Shown here in pieces: positions 1 to 64,000 of a stretch of DNA of 64,000 bases. Numbering within the stretch: position 1 is the stretch's first letter; every line of letters starts with the position of its first letter. The translations under genes were made by a program, and so were the position numbers. The notes under the pieces were generated by a model. That model was not told where the DNA came from. It did no database searches and saw only the letters and a program-made list of their open reading frames with translations. The DNA comes from Sedimentisphaerales bacterium (GTDB taxonomy: Bacteria; Planctomycetota; Phycisphaerae; Sedimentisphaerales; Anaerobacaceae), in contig OY970194.1 of assembly GCA_963708075.1 (NCBI GenBank), positions 2,528,001-2,592,000 on the forward strand, in the 5' to 3' direction.

Positions 1-843
1 GTTGGGATCGACCATACCGCAGCCGCCCATTTCCACCCATCGCTGCTGGCCGCTCTTGTCGGTCAGGAGCAGATCGACCTCCGCGCTGGGCTCAGTGAAG
101 GGGAAGAAACTCGGCCGGAACCGCCACTGCGTGTCGGCGCCGAAGAAGACGTGGATGAACTGCTCGATCGTCGTCTTCATATCGACCATCGTCACGCCTT
201 CGTCCACGACGAGCGCTTCGAGCTGATGGAACATGTACATGTGCGTCGCATCGACCGTATCGGGGCGATAGACGCGTCCCGGCGCAACGACCCGGATCGG
301 CGGCTTTTTGTTCTCCATCACGCGAATCTGGATCGTGGAGGTCTGGCTGCGAAGCAGGATGTTGTCTTCGATGTAGAAGTTGTCGAGGGGATCTCTCGCC
401 GGGTGCTCGGGCGGAATGTTCAGCGCGATGAAATTGTGCCACTCATCCTCGACCTCCGGGCCATAGGCGACGCCGAAGCCCATCCGGCCGAAGATGTCCA
501 GCAATTCGCTGATTGTCTGCGTGATGACGTGGGGCTTGCCAATCCCGATGGGAATCCCCGGCAGCGTGACATCGATGAACTCGCGTGTCCGCTTCTGGGA
601 TTCCTCCAGGGCCCGCTTTCGCTCCTCGAACGCCGCCGTGACCTCGTTGCGGGTCTTGTTGGCAAGTTGCCCGGCCCGCGGTTTCTCCTCGGCGGGCAGC
701 CGGCCGATGTCACTGAGCATCTGCATGATCAGGCCCTTGCGGCCGAGGTACTTGATGCGGAAATCCTCGAGGGCCTTGAGGTCCTGGACCCTGGCCAGCT
801 CGTCGAGAGCCTGTTTGCCGGCTTGTTCCAACTGTTCGAGCAT
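1..843 (-). CDS. pheS: Phenylalanine--tRNA ligase alpha subunit (3' end runs off window)
   Basis: Manual translation from ATG 843: MLEQLEQAGKQALDEL...KYLGRKG...FRPSFFPFTEPSAEVD; directly follows rplT; absent from ORF track because no stop in window. Confidence 0.96.
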   Translation of the reverse strand, partial: MLEQLEQAGKQALDELARVQDLKALEDFRIKYLGRKGLIMQMLSDIGRLPAEEKPRAGQLANKTRNEVTAAFEERKRALEESQKRTREFIDVTLPGIPIGIGKPHVITQTISELLDIFGRMGFGVAYGPEVEDEWHNFIALNIPPEHPARDPLDNFYIEDNILLRSQTSTIQIRVMENKKPPIRVVAPGRVYRPDTVDATHMYMFHQLEALVVDEGVTMVDMKTTIEQFIHVFFGADTQWRFRPSFFPFTEPSAEVDLLLTDKSGQQRWVEMGGCGMVDPN

Positions 844-846
844 GGT

Positions 847-1203
847 TTACGTCAGGGCTGCTTTGGCCATCCCCACAATGGCGTCGAAGCCGGTGGGATC
901 GGCGATGGCGATCTCGCTGAGCATTTTGCGATTGAGCCCAATCTGGGCCTTCTTGAGGCCGTTGATGAACTCGCTGTAGCGCAGCCCTCTTTGCTTGCAG
1001 GCGATGTTGACGCGGAGAATCCAGAGGCCCCGGTACTCTCGCTTCATGACCTTGCGGCTCTTACGGGCGTTGACCTCCGCACGCGTGACGGCTTCCGTGG
1101 CCGTGCGCCACTGGTTGCGTCTGGCGCCGCGAAAACCTCTGGCTTCCTTCAGGACGCGTTTCTTGGCTCGGCGTACCGCCGCCCCTTTTTTTACTCTCGG
1201 CAT
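847..1203 (-). CDS. rplT: 50S ribosomal protein L20
   Basis: MPRVK...ARGFRGAR...REYRGLWILRVN...LNRKMLSEIAI; infC-rpmI-rplT synteny. Confidence 0.98.
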   Translation of the reverse strand: MPRVKKGAAVRRAKKRVLKEARGFRGARRNQWRTATEAVTRAEVNARKSRKVMKREYRGLWILRVNIACKQRGLRYSEFINGLKKAQIGLNRKMLSEIAIADPTGFDAIVGMAKAALT

Positions 1204-1302
1204 ATCAGCTTTCCTTTGAAATCATACCCGTTGCGCTTGCTGCGGCAGCTGATGGATGCCGAGAAGCAAGCATTCCCAATTCCTGCGGGCGTCCCGAAGA
1301 AC

Positions 1303-1500
1303 TCACCCGGCCAGAAGCGCGGCTTTCATGGCCTTGGCCTTGCCCCCGCGCACTATGGCGGTCGAACGGATGTGGCGACGCCGCTTGGCGTTCTTGACGC
1401 TCATCAAATGGCTGGCGCCGGCACGCCGGTGCTTCAACTTGCCGCGACCGGTCACTTTCACCCGCTTGGCAAGCCCTTTATGCGTTTTCAGCTTGGGCAT
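1303..1500 (-). CDS. rpmI: 50S ribosomal protein L35
   Basis: MPKLKTHKGLAKRVKVTGRGK signature; synteny. Confidence 0.98.
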   Translation of the reverse strand: MPKLKTHKGLAKRVKVTGRGKLKHRRAGASHLMSVKNAKRRRHIRSTAIVRGGKAKAMKAALLAG

Positions 1501-1557
1501 CGGTCCTCAACCTTCTCAATGTTCAGACGTAAACCGCTTGGCACGAACGAAACCCGG

Positions 1558-1586
1558 AGTATACGTTCCCCGACCCGTGCCGTCAA
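1558..1586 (-). promoter_or_regulatory. sigma70-type promoter for rpmI-rplT-pheS
   Basis: TTGACG-N17-TATACT on minus strand upstream of rpmI. Confidence 0.7.
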
Positions 1587-1709
1587 GAGGCACAGAGAAA
1601 TTTCGCGAAAAAAAGACACAACGGATTTCCCGCCACCTTGGACAACCAACCCGCTCCGCACCGTGCAGCCTGCTACCGCAGAGACACAAGCGGCCGCCAA
1701 TCCGCGACG

Positions 1710-2222
1710 CTACTTCGGAATCAGTGTCAGCGTCATGCGGCGTCCCGCCATTCTCGGGGACTGCTCCACCTTGGACACATCCTCCAGGCCCTTTGTGATC
1801 TGGCCAAGTACCTCGGTGCCCATCTCCTTATGAAGCATCTGGCGCCCCCGGAAAAAGAGGGTGAACTGGACCTTATGCCCTTTCTCCAGGAACTCACGAG
1901 CGTGATTGCTCTTGATCTCCAGATCGTGCTTGTCCGTCTCGGGTCGAAGCCGGATCTCCTTGAGCGTGGCTACATGGTGGGTCTTCTTGTGCGACTCGCG
2001 CACCCGCCGCTTCTGCTGGTACAGCCATTTGCCGTAATCCATGATGCGGCAGACCGGCGGCTCGCTCGTCGGCGCAACCTCGACAAGATCCAGACCAGCT
2101 TCCCGCGCTCTGCTGAGAGCGTCGTCTTTGCTCACGACACCGACTTGGTTGTTTCCTTCGTCAACCAGCCGAACTGTGTCGACTCTGATCCCCCCATTGA
2201 TGCGTAGACCTCTTTTCTCGAT
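1710..2222 (-). CDS. infC: Translation initiation factor IF-3 (non-canonical ATC start)
   Basis: DLVEVAP..PPVCRIMDYGK, KEIRLRP motifs; frame extends upstream of track ORF to ATC 2222 (IEKRGLRINGGIRVDTVRLVDE) preceded by AAGGTGG. Confidence 0.96.
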   Translation of the reverse strand: MEKRGLRINGGIRVDTVRLVDEGNNQVGVVSKDDALSRAREAGLDLVEVAPTSEPPVCRIMDYGKWLYQQKRRVRESHKKTHHVATLKEIRLRPETDKHDLEIKSNHAREFLEKGHKVQFTLFFRGRQMLHKEMGTEVLGQITKGLEDVSKVEQSPRMAGRRMTLTLIPK

Positions 2223-2318
2223 TGTATACCACCTTGCCTTTCTAAAGAACCCTGTTTCTCATCGACTGTAGCAGCGATTGCCGCTCAGTCTATCACATAT
2301 TCAGCCGTCTTTGTCACG

Positions 2319-4234
2319 TCAAAATGCCACATCGACGTCTTTCTCAGCAATTTTCCGCTTCGCCGCCGCAAGAAACTCGTCCACGGATACCGTCTTGTTC
2401 TGGTTCCCGCCGCGGAATCTAACATTGACCGTGTTAGATTCTGCCTCTTTCGGTCCGACGACCAGCATATAGGGCGCCTTCTCCGCGTGTGCCTTGGCGA
2501 TTTTGGCCCCGATCTTCTCATCGGACAAATCGGCGGCACACCGCAGACCGGCCTCGTCCAACCGCCTCTGTACCGTTTCGGCGTAGGCATTGGTCTTATC
2601 GCTGATCGGCATGACCCTCGCCTGTTCCGGCGAGAGCCAGACGGGCATCGCGCCGGCATACTGCTCGATCAGGATGCCCATGAACCGCTCCAGAGAGCCA
2701 AGGACCGCCCGGTGGATCATCACGGGCGTCTTCTCGGTATTGTCCTCATCCGTGTAGAGCAGGCCGAACCGCTCGGGCATGGAGAAATCAAGCTGGATCG
2801 TGCCGACCTGCCAGGACCGCTTGAGGCAATCCTTGACGTGGAAGTCGATCTTGGGGCCGTAAAACGCCCCGTCACCCTCGTTGATCTTGTACTGGATCTG
2901 CTTGTGCGTCAGCGCCGTCTTCAGTGCGTTCGTGGCGGTCTCCCAGATTTCGTCCGAGCCGATGTGGTTTTCCGGCTTTGTCGATAGCTCGATAGAGAAA
3001 TCGCTGAAGCCGAACGCCCGATAGGTCTCGAAGATCAGGTTGATTACCCCGATGATCTCCGACTCGATCTGCCGGGGCGTGCAGTAGATGTGGGCATCGT
3101 CCTGGGTGAACTGGCGAACCCGGAAGAGCCCGTGCAGAACGCCGCTGGCCTCGTGCCGATGCACCATGCCGAACTCGGCGATGCGCAACGGCAGCTCCCG
3201 GTAGGAGTGCTTGGAGGTCTTGAAGAGCAGGCAGCCGCCGGGGCAGTTCATCGGCTTGATGGCGTAACCGACGTCGTCGATCTCGGTAAAATACATGTTC
3301 TCCTTATAGTGGTCCCAGTGGCCGCTGCGATGCCAGAGCTCCTCGTTCAGGATGATCGGGGTCTTGATCTCCTTGTATCCATACTTACGGTTCACCTGTC
3401 GCAGGAAATCGATCATCTCGTTCCAGATGATCATTCCCCTGGGATGCATGAAGGCGAAGCCCGGCCCCATGTCGCTGAAGGTGAACAGATCGAGCTGCCG
3501 GCCCAGCACGCGGTGATCCCGCCGCTTGGCCTCCTCCAACCGCTGCACGTACTCGTCTAAATCTTTCTTCGTGGGCCAGGCGGTGCCGTAGACGCGCTGC
3601 AGCATCTTCTGGGTGGGGTCGCCATGCCAGTAGGCCCCCGCCACCGACATCACCTTGAAGGCTCCGACCTTGCCGGTGCTGGGCACGTGCGGGCCGCGGC
3701 AGAGGTCCTCGAAACCGTTCCCGTGCGAATAGAAGCTGATGGTGTCGCTGTGGGCGCGCTCGATATTGTCGAGCTTGTACTTGTCGCCCTTGAGTTTCTC
3801 GATGGCTTGTGCGCGTGACATCTCCGTTCGAGTGATGGGCTTGTCGGCGGCGACGATCTCGGCCATCCTGCTCTCGATGCGGGGGAAATCCTCCGGGCGG
3901 ATCGGCTCATCCAGGTCGATATCGTAGTAGAACCCGTCTTCGACCGTCGGGCCGTACACGAGCCTGGTCTGCGGCCAGAGGCTGCAGATCGCCTCCGCCA
4001 GGACGTGGGCGAACTATGGCGCATCACCTCCAGGCCCTGCTTGTCCTTGGGCGTGAGGATCTGCACCTGCGGGCTATTCGTGATGAGGGTGGCCAAATCC
4101 GCCAATTCCCCATTGATCTTGACCGCCACGGCCGCTTTCGCCAGCCCAGGCCCGATCTGCTCCGCCACCTGTTTGGCGGTGCTGCCCTCGGCAACCTCTA
4201 ATGTACTGCCGTCCGGAAGTTTTACTTGTGCCAT
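2319..4234 (-). CDS. thrS: Threonine--tRNA ligase (1-base frameshift near 4011, probably sequence error)
   Basis: TGS domain in ORF 3650..4246 joins catalytic part 2319..3959 (DLCRGPH, KPMNCP, RVRQFTQDDAH, MIHRA); RHS-x-AHVLAEA motif is one base short. Confidence 0.95.
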
Positions 4235-4276
4235 ACATGGTTCCAAATACCGTGCGTTGTTCCTGCAATTTTCCCG

Positions 4277-4304
4277 AATATAGCCGACGCGCGAACAAAG
4301 TCAA
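4277..4304 (-). promoter_or_regulatory. sigma70-type promoter for thrS
   Basis: TTGACT-N16-TATATT. Confidence 0.55.
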
Positions 4305-4480
4305 GTATCGTCCTGCCGGGCACGAGGGGCGAGCGATCCTGCGGCCGCGGCGGCCCATTCCACAGACATGGCAATGCCGACACTGCCCTTGGGGATTGCC
4401 ATAAGCTCCTATGGGATATGCAGTTATGCAGCCATAATCCATACGTCGCAGGCAACGTCAGGGTTCCGGCGATTTCCTTG

Positions 4481-4509
4481 TTGTTATGGGACGACGGAAT
4501 TGTTATAAT
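4481..4509 (+). promoter_or_regulatory. sigma70-type promoter (extended -10) for FHA gene
   Basis: TTGTTA-N17-TATAAT with TGn before -10. Confidence 0.55.
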
Positions 4510-4553
4510 ATCTTTGAGTAATGTCCGCTGAAGGCAGTATGGAGAGAGGTCAC

Positions 4554-5027
4554 ATGGATATCAACCTGGTGCTTCTCAAGAAGAATGGGTCGCACAAGAC
4601 CTTTCCTCTCACAAGCAACGTGATCGTCATCGGCCGCCGCCATGAGTGCGACCTGTACATCCCCCTGCCTACGGTGTCCCGCAAGCACTGTCAACTCAGC
4701 GTGAACGGCAAGGCTGTGGAGGTTCGCGATCTCGGCTCGACGGGCGGCACCTTCGTCAACGACCAGAAGATCGACGGACAGGCGTCCCTCAAAGCCGGCG
4801 ACTCTATCCGCATCGGTCCGCTGACATTCGTCTGTCAGATCGACGGCAAACCGGAGAAGATCGCGCCGCCCAAAAAGCCTGTCCAGCAGGCGGCCAAGCC
4901 ACAGAAAAAGGCCGCCAAGCCGGCGGGTGACAAACCGGCGGACGGCCTCGATGAGCTCGACGCCTCCGACAGCTTTCTTGGACTTGATGAGTCGGATTCG
5001 GGACTCGAGGACCTGAAAGACCTCTGA
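4554..5027 (+). CDS. FHA domain-containing protein
   Basis: IGR..ECDL....TVSRKHC...DLGSTGGTFVN FHA motifs; K/P-rich linker and acidic tail; purine-rich RBS. Confidence 0.9.
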   Translation: MDINLVLLKKNGSHKTFPLTSNVIVIGRRHECDLYIPLPTVSRKHCQLSVNGKAVEVRDLGSTGGTFVNDQKIDGQASLKAGDSIRIGPLTFVCQIDGKPEKIAPPKKPVQQAAKPQKKAAKPAGDKPADGLDELDASDSFLGLDESDSGLEDLKDL

Positions 5028-5064
5028 TGTTCACGCGTTTCGCAGCCGGATTCGCCCGGGGGGC

Positions 5065-5386
5065 GGATGCGGTCGGAATACGGTGGCGGCGTGCAGCGCG
5101 GACCACGCCTCTTTCGTCCCTCACGGGACTAGCTTCTATCCTTGGCCCAGGTTCCCCAGCGATAAATCGCTGGGCTATTCTCTATCGCCCCGCGGGCTTG
5201 GACGGCGCCCCAGTCCTCTTGCGTCGGCCCATCCGCCCCACAGGGGCGATCGACAATAGCCCACCGTTTCAACGGTGGGTACCGGTAGCCCATCACATCC
5301 CAAAGCCCCGCAGGGGCGAAAGAAGACTGCGGTGCGCTCTTGGGTCGGGCGGAATCCGAACCCGCCACCGAATGCCGGCCGCACCC
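5065..5386 (+). repeat. ~325-bp REP/MITE-like palindromic element, copy 1
   Basis: Near-identical reverse complement at 12918-13247; imperfect terminal inverted repeats; internal hairpins CCCAGCGATAAATCGCTGGG and CCCACCGTTTCAACGGTGGG. Confidence 0.9.
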
Positions 5387-5413
5387 CAGGGGGCTGCAAT
5401 TCTTTATTGATGC

Positions 5414-5442
5414 TTGCCAGAATCCGCCCGATGTGGTACTCT
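5414..5442 (+). promoter_or_regulatory. sigma70-type promoter for gspE-like gene
   Basis: TTGCCA-N17-TACTCT. Confidence 0.45.
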
Positions 5443-5489
5443 GTCCCTCAGTCGAGTTTTCGCTGAAAGTATGCGGTAAGAGAGGTCCT

Positions 5490-7097
5490 ATGCAGATGCT
5501 GGGAGTCATTTCAGCCGTGGAACTCCTGCAGTTGACCGGCGGTGCGGAGGGGTATCCAATGCCGCTGCTCGTGTCCCTGCCCTTCAATCCGATTCGACTG
5601 CTGGTGCTGGTCGCCTGGTTCTATTTTTGCGTGTACCTCGTCCAGCGCGTCAATTTCAGTCCACTTGTGCCCAAGAACTACAGAATTTATGCCAATGTGG
5701 CGACCCTGTTCACTGGACCGGTGCTCCTGTTGATCCTGTTCGTGATCGATACGGCGAGGAAAACCAGGGAAAACAGAGAGAGTTTCTTCGAGGTTCTGGC
5801 GCGACAGACTCAGCAGGTCCTGACGACCCTTCGGTCCATCCGTTCCGAGCCGAAAGAGGATGATTCGGCCATCCACCTGCTCGACTCGTCCGGGCGGACA
5901 CTGGATGACATCTATGGGCGCGGGGAAGCCAAACACGACGATGCCAAGTTCCTCAGTTTGACGGAGACGACCATTGCCGGCGCGCTCGACCGCCGGGCCA
6001 GCGACATCCTGATCGATCCGAAGAATGAGGCCGCATACACCATCCGCCTTCGAATTGACGGCGTGCTCAGGACCGTCAACGAGTTGGATGCCGTGGCCTG
6101 CCACGCCGTCATCAACAGTATCAAGGCCGTGGCCGGAATGGACATCTCGGAGCGCAGGAGGCCCCAGGATGGCGGCTTCATGGCCAGAAGAGGAGGCTCC
6201 ACCGCCTCGTTCCGTGTGGCCAGCGCCGGCGCGCTCAATGGGGAGAAGCTCTCCATCCGCGTGCTGAACAAGGACGCCGGATCGCTCACGCTGGCCGATG
6301 TCGGGCTGTCGGAGAAACAGCATGGCATCATTCATAACGCCCTGAGGAAACCGTCGGGCATGATCCTGGTCTGCGGGCCCACCGGAAGCGGCAAGACCAC
6401 GACGATGTATTCCATGCTCAACGAGATCGATCGCTACACCCGCAATGTGATCACCGTCGAAGACCCCATCGAAGCCGTGCTGCCCGAGGCCAGCCAGATC
6501 GAGATCAATCCCAAGGCGGACATCACCTTTGCCAAGGCGCTGCGCAGCATCCTGCGGCAGGACCCCGATGTGATCTGCGTCGGCGAGATCCGCGACGAGG
6601 AGACCGCCGAGATCGCTTTGCGAGCCGCCCAGACCGGCCATCTCGTGCTGGCGACCATTCATTGCGACAGCAATGCCACCGCGCTGATCCGGCTGCTGGA
6701 CCTGCATGTCTCGCCGCTGCTGCTGTCGGCGGGCCTGAACCTTATCTTCTCGCAGCGGCTCGTGCGGCGCCTGTGTGACAAATGCAGGAGGCCGGCGAAG
6801 CTCAGCGACAGCCAGATTCAGGAATTCCACAGGAAGAAGATCGATTCGTCGAACGTGTTCGAGGCGACCGGTTGCAGGCACTGCGAGAAAACGGGGTTCT
6901 ACGGGCGCACCGCCGTCTGCGATCTGATGATTGTCGATGATGCCTTGAAGGCGGAAATCGCCCAGAGTGAATCCCTCATTGCCAGGCTCAGGACCGAGGG
7001 CGGCCAGAAGGGGCTTGTCGGGCTTCGCAAGGAGGGACTGAAGAAGGTTGTCGCCGGCATTACAAGCCTGGCGGAATTGAAGAGGGTAGTGGGATAG
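5490..7097 (+). CDS. GspE/PulE family secretion ATPase with N-terminal transmembrane helices
   Basis: ASDILIDP, RRPQDG, Walker A GPTGSGKTT, LRQDPDVICVGEIRD, TGHLVLATIH, CxxC..CxxC; start moved to ATG 5490 because track N-terminus lies in the repeat. Confidence 0.9.
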   Translation: MQMLGVISAVELLQLTGGAEGYPMPLLVSLPFNPIRLLVLVAWFYFCVYLVQRVNFSPLVPKNYRIYANVATLFTGPVLLLILFVIDTARKTRENRESFFEVLARQTQQVLTTLRSIRSEPKEDDSAIHLLDSSGRTLDDIYGRGEAKHDDAKFLSLTETTIAGALDRRASDILIDPKNEAAYTIRLRIDGVLRTVNELDAVACHAVINSIKAVAGMDISERRRPQDGGFMARRGGSTASFRVASAGALNGEKLSIRVLNKDAGSLTLADVGLSEKQHGIIHNALRKPSGMILVCGPTGSGKTTTMYSMLNEIDRYTRNVITVEDPIEAVLPEASQIEINPKADITFAKALRSILRQDPDVICVGEIRDEETAEIALRAAQTGHLVLATIHCDSNATALIRLLDLHVSPLLLSAGLNLIFSQRLVRRLCDKCRRPAKLSDSQIQEFHRKKIDSSNVFEATGCRHCEKTGFYGRTAVCDLMIVDDALKAEIAQSESLIARLRTEGGQKGLVGLRKEGLKKVVAGITSLAELKRVVG

Positions 7098-7102
7098 AGA
7101 TC

Positions 7103-7771
7103 ATGGTATTCTGGATCGCCATTCTGGCAGGTATTCTGTTCGTATGGCTGGCCGTGCGCCTGGGTTTTTACGCCACGTGGGTCCTGCTCTTCAATGTTGT
7201 GATCTCAATGTACGTGGCGATCTTTCTGGCCCCGCTGATCGTGGACTTCGCTCCTGCGGTGGGCGGGGCGGCTTCCTACGGCGTGGCGTTGAGCATGATC
7301 GTCCTGGCCGGCGGATGCTTTGCCCTTCTCCAGGGCCTGTCGTACGTGTTCCTGACCGGGCAGTTCAACATCCCGTTCCCCCGGATTTTTGACATCGTGC
7401 TGTCCGGTGTGCTGGGGTTCACGGCCGGCTTTCTGATTCTGAGCTTCGCCGCGATTGTCCTCACCACCACGCCGCTGGCACAGCACAAGATCATCAGCAG
7501 CATCGGCTTCAACGAACAATCGCAGCAAGCGAACATCTCCTGCATGGCACGGTGCTGCGATCTGATTCACGCCGTCGCCGGATTCGAAGGCAGCAAGGAA
7601 ACTACAGGCACAGCCATACACCGTCTCCTCGACGTCCAGCGGAACCTGGACTCATCGCGCCAGGAGCGCACGCCCGACGCAAATGAGCCGCCCGCAGCGC
7701 CGCGCAGGGAGCCGCGTCAAGAGTCCCCTGCTCGAAGGAAGATCGTGGACCCGACCGGCGACACCCTGTAA
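7103..7771 (+). CDS. CvpA (colicin V production)-like membrane protein
   Basis: Four hydrophobic segments, G-F early motif and D..L.G.LG pattern typical of CvpA family. Confidence 0.6.
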   Translation: MVFWIAILAGILFVWLAVRLGFYATWVLLFNVVISMYVAIFLAPLIVDFAPAVGGAASYGVALSMIVLAGGCFALLQGLSYVFLTGQFNIPFPRIFDIVLSGVLGFTAGFLILSFAAIVLTTTPLAQHKIISSIGFNEQSQQANISCMARCCDLIHAVAGFEGSKETTGTAIHRLLDVQRNLDSSRQERTPDANEPPAAPRREPRQESPARRKIVDPTGDTL

Positions 7772-7810
7772 TCACCTCCCAGGAACTCATTTGTATGGAA
7801 CCGAGTGCTG

Positions 7811-8044
7811 TCAGGACATGGGGCACATGCCGCCGGCACAGCCGCCGCCGCAGGCCGGGAGAGCGGAACAGGAATCGCAACCGGGTGTGGAGGCCTTGCC
7901 TTGTCCGACGGCGAAGTTGGAGAAGAGTTTGCGGAGGTTGGAGCCGCCGCACTTCTCACAGGTGACTTTCTCCACGTTGAGGCTCTTGTGAAGGACCTCC
8001 ATCACGTGTCCGCATTGATCGCACTTGTATTCGAATATCGGCAT
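7811..8044 (-). CDS. FmdB family zinc-ribbon regulatory protein
   Basis: MPIFEYKCDQCGH...CEKCGG..LRKLFS; Cys-rich C-terminus. Confidence 0.9.
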   Translation of the reverse strand: MPIFEYKCDQCGHVMEVLHKSLNVEKVTCEKCGGSNLRKLFSNFAVGQGKASTPGCDSCSALPACGGGCAGGMCPMS

Positions 8045-8422
8045 AATCAGTTTCCCTTGCAGTCAGTCCATCCCAGAGCCGGCCCATCCGGCGGATGCAA
8101 ACCCTCGTAATACTTCGAACACCAGCGTTCGGTTCACCTTGCTGTTATAGGTCCTATATGACTAATGAGACCTATGCCGGGCACAGGCTCGTGCCCTGCC
8201 TGGCAAGCCCTGTGCATGCAGCATTCATTCCGAGCCTATCGGAAGATTATGCACGATCCGCACCAAAAATCCAACTCTTCTATCAGTGCCCGCCCACGAA
8301 TTGAACCGCTTGTCTCAACCCGGCGGCGCAAGCACGGGTATGGTTGCAGAAGTGGCACCGGCCATGTGCCGATAGAAAGATAATGGTTGGGGTAGGTTCG
8401 CCCAGTAGGCAAGGTATCTGCA

Positions 8423-10489
8423 ATGAACACGAGTTGGAAGCTGGTTTTATGGGGCACTGTCGTGCTGCTGCTGGCGCTGTCCGCATGGCTCGTCTATCTT
8501 CAGCACAGCGCCCGGGGACAGGTGAGCGTCATCACTCCTCCCGAGGCGGAGGCACTACGCATCGCGGTGATGGATCCCCTGTCATCCGCATTGTGCTCTG
8601 CTGAAACCGGGAGCTTCGCCCGGCACGATTACTCGGGGCTTGCCCACCACCTCGGACGCAAAATCAGGCGGCCGGTCCAAATCGACTATGGACGGAGCCT
8701 GGCGGACGCCCTTGGGCCGAAGCCTGAAGAGATCGATTTAATCATCGGCAAGGGATCGGTCGTGCAGTCACAGGCGATACAGGCAAATCTGCTCGTCCGC
8801 CCTGTCGTTCGACTCACCGACCGGGAGGGCAGCACCGATCTCTCAGGCCTTTTCATCGTGCGTAAGAACGATCCAGCCAAGACGATCAAAGACCTGATGG
8901 ATTACAGGATTCTCTTCGGGCCCACCTGCGACGACGAGAGACATTCGGCCGCCCTGGCTGTGCTGGCGAAACAGGGCGTGATGCCCATGCCGCCTGTGCA
9001 GATGGTGCCAAGCTGCACGGCTGCCGCCCTGGCGGTCGCGGAAGGCGAGGCGGACGCGGCGGTCATTTCCAGTTACGCGGCCCCGCTGCTCGACGGCTGC
9101 GACAGCGTGGACAAAGAGGCCCTGCGAGTGATCGGCCGCACATCCCCCGAGCCGTTCATCACCGTTTTTGCCACGGCCCGAGTGACCCCCGCCGCGGAGC
9201 GAGAGATCGCCGATGCACTATTTTCCATCCAGGAGGATCCGCAACTGCTCGAAGCGATGAATTCGAGGGCCGGCTTTGTCGATCTGCAGGCAAAGCCTGT
9301 GATACGTGAGTATCGGCCTGCACAACCGCCGGCGCCGCCTTGGGCCGATTGGCGAGGTCAGGACCGCTCTGCGATCAGTCCGCACGTGCCGGACCGCCTG
9401 CCCTCGCGAGCGAGCTTCTTTTGGAAGCGAGGCTTGACGGGCGCGGGCCTCTCAGGCATTGCGGCCACGCATAAGCATGTGATCGTCGCCGACAAGAGCG
9501 AGCAGAACGACCGGGACATCTGGCGGTGCCTGGACGCCGGCACAGGCAAAGAGGTCTGGACCATCGCCTACGCGACGCCGACAAAAATGGAGTTCACGAA
9601 TGCCCCACGTGCTGCGCCGGTCATCCACGGCGACCTCGTGTATCTCCTGGGCGCGTTTGGCGACCTGCACTGTGTCGACCTGAGCAACAGCCGAATCGTC
9701 TGGCGAAAGAACATTGTCAAGGACTTCGAGGCCTCGTTGACGCCCTGGGGCATGAGTTCCACGCCGCTGGTTGTCGATGGCAAGCTGATCGTCAATCCGG
9801 GGGCGAAGGATGCGTCGCTGGTCGCCCTGGACCTGTACACAGGTGAGGTCCTCTGGAAGACGCCGGGCGAGCGAGCTGCGTATGCCTCTCTGATCCTCGG
9901 CACGTTCGGCGGCGTTCGCCAGATCGTCGGCTACGACGCCGTCTCGCTGGGCGGCTGGGACCCGAACACCGGCCGGCGATTGTGGGAGTTGCCGCCCCCC
10001 AAGAAAGGCGACTACAATGTCCCCACCCCGGTCAACGTCAGCGGGCGAATCCTCCTGAGCACGGAGAATAACGGCACGCGGCTCCACGCTTTCGGCGGCG
10101 ACGGACGCATCCTGCCCACCCCTGTCGCATGGAACTCCAACCTCAAGCCTGACACCTCCACGCCCGTCATAGTGAACGGGCTGGTATTCGGCTGTTCCAA
10201 CGGCCTCTTCTGCCTCGACCTCAGCCAGGACTTGAAAACGCTCTACGCGGCGAACGACGACGCCGCATTCAAGAACCATGCCGCGTTCATCGCGGGCAAC
10301 GACCGCGTGTTGGCGCTATCCGTCGAAGGCGAGCTGGTCCTGCTGCAGGCGTCACGAACCAGTTTCACGCCGGTCTCGCGTCTGCGGCTGTTCACAGACA
10401 CGGACGTCTGGTCCCATCCCGCGCTGGTCGGCAACCGCCTCTACGTCCGCAGCATGAAAGAAGTCTGCTGCATACTGCTGAGCGATTGA
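8423..10489 (+). CDS. Phosphonate-binding (PhnD-like) domain fused to PQQ-like beta-propeller
   Basis: N-terminal TM; periplasmic-binding-like region (IVRKNDPAKTIKDL, V.EGEADAAV); C-terminal WRG..R, CLDAGTGKEVW, HPALVGNRLYVR propeller repeats. Confidence 0.75.
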   Translation: MNTSWKLVLWGTVVLLLALSAWLVYLQHSARGQVSVITPPEAEALRIAVMDPLSSALCSAETGSFARHDYSGLAHHLGRKIRRPVQIDYGRSLADALGPKPEEIDLIIGKGSVVQSQAIQANLLVRPVVRLTDREGSTDLSGLFIVRKNDPAKTIKDLMDYRILFGPTCDDERHSAALAVLAKQGVMPMPPVQMVPSCTAAALAVAEGEADAAVISSYAAPLLDGCDSVDKEALRVIGRTSPEPFITVFATARVTPAAEREIADALFSIQEDPQLLEAMNSRAGFVDLQAKPVIREYRPAQPPAPPWADWRGQDRSAISPHVPDRLPSRASFFWKRGLTGAGLSGIAATHKHVIVADKSEQNDRDIWRCLDAGTGKEVWTIAYATPTKMEFTNAPRAAPVIHGDLVYLLGAFGDLHCVDLSNSRIVWRKNIVKDFEASLTPWGMSSTPLVVDGKLIVNPGAKDASLVALDLYTGEVLWKTPGERAAYASLILGTFGGVRQIVGYDAVSLGGWDPNTGRRLWELPPPKKGDYNVPTPVNVSGRILLSTENNGTRLHAFGGDGRILPTPVAWNSNLKPDTSTPVIVNGLVFGCSNGLFCLDLSQDLKTLYAANDDAAFKNHAAFIAGNDRVLALSVEGELVLLQASRTSFTPVSRLRLFTDTDVWSHPALVGNRLYVRSMKEVCCILLSD

Positions 10490-10544
10490 GAGCCCATCCT
10501 GATAGGCTTGTTGCCTGATGGGGAGGTACTCGCCCTAATCCACT

Positions 10545-12797
10545 TTACTTCTTCCCCGACACGACCTTGAAGTTGACGGATAGCTCACCTACGAGGGCCT
10601 TGAAATCGCCGGGCTCTATGACGGGCTTGTTGTCTCGTCCGATGAAGGCGAGGTCCTCCGGTTGCAGCTCAAATCGCAAGGTCTCCACCTGTTTGGCCTG
10701 CAACGAGACTTTCTGGAACCGCTTGAGGGATTTGACGGGCGGGGTCACCGAAGCCACCAGGTCGGATACGTACAGTTCGACGGTTTCCTTGCCCGGCCGA
10801 TCACCCGTGTTGACGACCTCCACGGTAACCGTCAGCGGCTCTTTCGCCGTAATCTCGCTCTTGCTCACCGCCAAGCCGCGATAGGCGAACGTCGTGTAGG
10901 ACAGCCCGAACCCGAACGACCACTGCGGGTCATACTTGTTGCCGCCCTTTTCCTCGCTGGGCTTGTGGTCGTACCAGGTGAAGCCGGCGGCGTATTTCGG
11001 ATAGGTGAACGGCAGTTTTCCGCTCGGGTTGGCGTCGCCGAAGAGGACGTCAGCCACGGCCTGCCCCCCTTCCATGCCGGGCAGATATGCCATCAGGATT
11101 GCCCGGGCGTCATCAACAATCGTGCGAATCACCCGCGGCCGGCCCTCCGCGAGGACCAACACGACGGGCTTGCCGGTCCCGGCCAAAGCCTTGACCAGCT
11201 TCAACTGCGGCTCGGTCATCGTCAGGTCTACAATATTGCCGGGCGTCTCGCAGTAGGCGGGCTCTCCGATGCAGGCGATAATGACATCAACGCCCCGAGC
11301 CGCAGCGACCGCGCCCGTGATATCCAACTCCTTATCGAAGGTCACGGCATCAACAAAGGTGACATTCTCCTTGCCTGCCTTCTTCTGGATCGCCTCCAGG
11401 ATCGTGTCCTTCTCCTGTGGATACAGATCCTCCCTGTCGCCCTGCCAGGTGATGGTCCAGCCGCTGTTCAGGACGGAGAGCTTGTTCGCACACGGACCCG
11501 TGACCAGCACTTTCCTGTCCTTGGCCAGCGGCAGTGTCTTTCCGTCGTTCTTGAGCAGCGTCATCGCCTCCTGGGCGGCCTGCAGGTTCACCTGCCGGGA
11601 GGCATCCGTGGCGAATCGCGGGATCAGGTTCTTGTTGGGATAAGGCTTCTCGAAGAGCCCGAGCATATACTTGACGCGAAGAATCCGGCTGACCGCCTCA
11701 TCGATCCGCTTCATCGGGACCTCGCCGTCGCGGACCAGCTCGATCAGCGTGTCATAGAAGCTGTAATCGTACGGCACCATGCTCATATCGACGCCTGCCA
11801 TGACAGCCATCTTCACGGCCTCGCGCCGATCCTTTGCCACCATCTCACGGGTATAGAGGTTCTCGATGTCGGCCCAGTCGCTGACGATGAAGCCGTCGAA
11901 GCCCAACTCGCCGTGAAGCAGGTCCGTCAGGTAGAACTTGCTCGAATGGACGGGGATGCCGTTGATCTCGGAGGAATTGGCCATGCAGGTGACGGCGCCC
12001 GCCTTGACCGCGGCGGCGAACGGCTTGAGGAAATATTCTCGCAACTGGCGGTCCGGAATGTATGCCGGCGTGCGGTCGTTGCCCGACCAGGGGAGGCTGT
12101 AGCCGAGATAGTGCTTCATGCACACGGCCACCTTGACGGCAGCGGAGATATCCTCGCCCTGCTGACCCTGAATATAAGCGGCCCCCATGATCGAAGCGAC
12201 GTAAGCGTCCTCGCCGAAGGTCTCGAAAACACGCGACCACATCGGCTGGCGCGCCAGGTCCAGGACAGGGGCGAAGTTCCAGGGAATGCCCGCCGCCCGC
12301 GTCTCCAGGGCTGAGATGACGCCGGCCTCGCGCATCAGCTCAGTGTTTCGCGTCGCCGCCATGGCGATATTCTGCGGGAAGATCGTCGCCCCGAGCACGT
12401 AATTGGCGCCGTGGATCGTGTCGATGCCGTAGATGATCGGGATGCCCAGCCGGGTCTCTTTCGTCGCCAGGTCCTGCATCTGCGTAATCATCTCCTGCCA
12501 GTTCTGCACGGTTCGTGCCTGGCCGCCGCAGTTGAGGATCGAGCCGAGATTGTGCCCGACGATCCCGTCACGCAGTTTCTTCGGGTCGAGAATCAGCGTG
12601 CCCTTCTTCTCTTCCTTGGAGAACTGCTCCAGCGTGATCTGCGTCATCTGCCCGACCTTTTCCTCGAGCGTCATCTTCGACACCAGCCGCTGGACCTTCC
12701 CGTCAATCTCCGACTGTTTCTTGTCGCGACTTTCCATACTCGAGCACCCCACGCCTGCAATCGCCAGAACTATCGAAAGAACCACCCGCTTCTTCAT
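10545..12797 (-). CDS. GH3 beta-glucosidase (BglX-like), lipoprotein
   Basis: MTLEEKVGQM, RLGIP..YGID.IHG, KHY, SDW nucleophile motif, NPSGKLPFT, Fn3-like C-terminus; signal MKKRVV...GVGC; track start 13229 is read-through of the repeat. Confidence 0.93.
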   Translation of the reverse strand: MKKRVVLSIVLAIAGVGCSSMESRDKKQSEIDGKVQRLVSKMTLEEKVGQMTQITLEQFSKEEKKGTLILDPKKLRDGIVGHNLGSILNCGGQARTVQNWQEMITQMQDLATKETRLGIPIIYGIDTIHGANYVLGATIFPQNIAMAATRNTELMREAGVISALETRAAGIPWNFAPVLDLARQPMWSRVFETFGEDAYVASIMGAAYIQGQQGEDISAAVKVAVCMKHYLGYSLPWSGNDRTPAYIPDRQLREYFLKPFAAAVKAGAVTCMANSSEINGIPVHSSKFYLTDLLHGELGFDGFIVSDWADIENLYTREMVAKDRREAVKMAVMAGVDMSMVPYDYSFYDTLIELVRDGEVPMKRIDEAVSRILRVKYMLGLFEKPYPNKNLIPRFATDASRQVNLQAAQEAMTLLKNDGKTLPLAKDRKVLVTGPCANKLSVLNSGWTITWQGDREDLYPQEKDTILEAIQKKAGKENVTFVDAVTFDKELDITGAVAAARGVDVIIACIGEPAYCETPGNIVDLTMTEPQLKLVKALAGTGKPVVLVLAEGRPRVIRTIVDDARAILMAYLPGMEGGQAVADVLFGDANPSGKLPFTYPKYAAGFTWYDHKPSEEKGGNKYDPQWSFGFGLSYTTFAYRGLAVSKSEITAKEPLTVTVEVVNTGDRPGKETVELYVSDLVASVTPPVKSLKRFQKVSLQAKQVETLRFELQPEDLAFIGRDNKPVIEPGDFKALVGELSVNFKVVSGKK

Positions 12798-12917
12798 AGC
12801 ACCATTCCCTTTCCATTCGCGATCAGTCATATCCAGGGCTCCCGCCCTGAATGTGCACGACATGGTAGCAGAGAATTGGAGAGTCGAAAACAGAAAACTC
12901 GCCCGAATGGGATACGC

Positions 12918-13247
12918 GGGTGCGGCCGACATTCGGTGGCGGGTTCCGATTCCACCGGACCCAAGAGCGCACCCCGGTCTTCTGTCGCCCCTGCGGGGCT
13001 TTGAGATAGGATTGGCTATCGGCACCCACCGTTGAAACGGTGGGCTATTGTCGATCGCCCCTGTGGGGCGGATGGGCTGACGCAGGAGGACTGGGGCGCA
13101 GTCGAAGCCCGCAGGGCGACAGAGAATAGCCCAGCGATTCATCGCTGGGGAACCGGGGCCAAGGATAAAAACCAGTCCCGTAAGGGACGAAAGAGGGGCG
13201 ATCCGCACACGGCGGCTACACGCCGCCACCGTATTCCGACCGCACCC
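12918..13247 (-). repeat. ~325-bp REP/MITE-like palindromic element, copy 2
   Basis: Reverse complement of 5065-5386 with scattered substitutions. Confidence 0.9.
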
Positions 13248-13271
13248 GGATATGCTGCAGTGAGAGGGTGC

Positions 13272-16103
13272 CTATCCCGCGGCGCGAATGGCGGCGAGGA
13301 GCTCTTCGGACGGACCACTCTTGGACAGGTATGCCGCGGCGCCGGCGTTGCGCATGCGTCGCGACACGTGCGAGTCCTCGAACATGGATAGCGCGATCAC
13401 CCGCGTGTTCGGCAGGTGCTTTCTGATTTGCCGCGTGGCCTCATCGCCGGCCATTACCGGCATGGCGACGTCCATGACGACAACATCGGGCGCGAATTGA
13501 TAGGCCAGATCGACGGCCTCGCGGCCGTTGCCGGCCTGGCCGACGACCTCGATGTCATGCTCTTCATCCAGCATGGCCGCCAGGCCTTCTCGCATGACCC
13601 TGTGGTCGTCGGCGAGCAGCACCCGCACCCGCTTGTCCCCCGAGCGTTTCGCGCGTTTCTTGCGTACTGCCGGAGCGGGCATGCTGATCTCGTCGAGTCC
13701 CTCATACTGCTCATCCTCCGCTTTACCGGCTCCGGGATCGGGCACGGAGATGACAAAGACGCTCCCCTTGCCGGGGGCGCTCCTGATCCTCATGCGGCCG
13801 CCGAGTAACTCGATGCGCTCACGCACACTCAGCAGCCCGAAGCCGGCGGTCTTTTCGAGTTCCTGCGGATCGAACCCGCGGCCCTTGTCGGACACGCACA
13901 CCCACAGATGCCCGTGCGCGCGGCGCAGACGAAGCCACGCCTCCTTGACCTTCGCATGCTTGATCACGTTGAACAGCATCTCCTGGACTGTCTTGTAGAG
14001 GAAGGCCTTGAGCGGCTCGGACCCCACGTGGATCGCCTCCATGTAATCCAGATGGACCACCAGGCCGTGCTTGGCCTTCACCTGCTCCGCCACCCATTCG
14101 AAGATCTCGCACAGGTCGCTCTGTCCCAGTACCGGCGGGTTCAGCTCGTGCGACAGGCTGCGGGACTTGCCGATGGCCTCCACGAGCAACTGTTTCACCT
14201 CCGCGGTCATCTCCTGCACCGTCTGCTCATTCTTGAACCGGCCGCCCAGCAGACCAAGCTGGAACTTGGCCGCGGCCAGGATCTGCTGCAGGTCATCGTG
14301 CAGAAGCTCCGCCAGGCGCTTGCGCTCGCGGTCCTCCGCCTGCGACAGCTCCAGCGCCAAATGCTGGAGCTGGCGGGTCCGCTGCTCCAACTCCTGATAT
14401 GCGCTCTGCTGCTCCGTGACGTCTTCGAGATTGAGCACGAGCAACTGCACCTCATTTGCGTCGTCCAGCAAGGGCGTCAACTGCCAGTTCCAGTAGGTCA
14501 GACGCCGCGGGCCCTTCGGATAAGCAAAGGGCTTGGCGTAAGCCCGGTACGGCTGCTTCGTCTGCACCACCTGCTCGAAGATCACCCGGTTCTCCTCATC
14601 CGGATACAAGTCGAAGTGATTCTTGTCGACGAAGTACTCCGGCGTCTTGGCATCCGCCCTGGCATACGCCTCGTTGACGCGAACGAAGTTGAAGTCGCGA
14701 TCCATGAAGGCCAACGGTGTGATCGTGTGCTCGAAGAAGCCTTCGAGCATCTGCGTGCTCTTTTGCAGCTTACCCTCGGTCTGCACCCTTCGCGTGATTT
14801 CACCACGCAAATGGTTCACTGTACTCGTCAATTGCGAGGTGCGTGATCGCACCTGCTCGCTCAGGCGATCGTTCCATTGACGCAGCTCCTCCTCCATCTG
14901 CTTTCGCCCGGTGATGTCCCGCACGACGCCCGTCAGATATATGGGCCGACCCATCCCATCCTTCTCCACGGCCAGGCAATCCGCCAGCCAGCGGTATTCC
15001 TCATCTTTGCACCGGAACCGATACTCCAGGCCGCCCTGGCCTTGAGCCATGGCCTCCGCCAACTCCCTGCGCACTCGCTCCGCATCCTCCGGATGAACCC
15101 GGCCGAACACCTGATCGAGCGAAAGCTCGCTCATCTCCTGGGCCGAAAAGCCCAGGATCTTCTCGACCACGGGACTGATGTAATCGTAGCGGCCATTCCG
15201 CAGATCCCGTCGATACGCGACATCGAGCGAATTCTCGAGCACGGCCCGGAACCGCCGCTCGCTCCCGCGCAGAGCCTCCTCGAACCGCCTGCGATCCGTG
15301 ATGTCCTGCACAGCGCCGACCATCCGAAGCGGGCGCCCCTGCTCGTCGAGTTCGATTTCCGCATGCTCCAGAACGATCCGCTCCGTACCGTCCGGGCGAA
15401 TGATCCGATGTTCGATCTCGTAGGGTTGCTTCTCTGTTATTGCTCGCGCCACGGCATCCTCGACCCGCTGCCGGTCATCGGGATGCACGTGCTGGAAGAA
15501 CAAGTCATTAGTCACCTCGACTGAGCCCGGCTCGTACCCGAAGATGCGATAGACTTCATCACACCATTGCAGAGGGTCCCTGTTGAGCTCGCTGGAGTTC
15601 TGGGTGAACTCGATACTCCAAGCGCCGAGATTCGCCATCTTGCCGGCTTGCATCAGAACTGTTCGATTGCGTTTGAGGGTTTCCTCTGTGCTTTTGCGCT
15701 CGGTGATGTCCGTGAGAAACAGGATCAGGCCTCTGTCGACCGGGTAGCATCGGCATTCATACCAGCGTTGCAGCGCGGCGCAGTACTCCTCAAACTTCAC
15801 AGATGCCCTCTGCTCCGCGGCGAGAGTGAGTTCTCTGTAGGACCGCGATTGCTGCAATTCCGGCAAGGCCTCCCAGACTACTTTGCCAATAAATTCTCCA
15901 GGCACGGTCCCGAGAAGTGTAGCTGCCGTCTTGTTGACGTATGTACAGCGCCAGTCTCTGTCGATGACAACGAGCCCATCCTGAATGCTCTCAAGCACGG
16001 CGGTGAGATGAGGAAGGCTCCGCGCCGCCTGCACGTCGCGCACTTCATCCGCTATCTCGCTGCTCGGATTCTTTGCCATGTTATGCTTCTCTACAGAATC
16101 CAC
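13272..16103 (-). CDS. Multi-PAS hybrid sensor kinase (HisKA_3/HATPase) with C-terminal receiver domain
   Basis: Four PAS/PAC units (VHPDDR, DITDRR), ERKRLAELLHDDLQQ, NVIKHA, DKGRGF, GFGLLSVRER, LLADDH...DVVVMDVAMP; start may be 16079. Confidence 0.92.
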   Translation of the reverse strand: MDSVEKHNMAKNPSSEIADEVRDVQAARSLPHLTAVLESIQDGLVVIDRDWRCTYVNKTAATLLGTVPGEFIGKVVWEALPELQQSRSYRELTLAAEQRASVKFEEYCAALQRWYECRCYPVDRGLILFLTDITERKSTEETLKRNRTVLMQAGKMANLGAWSIEFTQNSSELNRDPLQWCDEVYRIFGYEPGSVEVTNDLFFQHVHPDDRQRVEDAVARAITEKQPYEIEHRIIRPDGTERIVLEHAEIELDEQGRPLRMVGAVQDITDRRRFEEALRGSERRFRAVLENSLDVAYRRDLRNGRYDYISPVVEKILGFSAQEMSELSLDQVFGRVHPEDAERVRRELAEAMAQGQGGLEYRFRCKDEEYRWLADCLAVEKDGMGRPIYLTGVVRDITGRKQMEEELRQWNDRLSEQVRSRTSQLTSTVNHLRGEITRRVQTEGKLQKSTQMLEGFFEHTITPLAFMDRDFNFVRVNEAYARADAKTPEYFVDKNHFDLYPDEENRVIFEQVVQTKQPYRAYAKPFAYPKGPRRLTYWNWQLTPLLDDANEVQLLVLNLEDVTEQQSAYQELEQRTRQLQHLALELSQAEDRERKRLAELLHDDLQQILAAAKFQLGLLGGRFKNEQTVQEMTAEVKQLLVEAIGKSRSLSHELNPPVLGQSDLCEIFEWVAEQVKAKHGLVVHLDYMEAIHVGSEPLKAFLYKTVQEMLFNVIKHAKVKEAWLRLRRAHGHLWVCVSDKGRGFDPQELEKTAGFGLLSVRERIELLGGRMRIRSAPGKGSVFVISVPDPGAGKAEDEQYEGLDEISMPAPAVRKKRAKRSGDKRVRVLLADDHRVMREGLAAMLDEEHDIEVVGQAGNGREAVDLAYQFAPDVVVMDVAMPVMAGDEATRQIRKHLPNTRVIALSMFEDSHVSRRMRNAGAAAYLSKSGPSEELLAAIRAAG

Positions 16104-16519
16104 AATGCACGGACCGCCTCAACGGTGTAAATGGAACCGGTTGGAAACGCGCCCACTTGATGGTGTGAAGGTGCACGAGCCGTCCAATGCAAACCATCAA
16201 ATCTCTACTCTGTTTAATATCACGCCTGCGCTGCATACGGATGGCGAGAAATCGGTGTTCAGATACAGGGGAGGAAAGCCGGTCATTCGCGGGATTGTTC
16301 GACCAAACCGTGATCTCGCCCGCTGTATTTATGCTTTCTCGCTTATCTCGTGTATTCCCACGGGAGGAGTCTCTCAGACCTGTAAAACCGATGGTACAGA
16401 GCCAACCGGCCGGCCGTGTTGCCGTAAAAATTTTCCGGTGAAATCCTCCTCGCCTCGAACCTCTGCGGGCAAACCCTCGTAATTTTATCAGACGTGAAAA
16501 CTTAGAGTTATCTTTGGGT

Positions 16520-16547
16520 TAAAGTCCCGTTGAATAGCTGCCGATAC
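16520..16547 (+). promoter_or_regulatory. Putative sigma28 (FliA/SigD)-type promoter
   Basis: TAAA-N16-GCCGATAC; no + strand CDS follows. Confidence 0.5.
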
Positions 16548-16552
16548 GGACA

Positions 16553-16625
16553 ATAGCCCAATAGAAGATTTTTCTCCCCTCCGGAAAACGTCGGGTAGCT
16601 TCGGGTTACCCGATGTTTTCTTTTT
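16553..16625 (+). ncRNA. Candidate small RNA with CU-rich anti-SD motif
   Basis: Lies between sigma28-like promoter and + strand intrinsic terminator; contains TTCTCCCCTCC. Confidence 0.4.
16585..16625 (+). terminator. Rho-independent terminator (+ strand)
   Basis: CGTCGGGTAGC-TTCGG-GTTACCCGATG stem (two G-U pairs valid only on + strand) followed by TTTTCTTTTT. Confidence 0.75.
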
Positions 16626-16685
16626 ATAGGCAAATCACGGCCTCTGTCTCACATTTCCCTACACGGCGATGGGGAATCTCCCTAC

Positions 16686-20183
<3,498 letters not shown>

Positions 20184-20295
20184 TCCCTGTGCTCCAAATC
20201 CGTGATACTTCTTTCTTCCACGTTGCTCGAAGGTTGACTTCCTGGAGACGCCCGCGATGACGCATCTCATCCGGCCGCCCTCCAATCCGGGGGCC

Positions 20296-20324
20296 AGTAT
20301 GGCAGAATCGAGGAGGGATGTCAA
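20296..20324 (-). promoter_or_regulatory. sigma70-type promoter for secA
   Basis: TTGACA-N17-CATACT. Confidence 0.7.
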
Positions 20325-20454
20325 GAAAGCCCCAGGCGTGCAGAGCAGTGGTTCCCAAGCGCGCCGCACAGTGGGCAGGGAATCCCAATCTCCGCCGGAT
20401 GCATCGCGTGCGCTTACTCAATATACTATCCTGGCCGGTTCCCTTGTTCGATGG

Positions 20455-22357
20455 CTACTGGGATATACTGGACTTGCTCGCCTCGACGGTGCCGCCGTAG
20501 GCGCCCATGTTGATCGTGAGGCCGTTCGGGAATATCTCATGGCCGTACGCAACATCCGGATCGCCCGCGTCGATGCATGGGCTGGCTACCTCATCCCGCA
20601 CCCATTTGCGTATCTTTGGGTCCCAGCGACCCGCCTGCGATTGCAGATGATAATCGCCCATGATCCAGACTGCATCGGGATCATCCGGCTTGACTGCTGT
20701 ATTCGGATCATTGCGGCTCACCCACTGGTCCCCGGCGGCAAAGAGCGGGTCGGCGTCAAGATTGCCCATGCCCACCCAGCCGCCGGAGAGGGTGCTGTAG
20801 CGAATCACAGGCTCTTTGACCCCGTCGGACAGAATCTCCCTTGGCGTGTTGCCCCAGAGAATTGAATTGACGATCGTCACAGGACTGTTGTGCAGGGACA
20901 GGGCCGCGCCAAACGCCCCCGCCTGATTGTCGGCAATCGTGCAGTTTATGAATTGGGCATCGCTGTCCGCGCAGTAGATTGTCGAACCGCCCGAATCGCT
21001 CGCGCGATTGCCCGTCACCAGGCAGTTGGCAAGGGTTGGACTACTGGCGGTACATTGAATCGCTGCGGCGAGGCGGTTCTCTGCCGCCGGTAATCACCAG
21101 ACCCCGCAATGTACAGTCAGGCCCCTCGCCATGAGTGAAACTGACGACGGGGCCCGTTCCATCGCCGTCAACCACCGGCCACGCCGCGGCCTTGGTATTC
21201 GCCGGATCGAATCCCGTCACCTGGATTCGCTTGCCGAGCAGATCGACGATCTCTCGATAAGTCCCTGCATGCACAAAGACGATTGAACCATCCTCGGCGG
21301 CATTGATTGCCTCCTGGATTCGATCAAAGGGATGATTGGAGGTGCCATCCTCCTGCAGATCACTGACCCGCGGGTCGTCCAAGCCGGGGTCGAATGGACC
21401 ATCGTCATCGACGTGGATGATGCGTGCCTCCGCCACAGGGTCGTCCGGAGTCTCCTCCACAACGTTGGGGTCCTCCACGGGGGCGAAGTCTGCCCGGATT
21501 TCCAGGTCGTGCTCGATGGAGAGAAATATCGGGTTTTCCGACGCCGTATAGGTTCCGGAGAAGCCAACGAATACGAAGCCGGGATCGGCCTCGGCCCTCA
21601 GAAAGATAATCTCACCGTTATCGTACACGAATTCGCCTTCCCCCGGCTCTGTGATGGATCCGCCCTTCGTGGAGGAGAGCACCACCCGGCGCCGAGCGCA
21701 GGAATTGTACTCGATGGTGATGCCTGGGTTGTTCGCGATGATCTGCGGGATGTAAGTGGCACAGGCGTCCGGGTCCAGCGGATTGCCCCGCAGGTCCACG
21801 AACCCAAGGCTCGCCAGACTGCACAGGGGTGAGACATCACGGATTTCGTTGTACTGAAGGCTGATCCCCTGCAGATTTGTCAGGCCGGAGAGAGGGGAGA
21901 TGTCGCTAATCTCATTCCATTCGAGATACAGGTGCTCGAGTTTCACCATGCCGGACAATGCGGAGATATCGCTGATGCGATTATCGCGGATAATCAGCAT
22001 CTCCATGTTCGTGAGTCCGGCCAAGGGCGAGATATCGCTGATGACGAGATTCGCGTGAGCGTCAAGATACCTCAGGTTCGTCAGACTGGACAGGGGCGAA
22101 AGGTCGCTGATCCGGTTCCATCGAATCCACAACTCCTCCAGATTCGTGGCATACTCCAGGCCCGACAGGTTGGTTATTCCCTTCCTGTCCGCCAGCAGCG
22201 AAGTCAACCCCAGCATATCCTCCGGCGTTGGGTCCGATATCCATAGTTCCTCTTCCACCGCCGCCTTGAGATGGGGATCGGCAAACTGGACCGGGTCCGC
22301 AGCCCACACGGAGGCCAGCACGAACAATAGTGACGGCGCAAGCAAGGCTGTGCTCAC
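20455..22357 (-). CDS. Secreted internalin-like LRR + InlB B-repeat + right-handed beta-helix protein (frameshift near 21080)
   Basis: Signal peptide, F.D..L..AV cap, LRRs (ISDLSPLSSLTNL), A.ADPGFVFVGFSG repeat, IQEAI..A, DYHLQS..SPCIDAGDP..NMGAYG; ORFs 21041..22357 and 20455..21018 join by a 1-base shift. Confidence 0.8.
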
Positions 22358-22562
22358 ATCTCCTCCCGAGCAGAGTTCCTATGGAATGTCAACTACGCAT
22401 CTGCACTGCCGGCGACACATACCCGGAGAGATCAGTATAGCACTTTTCTCCTCGGATTTCGAGAGGAAAGACTCTGAAAGAGCTGCAAAGGAACGACCGG
22501 CCAGGAAGAAGATGCCCCGGAAGGAGCCCCGTAAACCCTTACAGAGAGGGTGATTAGAGGAA

Positions 22563-22636
22563 TGGGCGGTACAAGATTTGAACTTGTGACCTCGTGCGTG
22601 TCGAGCACGCGCTCTAGCCAACTGAGCTAACCGCCC
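22563..22636 (-). tRNA. tRNA-Val(GAC)
   Basis: GGGCGGT acceptor, AGCTCAGTTGGCTAGAGC D arm, CGTGC-TCGACAC-GCACG anticodon arm, ACAAG-TTCAAAT-CTTGT T arm; CCA not encoded. Confidence 0.95.
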
Positions 22637-22776
22637 TTGCCTGATTTTCCGTCGTTAGTATGAGCGATGCGGACGGCAAAATCAAGAACTTTTGCGGAAT
22701 TCCACAAAATATGGGCGTGCAGTATCCGCCGGAGCCGGCCAATGCCGGCAAAGGACTCCAGCGGCCGAGGGCAGAA

Positions 22777-23289
22777 TCAGAAAGGCAGATTCCTTCGGAC
22801 TACGGCAGCGGCCGCGAGGGTGCGATAGAAATCGCCGCTCCGGACAGTCAGAGAGATCTCTACGCTCTTGCAGTCCATCCCGTCGTCCGTAGGGGTCTTG
22901 GTGAACGTGGCAGCCGTGACGTTGTCGCACAGGACGTACTGACGGCTGTCGCTGTTGGTAATCAGGTAGAGCTTCCCGTCGGTGCCGTTGAACAGGTAGC
23001 TGATATCCTCGTCCGCGGCAGTGTAGAAATTGCACCGGTTGGCGGCGGCGCTGGGATCGATCGTGTGCCCTGTGCGGAGCTGGCTGGTCATTCGCGTCAG
23101 CGCCTGGCGGGCGTTGTTGATGGTCTCGTACATCTGCTCATTTTCGCCGTAGTTGATCACGGAGGCATGAAAAGCCGTCGCCAAAGCGGTAAGCAGTATG
23201 GCCGAGATGGCCAGGCCGATCAGGCATTCGACGATCGTGAACCCCTGGGGCAACCTCTGATGTTTGATTTTTGATCTTTGATTTCTCAT
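22777..23289 (-). CDS. Prepilin-type N-terminal cleavage/methylation protein (PilW/GspJ-like)
   Basis: QGFTIVECLIGLAI class III signal; last gene of pilus operon. Confidence 0.85.
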   Translation of the reverse strand: MRNQRSKIKHQRLPQGFTIVECLIGLAISAILLTALATAFHASVINYGENEQMYETINNARQALTRMTSQLRTGHTIDPSAAANRCNFYTAADEDISYLFNGTDGKLYLITNSDSRQYVLCDNVTAATFTKTPTDDGMDCKSVEISLTVRSGDFYRTLAAAAVVRRNLPF

Positions 23290-23358
23290 GCGTGTACTCT
23301 GATTGAAAAACGTGGCTTCAAACATCAAACATCAAACTTCGCACTCGCAACTCCCACG

Positions 23359-23850
23359 TCAATATCGTGCTCGAATCCAGTTCGTCGAGCTGATCTGTTG
23401 GCCGTTCTGCAGAATAATCACCGTGATGCGGATGAATGCGCTCGAATGATCGGCAACCACCATGTCGAAATTGGTGGGACTGAGATTCTGAACGGTCATC
23501 TGCTGGGTATAACTGCCCAGATCCGTCAGGGCCACCCTGTTCGCACTGATGGGCGGCGAAAACGTCGCACTGTCGAAGTCATCGACATCGTCATAGGCGG
23601 TCAGACCCGTCTCCTCCGGGCCAAATGTCGCGGTCACTGTCTCCGGATCCACGACGGGCAGGAGCACCGTCAACTCCCGAACCTGTTCGATCAGGAACTC
23701 GGCGGTGGAGAGGTCCGCTCCGAAGCTGTTGGCCTGCGTAAAGGATTGGCTTGCCACGACCAGGGCCGTGACCGACAATCCAACCAGCACAACGGCAATC
23801 ATAGCCTCAATCAGAGAAAACCCTTTGGGGCTTCGCACTGCAGCCATCAT
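23359..23850 (-). CDS. Prepilin-type N-terminal cleavage/methylation protein (PilV/GspI-like)
   Basis: KGFSLIEAMIAVVLV class III signal. Confidence 0.85.
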   Translation of the reverse strand: MMAAVRSPKGFSLIEAMIAVVLVGLSVTALVVASQSFTQANSFGADLSTAEFLIEQVRELTVLLPVVDPETVTATFGPEETGLTAYDDVDDFDSATFSPPISANRVALTDLGSYTQQMTVQNLSPTNFDMVVADHSSAFIRITVIILQNGQQISSTNWIRARY

Positions 23851-23877
23851 TATACCCCCCGAAAAATGTCCCCGAGC

Positions 23878-25086
23878 CTACTTGCCCGTGACGAGGTTCG
23901 ACATCTTGAAGATTGGCAGAATAATGCTCATCGCGATGAACCCGACCAGACAGCCCATCAGGACGATCATAATCGGCTCGATCATCGACGTCACCGCCTT
24001 GATCACGGTCTTCAGCTCGCGGCCGTAGAAGGTCGATACTTCCCTCAGGACCTCGGCCATGTTACCCGATTCCTCGCCACTTCGAATCATCTGCACGACG
24101 CTGCTGGGCATGAGCGTGTAACGGCTGAGGCTCGCCGCGATCTTCTTGCCCTGCCGCACCTCCTCGTAGACCCCCAGCCACATGTCCTTGAACAAAGCGT
24201 TGCCTGAGATATGGGCCGTGATGGAGATCGTGTTGAGAATCGGCACGCCGGCCCTCGTCAGCACGCCCATCGTATGGAGACTCCGCGTGATGTAGAGACA
24301 CCGGCACAACGTACTGATCAACGGCAGTATCAGCTTCGCTTTGTCCCACCACAGCCGCCCCACCGGCGTGTTGATGAAGTACCAGAACGCCCAGAAAGCC
24401 GCTCCGACCGCGGGAATGATGGCATACCACCAGTGCCGCATGAAAGCGCTCGTCGCCATCAGTATGATCGTCGGGGTCGGCAGCAGGTGCTCCTTACCCC
24501 TGAACAAGGCCGTGAATCGCGGAAGGACGAAACACAGCAGGAAGACAGTCACGCTCACGGCCATCACGGCAATGATGGCGGGATACACCATCGCGCCTTT
24601 GATCTGGGAGCGAGTCTCCGCCTCCTGGTCCAGGTACTCGGCGAGTTTCTGGAGCATGTCGCTGAGCGAGCCGGAGGCCTCCGCCGCCGCCACCATGTTG
24701 ATGTACAGATTGGTGAAGATGCCGGGATGCTCCGCCAGCGCCTGGGAGAAGCTGTTGCCCTCCTCGATCCGGATCTTCAGATCGCGCAGCACGGCTTGGA
24801 ATTTCCGATTGTCGCACTGCTCGGCGATCCCCTCGAGGGCGTCCTGCAAGCTGATACCCGCGCGGACCATAACGGCCAACTGGGTGGTGAAATGAAGGAT
24901 ATCCTTGCGGCTGGGACCGAATTCAACTCGGAACCCACGCACCTTGGCCATCACCGAGTCCGCGCCGGAGGCACCCTGGGACTGCTCGTATCGTCGGGGG
25001 CTCTCCACGGGACTCTCGGAGGCGCTGTTCTGGCGGATATCGGAAGTCGGTGCCGCTTCGTGGTCTTGTATCGTATGTGCTGCCAT
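23878..25086 (-). CDS. pilC: Type II secretion/type IV pilus platform protein (GspF/PilC)
   Basis: FTTQLAVMVRAGI, AEASGSL, IKGAMVYP, GEESGN, IEPIMI..ILPIF. Confidence 0.92.
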   Translation of the reverse strand: MAAHTIQDHEAAPTSDIRQNSASESPVESPRRYEQSQGASGADSVMAKVRGFRVEFGPSRKDILHFTTQLAVMVRAGISLQDALEGIAEQCDNRKFQAVLRDLKIRIEEGNSFSQALAEHPGIFTNLYINMVAAAEASGSLSDMLQKLAEYLDQEAETRSQIKGAMVYPAIIAVMAVSVTVFLLCFVLPRFTALFRGKEHLLPTPTIILMATSAFMRHWWYAIIPAVGAAFWAFWYFINTPVGRLWWDKAKLILPLISTLCRCLYITRSLHTMGVLTRAGVPILNTISITAHISGNALFKDMWLGVYEEVRQGKKIAASLSRYTLMPSSVVQMIRSGEESGNMAEVLREVSTFYGRELKTVIKAVTSMIEPIMIVLMGCLVGFIAMSIILPIFKMSNLVTGK

Positions 25087-25096
25087 GTCGTCCTCT

Positions 25097-26206
25097 CTAC
25101 TTTTCTGCCCCTACGACTACTCCCTGCCTGGCCTCGTCCGTCTTGCCGGAGACTGCGAGGATCTTTTCCATCTTGCCCGGATTACTGGAGCGAACAATGG
25201 CCTCTTCCCGATCGATGAAACCCTTGAAGTACATCTCCGCGATGCTGTTATCCATGCTCAGCATGCCCAGCCGGCGTGAGGTCTCGATGATATTCGGAAT
25301 CTCGTAGATCCTGTTTTCGCGGATGCAGTTGCGGGTGGCGGAGGTGCACAGGAGAATTTCCGTGCAGGGCACCATGCCCGGCTGGTCGACGCGTTTGAAC
25401 AGGGTCTGGGAGATGACCGCCTGCAGCGTGTTCGCCAGCATCGTGCGGATCTGGTTCTGCTGGCCGGGCGGATAGATGTCGATGATACGCTCGATGCTCT
25501 GCGGCGCGTTGATCGTGTGCAGTGTGCTGAAGACCAGGTGTCCTGTCTCGGCGGCGGTGATCGTGAAGCTCGTCGTCTCGAGGTCACGCATTTCGCCGAC
25601 CATGATGATATCGGGGTCCTGCCGCAGGGCATGCCGAAGGCCGGACGCGAAGTTTGGACAATCGGAGCCGATTTCCCGCTGCTCGATCATGCACCGCTCG
25701 TTCTCGAGCAGGTACTCGACCGGGTCCTCCAGCGTGACGATGCGCTTGCTGCACCGGGAGTTGATCAGCCCGATCATGGCGGCCAGGGTCGTGCTCTTTC
25801 CCGAGCCGGTGTGGCCCGTCACGAGCACCATCCCTCGGGGCAGGTCGGTCAACTCCTTGATGATCGGAGGCAGGTGCAGATCGTCGATCTTGAACACCTG
25901 GTTCGGAATCACGCGGAACGAGATGGCCACCGTGTCCCGCTGAAAATGCGCATTGACGCGGAACCGGTGCCCCCCGTTGATCGAGGTAGAGAAATCCAGG
26001 TCTCGCGTTTCCTCGAATCTCTTCGTCTTTTCCGGCCCAACCATCGCCAGCACCATGGCCCGGGCATCCTGGTTGGTCACCGGCGGACATTCCGTCGCGA
26101 TCAGCTCAGTATCCCTTCGCAGCACCGGCGGCATGCCCACATTGATGTGCACGTCGCTGGCCCGGTTCTCGATGGCCGTTTCCAAGATCGCCTTAATATC
26201 CAGCAT
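25097..26206 (-). CDS. pilT: Type IV pilus retraction ATPase PilT/PilU family
   Basis: ASDVHI, RFRVN, GHTGSGKSTTLAAM, QREIG, LRQDPDIIMVGEMRD, AETGHLVFSTLHT. Confidence 0.92.
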   Translation of the reverse strand: MLDIKAILETAIENRASDVHINVGMPPVLRRDTELIATECPPVTNQDARAMVLAMVGPEKTKRFEETRDLDFSTSINGGHRFRVNAHFQRDTVAISFRVIPNQVFKIDDLHLPPIIKELTDLPRGMVLVTGHTGSGKSTTLAAMIGLINSRCSKRIVTLEDPVEYLLENERCMIEQREIGSDCPNFASGLRHALRQDPDIIMVGEMRDLETTSFTITAAETGHLVFSTLHTINAPQSIERIIDIYPPGQQNQIRTMLANTLQAVISQTLFKRVDQPGMVPCTEILLCTSATRNCIRENRIYEIPNIIETSRRLGMLSMDNSIAEMYFKGFIDREEAIVRSSNPGKMEKILAVSGKTDEARQGVVVGAEK

Positions 26207-26246
26207 AACGTAATCGTCCTATGTAACGCCCGAAACTTCGGGCGGA

Positions 26247-28124
26247 TCAGCGCATGTTCTCAACAAACACTTCAACTTCGCTTTGCCCGTACACTTCGGT
26301 CACGCGAAGCACTTCTTCCAAGGTGGTCAGGCCCGCCTTGACTTTCTTGAGCCCGTCGTGGAACAGGGTATCATGCCCGCTCGTGCGGAAGGCCCGGCGC
26401 ATGTTGTTCACCGACGAGTCCTGGTTGATCATGTCGCGGAACTTGTCGTCGATGACGAGCAGCTCGAAGATTCCCACGCGGCCGGAATAGCCGGTGCCCC
26501 GGCAGGCGTCACAACCTTTGCCATGCATCAGCTCCTCCGGTTTGATGCCGGCCCGCTGCACGTACTTGAGCATCTGCTCAGGGATCTGGTACACTTCCTT
26601 GCACTTGGGGCAGATCCTCCGCACGAGGCGCTGAGCCGCCGCGGCGTTCAGCGAGGCGGCGATCAGGTACGGATCGATGCCGATGTTCACCAATCGGGTG
26701 ATGCTCGTAGCGGCGTCGTTCGTGTGCAGCGTGGATAGAACGAGGTGGCCCGTGAGGGCCGCCTGGACCGCGATTCTCGCCGTCTCATTGTCGCGGATTT
26801 CTCCGATCATGATGACGTCCGGGTCCTGGCGTAACAAGCTGCGCAGCGACGTTGCAAAGGTCAGCCCGGCCTTGTCATTGATCTGCACCTGATTGCAGAA
26901 GTCCAGCTCATATTCGACCGGGTCTTCCACCGTCGAGATGTTCAGCTTCTCGCCGTCCATCTCGGACAGGGCCGAGTACAGCGTGGTGCTCTTTCCGGAT
27001 CCTGTCGGCCCGGTCACCAGGAGAATGCCGTGCGGCATGCCGACCTGTTCCTTAAAGGTCGCGCAGACGTCCGGCTCCATCCCGACGTACTCCAGGCCGC
27101 GCATGATGGATTTGCTGTCGAGCACGCGAATCACGGTCTTTTCGCCGCGATTCGTGGGCAGCGTGGAAATACGCAGGTCGATCGCCCGGCCCCCGACGAT
27201 GGCGGCGACCTTGCCGTCCTGGGGCAGCCGCCGCTCGGAGATGTCCATGTTGGCCATGATCTTGACACGCGAGACGACCGCCGGGTGCATCTTGATCGGC
27301 GCCTGCATCGCTTCGAACAGCACGCCATCGACGCGGTAGCGGATTTTCGTCTGGGTCTCCTTGGGCTCGATGTGGATATCGCTGGCCCCTTCCCGAACGG
27401 CATTGCTGATGAGATAGTTGACGAATTTGATGATCGGCGACTGCCCGGCCATCTTCTCGAGGTCTCCCGAGTCCTCCTCCTGGTCCTGGACGACCTCCAC
27501 CTCCGTCATGTCGCTGATGATGTCTTCCAGATTGCCGCTGGCGGTCTGATCCTGCTGGAAGGACTCGCAGATGGCCGTGATGTCTTCCGCCGGGCAGACG
27601 AGCACTCGTGTTTCCATCTGCACCTGGCGTTTCACATCCTCCAGCGCGAAGATGTTCGCCGGTTCGCTGGTGACGACGACCAGGGTGCCCTCCTCGATCG
27701 CGATCGGCACGATGCTGCTGCGCTGGATGAACTCCATGTCGAGCTTCTGGAACGCCGCCTTGTCCACGTCCTGTGGAGTGACGCGGCGAAACTCCAGGCC
27801 GCTAAGCCTGGCCTTGGCTTCGAGAACATCGGCCGTGTTCGCAAGATTCTCCTTGAGTACCCATGTCGCCGCATCCATGCCGGGTCGGCTCATCAGTTCC
27901 CGCCGCATGCGACCATACTGCTCGTCGCTGATCTTCTCCATCTCCAGCAGAATATCGGCCACATCGCGCACGTGCGACTGGCTCACCGGCTCCGGAGAAT
28001 ACAGATCACACAGGCCACGCACCGACTCGTCATCGGGGCAGCTCTCGGCCGCCCCCGGCAAATCGACCGGATTCGGCTGAGGAGGCACTTTCTCTTTTGG
28101 ATGGGATAAGAAGCGTAACATCAT
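26247..28124 (-). CDS. pilB: Type IV pilus/T2SS assembly ATPase PilB/GspE
   Basis: N-terminal domain, ASDIHIEP, RLPQDG, GPTGSGKSTTLY, LRQDPD, TGHLVLSTLHTN, tetracysteine motif. Confidence 0.92.
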   Translation of the reverse strand: MMLRFLSHPKEKVPPQPNPVDLPGAAESCPDDESVRGLCDLYSPEPVSQSHVRDVADILLEMEKISDEQYGRMRRELMSRPGMDAATWVLKENLANTADVLEAKARLSGLEFRRVTPQDVDKAAFQKLDMEFIQRSSIVPIAIEEGTLVVVTSEPANIFALEDVKRQVQMETRVLVCPAEDITAICESFQQDQTASGNLEDIISDMTEVEVVQDQEEDSGDLEKMAGQSPIIKFVNYLISNAVREGASDIHIEPKETQTKIRYRVDGVLFEAMQAPIKMHPAVVSRVKIMANMDISERRLPQDGKVAAIVGGRAIDLRISTLPTNRGEKTVIRVLDSKSIMRGLEYVGMEPDVCATFKEQVGMPHGILLVTGPTGSGKSTTLYSALSEMDGEKLNISTVEDPVEYELDFCNQVQINDKAGLTFATSLRSLLRQDPDVIMIGEIRDNETARIAVQAALTGHLVLSTLHTNDAATSITRLVNIGIDPYLIAASLNAAAAQRLVRRICPKCKEVYQIPEQMLKYVQRAGIKPEELMHGKGCDACRGTGYSGRVGIFELLVIDDKFRDMINQDSSVNNMRRAFRTSGHDTLFHDGLKKVKAGLTTLEEVLRVTEVYGQSEVEVFVENMR

Positions 28125-28840
28125 TGTGAGAGCTTTAGCACAACGGTAAATTGTTCGGTCTCGGCGGAATTCCCGCCGGCCGGGTTCCCATCACCGCGCC
28201 AGGTCAGCTCCACGGAGTCGCTGCCAATGCGAGTGATGACAAAACCTTCAATCGTGTCGCCCTGTCGCAGAAGCATGTCATTGATCATGCAACTGCTGGC
28301 CGGCCCGGACTGCATCACGCTCAGAAGCGACAAAGAGCCGGCCCGCTGTCTCAAGCGTTGTTGCCTGATGAGGGCCGCTTCCGCCTCCGAATCGGCCTGC
28401 GGCGCGATCTCCGCCTTGATATCCTTGGCGAACGCTTCCACCTCGAACGGGTTTTTCGCCAGATCGTTCACGCGCACCTGGTAAACACCCGAGAATTCGT
28501 AGAACTTTTTGAGGATCTGATCAGCCTTGCTCATCATCTCCGTGCTGAAGCCGGTGAGTCGGCCGATGGCGACCTCCATCTGCGTTTGTTCCTCATCAGC
28601 CTGTTTGGCCAATGCGGCCTGCGGCTGGCTCTTGCGAATCATGAACCACAGGCAGACCAGTCCGACGGACACGAGGACGGCCACAAGAATCGTGCTCTTT
28701 CGCAGAGTCTTGCTGGTCGTGGCCACCGTCAGATATTCGAGAGAGCCGGAATCGTCGGACCCCTTGGGCAGGTGTTGCCCGCCGTTCTTGGTCTGGTTTC
28801 CCGATTCTCCGGCCCCTTGTTCACGCATGAAAGACAGCAT
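28121..28840 (-). CDS. Single-pass membrane protein of pilus operon (PilP/GspC-position)
   Basis: One TM, KNPF motif, C-terminal CMIND..L.QGD.IEGF.I..I domain; translationally coupled to pilB. Confidence 0.6.
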   Translation of the reverse strand: MLSFMREQGAGESGNQTKNGGQHLPKGSDDSGSLEYLTVATTSKTLRKSTILVAVLVSVGLVCLWFMIRKSQPQAALAKQADEEQTQMEVAIGRLTGFSTEMMSKADQILKKFYEFSGVYQVRVNDLAKNPFEVEAFAKDIKAEIAPQADSEAEAALIRQQRLRQRAGSLSLLSVMQSGPASSCMINDMLLRQGDTIEGFVITRIGSDSVELTWRGDGNPAGGNSAETEQFTVVLKLSQ

Positions 28841-28907
28841 AATGCAGCCCCGTCAATACCCTACCCTTTGGTTCGCGCGGGCATTCCTCACGGAATCTCC
28901 GCCACGA

Positions 28908-29444
28908 TCAGACAGCCTTGTTCTGGAAGAAAATGCTCAGGATGAAGTTGGCCCCGACCTTCCCCTCCGCCGTGTTCTCTTTCTCCAGATTGAGCTGTCT
29001 CAGTTTCATGATGCGCGGGAGCTTCTCGATTTCCAGCAGGAACGAGTAGAAGGAATTGAAGTCGCCCACCCACTTCATTTCCAGCGGCTGCTCCACGTAG
29101 CCGTTGTTGTCCTTGGGCACAAGGGTGCGGATGGTCTGAGGCTTGAGCCCCTGCTTCTGTGCGACGACCGTCACCTGCTCAAGGACCTTGTGGATTTCGC
29201 TGGTTGGAGGCAGCTTGCTCTCGAAGAAGCGGATCGCCTCCTGGAGCTGAGTCAGTTGCTTGTTGAGGTCATCGGCCTTGGCCGTGGCCTCTTCGAATTC
29301 TTTCAGCTTCGCCCGTTTGCCATCCACGCGCTGCTTGGCCTCGGCCAGGTGCTGATTCGCGGGCTTGACCATGTACTGGTAGCCGGCCACTGCCACAGCC
29401 ACCAACAGGATGAAGAACACTACTTTTCTAAGACCGCTGGTCAT
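28908..29444 (-). CDS. pilO: Type IVa pilus biogenesis protein PilO
   Basis: TM + coiled coil, KLP...EI..VL, Y.EQP......G.F....FL..IEKLPRI. Confidence 0.85.
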   Translation of the reverse strand: MTSGLRKVVFFILLVAVAVAGYQYMVKPANQHLAEAKQRVDGKRAKLKEFEEATAKADDLNKQLTQLQEAIRFFESKLPPTSEIHKVLEQVTVVAQKQGLKPQTIRTLVPKDNNGYVEQPLEMKWVGDFNSFYSFLLEIEKLPRIMKLRQLNLEKENTAEGKVGANFILSIFFQNKAV

Positions 29445-29511
29445 GATATCACTCCTGCATGCGGCCGGCCGTATCCTCGCCCGCCGCTGGGTCGTTCAAA
29501 GAATATCCGAA

Positions 29512-30231
29512 CTAGAACTGATACACCGAATGCGCCGCCTTGGATTTGATCGCCTCGACGTCTTCCTTCGTCAGGTGCACCTCGGGACGCAGCATGGCCG
29601 TGAGCTTGAACTGACGGAAGAACGTGCTATCGACCTTCTTCTCCTTGGACTCCACCAGCGCCACGTTGGTCAGCAGGACCGAGCTGCCGAGCCGCTCGAT
29701 GTACGCCGCCACCTGCAGATCGCTCGGCGACACACCTTCGATTTCCATGTGCGTCTCAAGCTGTTTCTCCGCCGAGACCCTCGCCTCCGGCTCCGGGCTC
29801 GCCTGTTGGTTCTGGGCCGTCTGGTACTTGTTTCTTGCCACGCTGGCCTGGGCGGTCTTGGTGAGCTCCTTCTGCACGAGGCCGACCTTGAGAAGAGACA
29901 CGCCGGCCGGCAGACTGTTCGTCAGGGATGCGAGCACCACGCTTCGCGGCACGGGCTCCAGCAGCTCCGCCGTCGTCAACGCGGTCCTCATCATCTCCTT
30001 GCGCTTCGTCTGCAGCTCCTCGAATTTCTTGATCGACTCCTGCATGCGCACCATCTTCGCATTGACAAGCGCTTCCTCGGCCTTGCAGGCCCCCTGGCGG
30101 ACTTTGATCATCACGAACGAGCCGCCCAGCACGGCCATGACCACCGAGAACATGACCAGGCACATCAGGTTGGCCCTGCGTGACTCATTGCCCTGCACAT
30201 AATCATCCGGCACGAAGTTTATGTTTGACAT
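29512..30231 (-). CDS. pilN: PilN domain protein
   Basis: INFVP start, TM, coiled coil, L..SLP.GV.L, IEG.......A.YI..L; position between pilM and pilO. Confidence 0.85.
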   Translation of the reverse strand: MSNINFVPDDYVQGNESRRANLMCLVMFSVVMAVLGGSFVMIKVRQGACKAEEALVNAKMVRMQESIKKFEELQTKRKEMMRTALTTAELLEPVPRSVVLASLTNSLPAGVSLLKVGLVQKELTKTAQASVARNKYQTAQNQQASPEPEARVSAEKQLETHMEIEGVSPSDLQVAAYIERLGSSVLLTNVALVESKEKKVDSTFFRQFKLTAMLRPEVHLTKEDVEAIKSKAAHSVYQF

Positions 30232-30278
30232 TGCGGTTATTACCTCCGTTGAAGGGACTGAAATTCCATGGACAGTTT

Positions 30279-31220
30279 TTACGAAAGGCTCAGGCCAAAC
30301 GCCAGGGCCCAGCCGACCGTGCCATTTCTCCGCTCCAGGCCGAAGCGATCCGGATCGTTCATCTGGATGGCTGCCATGCAGTCACCCATCTGCGCCTGAA
30401 CTTCCAGTTGCTTGGCAATGGTTCGGTAGATATCCGCGTCCACGGACAATCCCGACAAGAAAATCAATCGCTCGATCTGTACGCCCTTGTAGAGCGACAG
30501 GAATTCACGTCTGCAGGCGGTCAGCTCCATCACGAGCCTGCCGGTCAGCTTCTCATCCTCCTTGAGCTGCTTGGTGCCCACCGGGATCGAGCACGCATAC
30601 AGCGGATTCTTGTGCCGGCTGATCACGGCGTTCGTGCAGTCCGCCTGAATGTCCAGCAGCATGACGATCGACTCGAGATCGGTTTTGCGCCGCCCGAAGA
30701 AACGGGCATAGCAGGCGGCCAGCGCCACCGGCCAAACGCCGATCGACTTGAGCGTCATCCCCGCCCGCTCGTAGATCGCCAGATGCCTGTCGATCACCGC
30801 TCGCTCCGTCGCCAGCACCATGACGTTGTCCTGTTCCGCAGGAATGTACTTGATCATGGTGTTGTTCTCGATCGGCTCGAACGGCAGCTTCTGCTTGATC
30901 TTGGCGAAGATCGCCTCTTCGATCTTGCCGTCGAACTTCTTGGGCCAGCGCAGATGATCGATGAACACTTCGTTGGCCGGCAGGGCCGCCACGACCTCCT
31001 TGCCTTTGAAATGTCCCTCGTGCGCCGATTCCCGCATCACCTCAATAGCCCAGCGCTGCCAACGAGCCGTCCCCGGCAGAACATCCGCAGGACGGTTGAC
31101 GTATTGCCCGGCGATCAGGACCGAGTCCTCCGAGCCGTTGGCAAGCTGCGCCAGCTTGAGGCAATCGTTGCCCAAATCCACTCCGATGAGGTACGAGTTT
31201 TTTTTCCCAAGTCCAAACAT
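30279..31220 (-). CDS. pilM: Type IV pilus assembly protein PilM (actin-like)
   Basis: IGVDLG...LKLAQL, LLDI....T, IFLSG, ALAFGLSL; start at MFGLGKK. Confidence 0.85.
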   Translation of the reverse strand: MFGLGKKNSYLIGVDLGNDCLKLAQLANGSEDSVLIAGQYVNRPADVLPGTARWQRWAIEVMRESAHEGHFKGKEVVAALPANEVFIDHLRWPKKFDGKIEEAIFAKIKQKLPFEPIENNTMIKYIPAEQDNVMVLATERAVIDRHLAIYERAGMTLKSIGVWPVALAACYARFFGRRKTDLESIVMLLDIQADCTNAVISRHKNPLYACSIPVGTKQLKEDEKLTGRLVMELTACRREFLSLYKGVQIERLIFLSGLSVDADIYRTIAKQLEVQAQMGDCMAAIQMNDPDRFGLERRNGTVGWALAFGLSLS

Positions 31221-31661
31221 GTGACGTTCGCCTACCTTAGAAACGAGTTCACTTTCTTCCCTCTCTTCGTGGCGACAGGGGGAGTCCCTCGCGTTGCAGC
31301 GCGGCTCGTGAAACCCCCTTTTCCTTTCGATAACGCGGCCATGTTGACCTTCCGAGTAAACCGTCTGGAAGTAATATCTCGGCAATCAATACGATGCCGA
31401 TTAAAATATATGAAACAGAAAGGAGAGAGGCCAAAAACGTGCGCGGGATTGGCGATTCTGCGGCATGCCGGACATCACGGAACGAGGGTGGCTCCGATAA
31501 ACGGGGAGCGAACAGAGAGCTATGCGGCTTGAATTACAGTGAATCCATAGACGATAGGATCGATTCCCATCGCATTATTTGTCGTTTGTCACATCGACTC
31601 GCTTCATTGAACGCGCGGCGCGAACCGCATAAACCCTACAGGCGGCACAGACTCTGCAAGC

Positions 31662-32672
31662 CTATTCCGCCTTGGGCCGGCGGCTCATCAGGTCCTCGAT
31701 CGCGGCCTTCACGGGCTTGCTTTCGAAGAGCACTTCGTACACGGCCTGTGTTATCGGCACTTCGATGCCGTACCGCTGGGCGAGCGCCACGACCGATTTG
31801 CACGTGGAGACTCCCTCGACCACCGATGCGGTCGCGTGCTGCGCCTGCTCGCATGTCTGTCCTCTTCCTATTCTCTCGCCGAAGGAGCGGTTGCGGCCGG
31901 TCGGCGAGATGCACGTTGTCACCAGGTCGCCCAGGCCGGTCAAGCCGGCAAACGTCTGCTCTCGTGCCCCCATCGCCACCCCGAGCCGCGTGATCTCCGC
32001 TAATCCGCGGGCCAGCAGCGCCGCTTTCGCGTTGTCGCCGGCGCCGACTCCATCGATAATGCCCGCAGCGATCGCGATGACATTTTTCATCGCGCCGGCC
32101 AACTCGACACCCACAACGTCCACATTCGTATATACACGAAGCCACGGGCAGGTGAACGTTTGCTGAATGCTCCGGGCCAGATCCTCATTCTCGGACGCCG
32201 CGCAGGCGGTCGCGGGCAGCTTCCTCGCCAGCTCGTCCGCGATAGTCGGGCCGCTCAAGACCGCCAGTCCCCTGCCATCGCCGAGCACGTCCGCAATGAT
32301 CTGCGTCGGGCGCTGCAGGGTGCCGTTCTCGATGCCCTTGGCGACCGAGACGATGGGCACGTCGCTGGGGACATGGCCCTTGTTGAGACGTTTCCACACG
32401 CCGCGCATATACTGACACGGCACAGCCGAGACGATCAAGTCCGCCCCCGCCATCGCCCGATCATCCCGCGGCTCAAAGATCAGCGCGTCGGGCAGCCTGT
32501 AGCCGGGCAGAAATTTCGTGTTCTCCCGCTTGCGCTCGATCTGCGCCAACTGCCCCGCGTCAAAGCCCCACATGCGCGTGGCAATCCCTTTCTCGCACAA
32601 TAGCATCGACAGAACGCTCGCCATCCCGCCGTCGCCGATGATCGTGACATTGTGATGTTCGCTGATCGCCAT
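31662..32672 (-). CDS. gpsA: NAD(P)H-dependent glycerol-3-phosphate dehydrogenase
   Basis: IIGDG.M, AKGIE, LSGPTIADE, GAMKNVIAIAAG, GDNAKAAL, GLGDLVTTC, GRNR. Confidence 0.95.
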   Translation of the reverse strand: MAISEHHNVTIIGDGGMASVLSMLLCEKGIATRMWGFDAGQLAQIERKRENTKFLPGYRLPDALIFEPRDDRAMAGADLIVSAVPCQYMRGVWKRLNKGHVPSDVPIVSVAKGIENGTLQRPTQIIADVLGDGRGLAVLSGPTIADELARKLPATACAASENEDLARSIQQTFTCPWLRVYTNVDVVGVELAGAMKNVIAIAAGIIDGVGAGDNAKAALLARGLAEITRLGVAMGAREQTFAGLTGLGDLVTTCISPTGRNRSFGERIGRGQTCEQAQHATASVVEGVSTCKSVVALAQRYGIEVPITQAVYEVLFESKPVKAAIEDLMSRRPKAE

Positions 32673-32970
32673 CCTGACCTCTGATCTTCCCGGTTCCGTC
32701 CGCAGATGCGCCACAGCGGCGCCCCTACTCGGCAGATTAGACCGGCAAACGTCAAGCATGTCAATTCGGCCTTCTGCCTAACGACCCTCCGTTAGGTTGA
32801 TGCCGCGAGAAGCGTGGACACATTCCTCAAGATAATCTGCACGCGCCGCTAATCCGGGCCCGACGTGCAGCCGATATGATCTCCCAGAATTGAAGCTTCG
32901 CGATAGGGTGGTGATAACCAGAAAGCGAGCGGCCGACAAACCGCTCGCTTTTATTTTGCGCACTCAATAC

Positions 32971-33834
32971 TCAGCGTTCGCGGTACTGCCAATCGAAGTT
33001 GCAGATGTCATCCGCCGTGCCGTAGAGACCGTCGCGGCCAGCACTGACCAGGATGTAAGACTCCGCCCGGTAAGGTAGAGATATCTCGCGGACACGGGTA
33101 TTTTGTGTGTTGAGGTAGAATCGCTTTGGATCGGTTAGCGGATGCATCTGGCCCGGCTTGCCCGGCACGCCAAGCTTGATGAGGGTCTGGTTGTCCTTGT
33201 AGTCGTAGATGTTTTGGGAATTGTCCGGCTCGTTCGCGTCGTGCAAAGTCGCTGAGGTGTCGGCACGGTAGTAAAGGATGGGCATGCCTGTCTTCTTCCC
33301 ACTTGGACGATCTCTTTCAAAGATATCGCATAGGACCAAGATATCCTCGCGAAATGAGCCCATGTTGCCCTTGCCGAAGACTTCCACCAGCCGGTGTGCG
33401 TTGGTGTTTTGGAGAGGCAGAAACAGCGCCAGCCTGGCCTTGAGAGTATCCGCTGTGTACAACGGTGCCAGGGTGTTCGGGTCCAGACCGTCGGCTCGAT
33501 AGCTCGACATCGCATGGAAGCCCCTCTGATCCTGCCCTATCATCGCCTCTGCCAGCTTCATCGCCCCGCAATAGGGCGAGCCCGTTGTATCGTTCGCATC
33601 AGAGGGGGGATACCTGCCAAACGTACTGTCAAAAAGCTCAATCGCGCTTTCCACCGAGGCGAACATGGCACGCTGTTCTATGTCCATCGCGAAGTGAACA
33701 GCGCCCCTGTACGCGAGAAATCCGAGAGTAAGGAGGAGTGTGATCACAACAAGGAGCAACATTCGCCTCTTAGCTGCTCCTTTGCAGCGTGCGGAAGACG
33801 TGCTTGGGAGTGGGATCATTCGCGGTAGCTCCAA
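32971..33834 (-). CDS. Membrane-anchored pseudopilin-like (GspG C-terminal-like) protein
   Basis: TM helix, AIELF...FG.YPPS, C-terminal YILVSAG.DG.YGTADDI; start uncertain. Confidence 0.6.
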   Translation of the reverse strand: MELPRMIPLPSTSSARCKGAAKRRMLLLVVITLLLTLGFLAYRGAVHFAMDIEQRAMFASVESAIELFDSTFGRYPPSDANDTTGSPYCGAMKLAEAMIGQDQRGFHAMSSYRADGLDPNTLAPLYTADTLKARLALFLPLQNTNAHRLVEVFGKGNMGSFREDILVLCDIFERDRPSGKKTGMPILYYRADTSATLHDANEPDNSQNIYDYKDNQTLIKLGVPGKPGQMHPLTDPKRFYLNTQNTRVREISLPYRAESYILVSAGRDGLYGTADDICNFDWQYRER

Positions 33835-33919
33835 GCGAACGTTCGTCTCATGACCGTTTCACTCCAGATTCGCTATCCGCTCATCTGCTGCTGGCAATGT
33901 CGCACGTCGATACTGTGCC

Positions 33920-35239
33920 TCAGCCCTGGACGATTTCGAGCTTGTCGGGGTGGAGGCGCTCGAGCTCGGGCAGTTGCTTTTGGCCCATTCTGACGTCGAT
34001 GAGGACGGAGCTGTCGAAGTATTGCTCGCTGAGGATCTGGCCGTGGGCGCGGAGGAAGCTCTGCACCTTGCCGTTGGCCTGGCTGCTGAGGACCCGCAGG
34101 ACGACATCCGGGCCCCGGTAGTGCTGCGTGACCCTGCGGCAGAGCTCATCAAGGCCCATGCACGTCTTGGCTGAGACGGACACCGCCTCGGGGTGGAGCG
34201 TCTGCAGCAGCTCGAGCCGGCCGATCTCCTTGATGGCATCGACCTTATTGAACACCTCCAGGATGGGCTTGTCGCCGCAGCCGATGTCCGCCAAGACCTT
34301 GTTCACCGATTCCATCTGGTTCATGACCTCAGGATTGGACACATCGATCACGTGCAGCAGCAGGTCGGCGAGAACGGCTTCCTCCAGCGTCGCCTTAAAT
34401 GAGGCCACAAGCTGGTGAGGCAGGTTTCGCACGAAGCCGACGGTATCGCTGAGGAGCACCTCGGCCCCCCTGGATGGCACCCACTTCCTCGTGCGTGTGT
34501 CCAGCGTGGCAAACAATCTGTCCTCGGCGAGGACGCCGGCGTCGGTGAGGGCGTTCAGGAGCGTGCTCTTGCCGGCGTTCGTGTAGCCGACGATACAGAC
34601 CTGGAAGAAATCTTTGCGGCCCTTGATCTCGCGCAGCTTGCGCAGGTCGATTCCTTCCAGCTCATCGCGCAGCTCGTTGATCCGCTTGCTGACGATCCGG
34701 CGGTCGATTTCCAACTGCTGCTCGCCCGGACCACGCGTGCCAATGGCGCCGACCGCGCCGGGAGTGCCGGCACCGCCCGCCGCTCCGGCCACTGTGTCCA
34801 AGTGCGACCACATCCGCGTGAGGCGAGGGTAAGTATATTCCAATTGGGCCAGTTCGACCTGTAGCTTGGCCTGCTTGGTCTGTGCCCGGGTTGCGAAAAT
34901 ATCGAGGATCAACTCGCTGCGGTCTACCACCTTGGCCTGGATCACATCCTCCAACTCGCGAATCTGGGCCGGCGACAGGTTGTTGTCAAAGATGATAACA
35001 TCCGCCTTATAGCGTCGGACCCGCTGACCAAGCTGAAGAACCTTGCCCTTACCGATGTAGGTGGCAGGGTTGATTTTGCGGATTTTCTGTTGAAACCGGT
35101 CCACGACAACCGCTCCGGCACTCTCGGCCAGGGCGGTCAATTCCGCCAAGTCATCCCAGCCATCCGCGTTCGGCAGATGTGCGGCCACCAGGATGGCCCG
35201 CTCTTTTCTGACTTCTAACGTCTGACGTATCTTCTCCAA
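33920..35239 (-). CDS. hflX: GTPase HflX
   Basis: LILDIFA.RA, KLQVELAQL.Y..PRL, GPGEQQLE.DRR, GYTNAGKSTL, LFATLD, DTVGF; TTG start after GGAGG. Confidence 0.96.
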   Translation of the reverse strand: MEKIRQTLEVRKERAILVAAHLPNADGWDDLAELTALAESAGAVVVDRFQQKIRKINPATYIGKGKVLQLGQRVRRYKADVIIFDNNLSPAQIRELEDVIQAKVVDRSELILDIFATRAQTKQAKLQVELAQLEYTYPRLTRMWSHLDTVAGAAGGAGTPGAVGAIGTRGPGEQQLEIDRRIVSKRINELRDELEGIDLRKLREIKGRKDFFQVCIVGYTNAGKSTLLNALTDAGVLAEDRLFATLDTRTRKWVPSRGAEVLLSDTVGFVRNLPHQLVASFKATLEEAVLADLLLHVIDVSNPEVMNQMESVNKVLADIGCGDKPILEVFNKVDAIKEIGRLELLQTLHPEAVSVSAKTCMGLDELCRRVTQHYRGPDVVLRVLSSQANGKVQSFLRAHGQILSEQYFDSSVLIDVRMGQKQLPELERLHPDKLEIVQG

Positions 35240-35356
35240 CTAAGAAGGCACCTCCAAAAGTGCTGGCATTCTATCGCATTCTCGGTCCTTCTTCAAGCGC
35301 CGCCCGCAGAGAACCCGTTAGGCCCTGTAAAAAAAGCGGCAAAACGATTTTTCGGC

Positions 35357-35385
35357 TTGAAAAGGGACGATAAGCATGTTAAAGT
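35357..35385 (+). promoter_or_regulatory. sigma70-type promoter for rpsU
   Basis: TTGAAA-N17-TAAAGT. Confidence 0.5.
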
Positions 35386-35472
35386 GCTGAGTTTGAGTCT
35401 TCCAACAATCTATATATACGTGTCGCCGTCACAAGTGTTTATCAGTTGAAACGGTTTTAAGGAGTGTACTGA

Positions 35473-35649
35473 GTGTTAAAAGTCAAGATGCGTTCAGGCG
35501 AGTCCGTGCAGCAGATGATCCGGCGTTTCAAGAAGCTGTGCGAGAAAGAGGGGCTGATCCGCGATATGAAGCGCACCGCCTACTACGAGAAGCCCTCGGA
35601 GCGGGAACGCCGGCGCATGCGAAAAGCCCAGCGTACCATCAGGCACTAA
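35473..35649 (+). CDS. rpsU: 30S ribosomal protein S21
   Basis: Manual translation MLKVKMRSGESVQQMIRRFKKLCEKEGLIRDMKRTAYYEKPSERERRR...; TAAGGAG RBS; 58 aa, not in ORF track. Confidence 0.95.
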   Translation: MLKVKMRSGESVQQMIRRFKKLCEKEGLIRDMKRTAYYEKPSERERRRMRKAQRTIRH

Positions 35650-35799
35650 GCCGGGCCCATCCCCCAATTCCAAATACCCACCGGGTAAGCAGAATCTCCT
35701 CCAATTCCTGCTCGGTTCCTCTTTTCCCATCCCAGAGACCTATCCCTGGTCCGGCGGCAATCCAACTTCTGTGGGCAGGCTGTCGGTCTGCGGCACGGC

Positions 35800-37626
35800 T
35801 CACGGCCTGATGACGGATGATCGGGGCGGTGTTGCCATCCCCTCGCCGAAGTAGAAGCCCGGCTGCGTCGGCTGGTTGTAGGCGACGTTCTGCCAGGCCA
35901 CGCTGAGCCGGTAGATCGGGTCGTGCATCAGCGAGCAGAGCCGGCGATCCGCGGGGATCGTCGTAGTGAAGATGCGAAGCTCCTTGCCATCCTTCGTCCT
36001 GGCAACCAACTCCTCACGCCAGTCGCCCAGAATATCCGCGCACAGGCACGGATTCGATTTGGACCCGTTGTTGCGGACGCAATCGTAGTCGCCACCGGAG
36101 AACAGCCGAGTCTGGGTTCCGGCGACATGATCCCACTTATCGATCGTGACGCCGTCGAGAATCTCCCGAAGCACGTCACCATCCCACCAGATGCCCATGT
36201 TGCAGGCCCGGGGCTTGGAGTCCGAGATCTTCTCACCCTTGCAGTTGTACAGGCCGTCGGAGCTGCTCGCCCAGCATTCATAGCCCGGGTGACGCGGGTC
36301 GATGTCCATCGCCAGTCCCCTGCCGGGGTCCTGCAGCTTCAGGCCCCAGATTACCTTGCCCGTGGCGGCATCGAGGAGGCTCGCTCCATACGGGTGAGGC
36401 GGATTCTCATGAATCGACCAGACCTCCAGACCGGGCCTGTCCGGATCAATGTCCGACAGGTGCATTGCGTCGCCGTGGCCCAGCCGGGTGGTATAGAGTC
36501 CCTTGCCGTCGTGATCGATCGCGCAGGCCCCATAGACAATTTCATCCTTGCCGTCCCCATCCACGTCGCCGACACTGAGGTTGTGGTTGCCCTGTCCCCG
36601 GTACTCCCTGTTGCCCGGCGTGCCATCGTCGCTGTCGAACGTCCAGACGTGCGCCAGTTTGCCATCGCGGAAATTCCATGCCGCCAGCACGGCCCGCGTA
36701 TAATAGCCGCGGCACATAATCAGGCTTGGCCTCTCGCCATCCAGATAGGCGATGCACGCCAAGAAGCGATCCACTCTGTTGCCGTAATCGTCGCCCCAGT
36801 CCGCCACTCTGCCCCTGGGCGGGACGTAGTCGGTGGTGACAAGCTCACCGCCGGTTTGACCGTCGAATATCGTGAGGAACTCCGGCCCATCAAGAATGTA
36901 GCCTCGCGGGTTGCGGTAATCCGCGTCGGCATCGCCGATCACCTTGCCTTTACCATCGACCGTGCCATCGGCGGTCTTGCACGCCACCTCCGCCCTGCCA
37001 TCGCCGTCGAGGTCGTACACCATGAATTGCGTATAGTGCGCCCCCTCGCGAATGTTGCGCCCAAGGCTGATTCGCCAGAGAAAGCCGCTGTCGGGATCGT
37101 ATGCCTCCAGGACGGGCGGATCGGTCGTTCCGCTCGATGCATTGTCACGTCCCCTGCCCGCCTGGTGCAGGACGATCTCATATTCGCCATCGCCATCCAA
37201 GTCCCCCACGGAAGCATCGTTCGGCGCGTACCCATCAGGAGTCTGAAGGGGGATGGCGATATATGGCTGCGCCGGGGCATCTGCCGGGAGCGTGAAAGGC
37301 GCACTGGCCTCCCGCTCCTTGCCGTCCTCCAAGGGTCTGACGAAGTAGCCGTTTGACTTGCTCAGATCGACGCCAGTGTCAACATAGTTCGTGCTCTGGA
37401 AGATCGGCTGATCGTTGAGCTTGACGGCCTGCCCTCCGCCGGTCGTGCGATATACGTTGAAGGCAACGTCATTCGGATCGGTCCCCAGAAGCCGCCATCC
37501 GACATAGATCTTGCCCCCGCCCTGATGAATCGCGACCACCCCTCGCCCAAGACTCTCCATTTGCCGCGCGTCAGCCCCGGCCCCAAGAGCAAGGAACATC
37601 ATCCCCATCGGAAATACTGGATTCAC
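35800..37626 (-). CDS. Rhamnogalacturonan lyase (PL11, YesW/YesX-like)
   Basis: RQMESLGRGVVA, YAPNDASVGDLDGDGEYEI, NIREGAHYTQFMVYD, GNRVDRF, GQGNH, GHGDAMH, YNQP. Confidence 0.93.
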   Translation of the reverse strand: MNPVFPMGMMFLALGAGADARQMESLGRGVVAIHQGGGKIYVGWRLLGTDPNDVAFNVYRTTGGGQAVKLNDQPIFQSTNYVDTGVDLSKSNGYFVRPLEDGKEREASAPFTLPADAPAQPYIAIPLQTPDGYAPNDASVGDLDGDGEYEIVLHQAGRGRDNASSGTTDPPVLEAYDPDSGFLWRISLGRNIREGAHYTQFMVYDLDGDGRAEVACKTADGTVDGKGKVIGDADADYRNPRGYILDGPEFLTIFDGQTGGELVTTDYVPPRGRVADWGDDYGNRVDRFLACIAYLDGERPSLIMCRGYYTRAVLAAWNFRDGKLAHVWTFDSDDGTPGNREYRGQGNHNLSVGDVDGDGKDEIVYGACAIDHDGKGLYTTRLGHGDAMHLSDIDPDRPGLEVWSIHENPPHPYGASLLDAATGKVIWGLKLQDPGRGLAMDIDPRHPGYECWASSSDGLYNCKGEKISDSKPRACNMGIWWDGDVLREILDGVTIDKWDHVAGTQTRLFSGGDYDCVRNNGSKSNPCLCADILGDWREELVARTKDGKELRIFTTTIPADRRLCSLMHDPIYRLSVAWQNVAYNQPTQPGFYFGEGMATPPRSSVIRP

Positions 37627-37656
37627 AGATGCATCTCCTATACAGGTGCATACGGC

Positions 37657-39822
37657 TCAGGGAAGACGTTGCAGGCCTTCCCATCGCACTTTCCACGTTC
37701 CATTATCCGGGAAGCCCGGAGCCGGCCGGTCGGGGCAGCCGTCCCAGCCGGCGGCCATCATAGCGACCGCCGTTAGCAGGCCACCGTTGCCCGGCAGGTA
37801 TAGAGGCAGCCGGGCCGACTGGTAATTGTGCCCATTCGCCAGCCAGCGATTCTTGGGCGAATCCATGAACAGGGCATCCACTGCCTTCTCAGGCTCGCCG
37901 AGCCGGGCGGCCGTCATCGCCATCATCGGGTAATCCCAACCCCACGTGCTCGACCAATCCCACGATTGCAGGACACGCTCGTATGTCCGCTTCATCACGT
38001 TCGGGTCGATCAGCGGAGTTGGCGGGACAAACCCGTATGCAGCCAGCATCGACGGGTGATCGCGAGAGATCGTGTACGGCGGAGTCTCAATCCCCGTGTA
38101 CACCCCGTCACGGACATTGGGGCGAGAAAGCCCCCGTATCACGTTGTCCCATTTGGGCTCGCGCTCCCGGCCCAGGCGCTGGCGCCATTTCTGCGCGGTC
38201 TCCAGGCCCCAGTGCCAATACGCTAATTCAAACGTCGGATTGAGGTTGCGTGCCTTGTCCGAGCCATAGCTCTCCTGGGCGGGGATCATCGCGGGTCCAA
38301 GCACATACCGGTGATTCCCCTCGTCCCATGTGGGGTACGATGCCATGAACTCAGCCATTTCGAAGACGATTTGCTGATAGCGATCTAATGTCTCTCGACT
38401 TGGATGAGCGCGGTAGCACAACTCGGCGTAGTAAATCGGATGCGGCTGTTGCCAGATCAGAAATACGCCGACATTGCTGGGGCTCTCCCGGCCATCCGGA
38501 CCGACCATCTTCGGCCAGCGGGCACCCTCGTAGCCCTGCATCGAGGCGGTAGCTTTGGCCGCAGGAAGAATCGATTCATACCAAGGCAGGCTTCGCTCCA
38601 GAAGCTCCAGCCGATTCCACAGGGCAAGATGTACGCCGTGCCACCAGTGCATCTCCAGGTGAGACTTGCCGTACCAACTGTTGCAGGTCAGGCCCGTCTC
38701 CTGCGGCGGAGACGGTCCGGCGCACTGAACGGCCATGAGGTACTGCGAAAGCACGACCCTGCGCTCCAACTCGGCCGCACGCGGGTCGCTGCTGCCGGAA
38801 AAATCTATCGCAGCCCCGCGCGTCCAGAATCCCGACCAGTGATCTGCCGCCGCCTTGCGGACCTCGTCAAAACCAGGCAGCACACCTCTGAACTCGGCGG
38901 GCGAGAACGCGACGACAATCTCCAGGGACTCGCCATCTCGCCGGGTAATCTCGTACTCATGCTGTGATTTGACCTGGATTTCACCCCCGGCCGACCACGC
39001 CGCACGGACACAGTACCGATCCGCGTCAAGTACTCGCGTCAGATCAGCTTGGCGGCCCTCAATCCGATGCTGCGTTGTGTGGCGATCCGGGTGGTCCCAA
39101 TCCGCGGCCTTGCCCCATTCTGTGCTGCCGTAAGGGAACTTGAGCGAAATTGCCAACTGCCCCTGCTCCAGCAGCGGCGACTCGAGATGCACCGCGATCA
39201 AATCCTGTTTCGGGTGACATACGGTCAGCACACGAACTGCTCGGTCCTGCACGTCGAACCGGCTCGTTAACAGGCCGGTCCAGAGATCAAGTGCCTGATG
39301 GGTGTTCGTCAGGTCCTGGATATCCGCCGCGGATCCATCGGATTTCGCGATACGTAAGCCGACCTGTCCGAGATGCAGGCGATGCGGGTTGGCTCGCAGC
39401 CAATTTGCCGCCGCTGAATAACCGCCCGAGGCCGCCCCGCCCGACGCATACGGCACCTTTCGTCCGGCCACAGAGTACTCGTTCATCGCATCCGCCAGCT
39501 TGTACCCTTGCGGGTTCGGCAGACTGTGCCAGCCCCATTGCGATTGCGTCGTCAGGGACATTCCCCGCTCGTGGAACTGCGGAAATGTCTGCAGCCCCGT
39601 GATGTCTGCCGTGAACGCAAATCCACCATTGCCCACAGTCAGCGGCGTCAGCGAATCAGGTTTATCAAGCGTCACGTTGTGCCGCGTCACCAGCGCATGC
39701 CGGTCAATCCGACGATTATTCGGATCCTCCAAAGCTGACGTCAATCCAACTGCCAGCAACATATGACCAGCGAACACAGTGACTGGAGCCCATCTCATGA
39801 TAGGAGGTACATTCCACGCCAT
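37657..39822 (-). CDS. Secreted six-hairpin glycoside hydrolase (GH65/GH95-like)
   Basis: Signal peptide, LTVGNG.FAFT.D.TGLQ, ELERRVVLSQY, GK.HLEM.WWH, WQQPHP, TWGWD, YLPGNGGLL. Confidence 0.75.
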   Translation of the reverse strand: MAWNVPPIMRWAPVTVFAGHMLLAVGLTSALEDPNNRRIDRHALVTRHNVTLDKPDSLTPLTVGNGGFAFTADITGLQTFPQFHERGMSLTTQSQWGWHSLPNPQGYKLADAMNEYSVAGRKVPYASGGAASGGYSAAANWLRANPHRLHLGQVGLRIAKSDGSAADIQDLTNTHQALDLWTGLLTSRFDVQDRAVRVLTVCHPKQDLIAVHLESPLLEQGQLAISLKFPYGSTEWGKAADWDHPDRHTTQHRIEGRQADLTRVLDADRYCVRAAWSAGGEIQVKSQHEYEITRRDGESLEIVVAFSPAEFRGVLPGFDEVRKAAADHWSGFWTRGAAIDFSGSSDPRAAELERRVVLSQYLMAVQCAGPSPPQETGLTCNSWYGKSHLEMHWWHGVHLALWNRLELLERSLPWYESILPAAKATASMQGYEGARWPKMVGPDGRESPSNVGVFLIWQQPHPIYYAELCYRAHPSRETLDRYQQIVFEMAEFMASYPTWDEGNHRYVLGPAMIPAQESYGSDKARNLNPTFELAYWHWGLETAQKWRQRLGREREPKWDNVIRGLSRPNVRDGVYTGIETPPYTISRDHPSMLAAYGFVPPTPLIDPNVMKRTYERVLQSWDWSSTWGWDYPMMAMTAARLGEPEKAVDALFMDSPKNRWLANGHNYQSARLPLYLPGNGGLLTAVAMMAAGWDGCPDRPAPGFPDNGTWKVRWEGLQRLP

Positions 39823-39856
39823 TTTCGTCCTGCCTATTGGTACAGAGCATCGTCCA

Positions 39857-41200
39857 TCAAACCTTCATGCGGTAGCCCAGCCGGGTAATCAGCCCGGCGA
39901 CACCGACCACGAAGAAAGCCATCATCAAACAACCAAGGATATTCACGAACACAGGCAGCTCGGAGCTCTTGTAGAACCAGAGCGGAACGCCTGTGATCCC
40001 CGCAACGAGATAAAGCATGGGATGGAGGATGTAAGCCAGCAAAGGATTGACGCCCGCCGGACGGACGACGACGCTCCACGCCCGATATCGGCGCACGTCC
40101 ATCAGCCAGTAGAGCACCATCCACACCATGGCAGCCAGGAATGCGCACGTGAAGCACCACGCCGGCGTCGCACGGATCTTGTTGATGCCGAACAGCGGGT
40201 CAAAAAGCAACGCGGCCGCCGCGAGCCAAACCCCGAACCCAACCGTCCAGCGCAGATGCGCCCCGTGGGTCCGCAAGTCCGAGCCTGGCACGAGGATTGA
40301 TCCGAGGCAACAGCCAGCCATGCTGATCGAGGCCAGCGAGCCGAGCGATTCCCCGATCGACACGCGCGATCTTACCCAGAGGAACACGCTCTCGACCTGG
40401 CGCATCGCCGGCGCCGCCCACCCCAGCCAGTCCCTGGAATCCACGCGGGAGAACAGCCCTTTCTGCTCGGCCACGTAGAGCAGCGCCAGCATCGCCGTGG
40501 CTCCGATCAGCCACTCGCGGCGACGGCCGAATGCCAGATAGATCAGCGAGGCCGTCAGGTACGCCCAACCGATCAGACCCAGGATGCCCCACCACGAGTG
40601 GCGAAGCCAAACCGTATCGCCCGGAACCAGCAGCGGCCCAAGCACTAAGGGTTGCCCCTTGTCCGTGCGGTACGCCAGGGCCAGAACGATCAAGGCCACA
40701 ATGCCCGTCACCCGAGCCGCAAGCCATGTCTTTCGCCCCCGCGCGGGGTCGCGAGGCGGTGACATGAATGCCAGGATCATGGCAAGATAGGCGAGGAGTC
40801 CCCATGAGCCTCGGTACCAGGGGTTGTGGTTCTCCCCGTTGACCATCATCACGCCCATCACCAGCAAGGCAAACGTTCGCGCGAGCACTTTGAGCACAAG
40901 CCGAGCCTTCGTCTGGCCGCTCGCCGACGCTCGCTGCAAAGACAATGGGATCGACATCCCCGCAATGAACAGAAACGCCGGGAAGACAACGTCCGGCAAT
41001 GTCATGGCGTCCGCGTCGACACTGACGTGTTTCAACCAGGATGGCGCCCGCCCAACGCCCGCTACGTCATTGACAAAGATCATCAGCAGGATCACCAGGC
41101 CGCGCAACGCATCGACCGATGCGACGCGTTCCTGCGAGGCGGCAACCGAAGATGGGTCCGCAATCATTGTCCCGTCGGTGTTGTCCATCGCATGCATCAT
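39857..41200 (-). CDS. Heparan-alpha-glucosaminide N-acetyltransferase-like / DUF5009 (NagX-like) membrane protein
   Basis: RVASVDALRG...MIFVND, T.PDVVFPAFLF.AG.SIP, WWGILGLIGWAY, I.KIRATP; multi-TM. Confidence 0.85.
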   Translation of the reverse strand: MMHAMDNTDGTMIADPSSVAASQERVASVDALRGLVILLMIFVNDVAGVGRAPSWLKHVSVDADAMTLPDVVFPAFLFIAGMSIPLSLQRASASGQTKARLVLKVLARTFALLVMGVMMVNGENHNPWYRGSWGLLAYLAMILAFMSPPRDPARGRKTWLAARVTGIVALIVLALAYRTDKGQPLVLGPLLVPGDTVWLRHSWWGILGLIGWAYLTASLIYLAFGRRREWLIGATAMLALLYVAEQKGLFSRVDSRDWLGWAAPAMRQVESVFLWVRSRVSIGESLGSLASISMAGCCLGSILVPGSDLRTHGAHLRWTVGFGVWLAAAALLFDPLFGINKIRATPAWCFTCAFLAAMVWMVLYWLMDVRRYRAWSVVVRPAGVNPLLAYILHPMLYLVAGITGVPLWFYKSSELPVFVNILGCLMMAFFVVGVAGLITRLGYRMKV

Positions 41201-41227
41201 ACAAAGCTACCTTCCGGCATGACCCCG

Positions 41228-41659
41228 TCACTTTCCGGGACCAACGACTCGGATCGCTCCGGCTTCCAGCAATGGCTCCAGCATGTTGGCGGCGCCGCCG
41301 TGCTCCACGATTCGGCCGTCAATTACTTTCTCTATGTTGACCCCCGTGAATTCGAGGGCCTTGCCAGTCGCTTTCATACCCAGCCATGTGCCCCGATGGG
41401 TGCCGCACGCCGTGATTCGGGATACGACCCAGTCGCCCTCGGCAATCTGCTGCTCAATCCTCACGTGCAGGTCGGGATACACTTCGCGAACACCGAGCAC
41501 GTGCCTCTTCGCCCCTTCGAGCCCTACGGGATACCTGACGTTATTGAAGACCTCCGTATAGTCTGCTGAGATGAACTCCGATAGTTTCCCCACATCGCCG
41601 GTGTTCACGACCTCCTCGACGTAACGACGGACGAGCAATTTGTTCTCTTCTGTGGACAT
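41228..41659 (-). CDS. SnoaL-like ester cyclase family protein
   Basis: MSTEENKLLVRRY.EE..N.GD, PDL....E..IAEGD.V, GTH.G..LG..ATGK; start at 41659. Confidence 0.88.
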   Translation of the reverse strand: MSTEENKLLVRRYVEEVVNTGDVGKLSEFISADYTEVFNNVRYPVGLEGAKRHVLGVREVYPDLHVRIEQQIAEGDWVVSRITACGTHRGTWLGMKATGKALEFTGVNIEKVIDGRIVEHGGAANMLEPLLEAGAIRVVGPGK

Positions 41660-41661
41660 GA

Positions 41662-43149
41662 TCACACCACCTGTGCCTTGAAACCGCAGAGTTGACAGAA
41701 GTCTCTTACCTGATGCTTGTAGTCGCCGTAGAAGAAGATCTGGTGGAAGCCGGGGAAGTTGAGCACTTCCTGGCCGCCGTCGAACTTGACTTTCACCGAG
41801 ACGACGCATCCGCCGCTGGGCGGGACCTCTTTGTTCTCGACGACTGTCCCGGCAGACACAAGGACAGTGGACCGGGCCTCCTCCCCCGTCGCTCCGTCGC
41901 GTCCGGGCAGCAGATCGATGCTCGTGACACGCCGGCCCTTGCGCCAGAGGGTACGGGGTACGGCGTCGCGGTTGCCGTGGTGGTGCTTGATGTCGAACGG
42001 CTCGGGAGCCTCGTCGTAACCGTTCAGCCGCGTCGGGCAGGAGCAGTGCGCACCGATGATGGTGTCGTCGGCCGTATCCGCCACAGGGTCCTGCTGGAAG
42101 CCCGGCCGATCGAACAGGTAATGGACCATCACCAGCGAGGCCACGGCCCCGTAGTCCGCCTCGCATGCCGCCGGGATACCGTCATCGTTCATCCGCGACC
42201 ACGCGATGCACGGCAGGCTCACCTGAATATTGCCCAGCGCGCCGAGACAATCCATCGTGATCGCGTCACCGCCCTCGCGTTCGAGCAACTTGCCAGCAAC
42301 ATAGTAACTCTTGAGCCCGTTGATGACATCTTGGCGGGTCGCATCGACTCGCCGCCGAGCCCGTTTCATGTACTCATCCGCCATCGCCAGGATGTCCTCG
42401 CTGTCCGGCGTCCGTCGATATTCCTCAATAAATGTTGAGGCGGGGACATGCTTGAGCGTGATGCCCGTGTCGGCCAGCACGGAATCGTATCGTTTGTTCC
42501 CCTGGATCGCCACGCAGCAGGTCTTACGCATTTTCGCTTCCGCACAGAGCATCTTCATGCCGTATGCCGCCTGACTGAAATCGTCCGTCGAGTACACCAC
42601 ACATCCCGGCGCCCCCGCGAACTCAGCGGTGTTCGTCGTGAAGGACGATCCCAGCGGCGAATAGACAATCGACGGAATGCCGCTCTGGGCCACCTTTTGC
42701 GCCGTCGGCCAGGCATGCTCCTGCCGGTCCAGCATCACCAGCACGAGACCATCGACTTTCGCGGCCTGCGCCTCCGCCAGCCACGCCTGTCCCTCAGCGA
42801 GGCTGTAGATTGGCTCCTGTCGCAGTCTCAGTTCCGCTCCAAGTTGCGATGCGGTATCGGTGACCTTCGCCGTGTACATCCTGAGTGCCGCCTCACCGTC
42901 GTAGACCGCTCCGGGCCACCGGATGCCGTACTCCCCCTTCCGCCGCACGAATGCCGCCCGCAGCGTGGGCGTGTACTTCGCCGCCGGACCGCACTGCCGG
43001 ATGGGGGCCACATTGGCCCGCCGACTCAATGACGAGCACCCCGCCACCACAGACGAGCCGGCAAGAAGCACCGCAGAGCCTTTGAGAAACCTGCGCCGAC
43101 TCACACACCCTTCGCCGTGACAATGCACAGGACACCTTCCAGCAGTCAT
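41662..43149 (-). CDS. Tat-exported L-fucose/L-arabinose isomerase-like protein
   Basis: SRRRFLK twin-arginine, VVAGC lipobox; DAITMDC, PC.A.S..NDDGIPAACEAD, QQDP, AHC..P, GFH. Confidence 0.7.
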   Translation of the reverse strand: MTAGRCPVHCHGEGCVSRRRFLKGSAVLLAGSSVVAGCSSLSRRANVAPIRQCGPAAKYTPTLRAAFVRRKGEYGIRWPGAVYDGEAALRMYTAKVTDTASQLGAELRLRQEPIYSLAEGQAWLAEAQAAKVDGLVLVMLDRQEHAWPTAQKVAQSGIPSIVYSPLGSSFTTNTAEFAGAPGCVVYSTDDFSQAAYGMKMLCAEAKMRKTCCVAIQGNKRYDSVLADTGITLKHVPASTFIEEYRRTPDSEDILAMADEYMKRARRRVDATRQDVINGLKSYYVAGKLLEREGGDAITMDCLGALGNIQVSLPCIAWSRMNDDGIPAACEADYGAVASLVMVHYLFDRPGFQQDPVADTADDTIIGAHCSCPTRLNGYDEAPEPFDIKHHHGNRDAVPRTLWRKGRRVTSIDLLPGRDGATGEEARSTVLVSAGTVVENKEVPPSGGCVVSVKVKFDGGQEVLNFPGFHQIFFYGDYKHQVRDFCQLCGFKAQVV

Positions 43150-43305
43150 CGTGACCTCCCGTAACTAAGACAATGGAGAGCAGCACGGGCCCAGGCCCAT
43201 CCTGCACGGCCTATAGCAATGTATGGTAAGACGTGCGACGGGGAATTCAAGGATTTCCCGAGAACAAGTATGGACACGATTCTCGTGCCGCGCTATCATT
43301 TTGCT

Positions 43306-44289
43306 ATGAGAGCGCAATGTCCATTCTTGTGTGTCCTGATGGTTGCTGTGATGGGCGAAGCCGCCGAGGGGCCAACTGTGCCGGACGGCCTGCCTGTCTT
43401 TCGGCACCATTCCATTGTGCTCGACTACAAAGACCTCAAGTACAATCCCTGCAATGATGTCATTATCCCGAGTGTGGTCCGTACGCAGCCGCACTTTTCA
43501 AAGCCGTTGGGGCGCTGCTATCTGTACTACGCGCCTCACAACGCGCCGGGTGGCATCTGCCTGGCCTACGCTGACCGGCTGGAGGGACCGTGGAAGGAGT
43601 ACGAGGCGAATCCGATCATCCGCCGGGACTGGCCGCCCCACCACAAGGTGTCTCACGTGTCAGGCCCAGAGGCGATCTGGATCGAGGAGGAGCACAAGCT
43701 GTTTCTCTACTATCACGGCGAGAACAACGTGACGCGCCTGGCCTCCAGCACCAACGGCATCGACTTCCAGTATGAAGGCGTGGCCGTCACGGCGGACATG
43801 TTCGACCGCGTCAGCGAGGCGTCCTACGCGAGGGTGTTTCGCTACACGATTCCCGGCCAGGACAACCGCTATATCATGCTGCTGATGGGCAACAATGAGG
43901 GCACGCGGAAGATCTACCTCGCAACGTCAGGCGACGGACGCAAGTGGCAACCTCGTCGCACACCGCTGCTGGTCCCGCCGCCCGGCGCCAGTCAGGTCGC
44001 CCAGGCCTGGTATTTCCCCTGGCGAGGCAAGCATTACGTCATCTACCACGCCCACCAGGCGGGGAACGAGACATATGCCTCCTTGCACGTCAGTGAAGTG
44101 GACGCCGCGTTCGAACACACGCAGCACCTCGGCGTGTTCTACGACCGCACGTCCGTCTCGCCCGACAACGTGGCGCAGATGAGCCCGTGCTTTGTCACCG
44201 AGGGCAGCCGGCTCTATCTCTTCACGAACATCGGCCCGCGCCTGAACCAGAAGATCGCCCTGGCCATCGCGGACATCCCAGCCAAGTAG
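43306..44289 (+). CDS. Secreted five-bladed beta-propeller glycoside hydrolase-like protein
   Basis: Signal peptide; IIPSV, YLYYAPH..PGGICLAYAD..EGPW.EY..NP, HVSGP, LFLYYHG, S.YARVF. Confidence 0.7.
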   Translation: MRAQCPFLCVLMVAVMGEAAEGPTVPDGLPVFRHHSIVLDYKDLKYNPCNDVIIPSVVRTQPHFSKPLGRCYLYYAPHNAPGGICLAYADRLEGPWKEYEANPIIRRDWPPHHKVSHVSGPEAIWIEEEHKLFLYYHGENNVTRLASSTNGIDFQYEGVAVTADMFDRVSEASYARVFRYTIPGQDNRYIMLLMGNNEGTRKIYLATSGDGRKWQPRRTPLLVPPPGASQVAQAWYFPWRGKHYVIYHAHQAGNETYASLHVSEVDAAFEHTQHLGVFYDRTSVSPDNVAQMSPCFVTEGSRLYLFTNIGPRLNQKIALAIADIPAK

Positions 44290-44469
44290 ATTTCAGGGCC
44301 CTCCTCTGTCAAGATGAGAGACACGGGTGGCAGCGGCAAGCGGAGTCTTCGGAGCTTGCCGATGGTGTTGATGCCTGTCCTACGAGCCATCGGCAAGCTG
44401 CGCTTGCCGCTGCCACCCATCACAGGGCCGAATGCAAAGCGACGTACATCCACCGTTGCAGGGACGACT

Positions 44470-46161
44470 TCAAGGATTTACGGGCCAGAAGACGGAGTCG
44501 CCGGTCTTCGTGTCCCACATCCGTGGATTTCCCTTGCGGTCCGTGCCTGGGGTGCCACCGTCATCCTTGAAATCCGATCCCACGCTGTAGAGCGTGAAAT
44601 GATCCGTGGCGGGCCTGTAGACCAGCGGATCGCGGCTATAGGGATCGGCCGGCAGAGCGTCGATGTATCCGGCCTGTTTCAGTTCATCGAGCGAGGCCGG
44701 GTAAGCCCCCTTCTCCTGGCGGTACCGCTGGAGGGCCAGGACTGTCATTGTTGCTTCGTGGAAAGCCTTGCCACGAAATGCAATTTCCGCCGCCCGATCC
44801 AGTGCCGGGGCCAGGAGGTGAATCACGGCATATCGATATTCCGGCAGCGACCTCAGAGGATCATCCGTTCCTGGCGTTTGCCCGGTGTGCTTTTCGTAGG
44901 GGCTCAGCTTCGCAAGCCTTACCTGTTCATCGAAGAACCAGTTGGCCTTTGCGGTCGTCTTGCTGCGTCCTGCGTGGACCAGGCTCATGGCCGCAAAAAG
45001 CGGCACTACAATCGGTCCGGAATCGTCATTGCGTGCTTCCGTCCCTGCCATGAAGTCGTACAGCCTCATGGCTCCGGAGAAGGCCATGTGTCCGCCGCCG
45101 GGACCGCCCTCGGTGAAGACACGCTGGATCGTGTCCAGGATTCCCAGCCGTTCCGCCTCGAGATCGATCGGCGGATACCGCCCTGCATAAAGGGCGGCCA
45201 TTTGCCGTTGCAGGTTCGCCAACTCTGCGGCAGGCAAATCGCGCGTGCGAACGATCCTGAGCATCTCCTCGTGCGCCCTTTGACTCATCGCCAGGCCCAC
45301 AAGTTGTTCGATCAGGATTTCGCCCTGCTGCCAATGCCGTCCGGCTCGCGCCACCGCCAGACAATCCTCGACCGCCTGTTGAGAATCGCCTCGCTCCAAA
45401 GCCACCCGCGACCGCCAGATAGCACATCTGCCGAGGTCACGAAGCGAACTCAGGTGCGGCAGGAGGACACCCATGACCCACGGGTCCTTCATGTTAGGAT
45501 CGGTGGCATACGGCCTGCAGCAGTACAACATGGCGGCTGCCGTCGTGAATTCCTGCAACGCGGCCTCGTTTTTCTCGACCCACTGCGAGATTGCCGCACG
45601 CGTCTCGTCGGACAAGGCACTGATGGACCGATACTCGTGTCCACGGGATCCCCTGAGAACGGCCTGTAGCTCTGGTTCGTCACCTGGCTCCACGAACGCG
45701 GCAATCGCCTTCTCATAGTGCGGCCAGGCGTTGTCCTGCTCGGCAATCTCCGGCCGGCTCATCTGGTTCAGCACGGCTACATAGTCCACGCTTGGACTCG
45801 GCGTGCCGCTGAGAGACCAGCCCGCGTAGACAACGAACAAGAGCAGCAACACGCCAGCGCCTTGGGCCGTGCGAACCATCGCCGTCGCCCACAGGGGTCG
45901 GCATCGCTTCTTCGCCCGCCGGCACAGGATCGCCAGCAGCTTGGCATCGCCGAACTCCGAGATCAGCCGCTGTACCCTCTGCTCGCGCTCCTGGGCACTC
46001 GTGCAGCCGCGCAAGTCATCCTCGAAGTGTGCCGTCAGCTCAGCCTGCACGTCCTCTGCGGCCTTTTTGCGGTATCGCATCCTCCGACCGATCTGCCGGA
46101 TGAATTCCGCCGCACAAGCAGGCAGGTCCCCGCCACGGTTTTCACTGGGCTTGTTCTCCAT
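44470..46161 (-). CDS. Membrane protein with N-terminal HAAS/permease-prefix-like domain and C-terminal pseudopilin-like module
   Basis: V.AEL..HFED...EFGD...LA N-terminus, one TM, C-terminal LAL.RY....G.YP.SL.EL...DPYS...LYSVG.D..DDGG. Confidence 0.7.
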   Translation of the reverse strand: MENKPSENRGGDLPACAAEFIRQIGRRMRYRKKAAEDVQAELTAHFEDDLRGCTSAQEREQRVQRLISEFGDAKLLAILCRRAKKRCRPLWATAMVRTAQGAGVLLLLFVVYAGWSLSGTPSPSVDYVAVLNQMSRPEIAEQDNAWPHYEKAIAAFVEPGDEPELQAVLRGSRGHEYRSISALSDETRAAISQWVEKNEAALQEFTTAAAMLYCCRPYATDPNMKDPWVMGVLLPHLSSLRDLGRCAIWRSRVALERGDSQQAVEDCLAVARAGRHWQQGEILIEQLVGLAMSQRAHEEMLRIVRTRDLPAAELANLQRQMAALYAGRYPPIDLEAERLGILDTIQRVFTEGGPGGGHMAFSGAMRLYDFMAGTEARNDDSGPIVVPLFAAMSLVHAGRSKTTAKANWFFDEQVRLAKLSPYEKHTGQTPGTDDPLRSLPEYRYAVIHLLAPALDRAAEIAFRGKAFHEATMTVLALQRYRQEKGAYPASLDELKQAGYIDALPADPYSRDPLVYRPATDHFTLYSVGSDFKDDGGTPGTDRKGNPRMWDTKTGDSVFWPVNP

Positions 46162-46179
46162 GGTACACCTCCCCGGCTC

Positions 46180-46524
46180 TCACATCGCCGCTTTCAGAGC
46201 ACCACCCAGGATAATGTCCAGGCCTTTGGTCAGTTCCTGGAGCTGGGCCTTCTGCCGGGCGAGGTCCTCCTCGCCTTTGCCGGTAATCGAGTAATAGCGT
46301 CTCTTGCGACCGGAGTCGGTCGTCTCCCACTTGCCCTTGACCAGCTTCTTGGCCTCCAGATTGTAGAGCAGCGGGTACAGCGTCCCCTTGCCCAGCGTCA
46401 GGATATCGCCGCTTCGCTGCTCGACGGCCTGGCTCAATTCGTACCCGTACATGGGCCCCCGCGACAGAATCTGCAGTACCGCCACGGGCGCCACGCCCTT
46501 GAGCAATTGACTTTCGAATCGCAT
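46180..46524 (-). CDS. PadR family transcriptional regulator
   Basis: LLKG, MYGYEL, GTLYPLLY.LE, GRKRRYYSIT.KG; GGAGG RBS. Confidence 0.93.
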   Translation of the reverse strand: MRFESQLLKGVAPVAVLQILSRGPMYGYELSQAVEQRSGDILTLGKGTLYPLLYNLEAKKLVKGKWETTDSGRKRRYYSITGKGEEDLARQKAQLQELTKGLDIILGGALKAAM

Positions 46525-46563
46525 GTCAACCTCCTGTTCTCCAGTATCGTGCATTGTTATGTT

Positions 46564-46598
46564 TCACATAGTATGTTATGCATACTATGTGATGTCAA
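46564..46598 (-). promoter_or_regulatory. padR promoter overlapped by perfect inverted repeat (putative operator)
   Basis: TTGACA-N17-CATACT on minus strand; TCACATAGTATG-N5-CATACTATGTGA at 46564-46592. Confidence 0.8.
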
Positions 46599-46712
46599 AC
46601 AAAAAAAGCCGGCCAGGGAAAAAATCTTCGCTCCCCAAAATCCCTGTCACATTTCCCCGCGGCCGGTTTCTATGATAGAAAGAGGTCGTACGGAAAGTAC
46701 TGGAGATTCGGG

Positions 46713-49700
46713 ATGTTCGGAAGGCTGAGAAGAAAGACGGCCGAGGCACAGGATGTCGCGTCGCTGCTAAAGGCGAGCCTCCAGGGCAGCACGCAGGCTT
46801 TCGAGGCGATCGTCGGGCGATACCAGTCGCTCGTCTGCACGATCACCTACAGCGGCACCGGCAGCGTGGAGAAGAGCGAGGAGCTCGCTCAGGAGACGTT
46901 CCTGCGGGCCTGGAAGAGCCTGGATCAGCTCCATGACCCGGCCAGGTTCCGCGCCTGGCTGTGCAGCATCGCCCGCAGCACGGTGCAGAACTGGTTTCGC
47001 AGCCGCAAGCTGGATGTAGTCGGCAAGGCGGCCCCGCTGGACACCGCCGTCGAGAAGGCCTCCGAGGAGGCTGGACCTGTGGAGGCCGCCATGATGAAAG
47101 AGCAGCAAGCCGTCGTCGCGCACGCCCTGAACCGCATCCCCGAATCGCTCCGCGAGCCGCTGATCCTGTTCTATCGCGAGCAGAAGTCCGTACGGGAGGT
47201 CGCCGGGCAACTGGGAGTCTCGGAGAACGCCGCCAGGCAGCGAATCTCGCGAGGCAGAAGCATGCTCCGCGACCAGGTGGCCGACATCGTGGAGACGACG
47301 ATCTCTCGCACGAAGCCCGGCAAAGCCTTCACCACGGCCGTTATCGCCGCCGTTGCCGCCACAGCCGCAAAGACCACAACCACCGCCGTAGCCGCAACGG
47401 CAGTCGCCGCCGTCGTGACCAACTCCTCCGGCACGACGGCCGTCTTGTCAGGCGTGACAGCCAAGGTCATCGCACTGGCTGCCGGTGTCGTCATCGTCAC
47501 TGGCGGCGTGGTCGCCTACAGGCACCTGACCAAACCAGACCAGTCGCCGGTTGCCAGTTCTCAGTTGTCAGTTGGCGGCTCCGCAGAAAGCGACCTACAG
47601 CCAGAGGCCGGCGAATCGCAGGCGGGTGCCGCGGTGCCATCATCCGTCGTCCCTGCTGCAGATCGAGATTCCGCACTCCGCATTCCGAATTCCGAACTCG
47701 TCGCCCCATATGCAGAGCGGGACAGGTCAAGCGCCATCGTGACTCCGGCGGAAACCCGCCCTTACGAGTTCTCGCCCAAAGGCGTCCTCAGCGGCCGAAT
47801 CACGGATGTTGACACCGGCGAGCCCGTCCGTGATGCCATGGTTCAGATATCGATGAGTCGCATATTCTACGCTCGAACCGACGCCAACGGGTTCTATTCG
47901 TTCGACAGGGTCCACGAGGCCGGAAGCTTTCAGGTTCTCGGTCTTTTCGTTGGAGTACGTGGGCGTCGCACGGGATGCAAGGAATCCGGCCGTGTATCTC
48001 AGCAATGACAAGCAGGCCATCAAGCACTTCCAACTGCCCAAAGCGTGCATGGTGGATGTCTGGGTGACGGACCCGAACGGGGTCCCGCTGCCCAAAACAA
48101 ACGTTATTGTCACGTCGCTGGTCGACGACCGCTCGCGCGAGATCGGCGATTCAGCCCGCCTGCGGCAGACCGATCCCAACGGCTACATCCTGCTCGGCGG
48201 CATCCCGGCGGCCCGAACAGATTACCTGATCACGGTCTGGCACACAGCGGAACGGAAGCCGGACGAGATGCGCGAGGAGTACGACTACGCCCCGGCCGGC
48301 ATGGTCCTGCAATTGACAGATCCGAATGTGGTCAAGCAGGTGCGGATCACGTTGCAGGAAGGCCAGGACGTGCACGGATATGCCCAATATGCAGACGGCG
48401 TGCCGGCAAGCGACATCGAGATTTCCCCCAAACCCGCCTGGTGGCACTGCAACTACAGCGTTCTGCACGTTCCGGTCGATCCCAACGGCACGTTCACCCT
48501 CAAGCACATCACCCCCGGCATGTATAAGATCGGGATGTATGTCCCCAGGCCGGATAAGCGCGGCGGCACCCTGAGCACAATCGGGCAGGCCCAGCTTCCG
48601 CCGGACGACGGGCAGCCGCTCATCGTCCAAATCCCGGGCAAGTCTCCCCAATCGCTGGCCTCCATCAGCGGCAGGCTCATCTTCGTCGGCGAGAAGAAAC
48701 CGGACTCCGTGGATATCACCACCCGCTCTCCGAGCGGCGACAGTACCTTCACCAATGTCATGCATAAGCCGAATGGCGAATTGGATGACACCTTCACACT
48801 GGATCGGTTGGAGCCCGGGATATACACGCTGCAATTCTCCGGCACGAACATGGAAGACAAGACGATCCGGAACGTCGTGGCGCCAAGCGAGGGACTTGAG
48901 GTCGAGTTAGTGTACGCGGCCAAGCCCCGCCTGACAGGTACGGTGATGGACGGCAAGACGGGCGAGCCAATCCGCAACTTCCGCGTCCGTATACGGAAAG
49001 TCCGGACGCTCCGTGACCCCAACTACACACAGCAGGACCGGTGGACACATGTCGAAAATGAGCGAGGCTCTTTCAGTATAGATACGGTCGGGCCGGGGGT
49101 ATACCAGGTTCAGGCGGCCGCCGACGGATACGCCCCGCGGTGGAGCGACGAAATCAACACCGACCGGCCGGGACAAACAACGGTCGCGTTGTCACCCGGG
49201 GGGACTGTTACAGGCATGGTCGTCAATAACAGAGGCGAGCCGGTTGACGGGGCCAGGATCATCCCGCTATCTCTGGCCGGCGGAGCCATGCCTCAGACGA
49301 AGGATGACTTCGTGTACGAGGAGGGAGCGGCTACGACGGCCGCCGGCGCGTTCACGTTGTCGAATCTGCCCCCCGGCGTCGAAACGCTCAGGGTCACGCA
49401 CCCGGACTACGTATTCGCAATCGCGGACAACATCCCCGTGGTCGAAGGCAAGACTGCCGATGGAGTGCGTGTCATTCTGACTTCCGGCGGCACAGTCGAG
49501 GGCTATGTGTATGATGATCAGGGCAAACCACAGGCGGCTCAGGCGATCTACTTCCGGAATGAGAGCGGCTACAGCGGAACGGCCGAGGAAGCCGCCGGAC
49601 TACTTGGCTCGGCCGTAACCGACAGCAATGGGTTCTATCAGGTCTCTCACCTGCCCGAGAAGCTGTGTCACGTCATGAGGGGCGATGGCTGGTCCGGCAC

Positions 49701-50822
49701 GGGCGTCGTGTACAGAGTAGTCGTACCCAGCAGCGGCGAAGTCGCCCGGCTGGACTTCGGCGGCACGGCTCTCGTCACTGGTGTCGCGGTCATCGATGGG
49801 ACGCCGCTGGCCAAAACCCGGCTCCTGTTGGGGGCCACCGATTCGTACTATTCCGGCCCGTTCCGCTGCTTCGCCACGACCGATGAGCAGGGCGCCTTCG
49901 TGTTCCGCGGGGTGTCGCGGGGCACACACGCCGTCTACTACGCCCGGTCGGACAGACAGAACGATTGGCTCAAGGTCGCCACCTTCACGGTCGCTGATAC
50001 GGACTTGGACCTCGGCGTAATTCCGCACGAAGCATCAAGCCTGATGGTGACCATCGATGTTCCTGAAGCGGATCCCGCCTGGCAGATTGAGGACGTGTTC
50101 ATCTCGGACAGCGATCGGCCGACCGTTGGCAGATACCGCGACGCGGAGGCGCCGACCGTTGCAAGCGGGCCGTGGCTGTTTGACAACGTTGCGGCAGGCC
50201 TCTACACGCTGACAGTCGCTCGCCGGGATGGTGTCCGCTGGCGAACGAAAGTCGATCTCAAGCCCGGTCAAGGTCCCTGGCAAATCACTGTAACCGCTCC
50301 CCAAGGCAGTGCGAGAGTGTCCGGGCGTGTCCACGGCGATGCGAATTGGCTGGCCCTCTGGCGGGAAGGGAAAGACGTGTGGTCTCTGGTCCTCGCGAGA
50401 AACGGGCGCAGTTCTCCATTGCCGACCTGCCCGTGGGCAAGTACTTCATCGGCACCGACCCTGCCTTCCTCTTCGAAATGCCTGCCCTGATGGAGTTTAC
50501 GCTCCGTGAGGGCGAGGACAAAGTAATCAATGTGGACACATCGGCGGAGCCAAAAAGCCAGATGGGTTTCCTGGTGGTGCTCGTCGTGGACGAGAAGGTC
50601 GCTCCACGCAACGATGTTCATGCCTGGCTCGAAGGGCCGCAAGGGGCCGTAGAGCCGCTCGAATGGTCGGTATCCGGCCACTGCTTCGCCGCTGCCCCCG
50701 GCACGTACACGCTTCATGTGGAAGCCGCCGGATACAAGCCGATCAGGACAAGCATAACCCTCAGACCCTTCGGACCGGCAGGCGGCAAAGCACAAACTCG
50801 CACGGTTCACCTGCAACCATGA
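46713..50822 (+). CDS. ECF sigma factor fused via TM helix to multiple carboxypeptidase-regulatory-like (beta-sandwich) domains; frameshifts near 47935 and 50403
   Basis: sigma2 (EELAQETFLRAW, FRAWL.SIAR) and sigma4 (LFY.E..SV.EVA..LG.SE...RQR.SRGR); TM; repeated G.V.D..GEP / TD.NG.Y motifs across three ORFs joinable by 1-base shifts. Confidence 0.82.
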
Positions 50823-50902
50823 AGCGTGCAAAGGCTGGCGGACGGCGGTAAAATGCGCATGTCGGAGGTCCGAACGGGACCATTGACAGATATTGTCCCA
50901 AT

Positions 50903-50986
50903 ATGCGCGGGGCCGCGGTGCAACGAGATGAGGAACTGATCGAGCGGATGAACGAGGGCGATGCGGACGCCTTCGAGGTCCTCTAC
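50903..50986 (+). pseudogene. Truncated ECF sigma factor N-terminus
   Basis: VQRDEELIERMNEGDADAFEVLY typical ECF start; similarity ends exactly at stop codon of opposite-strand R-M remnant. Confidence 0.6.
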
Positions 50987-51460
50987 TCCGGTATCTCTCT
51001 CACCCCATATAGCGTGCACACTAGGCCATCGATTTCTTTCTCGTGCGCCTCTACCTCACGCTCAAGTTGCTCTCGCTCGTGGTCGGAAAGATGTGCATCT
51101 GCCAGCCTCTTCTTTCCTTTGATGATTCCGACCACACGGTCATTTACCTGCTTGCCAAGGTGCTTTTCCTCTCGTGTCTTTGGGACCTTGATGGGCAATT
51201 GTCCCATGAACTGCGGAAATGGGCGAAACCAACCGCCACGTAGGGTCGTCGAGATGCTTTTCAGATAGTCACTGAGCAAACGGCTATTCAGGAGACATAG
51301 GAAATACAGCAGTAGGTCAGCGTGGGCACCCGAGGAGTTTCCAAAGAGGATCGATGTACTCCTGCCTGATAACTGCCTCAGGCGTACCCTGATCCTTAAG
51401 GGCTTTGTGATTCTCCCGAAAGGCTTGCACAAGCTTTCTGACCTGCGTCACATCCTACAT
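50983..51460 (-). pseudogene. Internally deleted type IIG (Eco57I/TaqI-like) restriction-modification gene remnant
   Basis: ATG-TAG then QVRKLVQAFREN...EAVIRQEYIDPLWKLLG (N-terminus) joined near 51327 out of frame to YFLCLLNSRLL..Y...IS..LRGG...LPI...EIDGLV..LYG (C-terminus). Confidence 0.75.
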
Positions 51461-51912
51461 CCGCGCGTGCTCCAAAGCGTTTTCCCAAAGTGCGGCTGTC
51501 CGCCCTCTCAGCTGGCTACGGATTATGGGTTGGCGATGGCAGGTCGTCAACCCTGGTTGCCCCTGCCGGGTCCATTAACCACGCCAGAGAGCCGCCGAGA
51601 GGCCCTATAACCCTATCGGTCAGATTCAGCAGACAACTTGACCTTGTCTGGAAGCCGTGGAAACAGACCTCCATTGATGGATGCCTTCTGCCCCAGCCGT
51701 AAAAATACAGGGCTGCAAGTCTCTGGGCTACAATGGTTTGCAGGTATTTTCACTACCCAACAGAAATCTCTGCAACATCCCGACTCCCGGGAGCGTCTTT
51801 AGCATATGGTCTGATGCCCATGTCTCACCCGGCGCCGGCGCCAGGCCAGGCGGCCTTGCTCAATCATAAATCGTCATTCATAAATGCCCGGAGGACTTCC
51901 AATGGCAAGTAT

Positions 51913-52315
51913 GCGAAACAAAGCCAATTACGGGCCGGAGGCCCTTGGGATTGCGGAATGTGGTTTGCGGATTGCGGATTGAAGAGTACGAGAGTGTCAT
52001 GGCGGGCCTCCAGCGGCAAGCGTGCGAAACAAAGCCAATTTCAAGGAAGCGGGCAGGAGGCAACGACCGGCATCGCGTGAAACAAAGCCAATTTACCCTG
52101 GCAGACAGATGGCGTGCACGGCATACCCCACGAGTGGCGGCGAACGCGCTGCGCCAAACAAAGCCAATTTTCGAGGCCAACCCCCTGCGCAGCAGGGACG
52201 CATCGTGCGAAACAAAGCCAATTTGCATGGACGGCAAGTGGATCGTAAGTACTGGTCTGGGAAAGAGTTATAAGGAAGAATGAGAACGATGCGTCTGCGA
52301 AAACAAAGCCAATTT
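51913..52315 (+). repeat. Array of six AAACAAAGCCAATT direct repeats with variable spacers
   Basis: Exact 14-mer at 51916, 52027, 52080, 52156, 52210, 52301; usually preceded by GCG and followed by T. Confidence 0.92.
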
Positions 52316-52399
52316 ACGGGGCTTGGTTCCTCGTATTGAGAGAAACGGTACAATGCCCGGGATCGTGTCGGTCGGAGTGCATGTGTCGAGGTCAATAAG

Positions 52400-52975
52400 A
52401 TGAAGATACTGGCGGTGGTTGGGAGCCCACGGACGGGCGGGAATACGGATATTCTGCTGTCGAAGATCGGGGAGGGAGCACAGATGGCCGGGGCGGAGGT
52501 CGAGACCGTTCATCTGGGCGGGTTGCAGGTGCGCGAGTGCGATGGGTGTCACGCGTGCTGGAAAGGCCGGGTGTGCAGCAAGGATGACGACATGCGGCCG
52601 CTTTATCCCAAGATCGCCGGCAGTGACGCGATCGTGTTCGGGACCCCCGTGTATTGGTACGGGCCGACGGCACTGATGAAGGCGTTCATCGACCGGTTTG
52701 TGTACTTCAACTGTGAGGCGAACCGGCCGCAGGTGCGCGGCAAGAAGGCGGTCGTGGCCGTCGTGCTGGAGGAGGACCGCGAAGAGACGTGGAGACCGGT
52801 CGTGGAGTTCTTCGAGCGGAGCCTTGGTTACTTGGAGATGCAATTGACCGGGATGATCGTCGTGCCGGGCGTAGGGGCAAAAGGCGCGATCCGAAGAAAG
52901 CCGGAGCAGCTTGAAGAGGCGATGCGTCTTGGGCAACGGCTCGCCGCGAGTGCAGGCGGCCCGCCGCAGCCGTGA
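52400..52975 (+). CDS. Flavodoxin family / iron-sulfur flavoprotein (NADPH-dependent FMN reductase-like)
   Basis: MKILAVVGSPR.GGNT, CDGCHAC....C..KDDM, GTPVYW...TA.MKAFIDR. Confidence 0.9.
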   Translation: MKILAVVGSPRTGGNTDILLSKIGEGAQMAGAEVETVHLGGLQVRECDGCHACWKGRVCSKDDDMRPLYPKIAGSDAIVFGTPVYWYGPTALMKAFIDRFVYFNCEANRPQVRGKKAVVAVVLEEDREETWRPVVEFFERSLGYLEMQLTGMIVVPGVGAKGAIRRKPEQLEEAMRLGQRLAASAGGPPQP

Positions 52976-53017
52976 GCTTCGAGCGAGCCCACGGCACGAC
53001 AAGACCAGCCTGTCACA

Positions 53018-53959
53018 TCAGTTGTTGATGAGACGGAGAAGCTGGTCGGCGAGGCCGGCGTCCAGCGTCTGGAGAATCCGCTGCTGTTCGATCGCCAGGC
53101 CGCGGTCCCCAGCCCCGAGATACGCCCTGCCGAGATTGTAGTACGCCCGGGCATGGCTCTGATCGATAGTGGTCACGTCCTTGTAGCACTGGATCGCCTG
53201 CTCGTAGAGTCCGGCCTCCATGTAGGCATTGCCGGAGAGGACCTGGACCTCGTTGACCTGCGGATCGAGTTGCTTGGCTTTCTGAAAGGCCTGCATGGCC
53301 TCCTCGTAGCGGCCGGAACTGGAAAGGGCCAGGCCCAGCGACGTATGGGCCGCGGCGGATTCCGGCTTGATCTTCAGCGCACGCTCGTAGGAGTCGATTG
53401 CCTCCGGGTAGCGACCCAGCGCGGCATACGCCTTGCCCAATCCGAAATGCCCGTCGAAGCTGTTAGGGTCCAGTGCTACAGCCTTCTGATAGGAGACGAC
53501 GGCCTCTTCGGCACGGTTCTCGTCGCTGTATGCATCGCCCAGCAGTATGTTGGCGCCCGAGTCTTCCGGCCGGATGGCGACGAGCTTTTCGCAGGCATCC
53601 ACCGCCTCTTTGGCGTCGCCGGAGGTGTTGTAGTGCTTGCCCAGGTAGCTGTAAGCGCCGGCCCGGTCCGGAGAGATGGCGGCAATGTGGCGGAGAATCA
53701 CCGCCCGGAGGCCATCCAGTTTGATGGGCCCGGACTTGATCTGCAGCAGGATGATGGCCAGTAACAGGGCCACAAGGAGCAATACGTATCGGATATAGGT
53801 TCGCCGGTTGGAAGCTGCGAGACGATGAGTCGCACGCAACTGGGGGCATTCGGCGGGCGGCAGGTCCGCACGGCTTCCTCGCCTGCTAAATGCACCGGCG
53901 AAACGATCCAGATCTTCGATGTGTAGCGGTTCGTGTCTCCCTGATTTTACCTGTGCCAT
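53018..53959 (-). CDS. Membrane-anchored tetratricopeptide repeat protein
   Basis: One TM then about six TPRs (A...LG.AY...GRY.EAI..Y..AL...P). Confidence 0.88.
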   Translation of the reverse strand: MAQVKSGRHEPLHIEDLDRFAGAFSRRGSRADLPPAECPQLRATHRLAASNRRTYIRYVLLLVALLLAIILLQIKSGPIKLDGLRAVILRHIAAISPDRAGAYSYLGKHYNTSGDAKEAVDACEKLVAIRPEDSGANILLGDAYSDENRAEEAVVSYQKAVALDPNSFDGHFGLGKAYAALGRYPEAIDSYERALKIKPESAAAHTSLGLALSSSGRYEEAMQAFQKAKQLDPQVNEVQVLSGNAYMEAGLYEQAIQCYKDVTTIDQSHARAYYNLGRAYLGAGDRGLAIEQQRILQTLDAGLADQLLRLINN

Positions 53960-54322
53960 ACCGTACCGATCCCAATGCTGAGGCGCCCGAAGGCCCGCCT
54001 ATGTGCCTCTCGACGCACACACGGAGTAACGTGAATACTTTACATCTACTGAAAGCATATGGAATAAGAACGGACCGTCAAAATAGCTTGGCCGTGAACA
54101 GGTGCGATAAAAACCGGGAGAACACGGGACCAGGAGCATCAAATAGGGGAAATACGCAGTTCAGGGCCACCCGGCATGGGATTCATGGGCCTCAAGCTGT
54201 CGCAGCGCTCAGGCATGAGGGAAAATCCTGTCAGATGAATGCGGGGAATGCGTGCGCCGAAGAGATCATCCGGTGCGTACAATCGGGAATAAGAGGACTA
54301 CGTATGGAAAGGAGAACATCTC

Positions 54323-54556
54323 ATGTCACTGACGAGACGCATGGGTCTTGTTGAAGCGGACCGGGTCGAGTCTGTCCTGAAGGATCTCGATCAGAGCACG
54401 ATCAAGATCACGGGCATCAGCCTGTTCCACCTTCTGACCGTGGGGAGCATTGCCGCGTCGATTGCCCTGTTCGTGAGCGGAAGGAAGTGGGCGAGCATCT
54501 TTGTCGGCTTATGGCCGCCAACGTTCCAGGCGTTGAAGTCCGCCTCGGAACGTTGA
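54323..54556 (+). CDS. Small membrane protein
   Basis: AAGGAG RBS; two hydrophobic segments SIAASIALF..GRKWASIFVGLWPPTF. Confidence 0.7.
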   Translation: MSLTRRMGLVEADRVESVLKDLDQSTIKITGISLFHLLTVGSIAASIALFVSGRKWASIFVGLWPPTFQALKSASER

Positions 54557-54572
54557 CGGCTCGCTGACAATG

Positions 54573-54607
54573 GCGATTGCCGTCGGCTTGCAGCAGGCGG
54601 CAATCGC
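54573..54607. terminator. Hairpin between convergent genes
   Basis: GCGATTGCCG-N15-CGGCAATCGC; no clear U-tract. Confidence 0.35.
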
Positions 54608-54629
54608 TCTCCGGCGGGCAGACACGGCG

Positions 54630-55631
54630 CTATTTCAGTTTCGCACTCTTGCCGATCACTTTGATCAGATCGGTTCCTCGCAGAGTGGTATGGTTGGGCA
54701 ACTTGCCCTTGACCGTGACAACGGCGACTCCCGGCTGCAGGAGGGCCTGCACGGCGGACCGGTCGAATTTCACCATGCGTTCCAGGATGCCGTCCCCGTC
54801 ATGGTCCATTGTGTTGCTTTCATTGGCCTGCGGCGAGGCGTAGTCTTCCTGGCCCATGTGGGCGCTGACACCCTCAAGAGTCACCGTCTGGCCGTCGATG
54901 TCGTTGACGTCGTAGCCGGTGGGCAGCTCGATGTAGCACGTGACCCAGTTGCCGTTGCTGTTTAGATTGATGGCGTTGGGATCGACATCAACGACGGCGT
55001 CGATGACTACCTCGTCCGGCATCTTCACCAGCCGCACGTTGTCCCACTGCGCCCAGTTTGCGACGAGAAACTGACCGCTCACTCTGGCCCTGATGCAAAG
55101 CTCGATGCGATGCGGGTCCGGGCCGGGCACCCTCGAGATATCCACCTGCTGGTCCAGGTACGTGCCATCGACGCTTTGGGTCCAGAGGGGGACGTCATCC
55201 ACAAGCAGCATCGCATCGAAATTATTGAACACCAGGTTTGTACTCGTGCCATAAGCGGCCAGACGGGCATCGAAGGCAATGGCGGCCATTCCCGTCAGGT
55301 TCACCATCTGGTAGATGCTTTGGTAACTCCCCGCGCCGAAGGTTCGACCGTAGCGGCTGAACAGACCCGCAGCGCGCGAGCCCTCCGTCTTCCACGCGTA
55401 AGTAACCTGGGACCCAAAAATCGTGTGGTCCGTGTTCTCCAGCCGCCAGTACTGGGGAACGCTGTCGGGCGATGGTGTGACGCTGTACGATTGCTCGAGG
55501 CCGCCGTTCAGAAAGTCGGCCGTCGAGACAGCCGGCCACAGCAGCAGTGCAAGGACTGCCAGATATCGGACGTGAACGTCAGGCCTGTCTCCCTCTGGGC
55601 CTCTGCAATTGCCTGTACATACACGGGTCAT
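54630..55631 (-). CDS. Secreted hypothetical protein (carbohydrate-binding-like N domain + small C-terminal beta domain)
   Basis: Signal-like YLAVLALLLWPAVSTA, NGGLE..WDNVRL; C-terminal P..INL.S.G.WVT.YIELP.GY...D.DGDG..E.MVKFDR; start uncertain. Confidence 0.6.
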   Translation of the reverse strand: MTRVCTGNCRGPEGDRPDVHVRYLAVLALLLWPAVSTADFLNGGLEQSYSVTPSPDSVPQYWRLENTDHTIFGSQVTYAWKTEGSRAAGLFSRYGRTFGAGSYQSIYQMVNLTGMAAIAFDARLAAYGTSTNLVFNNFDAMLLVDDVPLWTQSVDGTYLDQQVDISRVPGPDPHRIELCIRARVSGQFLVANWAQWDNVRLVKMPDEVVIDAVVDVDPNAINLNSNGNWVTCYIELPTGYDVNDIDGQTVTLEGVSAHMGQEDYASPQANESNTMDHDGDGILERMVKFDRSAVQALLQPGVAVVTVKGKLPNHTTLRGTDLIKVIGKSAKLK

Positions 55632-56106
55632 GAAAACACTCCTCCGGAGCTGACATGCTCCTACGAAGTCGGTACGGAACGAACACAATAAGACGACAGA
55701 ACGTCAAAGGGATGGATGGCCGTTGCATCAGCACGCCATATGCAAGATCTTTCCGAGTGAAATCAATAGTGCGGTATGAGATTCGATGCTACTTCTATAA
55801 CGCGTACCTATGCAAACTATACCCCAGGATCCGCCGCCTCCAAACGCCGGCGCAGAATTCTGCGGAAGACCTGCACAGGGCGGCCCCACGACGATCGCAG
55901 CTCCGCCCTGGCGTGTCCCGCCGTCCTATTATCGGCGGTTTGCCTTTCCGGAAGTCACGCAAGAACTATTGTCGCCATCGTGCGGCTCATCTGTAGTTGA
56001 GATCAATGATTGACGCGGCCAAGAAAGCCGCTACCCTGACAGGCTGAACTTTGTCTGTTTGGGGTGGTGGAACGCCACGATACGCACTTTTTGGGGGGGA
56101 CGAAAC

Positions 56107-56799
56107 ATGAAGCATATCACACTCATCATCGGCTTGGGTCTGCTCGTCGCCAGCCCGGCCCTGGGGCTCACTTACCTGGGCACGCCGACAACCATCATGA
56201 AAGCGGGCCAATTCGCCATTGGCGCCAGCTACGCCGACAGCGAGCAGGATATCGAACTCCAGGGAAATATCCGGGTCGAGGATCTGGACGAAGAATCGTG
56301 GCTCGGGCGAGTGGCCGTGGGGATCGCCGATAAGCGGATGGAGATCTTCGGCCTGTTCGGAGCTGCCAACCTGGACGAGGATGGTCTTGAGACGGGTGAC
56401 GAATTCCTCGTCGGCTTCGGCACGCGAATCACCACGAATCGGGGCGATGAGCTGGATTGGGGCGTCGTCGGGCAGTTCACGTGGTTCACGAACGAGGACA
56501 CCGTCGACATTGTCGGGGTTCCGACACCGTATGAGTTGGATGTGCTCGATGTCCAGATCGGCTTCGGTCCCTGCTGGCGACCGGGGCCGTTCATCCTCTA
56601 CGGCGGGCCGATGATCCAGTGGATTGATGGCGATGTCGAGTCGCCGCTTTTCGGCGAATTCGATGTCGATGGGGAGTCGTGGTTTGGCGGCTTTGTCGGC
56701 GGCGGAATCGAGCTTGCCAAACACCTGTGCATCACCGGTGAGGTCCAGGCAACTGCGGACGCCAACGCATGGGCCGCCTCGATCCAGTGGCGGTTCTGA
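56107..56799 (+). CDS. Outer-membrane beta-barrel protein
   Basis: Signal peptide MKHITL...ALG, alternating amphipathic strands, C-terminal WRF. Confidence 0.72.
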   Translation: MKHITLIIGLGLLVASPALGLTYLGTPTTIMKAGQFAIGASYADSEQDIELQGNIRVEDLDEESWLGRVAVGIADKRMEIFGLFGAANLDEDGLETGDEFLVGFGTRITTNRGDELDWGVVGQFTWFTNEDTVDIVGVPTPYELDVLDVQIGFGPCWRPGPFILYGGPMIQWIDGDVESPLFGEFDVDGESWFGGFVGGGIELAKHLCITGEVQATADANAWAASIQWRF

Positions 56800-56956
56800 T
56801 TCGTTAACGGGCTTGGCATTTCCGCAGACAGCCGTCAGGAGGTCATCCGAGATCGGGAGTTGATGCGCATCAAGGCGCAGAGTGAGGCCCCGGCGGCGAA
56901 TGCGCGGGAAGCCTCAGAATTGGTCGGGCCGAAGACCGGGTCTTGAGCCCGAGGAC

Positions 56957-57020
56957 CGGAGAGGCCAGGATTCGAACCCGGGGTAGGGGTTACCCCCCCT
57001 GCGACGGTTCAGCAAACCGT
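56957..57020 (-). pseudogene. 3' fragment of tRNA-Ser(GCT) (putative att site)
   Basis: ACGGT-TTGCTGA-ACCGT anticodon arm, long variable arm, CCGGG-TTCGAAT-CCTGG T arm, CCTCTCC-G; no D arm or 5' acceptor strand upstream. Confidence 0.78.
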
Positions 57021-57052
57021 AGGGACTGTGCACCTGACAGCTTGACACACCA

Positions 57053-58793
57053 TCAGTTGGGGTTGCTCGCCATTGATGAGGGGCCGGATGTCTCCACCTG
57101 ACCCAAATCGGATGCAGGCCGACCTGCATCAGTCCTCGGCCCGCCGAACAATGCGAAAGCCAAACCCCGGTGAAAGACTGCGCAGACAGGCTGAGGAAGG
57201 AGTAGCTGATACTCTTGTCTATAGTGGTCTTCGCGTGCAATGAAAGCTACACATCTCCTGGAGGCATTCTCAGCAACGAATCGGGCAAGCTGTTCCGTAC
57301 CGACAAGCCTGTGCTGCCCATCTTCATAGGTCAGGCCGTAGGAGTATTCTCCCGTGTTGCCGGTGATGAAGGCATCCTCCCGCTTATAGTACCAGCACAC
57401 GGAAGCGGCAAGTGCATTGTCTGCGACAAGGATGGAGTCCGCAGGGATTATCGTGGCGTTGGATAGGAGAAACGCTCCTGGCGTCTTTTTGACCTTCACC
57501 GCCACAGGAGAGACAAAAGGCCAACTGAACATGAAGAGCATGGGTCCGGCACAGTAGAGCAGAATCCGCCTGCGGATATCCATCGGGCCGGTGGCCGCCT
57601 GGCAGAGCGTTGTCCAGAGCAAAAGACCTGCCGCAGCGACAGCCCATTTCCAAGGGGCCATCGATTTGGACAGTTCCGGCACGGTGATCAAAGCCACGAG
57701 CATTCCGACAAGGGAGAGAACCTGCCACTGCAACGACCACTCGTGCACCGGTGACAAAACCTTTCACGTCGCCTCCTCTGAGGCATGTGAGCACGCCGGC
57801 GGCGATCAGGAAGGCCAGAGGAGGATAGCACGGGAGCACATAGGTGCCGAGTTTGCCGCTGCAGACGGAAAAGAAAAGGAAGGGAAACACCAGCCAGCAG
57901 ACGGCCAATCGGACCATTGGGTCCTTCCTGCTTGTCTGTCGGAGGCCTTGAACGATCGGCCCAAGAAGGGGCGTCCAAGGCATGGCTCCAGCGAGCAGGA
58001 TGGGAACGTAATACCAAAGGGGCTCAGGATGTTGGCGGCCGCGAGGTGAGAGGAATCGGTCGATGTGCTCAACCCAGAAGAAGTAGTGCCAGAAGTCGGG
58101 TTCTCGCCGGTAGATCAGAATACTCCAGGGAAGAGCCGTGAGAAGAGCGGCAACCAGGGGGACCCAGGCCATCCTCAAGCATCTCTTGAATTGGCCCTGC
58201 CAGATCATAAATGGAACGATGACCATCACCGGCAGTGCCAAGCCCAGGAATCCTTTGTTCAGGAAGGCCAGGCCGCAGGCTACGCCTGCCAGGATGAGTA
58301 AGGGCATCCTCTTGCGGGCCTCCTGCGCTCGACAGGCAAAGAACAGTGCGATGATCGCTGCCGTTACCCACAGCGACAGCATGCTGTCGAGCACGCAGAA
58401 CGTCCCGACGGCCAGAACCTCGAAAGACAGCAAAAAGACAGTGGTCGCCAACAGGGGCGTTGCCCTATCATCTGAAAACTTGTGAGCCCAGACAAACAGC
58501 AGCACCGCCGTCAGCCCAACTGCCACTGCGGAGGGAAAACGAACAGCGAACTCATTTTCGCCCAACAACTGGATGGCCGTGGCGTTCAGCCAGTAACCCA
58601 GCGGGGGTTTCTCGAAATACTTCAGTCCGTTCAGACGCGGGACGATCCAATCGCCGGAGATTAGCATCTCCCTGGAGATTTCGGCGTACCTGGCTTCATC
58701 AGGGATCACAAGAGGCCGTACGCCCAGGGGCAGGAGGTACAGGAACAGGAATACCCCAACAAGCATCAACGATAGTATCAATCGCATTCCCAT
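57053..58793 (-). CDS. arnT: Undecaprenyl phosphate-L-Ara4N lipid A transferase (frameshift near 57713)
   Basis: RPL..PDEARYAEISREML.SGDWIVP.LNGL.YFEKPP.GYW, F..KG, FFWVEHI.RF, QH..P.WYY, KL.TY.LP; an extra base in CTCCCTT splits ORFs 57384..58844 and 57053..57757. Confidence 0.88.
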
Positions 58794-59740
58794 CTCGCCG
58801 GAAGATATGTGTAAGGGACTTGATAGTAGTCGAAGACTCCCCATGCACGATGGCCTGTGAGTCTCTCCAATAGATAGGTCATGTTCAGCCCGATGCCAAC
58901 GTAGCCATAACGGTGTTGGCCATCGAAATCGTCATCGTCGCCGGAGACATAGCCCCGCGTGTAGTAACCCACCTGCACCTCCAGGGCCTTCAGGACCGGG
59001 CTGCCGGTCCTGAGCCAGCCATCCAACTTGAAGGCAAGCAGAAACTTCTGGCCGGAATAGTCGGTAAGGATGTCGAAACGCTCTCCACTGCGGGCGGCTG
59101 GAGAGGGGAACCACTCCCACCGAAAATCCACCCTTTCCCGGATAGCAGGAAACCGGTGGCGCAGATAGGCCATGCCTACGCCTACGGTGTTCATGACTTC
59201 ATCCTGCCAACTGTACCCTTCGCTCACACTGAAACCATCTCCGATCTCGATCAGCGACATCGTCAGCCAACTGCTCGCCGCCCCGATCAGGATGGCGTCA
59301 TTGTCCGAGTATCCCCAGTCTTTATAGATCCGGTTATAGGCGCTCGCCAGAGCGTAGCAGGTGAACACGTGCCCGAGTTTGTCGGCGCCCCCATAGGGGG
59401 TATCACTATCGAACCAGCCTTCATCGGACGTGTTGAATGAGTGACTGCCGTAGTCCCACCCGGCAAAGCCGATCGCCGCGATGGCGGCTACGGTCACTGC
59501 ATTCAGTGCGACCACCTTTTTCTCTCGCGGCCAGTCCCCCACGGACCACCACGGAGGCTTCTGGGGAACGTTCACGTCGCTCTCGTCGTTCAGTCCAAGC
59601 ACATAGCTGGGGCTGAGCGATGAGACGGCATATGCACCGTCAAGCGGGCTGTGTCCAGATGCTGATGCGCCGCACCTGAGCATCACGAGCCACACGGCCA
59701 GAGCAGAGATTGTTACGATGTCTTGCATCTTTGTCTTCAT
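58778..59740 (-). CDS. DUF2279/YfiM-like exported protein
   Basis: Signal-like N-terminus, GGADKLGH, E..DG.S...G.SW.D..N..G, DY.GQ. Confidence 0.7.
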   Translation of the reverse strand: MKTKMQDIVTISALAVWLVMLRCGASASGHSPLDGAYAVSSLSPSYVLGLNDESDVNVPQKPPWWSVGDWPREKKVVALNAVTVAAIAAIGFAGWDYGSHSFNTSDEGWFDSDTPYGGADKLGHVFTCYALASAYNRIYKDWGYSDNDAILIGAASSWLTMSLIEIGDGFSVSEGYSWQDEVMNTVGVGMAYLRHRFPAIRERVDFRWEWFPSPAARSGERFDILTDYSGQKFLLAFKLDGWLRTGSPVLKALEVQVGYYTRGYVSGDDDDFDGQHRYGYVGIGLNMTYLLERLTGHRAWGVFDYYQVPYTYLPARWECD

Positions 59741-59749
59741 TGCACCCAC

Positions 59750-61471
59750 TCAATTCGGTTCCGATCTGCCGCTTCCTGGATTCACGCCCCATCCCGCCTG
59801 CACATTTTGCGACTTGTCCAGTGTGAGCACCACAAAATCCTTGTGCCCGATCTTGCCACGGCCGAGGGATCTCATTTGCCCGGCGTCGCCTGCCGGCATC
59901 GAGCGGAACGTCTGTTCTTGCATCAGGACATAGAGAGGGCCCGGCAATTCCCGGAGTTCATCGAAGGAACTCGGAAACCGGGGCACAAGAGGCTTGGATA
60001 GATTCACCATGAACCTGATGTCTTCCGCGTCCGGACCGACCCGGAAAAACACGACCGTGCCGGGGTTCCTCTCATACAGGGCCTCCACCTGGCTTACAAA
60101 GGGCCTTGTTTGTTCCTGACTATAGCGGATGGGCTCGATGATTCCGATGTACAGGGTGACGAATGCCGCCACGGCAGTCGCGATCCCGGCCGGAACGCTT
60201 ATGGGTTGATCCATCCACCTTCTGCGCAATCCGGTGCTAATCGCGATCAGGAGAACCAGCGTCGTGAGGGTGCTGAAATAATGAGCCTTCCAGGAAGGCT
60301 CGATGCGCCAGGCGAACAGGAAGATGGCCAGCACCACCACGGCCACACAGGCAGGAAGGAAAAGACAGAAACCCACAAACCATCGCTTGACCCTGAGGAG
60401 CATGCCCCCGGCAGAGACAGCCATGGGATAGGAGGCCATCAGGGCAACGGCAGGGACGATGGGCAACACATATCGTATCTTCTTGGCAGCCGGAATCGAC
60501 ATGGCGGTCAGCACGATCAGGATCCAGACGGCCAGACTGCCCAACAGGGCGTCGTCCTCGCCGGCGCGTCGGAGTATGTCCTTGAAACAGCAGGCCGCCA
60601 CGGCAATCGCAAGAGGACAGGCCAACGCATACGCAGTGAAGCACCGGCTCCAATAGTACGTGACGGCTTCACCCTCGCCATACTGACGCCCGATCATCTG
60701 TGCATCAAGCACGGCTTTGGCAAATCCCTCTCCACCCTGCATCTTGGCAGCGGTCAGAAGCCCGCCCAGACAGAAGGCCAGCGTGACGCCGGCCAACACC
60801 GCCGCGATCGCCAACGGTTTCCAACGGCGATGCCAGAGATAATGACTCCACACGACAGCGGCAGGCAACATCAGGCCGATCGGCCCGCGAAAAGCGAAGC
60901 CGAAGATCCAGACCGGCGCCAGCAGCCAGAGACGCTTCGGCCGGCCCAGACAGTCGCCGGAGTAGACCAGGTAGAAGGACAACGCAACCGCCAGGCTGGT
61001 GTACTGGTCAAGAGCGATCCCGCGGGATGCAGAGAGGAACTCAACCGTGAATAACGCGAACAAGACAGCCACCAGGCCCCATTGCCGGGAGCGCATGGCC
61101 CCGATCCAATACGTGACGACCAGAATCGATGCCGAGACAACGGCCGTCGGCAAGACCCCCGCCAGTGGAGTGACTTGTCCGATCAGCCGCGAGACCAGGT
61201 AAATGAGCAAGGTCGATGTCGCCGGATAGTCCGGGTAGGGCCTGTGGTATGTCGTGGGGAAGAACGTCGGTCCGTCCCGGAGCATCTCCTGGGCGAACAT
61301 GGCGAAACGCGACTGAAAGCCCTCAAACTCCGGTGTCAGACCGGACGTGAAAACAAGGATGGCGCCCAGGAAGATCAGCAACGAGTCTCCAACGCCACGT
61401 CGCGCTTGCCCGAACACGGCGGTCGACGTCGCCCCTTCCGAATGCAGAGGGTTCTCCGTCAGCATAGTCAT
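59750..61471 (-). CDS. ArnT/PMT (GT39/GT83-like) membrane glycosyltransferase
   Basis: RFA.FAQEML..G..FFPT....PYPDYP, FRGPIG, S.P..KK.RY.LP; multi-TM; ATGA overlap with arnD. Confidence 0.82.
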   Translation of the reverse strand: MTMLTENPLHSEGATSTAVFGQARRGVGDSLLIFLGAILVFTSGLTPEFEGFQSRFAMFAQEMLRDGPTFFPTTYHRPYPDYPATSTLLIYLVSRLIGQVTPLAGVLPTAVVSASILVVTYWIGAMRSRQWGLVAVLFALFTVEFLSASRGIALDQYTSLAVALSFYLVYSGDCLGRPKRLWLLAPVWIFGFAFRGPIGLMLPAAVVWSHYLWHRRWKPLAIAAVLAGVTLAFCLGGLLTAAKMQGGEGFAKAVLDAQMIGRQYGEGEAVTYYWSRCFTAYALACPLAIAVAACCFKDILRRAGEDDALLGSLAVWILIVLTAMSIPAAKKIRYVLPIVPAVALMASYPMAVSAGGMLLRVKRWFVGFCLFLPACVAVVVLAIFLFAWRIEPSWKAHYFSTLTTLVLLIAISTGLRRRWMDQPISVPAGIATAVAAFVTLYIGIIEPIRYSQEQTRPFVSQVEALYERNPGTVVFFRVGPDAEDIRFMVNLSKPLVPRFPSSFDELRELPGPLYVLMQEQTFRSMPAGDAGQMRSLGRGKIGHKDFVVLTLDKSQNVQAGWGVNPGSGRSEPN

Positions 61472-62367
61472 AACGTCACCTGACAGGCCACCCACCCTTC
61501 GCGCCCGTGAATCTCTTTTGCGGCAATCCGGGCCACGACCGGTTGCGAGTCCTGGATCAGAGCGCCCAAGGGGACAAATCGATGCCCCTGCGACAGGGCT
61601 GCCCTGACGAACTCCTCGAACATTTGCAGGCAGACAATGCCCTCAACTTCGGCGTGGATGGTGAGTACGTTGAGCCTGTCGGGGCGAAGCAGTCCGAGCA
61701 TATGCGCGTTGTAGTTGTCGTTCGACACGCCGTCTCGCCCGATCACTTCATCATACGTGGGCAACGTCACGGGGATTTGAGGCTGCGACAACTCTCGACC
61801 GCCGGCGACGGGCCCGAAGACGCTGTCTCCCCTGCAATCACTGTTGTAGTGGAATGGGAATCTGGCCTTCTCCTCCAGGACGAGGTCATTGCACTTCCAG
61901 CCGGGGACGGCCGAGCAGGTTGGCGGATGCCCCAGGAGCTGCGTGAGCAATTCGACGCCGCGATGCAGCGACTGGTAGATAGCGTCGGCGCCCATTCGAT
62001 CAATGTGAGCCTGCCAGGCGTGATGGTCCCAAGCGTGGAGTCCCACTTCATGGCCGGCCTGCGCGGTGTCGCGGATGACATTGGCGAGCTTCTCTCCAAT
62101 GATCGGTCCCGGCCAGAAGGTTCCACGGAGCAGGATCTCCCAGCCATAGAGACGGGAGGCCCGTGTCCGAAGCATCTTCCACAAAAATGCCGGGCGAAGC
62201 AGCCGCCACAGATGTCGGCCCATATTGTCCGGCCCGACGGAAAAGAAGAAAGAAGCTTTGATGGAATAGTCTGCCAGAACCTTGCACAGATTAGGCACGC
62301 CGTACTTTGTGCCGCGGAAGGTATCGACGTCGATGCGGAGACCGATCTGCATGAATCTACTCTCCAT
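61468..62367 (-). CDS. arnD: 4-deoxy-4-formamido-L-arabinose-phosphoundecaprenol deformylase
   Basis: GLRIDVDTFRGT..GVP, FFSVGPDNMGRHLWRL, GT.WPG, HEVGLHAWDH..WQ, YNSDCRG, TLPTYDE, TIHAEVEG. Confidence 0.95.
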   Translation of the reverse strand: MESRFMQIGLRIDVDTFRGTKYGVPNLCKVLADYSIKASFFFSVGPDNMGRHLWRLLRPAFLWKMLRTRASRLYGWEILLRGTFWPGPIIGEKLANVIRDTAQAGHEVGLHAWDHHAWQAHIDRMGADAIYQSLHRGVELLTQLLGHPPTCSAVPGWKCNDLVLEEKARFPFHYNSDCRGDSVFGPVAGGRELSQPQIPVTLPTYDEVIGRDGVSNDNYNAHMLGLLRPDRLNVLTIHAEVEGIVCLQMFEEFVRAALSQGHRFVPLGALIQDSQPVVARIAAKEIHGREGWVACQVTL

Positions 62368-63985
62368 TCACGAGCTTTCGCGCGGCGACGACCATCGTGT
62401 CATGACCGATCGTGAACTTATGCAGTACGTCGAGGTCTGGGACATTCTGTATGCTCAGCTCGTGGGCGACCACGACGGATCGTTCCGGTGCGTTCAGGAA
62501 GGCGATGACCTCTTCGTCCTGGAACAGCTCGGGCACAGTCTCTCCCAGATACAGGACAGCCGCGCCGCTGACGCGCTCTTTCGGGTATACCAGGCCGATT
62601 CGCCTCCCTTCCGATTTGAGAGTCCGGCAATAAGCGAACAGAGGCTCGAACGAGTTTCTTGAGTTGAAGATCGGGTAGACCGCGGCATGGATGGTCAGAT
62701 AGATGGCCAGCAGCGACAGGAATAGCGCCCGAGCGAAGCGTCCCATTTCGTTTTGAGCCAGGCGGCGATGGGCCGATATTGCCAGATAGACAGCGGGAAT
62801 GCTGATCAGGGACCATAGGGTCCAGGGCTGTTTGTAGTAGATGAACATCCCCACAAAGACAAGCGGTGTGATGCAAGCCGTCCATACAAGTATACCGGCG
62901 GGAAGGGTAAACCAGTTGGTTGGAGGGTCTTCGCCTTCGATGATCGCACCCAAGACTTGTCCGATAAAGAGAGCTGCGGCCGGATATAAAGGCAGAAGAT
63001 AGAGGCCGCGTTTCCCGGCGGATATGGAAAGCAGAACGAAAGGAACCGCGAACCACAGCAGCATGAAGACGGAGGGACTCTCGTTTCGGCGCTGGCGGAG
63101 TTGACGGACGTGAAACGCGATAGCCACAGGGAGAAAAAGTATCCAGGGGAAGAACTGCGGCGGCGATTTGACGAGGTAGTAGTAGAAAGGTTCTGCATGC
63201 TCGGGGTATCCACCTGTGAATCGTCCCAGGTTGTTGGCGATGATGGCGGAATAGGTGGTTTCCGCCCCGAGGCGTCCGCTCAGCAGATAAACCCACACAG
63301 CCACCGGGACAAGAGAGAGGAACGAGCCGAACACCAATACGAGCCATGTATGGAGGGAGAAGTCTCTTCTGACGATAAGCCAGACAGTCAGCGCCGAGAG
63401 CGGAATTGCCATGCCCACCATTCCCTTCGTCAGGAGGGCACAGGCCAGGGAGCCCGCGAAGCCGAGAGCCCAGAGATTTCGGCGTGGACCGGGTCGCACG
63501 GCCTGAAAGAAACACAGCATGGCCGCCGTCGTCCACAAGCACAACATCATGTCGACCAGACACTGGTGACCGAGGTTCCAGTACTCTGCGAAAGTCGCCA
63601 ACACCAGAGCGGACAATCCGGCAGCCAAGGCGGACATGCCCATCTTTCGAGCCAGGACGAAAGTCAGAAGGACGCCTGCGATAGCCGCCAGGGCCGATGG
63701 CAGCCTGGCGGCATAGGCGCTCTCTCCCAGCAGAGTGAAGATCGGCCCGGCAATCCAGTAGTAAAATGGCGGCTGCTCAAGAAAGGGCTTGTCGTTCAAT
63801 CGGGGGACGATAGGGTCCCCGGATCTGGACGTCTGCGCGGCTATTCCGGCAACGCGAGGCTCGTCGGGACCCCAGAGATCGCGCCGGCCCAAGCCCGCGA
63901 GAAAGAGGACTGAGGCGAAGACCGCCACTGCCAGGAGAGGCCTTCGCGTTGCGAGGTCGTCACTGTCTGCAGACAACACTTTCAT
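62357..63985 (-). CDS. ArnT-family (GT83-like) membrane glycosyltransferase
   Basis: LWGPDEPRVA, P.LN..PFLEQPP.YYW, ARLPSA, LTKG.VG, H.EPFYYY, S..KR..YLLP.YP. Confidence 0.85.
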   Translation of the reverse strand: MKVLSADSDDLATRRPLLAVAVFASVLFLAGLGRRDLWGPDEPRVAGIAAQTSRSGDPIVPRLNDKPFLEQPPFYYWIAGPIFTLLGESAYAARLPSALAAIAGVLLTFVLARKMGMSALAAGLSALVLATFAEYWNLGHQCLVDMMLCLWTTAAMLCFFQAVRPGPRRNLWALGFAGSLACALLTKGMVGMAIPLSALTVWLIVRRDFSLHTWLVLVFGSFLSLVPVAVWVYLLSGRLGAETTYSAIIANNLGRFTGGYPEHAEPFYYYLVKSPPQFFPWILFLPVAIAFHVRQLRQRRNESPSVFMLLWFAVPFVLLSISAGKRGLYLLPLYPAAALFIGQVLGAIIEGEDPPTNWFTLPAGILVWTACITPLVFVGMFIYYKQPWTLWSLISIPAVYLAISAHRRLAQNEMGRFARALFLSLLAIYLTIHAAVYPIFNSRNSFEPLFAYCRTLKSEGRRIGLVYPKERVSGAAVLYLGETVPELFQDEEVIAFLNAPERSVVVAHELSIQNVPDLDVLHKFTIGHDTMVVAARKLVNGE

Positions 63986-64000
63986 TCAACGGCTCCCTAT

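Follow-up and report, generated by a model that had tools for sequence, protein, structure and literature searches.

A CRISPR-Looking Repeat-Spacer Array as the Probable Gene-Less Form of a Minimal Element That Pairs One Gene With a Short DNA Motif

The Array and Its Surroundings

The window analyzed here, a stretch of 64,000 nucleotides from a Sedimentisphaerales genome, contains six exact copies of the 14-mer AAACAAAGCCAATT, all of them on the plus strand: copy 1 at 51916..51929, copy 2 at 52027..52040, copy 3 at 52080..52093, copy 4 at 52156..52169, copy 5 at 52210..52223, and copy 6 at 52301..52314. The number expected from 100 shuffles is 0.17, and a search of the window found no further matches with two or fewer mismatches. 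The periods between the copies are 111, 53, 76, 54, and 91 nt, all three reading frames are used, and the repeat unit around the 14-mer reaches about 25 nt. A first-pass annotation had given the same starts and periods, and its view that the copies fall in different frames and are conserved at the nucleotide level is borne out. Positions 51821-52363 are reproduced without any difference by a 543-nt short-read contig (run X1). This argues against an assembly artefact, but it is not independent support, since X1 is possibly the source sample itself.

The last copy is probably the right end of the element, a position inferred from other loci, and 85 nt separate it from the next gene. This gene (52400..52975, +) encodes a flavodoxin-like protein (PF03358, E = 9e-28) and represents native host context. 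No motif is found upstream of its orthologues at 19 loci, two of which have less than 200 nt of flank. The window itself does not offer a clean empty site, since gene order on the upstream side of the flavodoxin gene is not conserved.

The spacers had been described as unrelated to each other. BLAST indeed finds no match among the five; homologues of spacers 1, 3, and 5 are, however, present elsewhere in the genome, in other arrays. Spacer 1 (51930..52020, +) is an ATTGCGG heptamer module whose family occurs in about 20 arrays; it matches the spacer of another array at 90% over 52 nt, and has 39 matches outside arrays. Spacer 3 (52094..52149, +) is a module with a REP-like half, belongs to a family found in 19 arrays, and matches spacers from two other arrays at 84% over 37 nt. 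Spacer 5 (52224..52294, +) forms a motif-box-motif module with a period of 91 nt, in which the box is a TAA-N19-TTA palindrome at 52244-52272 (25.2 bits). The same module is found 3' of the cognate gene described below in other Phycisphaerae. The heptamer runs and both of the small hairpins noted earlier are present in the sequence, and so is this box, of which a second, previously unlisted copy lies further upstream.

The region 51701..51885 (+) is homologous to the 5' leader of intact copies of the cognate gene, and within it 51701-51872 matches the leader of the gene at C1:2509768 at 75% over 179 columns (E = 5e-26). The other long matches to it in the genome are 18 in number. Each precedes an array of the same orientation, and the gene is present in six cases and missing in 12. 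The leader contains the second box, a palindrome of the form TAAG-N3-TTG-N5-CAA-N4-TTA at 51714..51742 (16.5 bits with the box matrix), followed by the conserved promoter-like pattern TGCAAC-N17-CGTCT at 51771..51798 (+), a putative ECF-sigma-like promoter. Eight more genomic copies match this pattern in its strict form, and all of them precede either an array or a copy of the gene. An AATCATA-type heptamer run ends the leader (51862..51885, +), and a similar run precedes the ribosome-binding site in most intact gene copies. This run and the TAA-N19-TTA box, which the first-pass annotation described as interleaved with the array, both belong to the leader of the element. A GGAGG and an ATG (at 51902) are left from the deleted gene, and open an ORF of just 26 codons (51890..51982, +). 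The window thus keeps the box, the promoter-like pattern, the heptamer run, the GGAGG, and the ATG, with the array following directly, which points to a gene-deleted derivative.

On the other side of the leader lies the remnant of a type IIG restriction-modification (R-M) gene (50983..51432, -), recognized earlier as a decayed R-M gene. It matches PADLOC model PDLC03604 weakly (E = 3.2e-6) and the methyltransferase family phrog_16674 at E = 0.005, while no Pfam match was found for the ORF. The remnant is probably leader-side cargo outside the core element, and as such one instance of a general trend toward foreign cargo on this side. What appears to be the start of an ECF sigma factor gene (50920-50990, containing …DEELIERMNEGDADAFEVLY…, in an ORF with no Pfam match) is cut where the R-M remnant ends, and this may be the left edge of an inserted block. 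At 46713-50822, an ECF sigma gene precedes ORFs with carboxypeptidase-regulatory-like domains, which overlap each other in three frames (46713-48008, 47950-50490, and 50346-50822); these ORFs are one fused gene split by frameshifts, either real or due to sequencing errors.

Distribution of the Motif and Its Cognate Gene

The 7.5-Mb genome contains 164 exact copies of the motif and 99 with one mismatch, altogether 263, in 48 clusters that are each confined to a single strand. When neighbors with two mismatches are added, 38 clusters have three or more copies. The genome consensus is approximately TGTGCGAAACAAAGCCAATT, which is non-palindromic, and the core found across phyla is ACRAASCCAW. Scanning relatives, a check that the first-pass annotation had proposed together with that of the genome, gave 0-664 exact copies of the 14-mer per genome in 18 genomes of the same genus; the zero counts are partly explained by some relatives using the variant motif GAAACRAASCCAATT. 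Motif orientation does not follow the replichores as for sites of the KOPS or Chi type, as only 16 of 42 arrays are on the leading strand, and this candidate was rejected.

In nine cases an array follows immediately on the 3' side of a gene that has no annotation, and one of these gene copies is frameshifted. Its ORF starts M.SEAQV.ANRRNAAKSTGPRT.EGK, with the signature NRRNAxKSTGPRTxEGK. The gene is found in 16 of the 18 same-genus genomes and in eight of 120 genomes drawn from the phylum, and a scan of GTDB genomes gave at least 510 confirmed places, of which the best 80 were analyzed. These 80 loci include members from Phycisphaerae, Bryobacterales, Terriglobia, Verrucomicrobiota, Chlamydiota, Zixiibacteriota, Alphaproteobacteria, and Actinomycetota. 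Among the best 80 of the at least 510 places, 71 loci have enough flank, and in 59 of these ACRAASCCAW lies 300-1500 nt downstream of the gene start, while the 1.2 kb upstream of the gene contains it in only five of 70 loci; both counts include kin, and the loci are therefore not independent. Relative to the gene, the motif is forward in 50 and reverse in 17 of the 71 loci. The family is very large, with 38,650 representatives at 50% identity when matches up to E = 0.001, including those covering the N-terminus only, are counted.

Two simpler accounts raised in the first-pass annotation do not hold. One is a decayed tandem duplication confined to this locus; the motif is found throughout the genome, and tandem duplication, rejected for the window, applies only to an 87-nt class in a few arrays. 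The other is an expressed protein that explains the repeats in a single frame. In 17 of 53 related loci the reading frame is already closed before the first motif is reached, motifs within ORFs are distributed over the frames as 20/16/9, and a coding explanation was thus rejected as well.

Sequence comparison shows that the gene is accompanied by the motif across phyla, and that gene-less copies keep the leader. Peptides derived from the motif are also present in the tails of 108 of 120 homologues, in agreement with this link. The gene, the motif, and the array very probably form one element, of which the window array would be a gene-less derivative. The earlier treatment of the array as an element standing alone therefore needs revision, as it belongs to a gene-bearing mobile element from which the gene has been deleted in the window. 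No description of such a gene-motif-array element was found in open-access full text, and those open-access papers that contain the motif or peptide strings were, among the matches listed, all unrelated. The element class is undescribed and real, and the mechanism proposed for it below is plausible.

One lineage of the element (L042-L066 and L233-L247) has an inverted motif pair 90-380 nt apart, often within an ORF, that encloses REP halves and heptamer runs. In four genomes from one family of the phylum (G117, G092, G141, and G062; L024-L027) there is a single distant homologue without the STGP...KHG arm and with no motif nearby, possibly a domesticated copy.

Insertion Sites and Polarity

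Comparison of orthologous loci, also proposed earlier, showed that the motif is mostly absent at the corresponding sites in relatives. These relatives are different species, 75-87% identical. The flhB gene (identified by Pfam) and its downstream neighbor are adjacent in five of five relatives, while here they are split by a 2-kb insert that contains the gene and an array and ends about 25 nt past the last motif. Upstream of a glyA-like and of a fusA-like gene the motif is absent in 23 of 23 relatives each, and upstream of a typA-like gene in 20 of 21, several of these relatives having short flanks; the exception, G013, has its own four-copy array. The glyA-, fusA-, and typA-like names were assigned from gene sequence. 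At the fusA-like site the native sequence resumes directly after the final CCAATT. Five copies of the gene at different loci are 93-98% identical, with a crude dN/dS of 0.2-0.4 in nine of ten pairs. These comparisons show the element at many lineage-specific sites, usually just 5' of a native gene.

The last motif does not mark the right end in every case. A recent gene-bearing subfamily (5 of 39) has a further stretch of about 150 nt in common beyond it, with a REP-like arm at its end. At the glyA-like site, MITE-type inverted ends and a target duplication surround the insert, which counts against a simple right end. Terminal inverted repeats with target duplication are seen only at this site, and they come from a separate MITE family. 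This family, 253 bp long with 19-bp inverted ends and target duplications, is found at G000:C1:313067-313319 and at least nine more sites, and it is these ends that surround the insert at the glyA-like site, which is 3.9 kb long. Transposase genes adjoin five arrays (L091, L092, L098, L112, and L115): one array has a Y1/RAYT gene a short distance upstream, and the other four have IS transposase genes (DDE_Tnp_1, UPF0236) beside them.

The two sides of the arrays differ. DNA upstream of the leader has a lower GC content than that downstream in 33 of 38 arrays, and the nearest gene is below 0.56 GC in 18 of 39 cases upstream and in none of 39 downstream, compared to 9-10% of control gaps; these gene counts build on crude gene calls, in which the R-M remnant of the window itself is uncalled. 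The median distance from the last motif to the next gene is 176 nt, and on the leader side it is 679 nt. Other upstream ORFs, picked mostly for low GC, match PADLOC models in eight of 30 cases. Base composition and gene content thus indicate that foreign genes accumulate on the leader side, although this could partly be geometry, since the right end abuts native promoters.

Spacers and the TAA-N19-TTA Box

The arrays of this genome contain 245 spacers. Of these, 162 group into families, which occur in as many as 23 arrays, and the other 83 are singletons. Array periods range from 32 to 375 nt. When the spacers were compared to their own genome, as the first-pass annotation had suggested, 107 of the 245 matched outside arrays, 89 of them five times or more. 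Visual inspection shows that it is heptamer runs and REP-like halves that match. No spacer copied from one unique chromosomal place was found in the BLAST screen. The spacer modules are polarised relative to the motif (25:0, 24:3, 9:0, 15:1, and 11:1), while the same modules are strand-balanced genome-wide. The spacers are also G-rich (G>C in 208 of 245), heptamer spacers occupy the first position in 13 of 30 cases, and consecutive multi-spacer blocks are common to several arrays. The spacers are reshuffled and polarised pieces of the REP, heptamer, and TAA-N19-TTA repeats of the host. Of the three options given by the first-pass annotation, a protein-binding array fits best; capture of unique sequences does not, the spacers being recurring host-repeat modules.

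A 10.5-bp helical phasing was not seen in expanded arrays, save for the one 87-nt class. The 28 modules of 86-94 nt were chosen by length and are no evidence of fixed spacing, which is seen instead in the box-bearing spacers described below.

The box is the palindrome tgTAAgtcCtTG-N5-CAaGgacTTAca. It is found in nine of nine gene leaders, and in 18 of 39 leaders compared to one of 39 control windows, a search that missed the degenerate copy of the window. Box-bearing spacers have a period of 81-82 or 90-92 nt in 17 of 19 cases. The half site CAA-N4-TTA fits in part what we take to be the IHF consensus, WATCAANNNNTTR, and the genome has three genes of the HU/IHF family. From its sequence, the leader box is probably the site of a host DNA-bending protein, IHF/HU-like.

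Using a matrix trained on these elements, 269 box sites were found genome-wide, against 31 in one shuffle, and 64 of them are near arrays. The box is a general intergenic element, and neither a dif function nor that of a recombinase core specific to the element is supported. The approximately 270 palindromes are mostly intergenic (e.g., G000:C1:720316, 2921537, and 3358374), several less than 80 nt from tRNA genes, and are probably sites of a host nucleoid protein or regulator.

The Cognate Protein

The cognate protein gives no match to Pfam, NCBIfam, PHROGs, PADLOC, PDB sequences, or annotated phages, and its neighbors in the ESM Atlas are all 'hypothetical'. An AF2 model of the approximately 190-residue protein is all-helical with a pLDDT of 82.5, the first 50 residues being of low confidence. 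Fold searches with this model gave nothing at E = 0.001; the highest VIA Z was 7.7, obtained for generic bundles of helices, and no small terminase (TerS) was among the top 50.

A relationship to TerS is suggested by viral contigs, from which 79 loci were retained. Three of these contain full-length family members, all with the motif, while the remainder mainly match the N-terminus, and the motif is found near the TerS-like phage genes in only three of 76. Among 20 phage loci picked for a long next ORF, this ORF belongs to phrog_2 (large terminase, TerL) in eight, and the ORF bearing the N-terminal motif belongs to small-terminase PHROGs in seven; a Pfam terminase was found for just one of 36 next ORFs. 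In several phage groups among L308-L382 the TerS-like gene is followed by ORFs of 550-630 residues that are unmatched by PHROGs or Pfam, probably divergent large terminases. Aligned to the phage TerS-like sets by hhalign, the cognate protein gives a probability of 98-99% over 46-47 N-terminal columns only, and this match is partly circular, since the phage set was found using that same motif. A profile of the rest of the protein against 42 viral proteins reached E = 0.06 at best, compared to 0.15 for a reversed decoy, and is not significant. Helix order is the same in the models of the cognate protein and of one phage TerS-like relative. For the latter (pLDDT 70.5), HK97 TerS was ranked second with a Z of 6.8, an rmsd of 3.8, and 92 aligned residues, which is below the trust level and a hint only, and Foldseek gave no match.

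When four copies of the core were modeled together, the self-association score was 0.79, while the best of three controls reached 0.00. This mark is reached by 20 of 30 solved pairs and by one of 23 single chains, a calibration that is rough here given the four copies and their own alignment. At least 49% of the contacts agree between the runs, the pLDDT is at least 73, and one copy touches two neighbors by different faces. The modeling supports, but does not show, that the protein oligomerises.

No large terminase (phrog_2) was found in this genome, which is 92.8% complete. Among 109 flanking ORFs of the best 80 loci there is neither a terminase at E = 1e-12 nor a constant partner. A satellite-like context is found for at most four of the 80: in L280 and L292 a DUF927 gene precedes the gene and a serine recombinase follows it, in L299 a recombinase follows, and in L302 a DUF3987 gene precedes. 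In inverted motif pairs, the G/C position is complementary in just seven of 21 loci, which favors two independent duplex sites over an RNA stem.

Proposed Mechanism and Alternatives

We propose that the layout box - promoter - heptamer run - ribosome-binding site - gene - motif(s) is that of a minimal element, with the window array as its non-autonomous form. The helical protein would be a TerS relative inherited from phage satellites, which oligomerises and binds ACRAASCCAW in double-stranded DNA by means of the STGP...KHG arm. A host bending protein on the box might draw a pair of motifs close to each other, similar to lambda cosB. When a helper phage infects, the TerS-like protein would recruit the large terminase of this phage; the helper must come from outside, since the genome lacks a phrog_2 match. 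The DNA would be cut at or near the last motif, with packaging running toward the gene and the DNA upstream, and the motif end could then join a new site by illegitimate or microhomology joining. Such joining would leave the right end sharp and any cargo at the left. The gene-less arrays would use the protein in trans, and arrays might become longer as units are duplicated, repeats are inserted, and blocks of several spacers are exchanged via the shared motif. Packaging alone leaves integration at new sites unexplained. The likeness of the protein to the subunit by which phage packaging machines recognize DNA suggests that the element is a minimal parasite, one by which chromosomal sites are marked for phage transfer. 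We judge the chances of the explanation as a whole to be even, and for the TerS/pac packaging mechanism doubt weighs marginally heavier.

Part of the observations could also be explained by a recombination platform, in which motif-box-motif serves for attachment, the box being a bent core between two arms, and the protein is an architectural helper that binds DNA, while an enzyme acting in trans, either a tyrosine recombinase or RAYT/Y1, moves the element and inserts cargo at the leader box in an integron-like manner. The genome has four tyrosine recombinases and 13 matches to Y1 transposases, boxes flank the gene on both sides, and the period of the box spacers is fixed in 17 of 19 cases. The REP halves in the spacers are polarised (24:3, 9:0, and 15:1), and one site has different inserts in different relatives, with remnants in G018 (box and motif) and G151 (a single motif). 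The box is, however, a general intergenic element with most of its sites away from arrays rather than an element-specific core, none of the 109 flanking ORFs is a constant enzyme neighbor, and both the TerS-type N-terminus and the satellite contexts would be left unexplained. We find this platform rather unlikely.

That the arrays are a passive mosaic of the NIME/BIME type is improbable. The motif would in that case be the operator of the gene or a neutral seed, the gene would hitchhike in REPIN/MITE units, and the arrays would grow by ordinary recombination without a dedicated function. This agrees with the many spacer matches outside arrays (107 of 245, 89 of them at least five times), with the multi-spacer blocks common to arrays, with the MITE ends and REP-like arms near some copies, and with the NIME arrays, where a 20-bp repeat alternates with recurring spacer families of 50-150 bp (PMC1797815). 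It does not account for gene and motif being linked across many phyla, for the motif lying 3' of the gene instead of at its promoter, for gene-less copies keeping the leader and an almost invariant motif, or for the strict polarity of spacers and cargo, and REP-like arms are found on both sides in just one of 39 loci.

An RNA system is a very improbable alternative. Transcripts of the leader and array would in that case be processed at the motif, and the resulting small RNAs bound by the protein (guides or decoys against host repeats, or type III antitoxin-like). Gene-less arrays do retain a promoter-like leader pointing in the motif direction, and the spacers are strand-polarised, G-rich, and match abundant host repeats. 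However, the motif is found both forward and reverse relative to the gene, complementarity is not maintained in inverted pairs, Rfam gives no match, and the protein matches no nuclease or RNase family.

If the packaging model is true, a one-gene element that has neither an integrase nor a replicon is able to exploit phages, and it marks the entry of foreign and defence genes in Planctomycetota, Acidobacteriota, and others. A wider reading, which we consider possible but lean mildly against, is that of a new minimal selfish element: a satellite-derived small-terminase-like gene with its cognate site that has moved out of phage satellites into tens of thousands of protein clusters throughout bacteria, whose pac-like arrays, dozens per chromosome, make upstream regions phage-packaged transfer platforms for defence and foreign genes, and whose gene-less, CRISPR-looking arrays are the non-autonomous form. 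Even if the packaging mechanism fails, a gene-motif-array element absent from the open-access literature searched would stand. A very large unnamed protein family is given its first handle through its pairing with a short DNA site, and an array that looks like CRISPR without being one is explained.

Comparison With Known Systems

As in CRISPR, a leader is followed by co-oriented direct repeats and spacers. Here, in contrast, the periods vary from 32 to 375 nt, the spacers are self-derived and recurring, and the repeat has no Rfam match (none in 50500-53500 up to E = 1). No match to Cas1 (PF01867) was found in the 92.8% complete genome, so the first-pass annotation was right in calling this an uncharacterised repeat-spacer element and not CRISPR. 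With REP/BIME/REPIN and their RAYT, and with MITEs, the element shares an excess of non-autonomous over gene-bearing copies, and its spacers are full of REP halves and heptamer runs. It differs from IS, MITE, and REPIN in that the constant repeat forms no hairpin and in that the cognate protein matches neither Y1 nor DDE families.

NIME (dRS3/RS) elements consist of a repeat of about 20 bp and recurring spacer families of 50-150 bp in dynamic intergenic arrays, for which a role in recombination was proposed (PMC1797815). The arrays here are likewise numerous and intergenic, and have a short constant repeat alternating with spacer families that recur. However, dRS3 is an inverted repeat and its arrays are syntenic between strains, whereas the present motif is non-palindromic and polarised, comes with a leader and a cognate gene, and occupies lineage-specific sites.

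In phage lambda, cosB has the order R3-I1-R2-R1, with one site inverted and an IHF site that bends the DNA between the TerS sites (PMC9026076, PMC4856287). The TerS of HK97 places a flexible N-terminal arm in the minor groove and recognizes a 15-bp A-tract site (PMC11331095); in the cognate protein the 50 N-terminal residues are of low pLDDT. In contrast to cosB and HK97, a cosN-like site was not found here, a winged-helix domain was not seen, and the site lies 3' of the gene. Small-terminase genes are situated directly upstream of terL, while no phrog_2 match is found in this genome.

A functional parallel may be found in phage-inducible chromosomal islands (PICIs). Small terminases of SaPIs, together with the large terminase of the helper, package from the pac of the island and from pseudo-pac sites in one direction (PMC6687093). 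More generally, in PICIs, i.e., SaPI TerS with pac and pseudo-pac, the Rpp of Gram-negative islands, and VEIME, a satellite protein that is TerS-like redirects the helper terminase to its own site and moves unlinked DNA one way (PMC6687093, PMC9026076, PMC9618062). The present element differs in being about 1 kb with one gene, without an integrase, replicon, or regulator, in using dozens of chromosomal sites instead of one att site, and in giving rise to gene-less repeat-spacer derivatives. No integrase and replication module was found among 78 flanking ORFs around the arrays of this genome, and at the distant loci such a module is present in two of 80 and partial in two more. By the features compared, the element falls outside CRISPR, PICI, NIME, and IS/MITE as these are defined; its layout is NIME-like, and it may work like the packaging module of a PICI.

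Like satellites, a few family members lie between a primase-like gene and a serine recombinase. Satellites are reported to carry a gene set of this kind, primase-like and serine recombinase, as around L280 and L292 (PMC9618062). On one contig of a viral collection (L306:2613-3056), the full-length gene and motif lie just before an apparent tRNA 3' end, an arrangement that resembles the boundary of an island.
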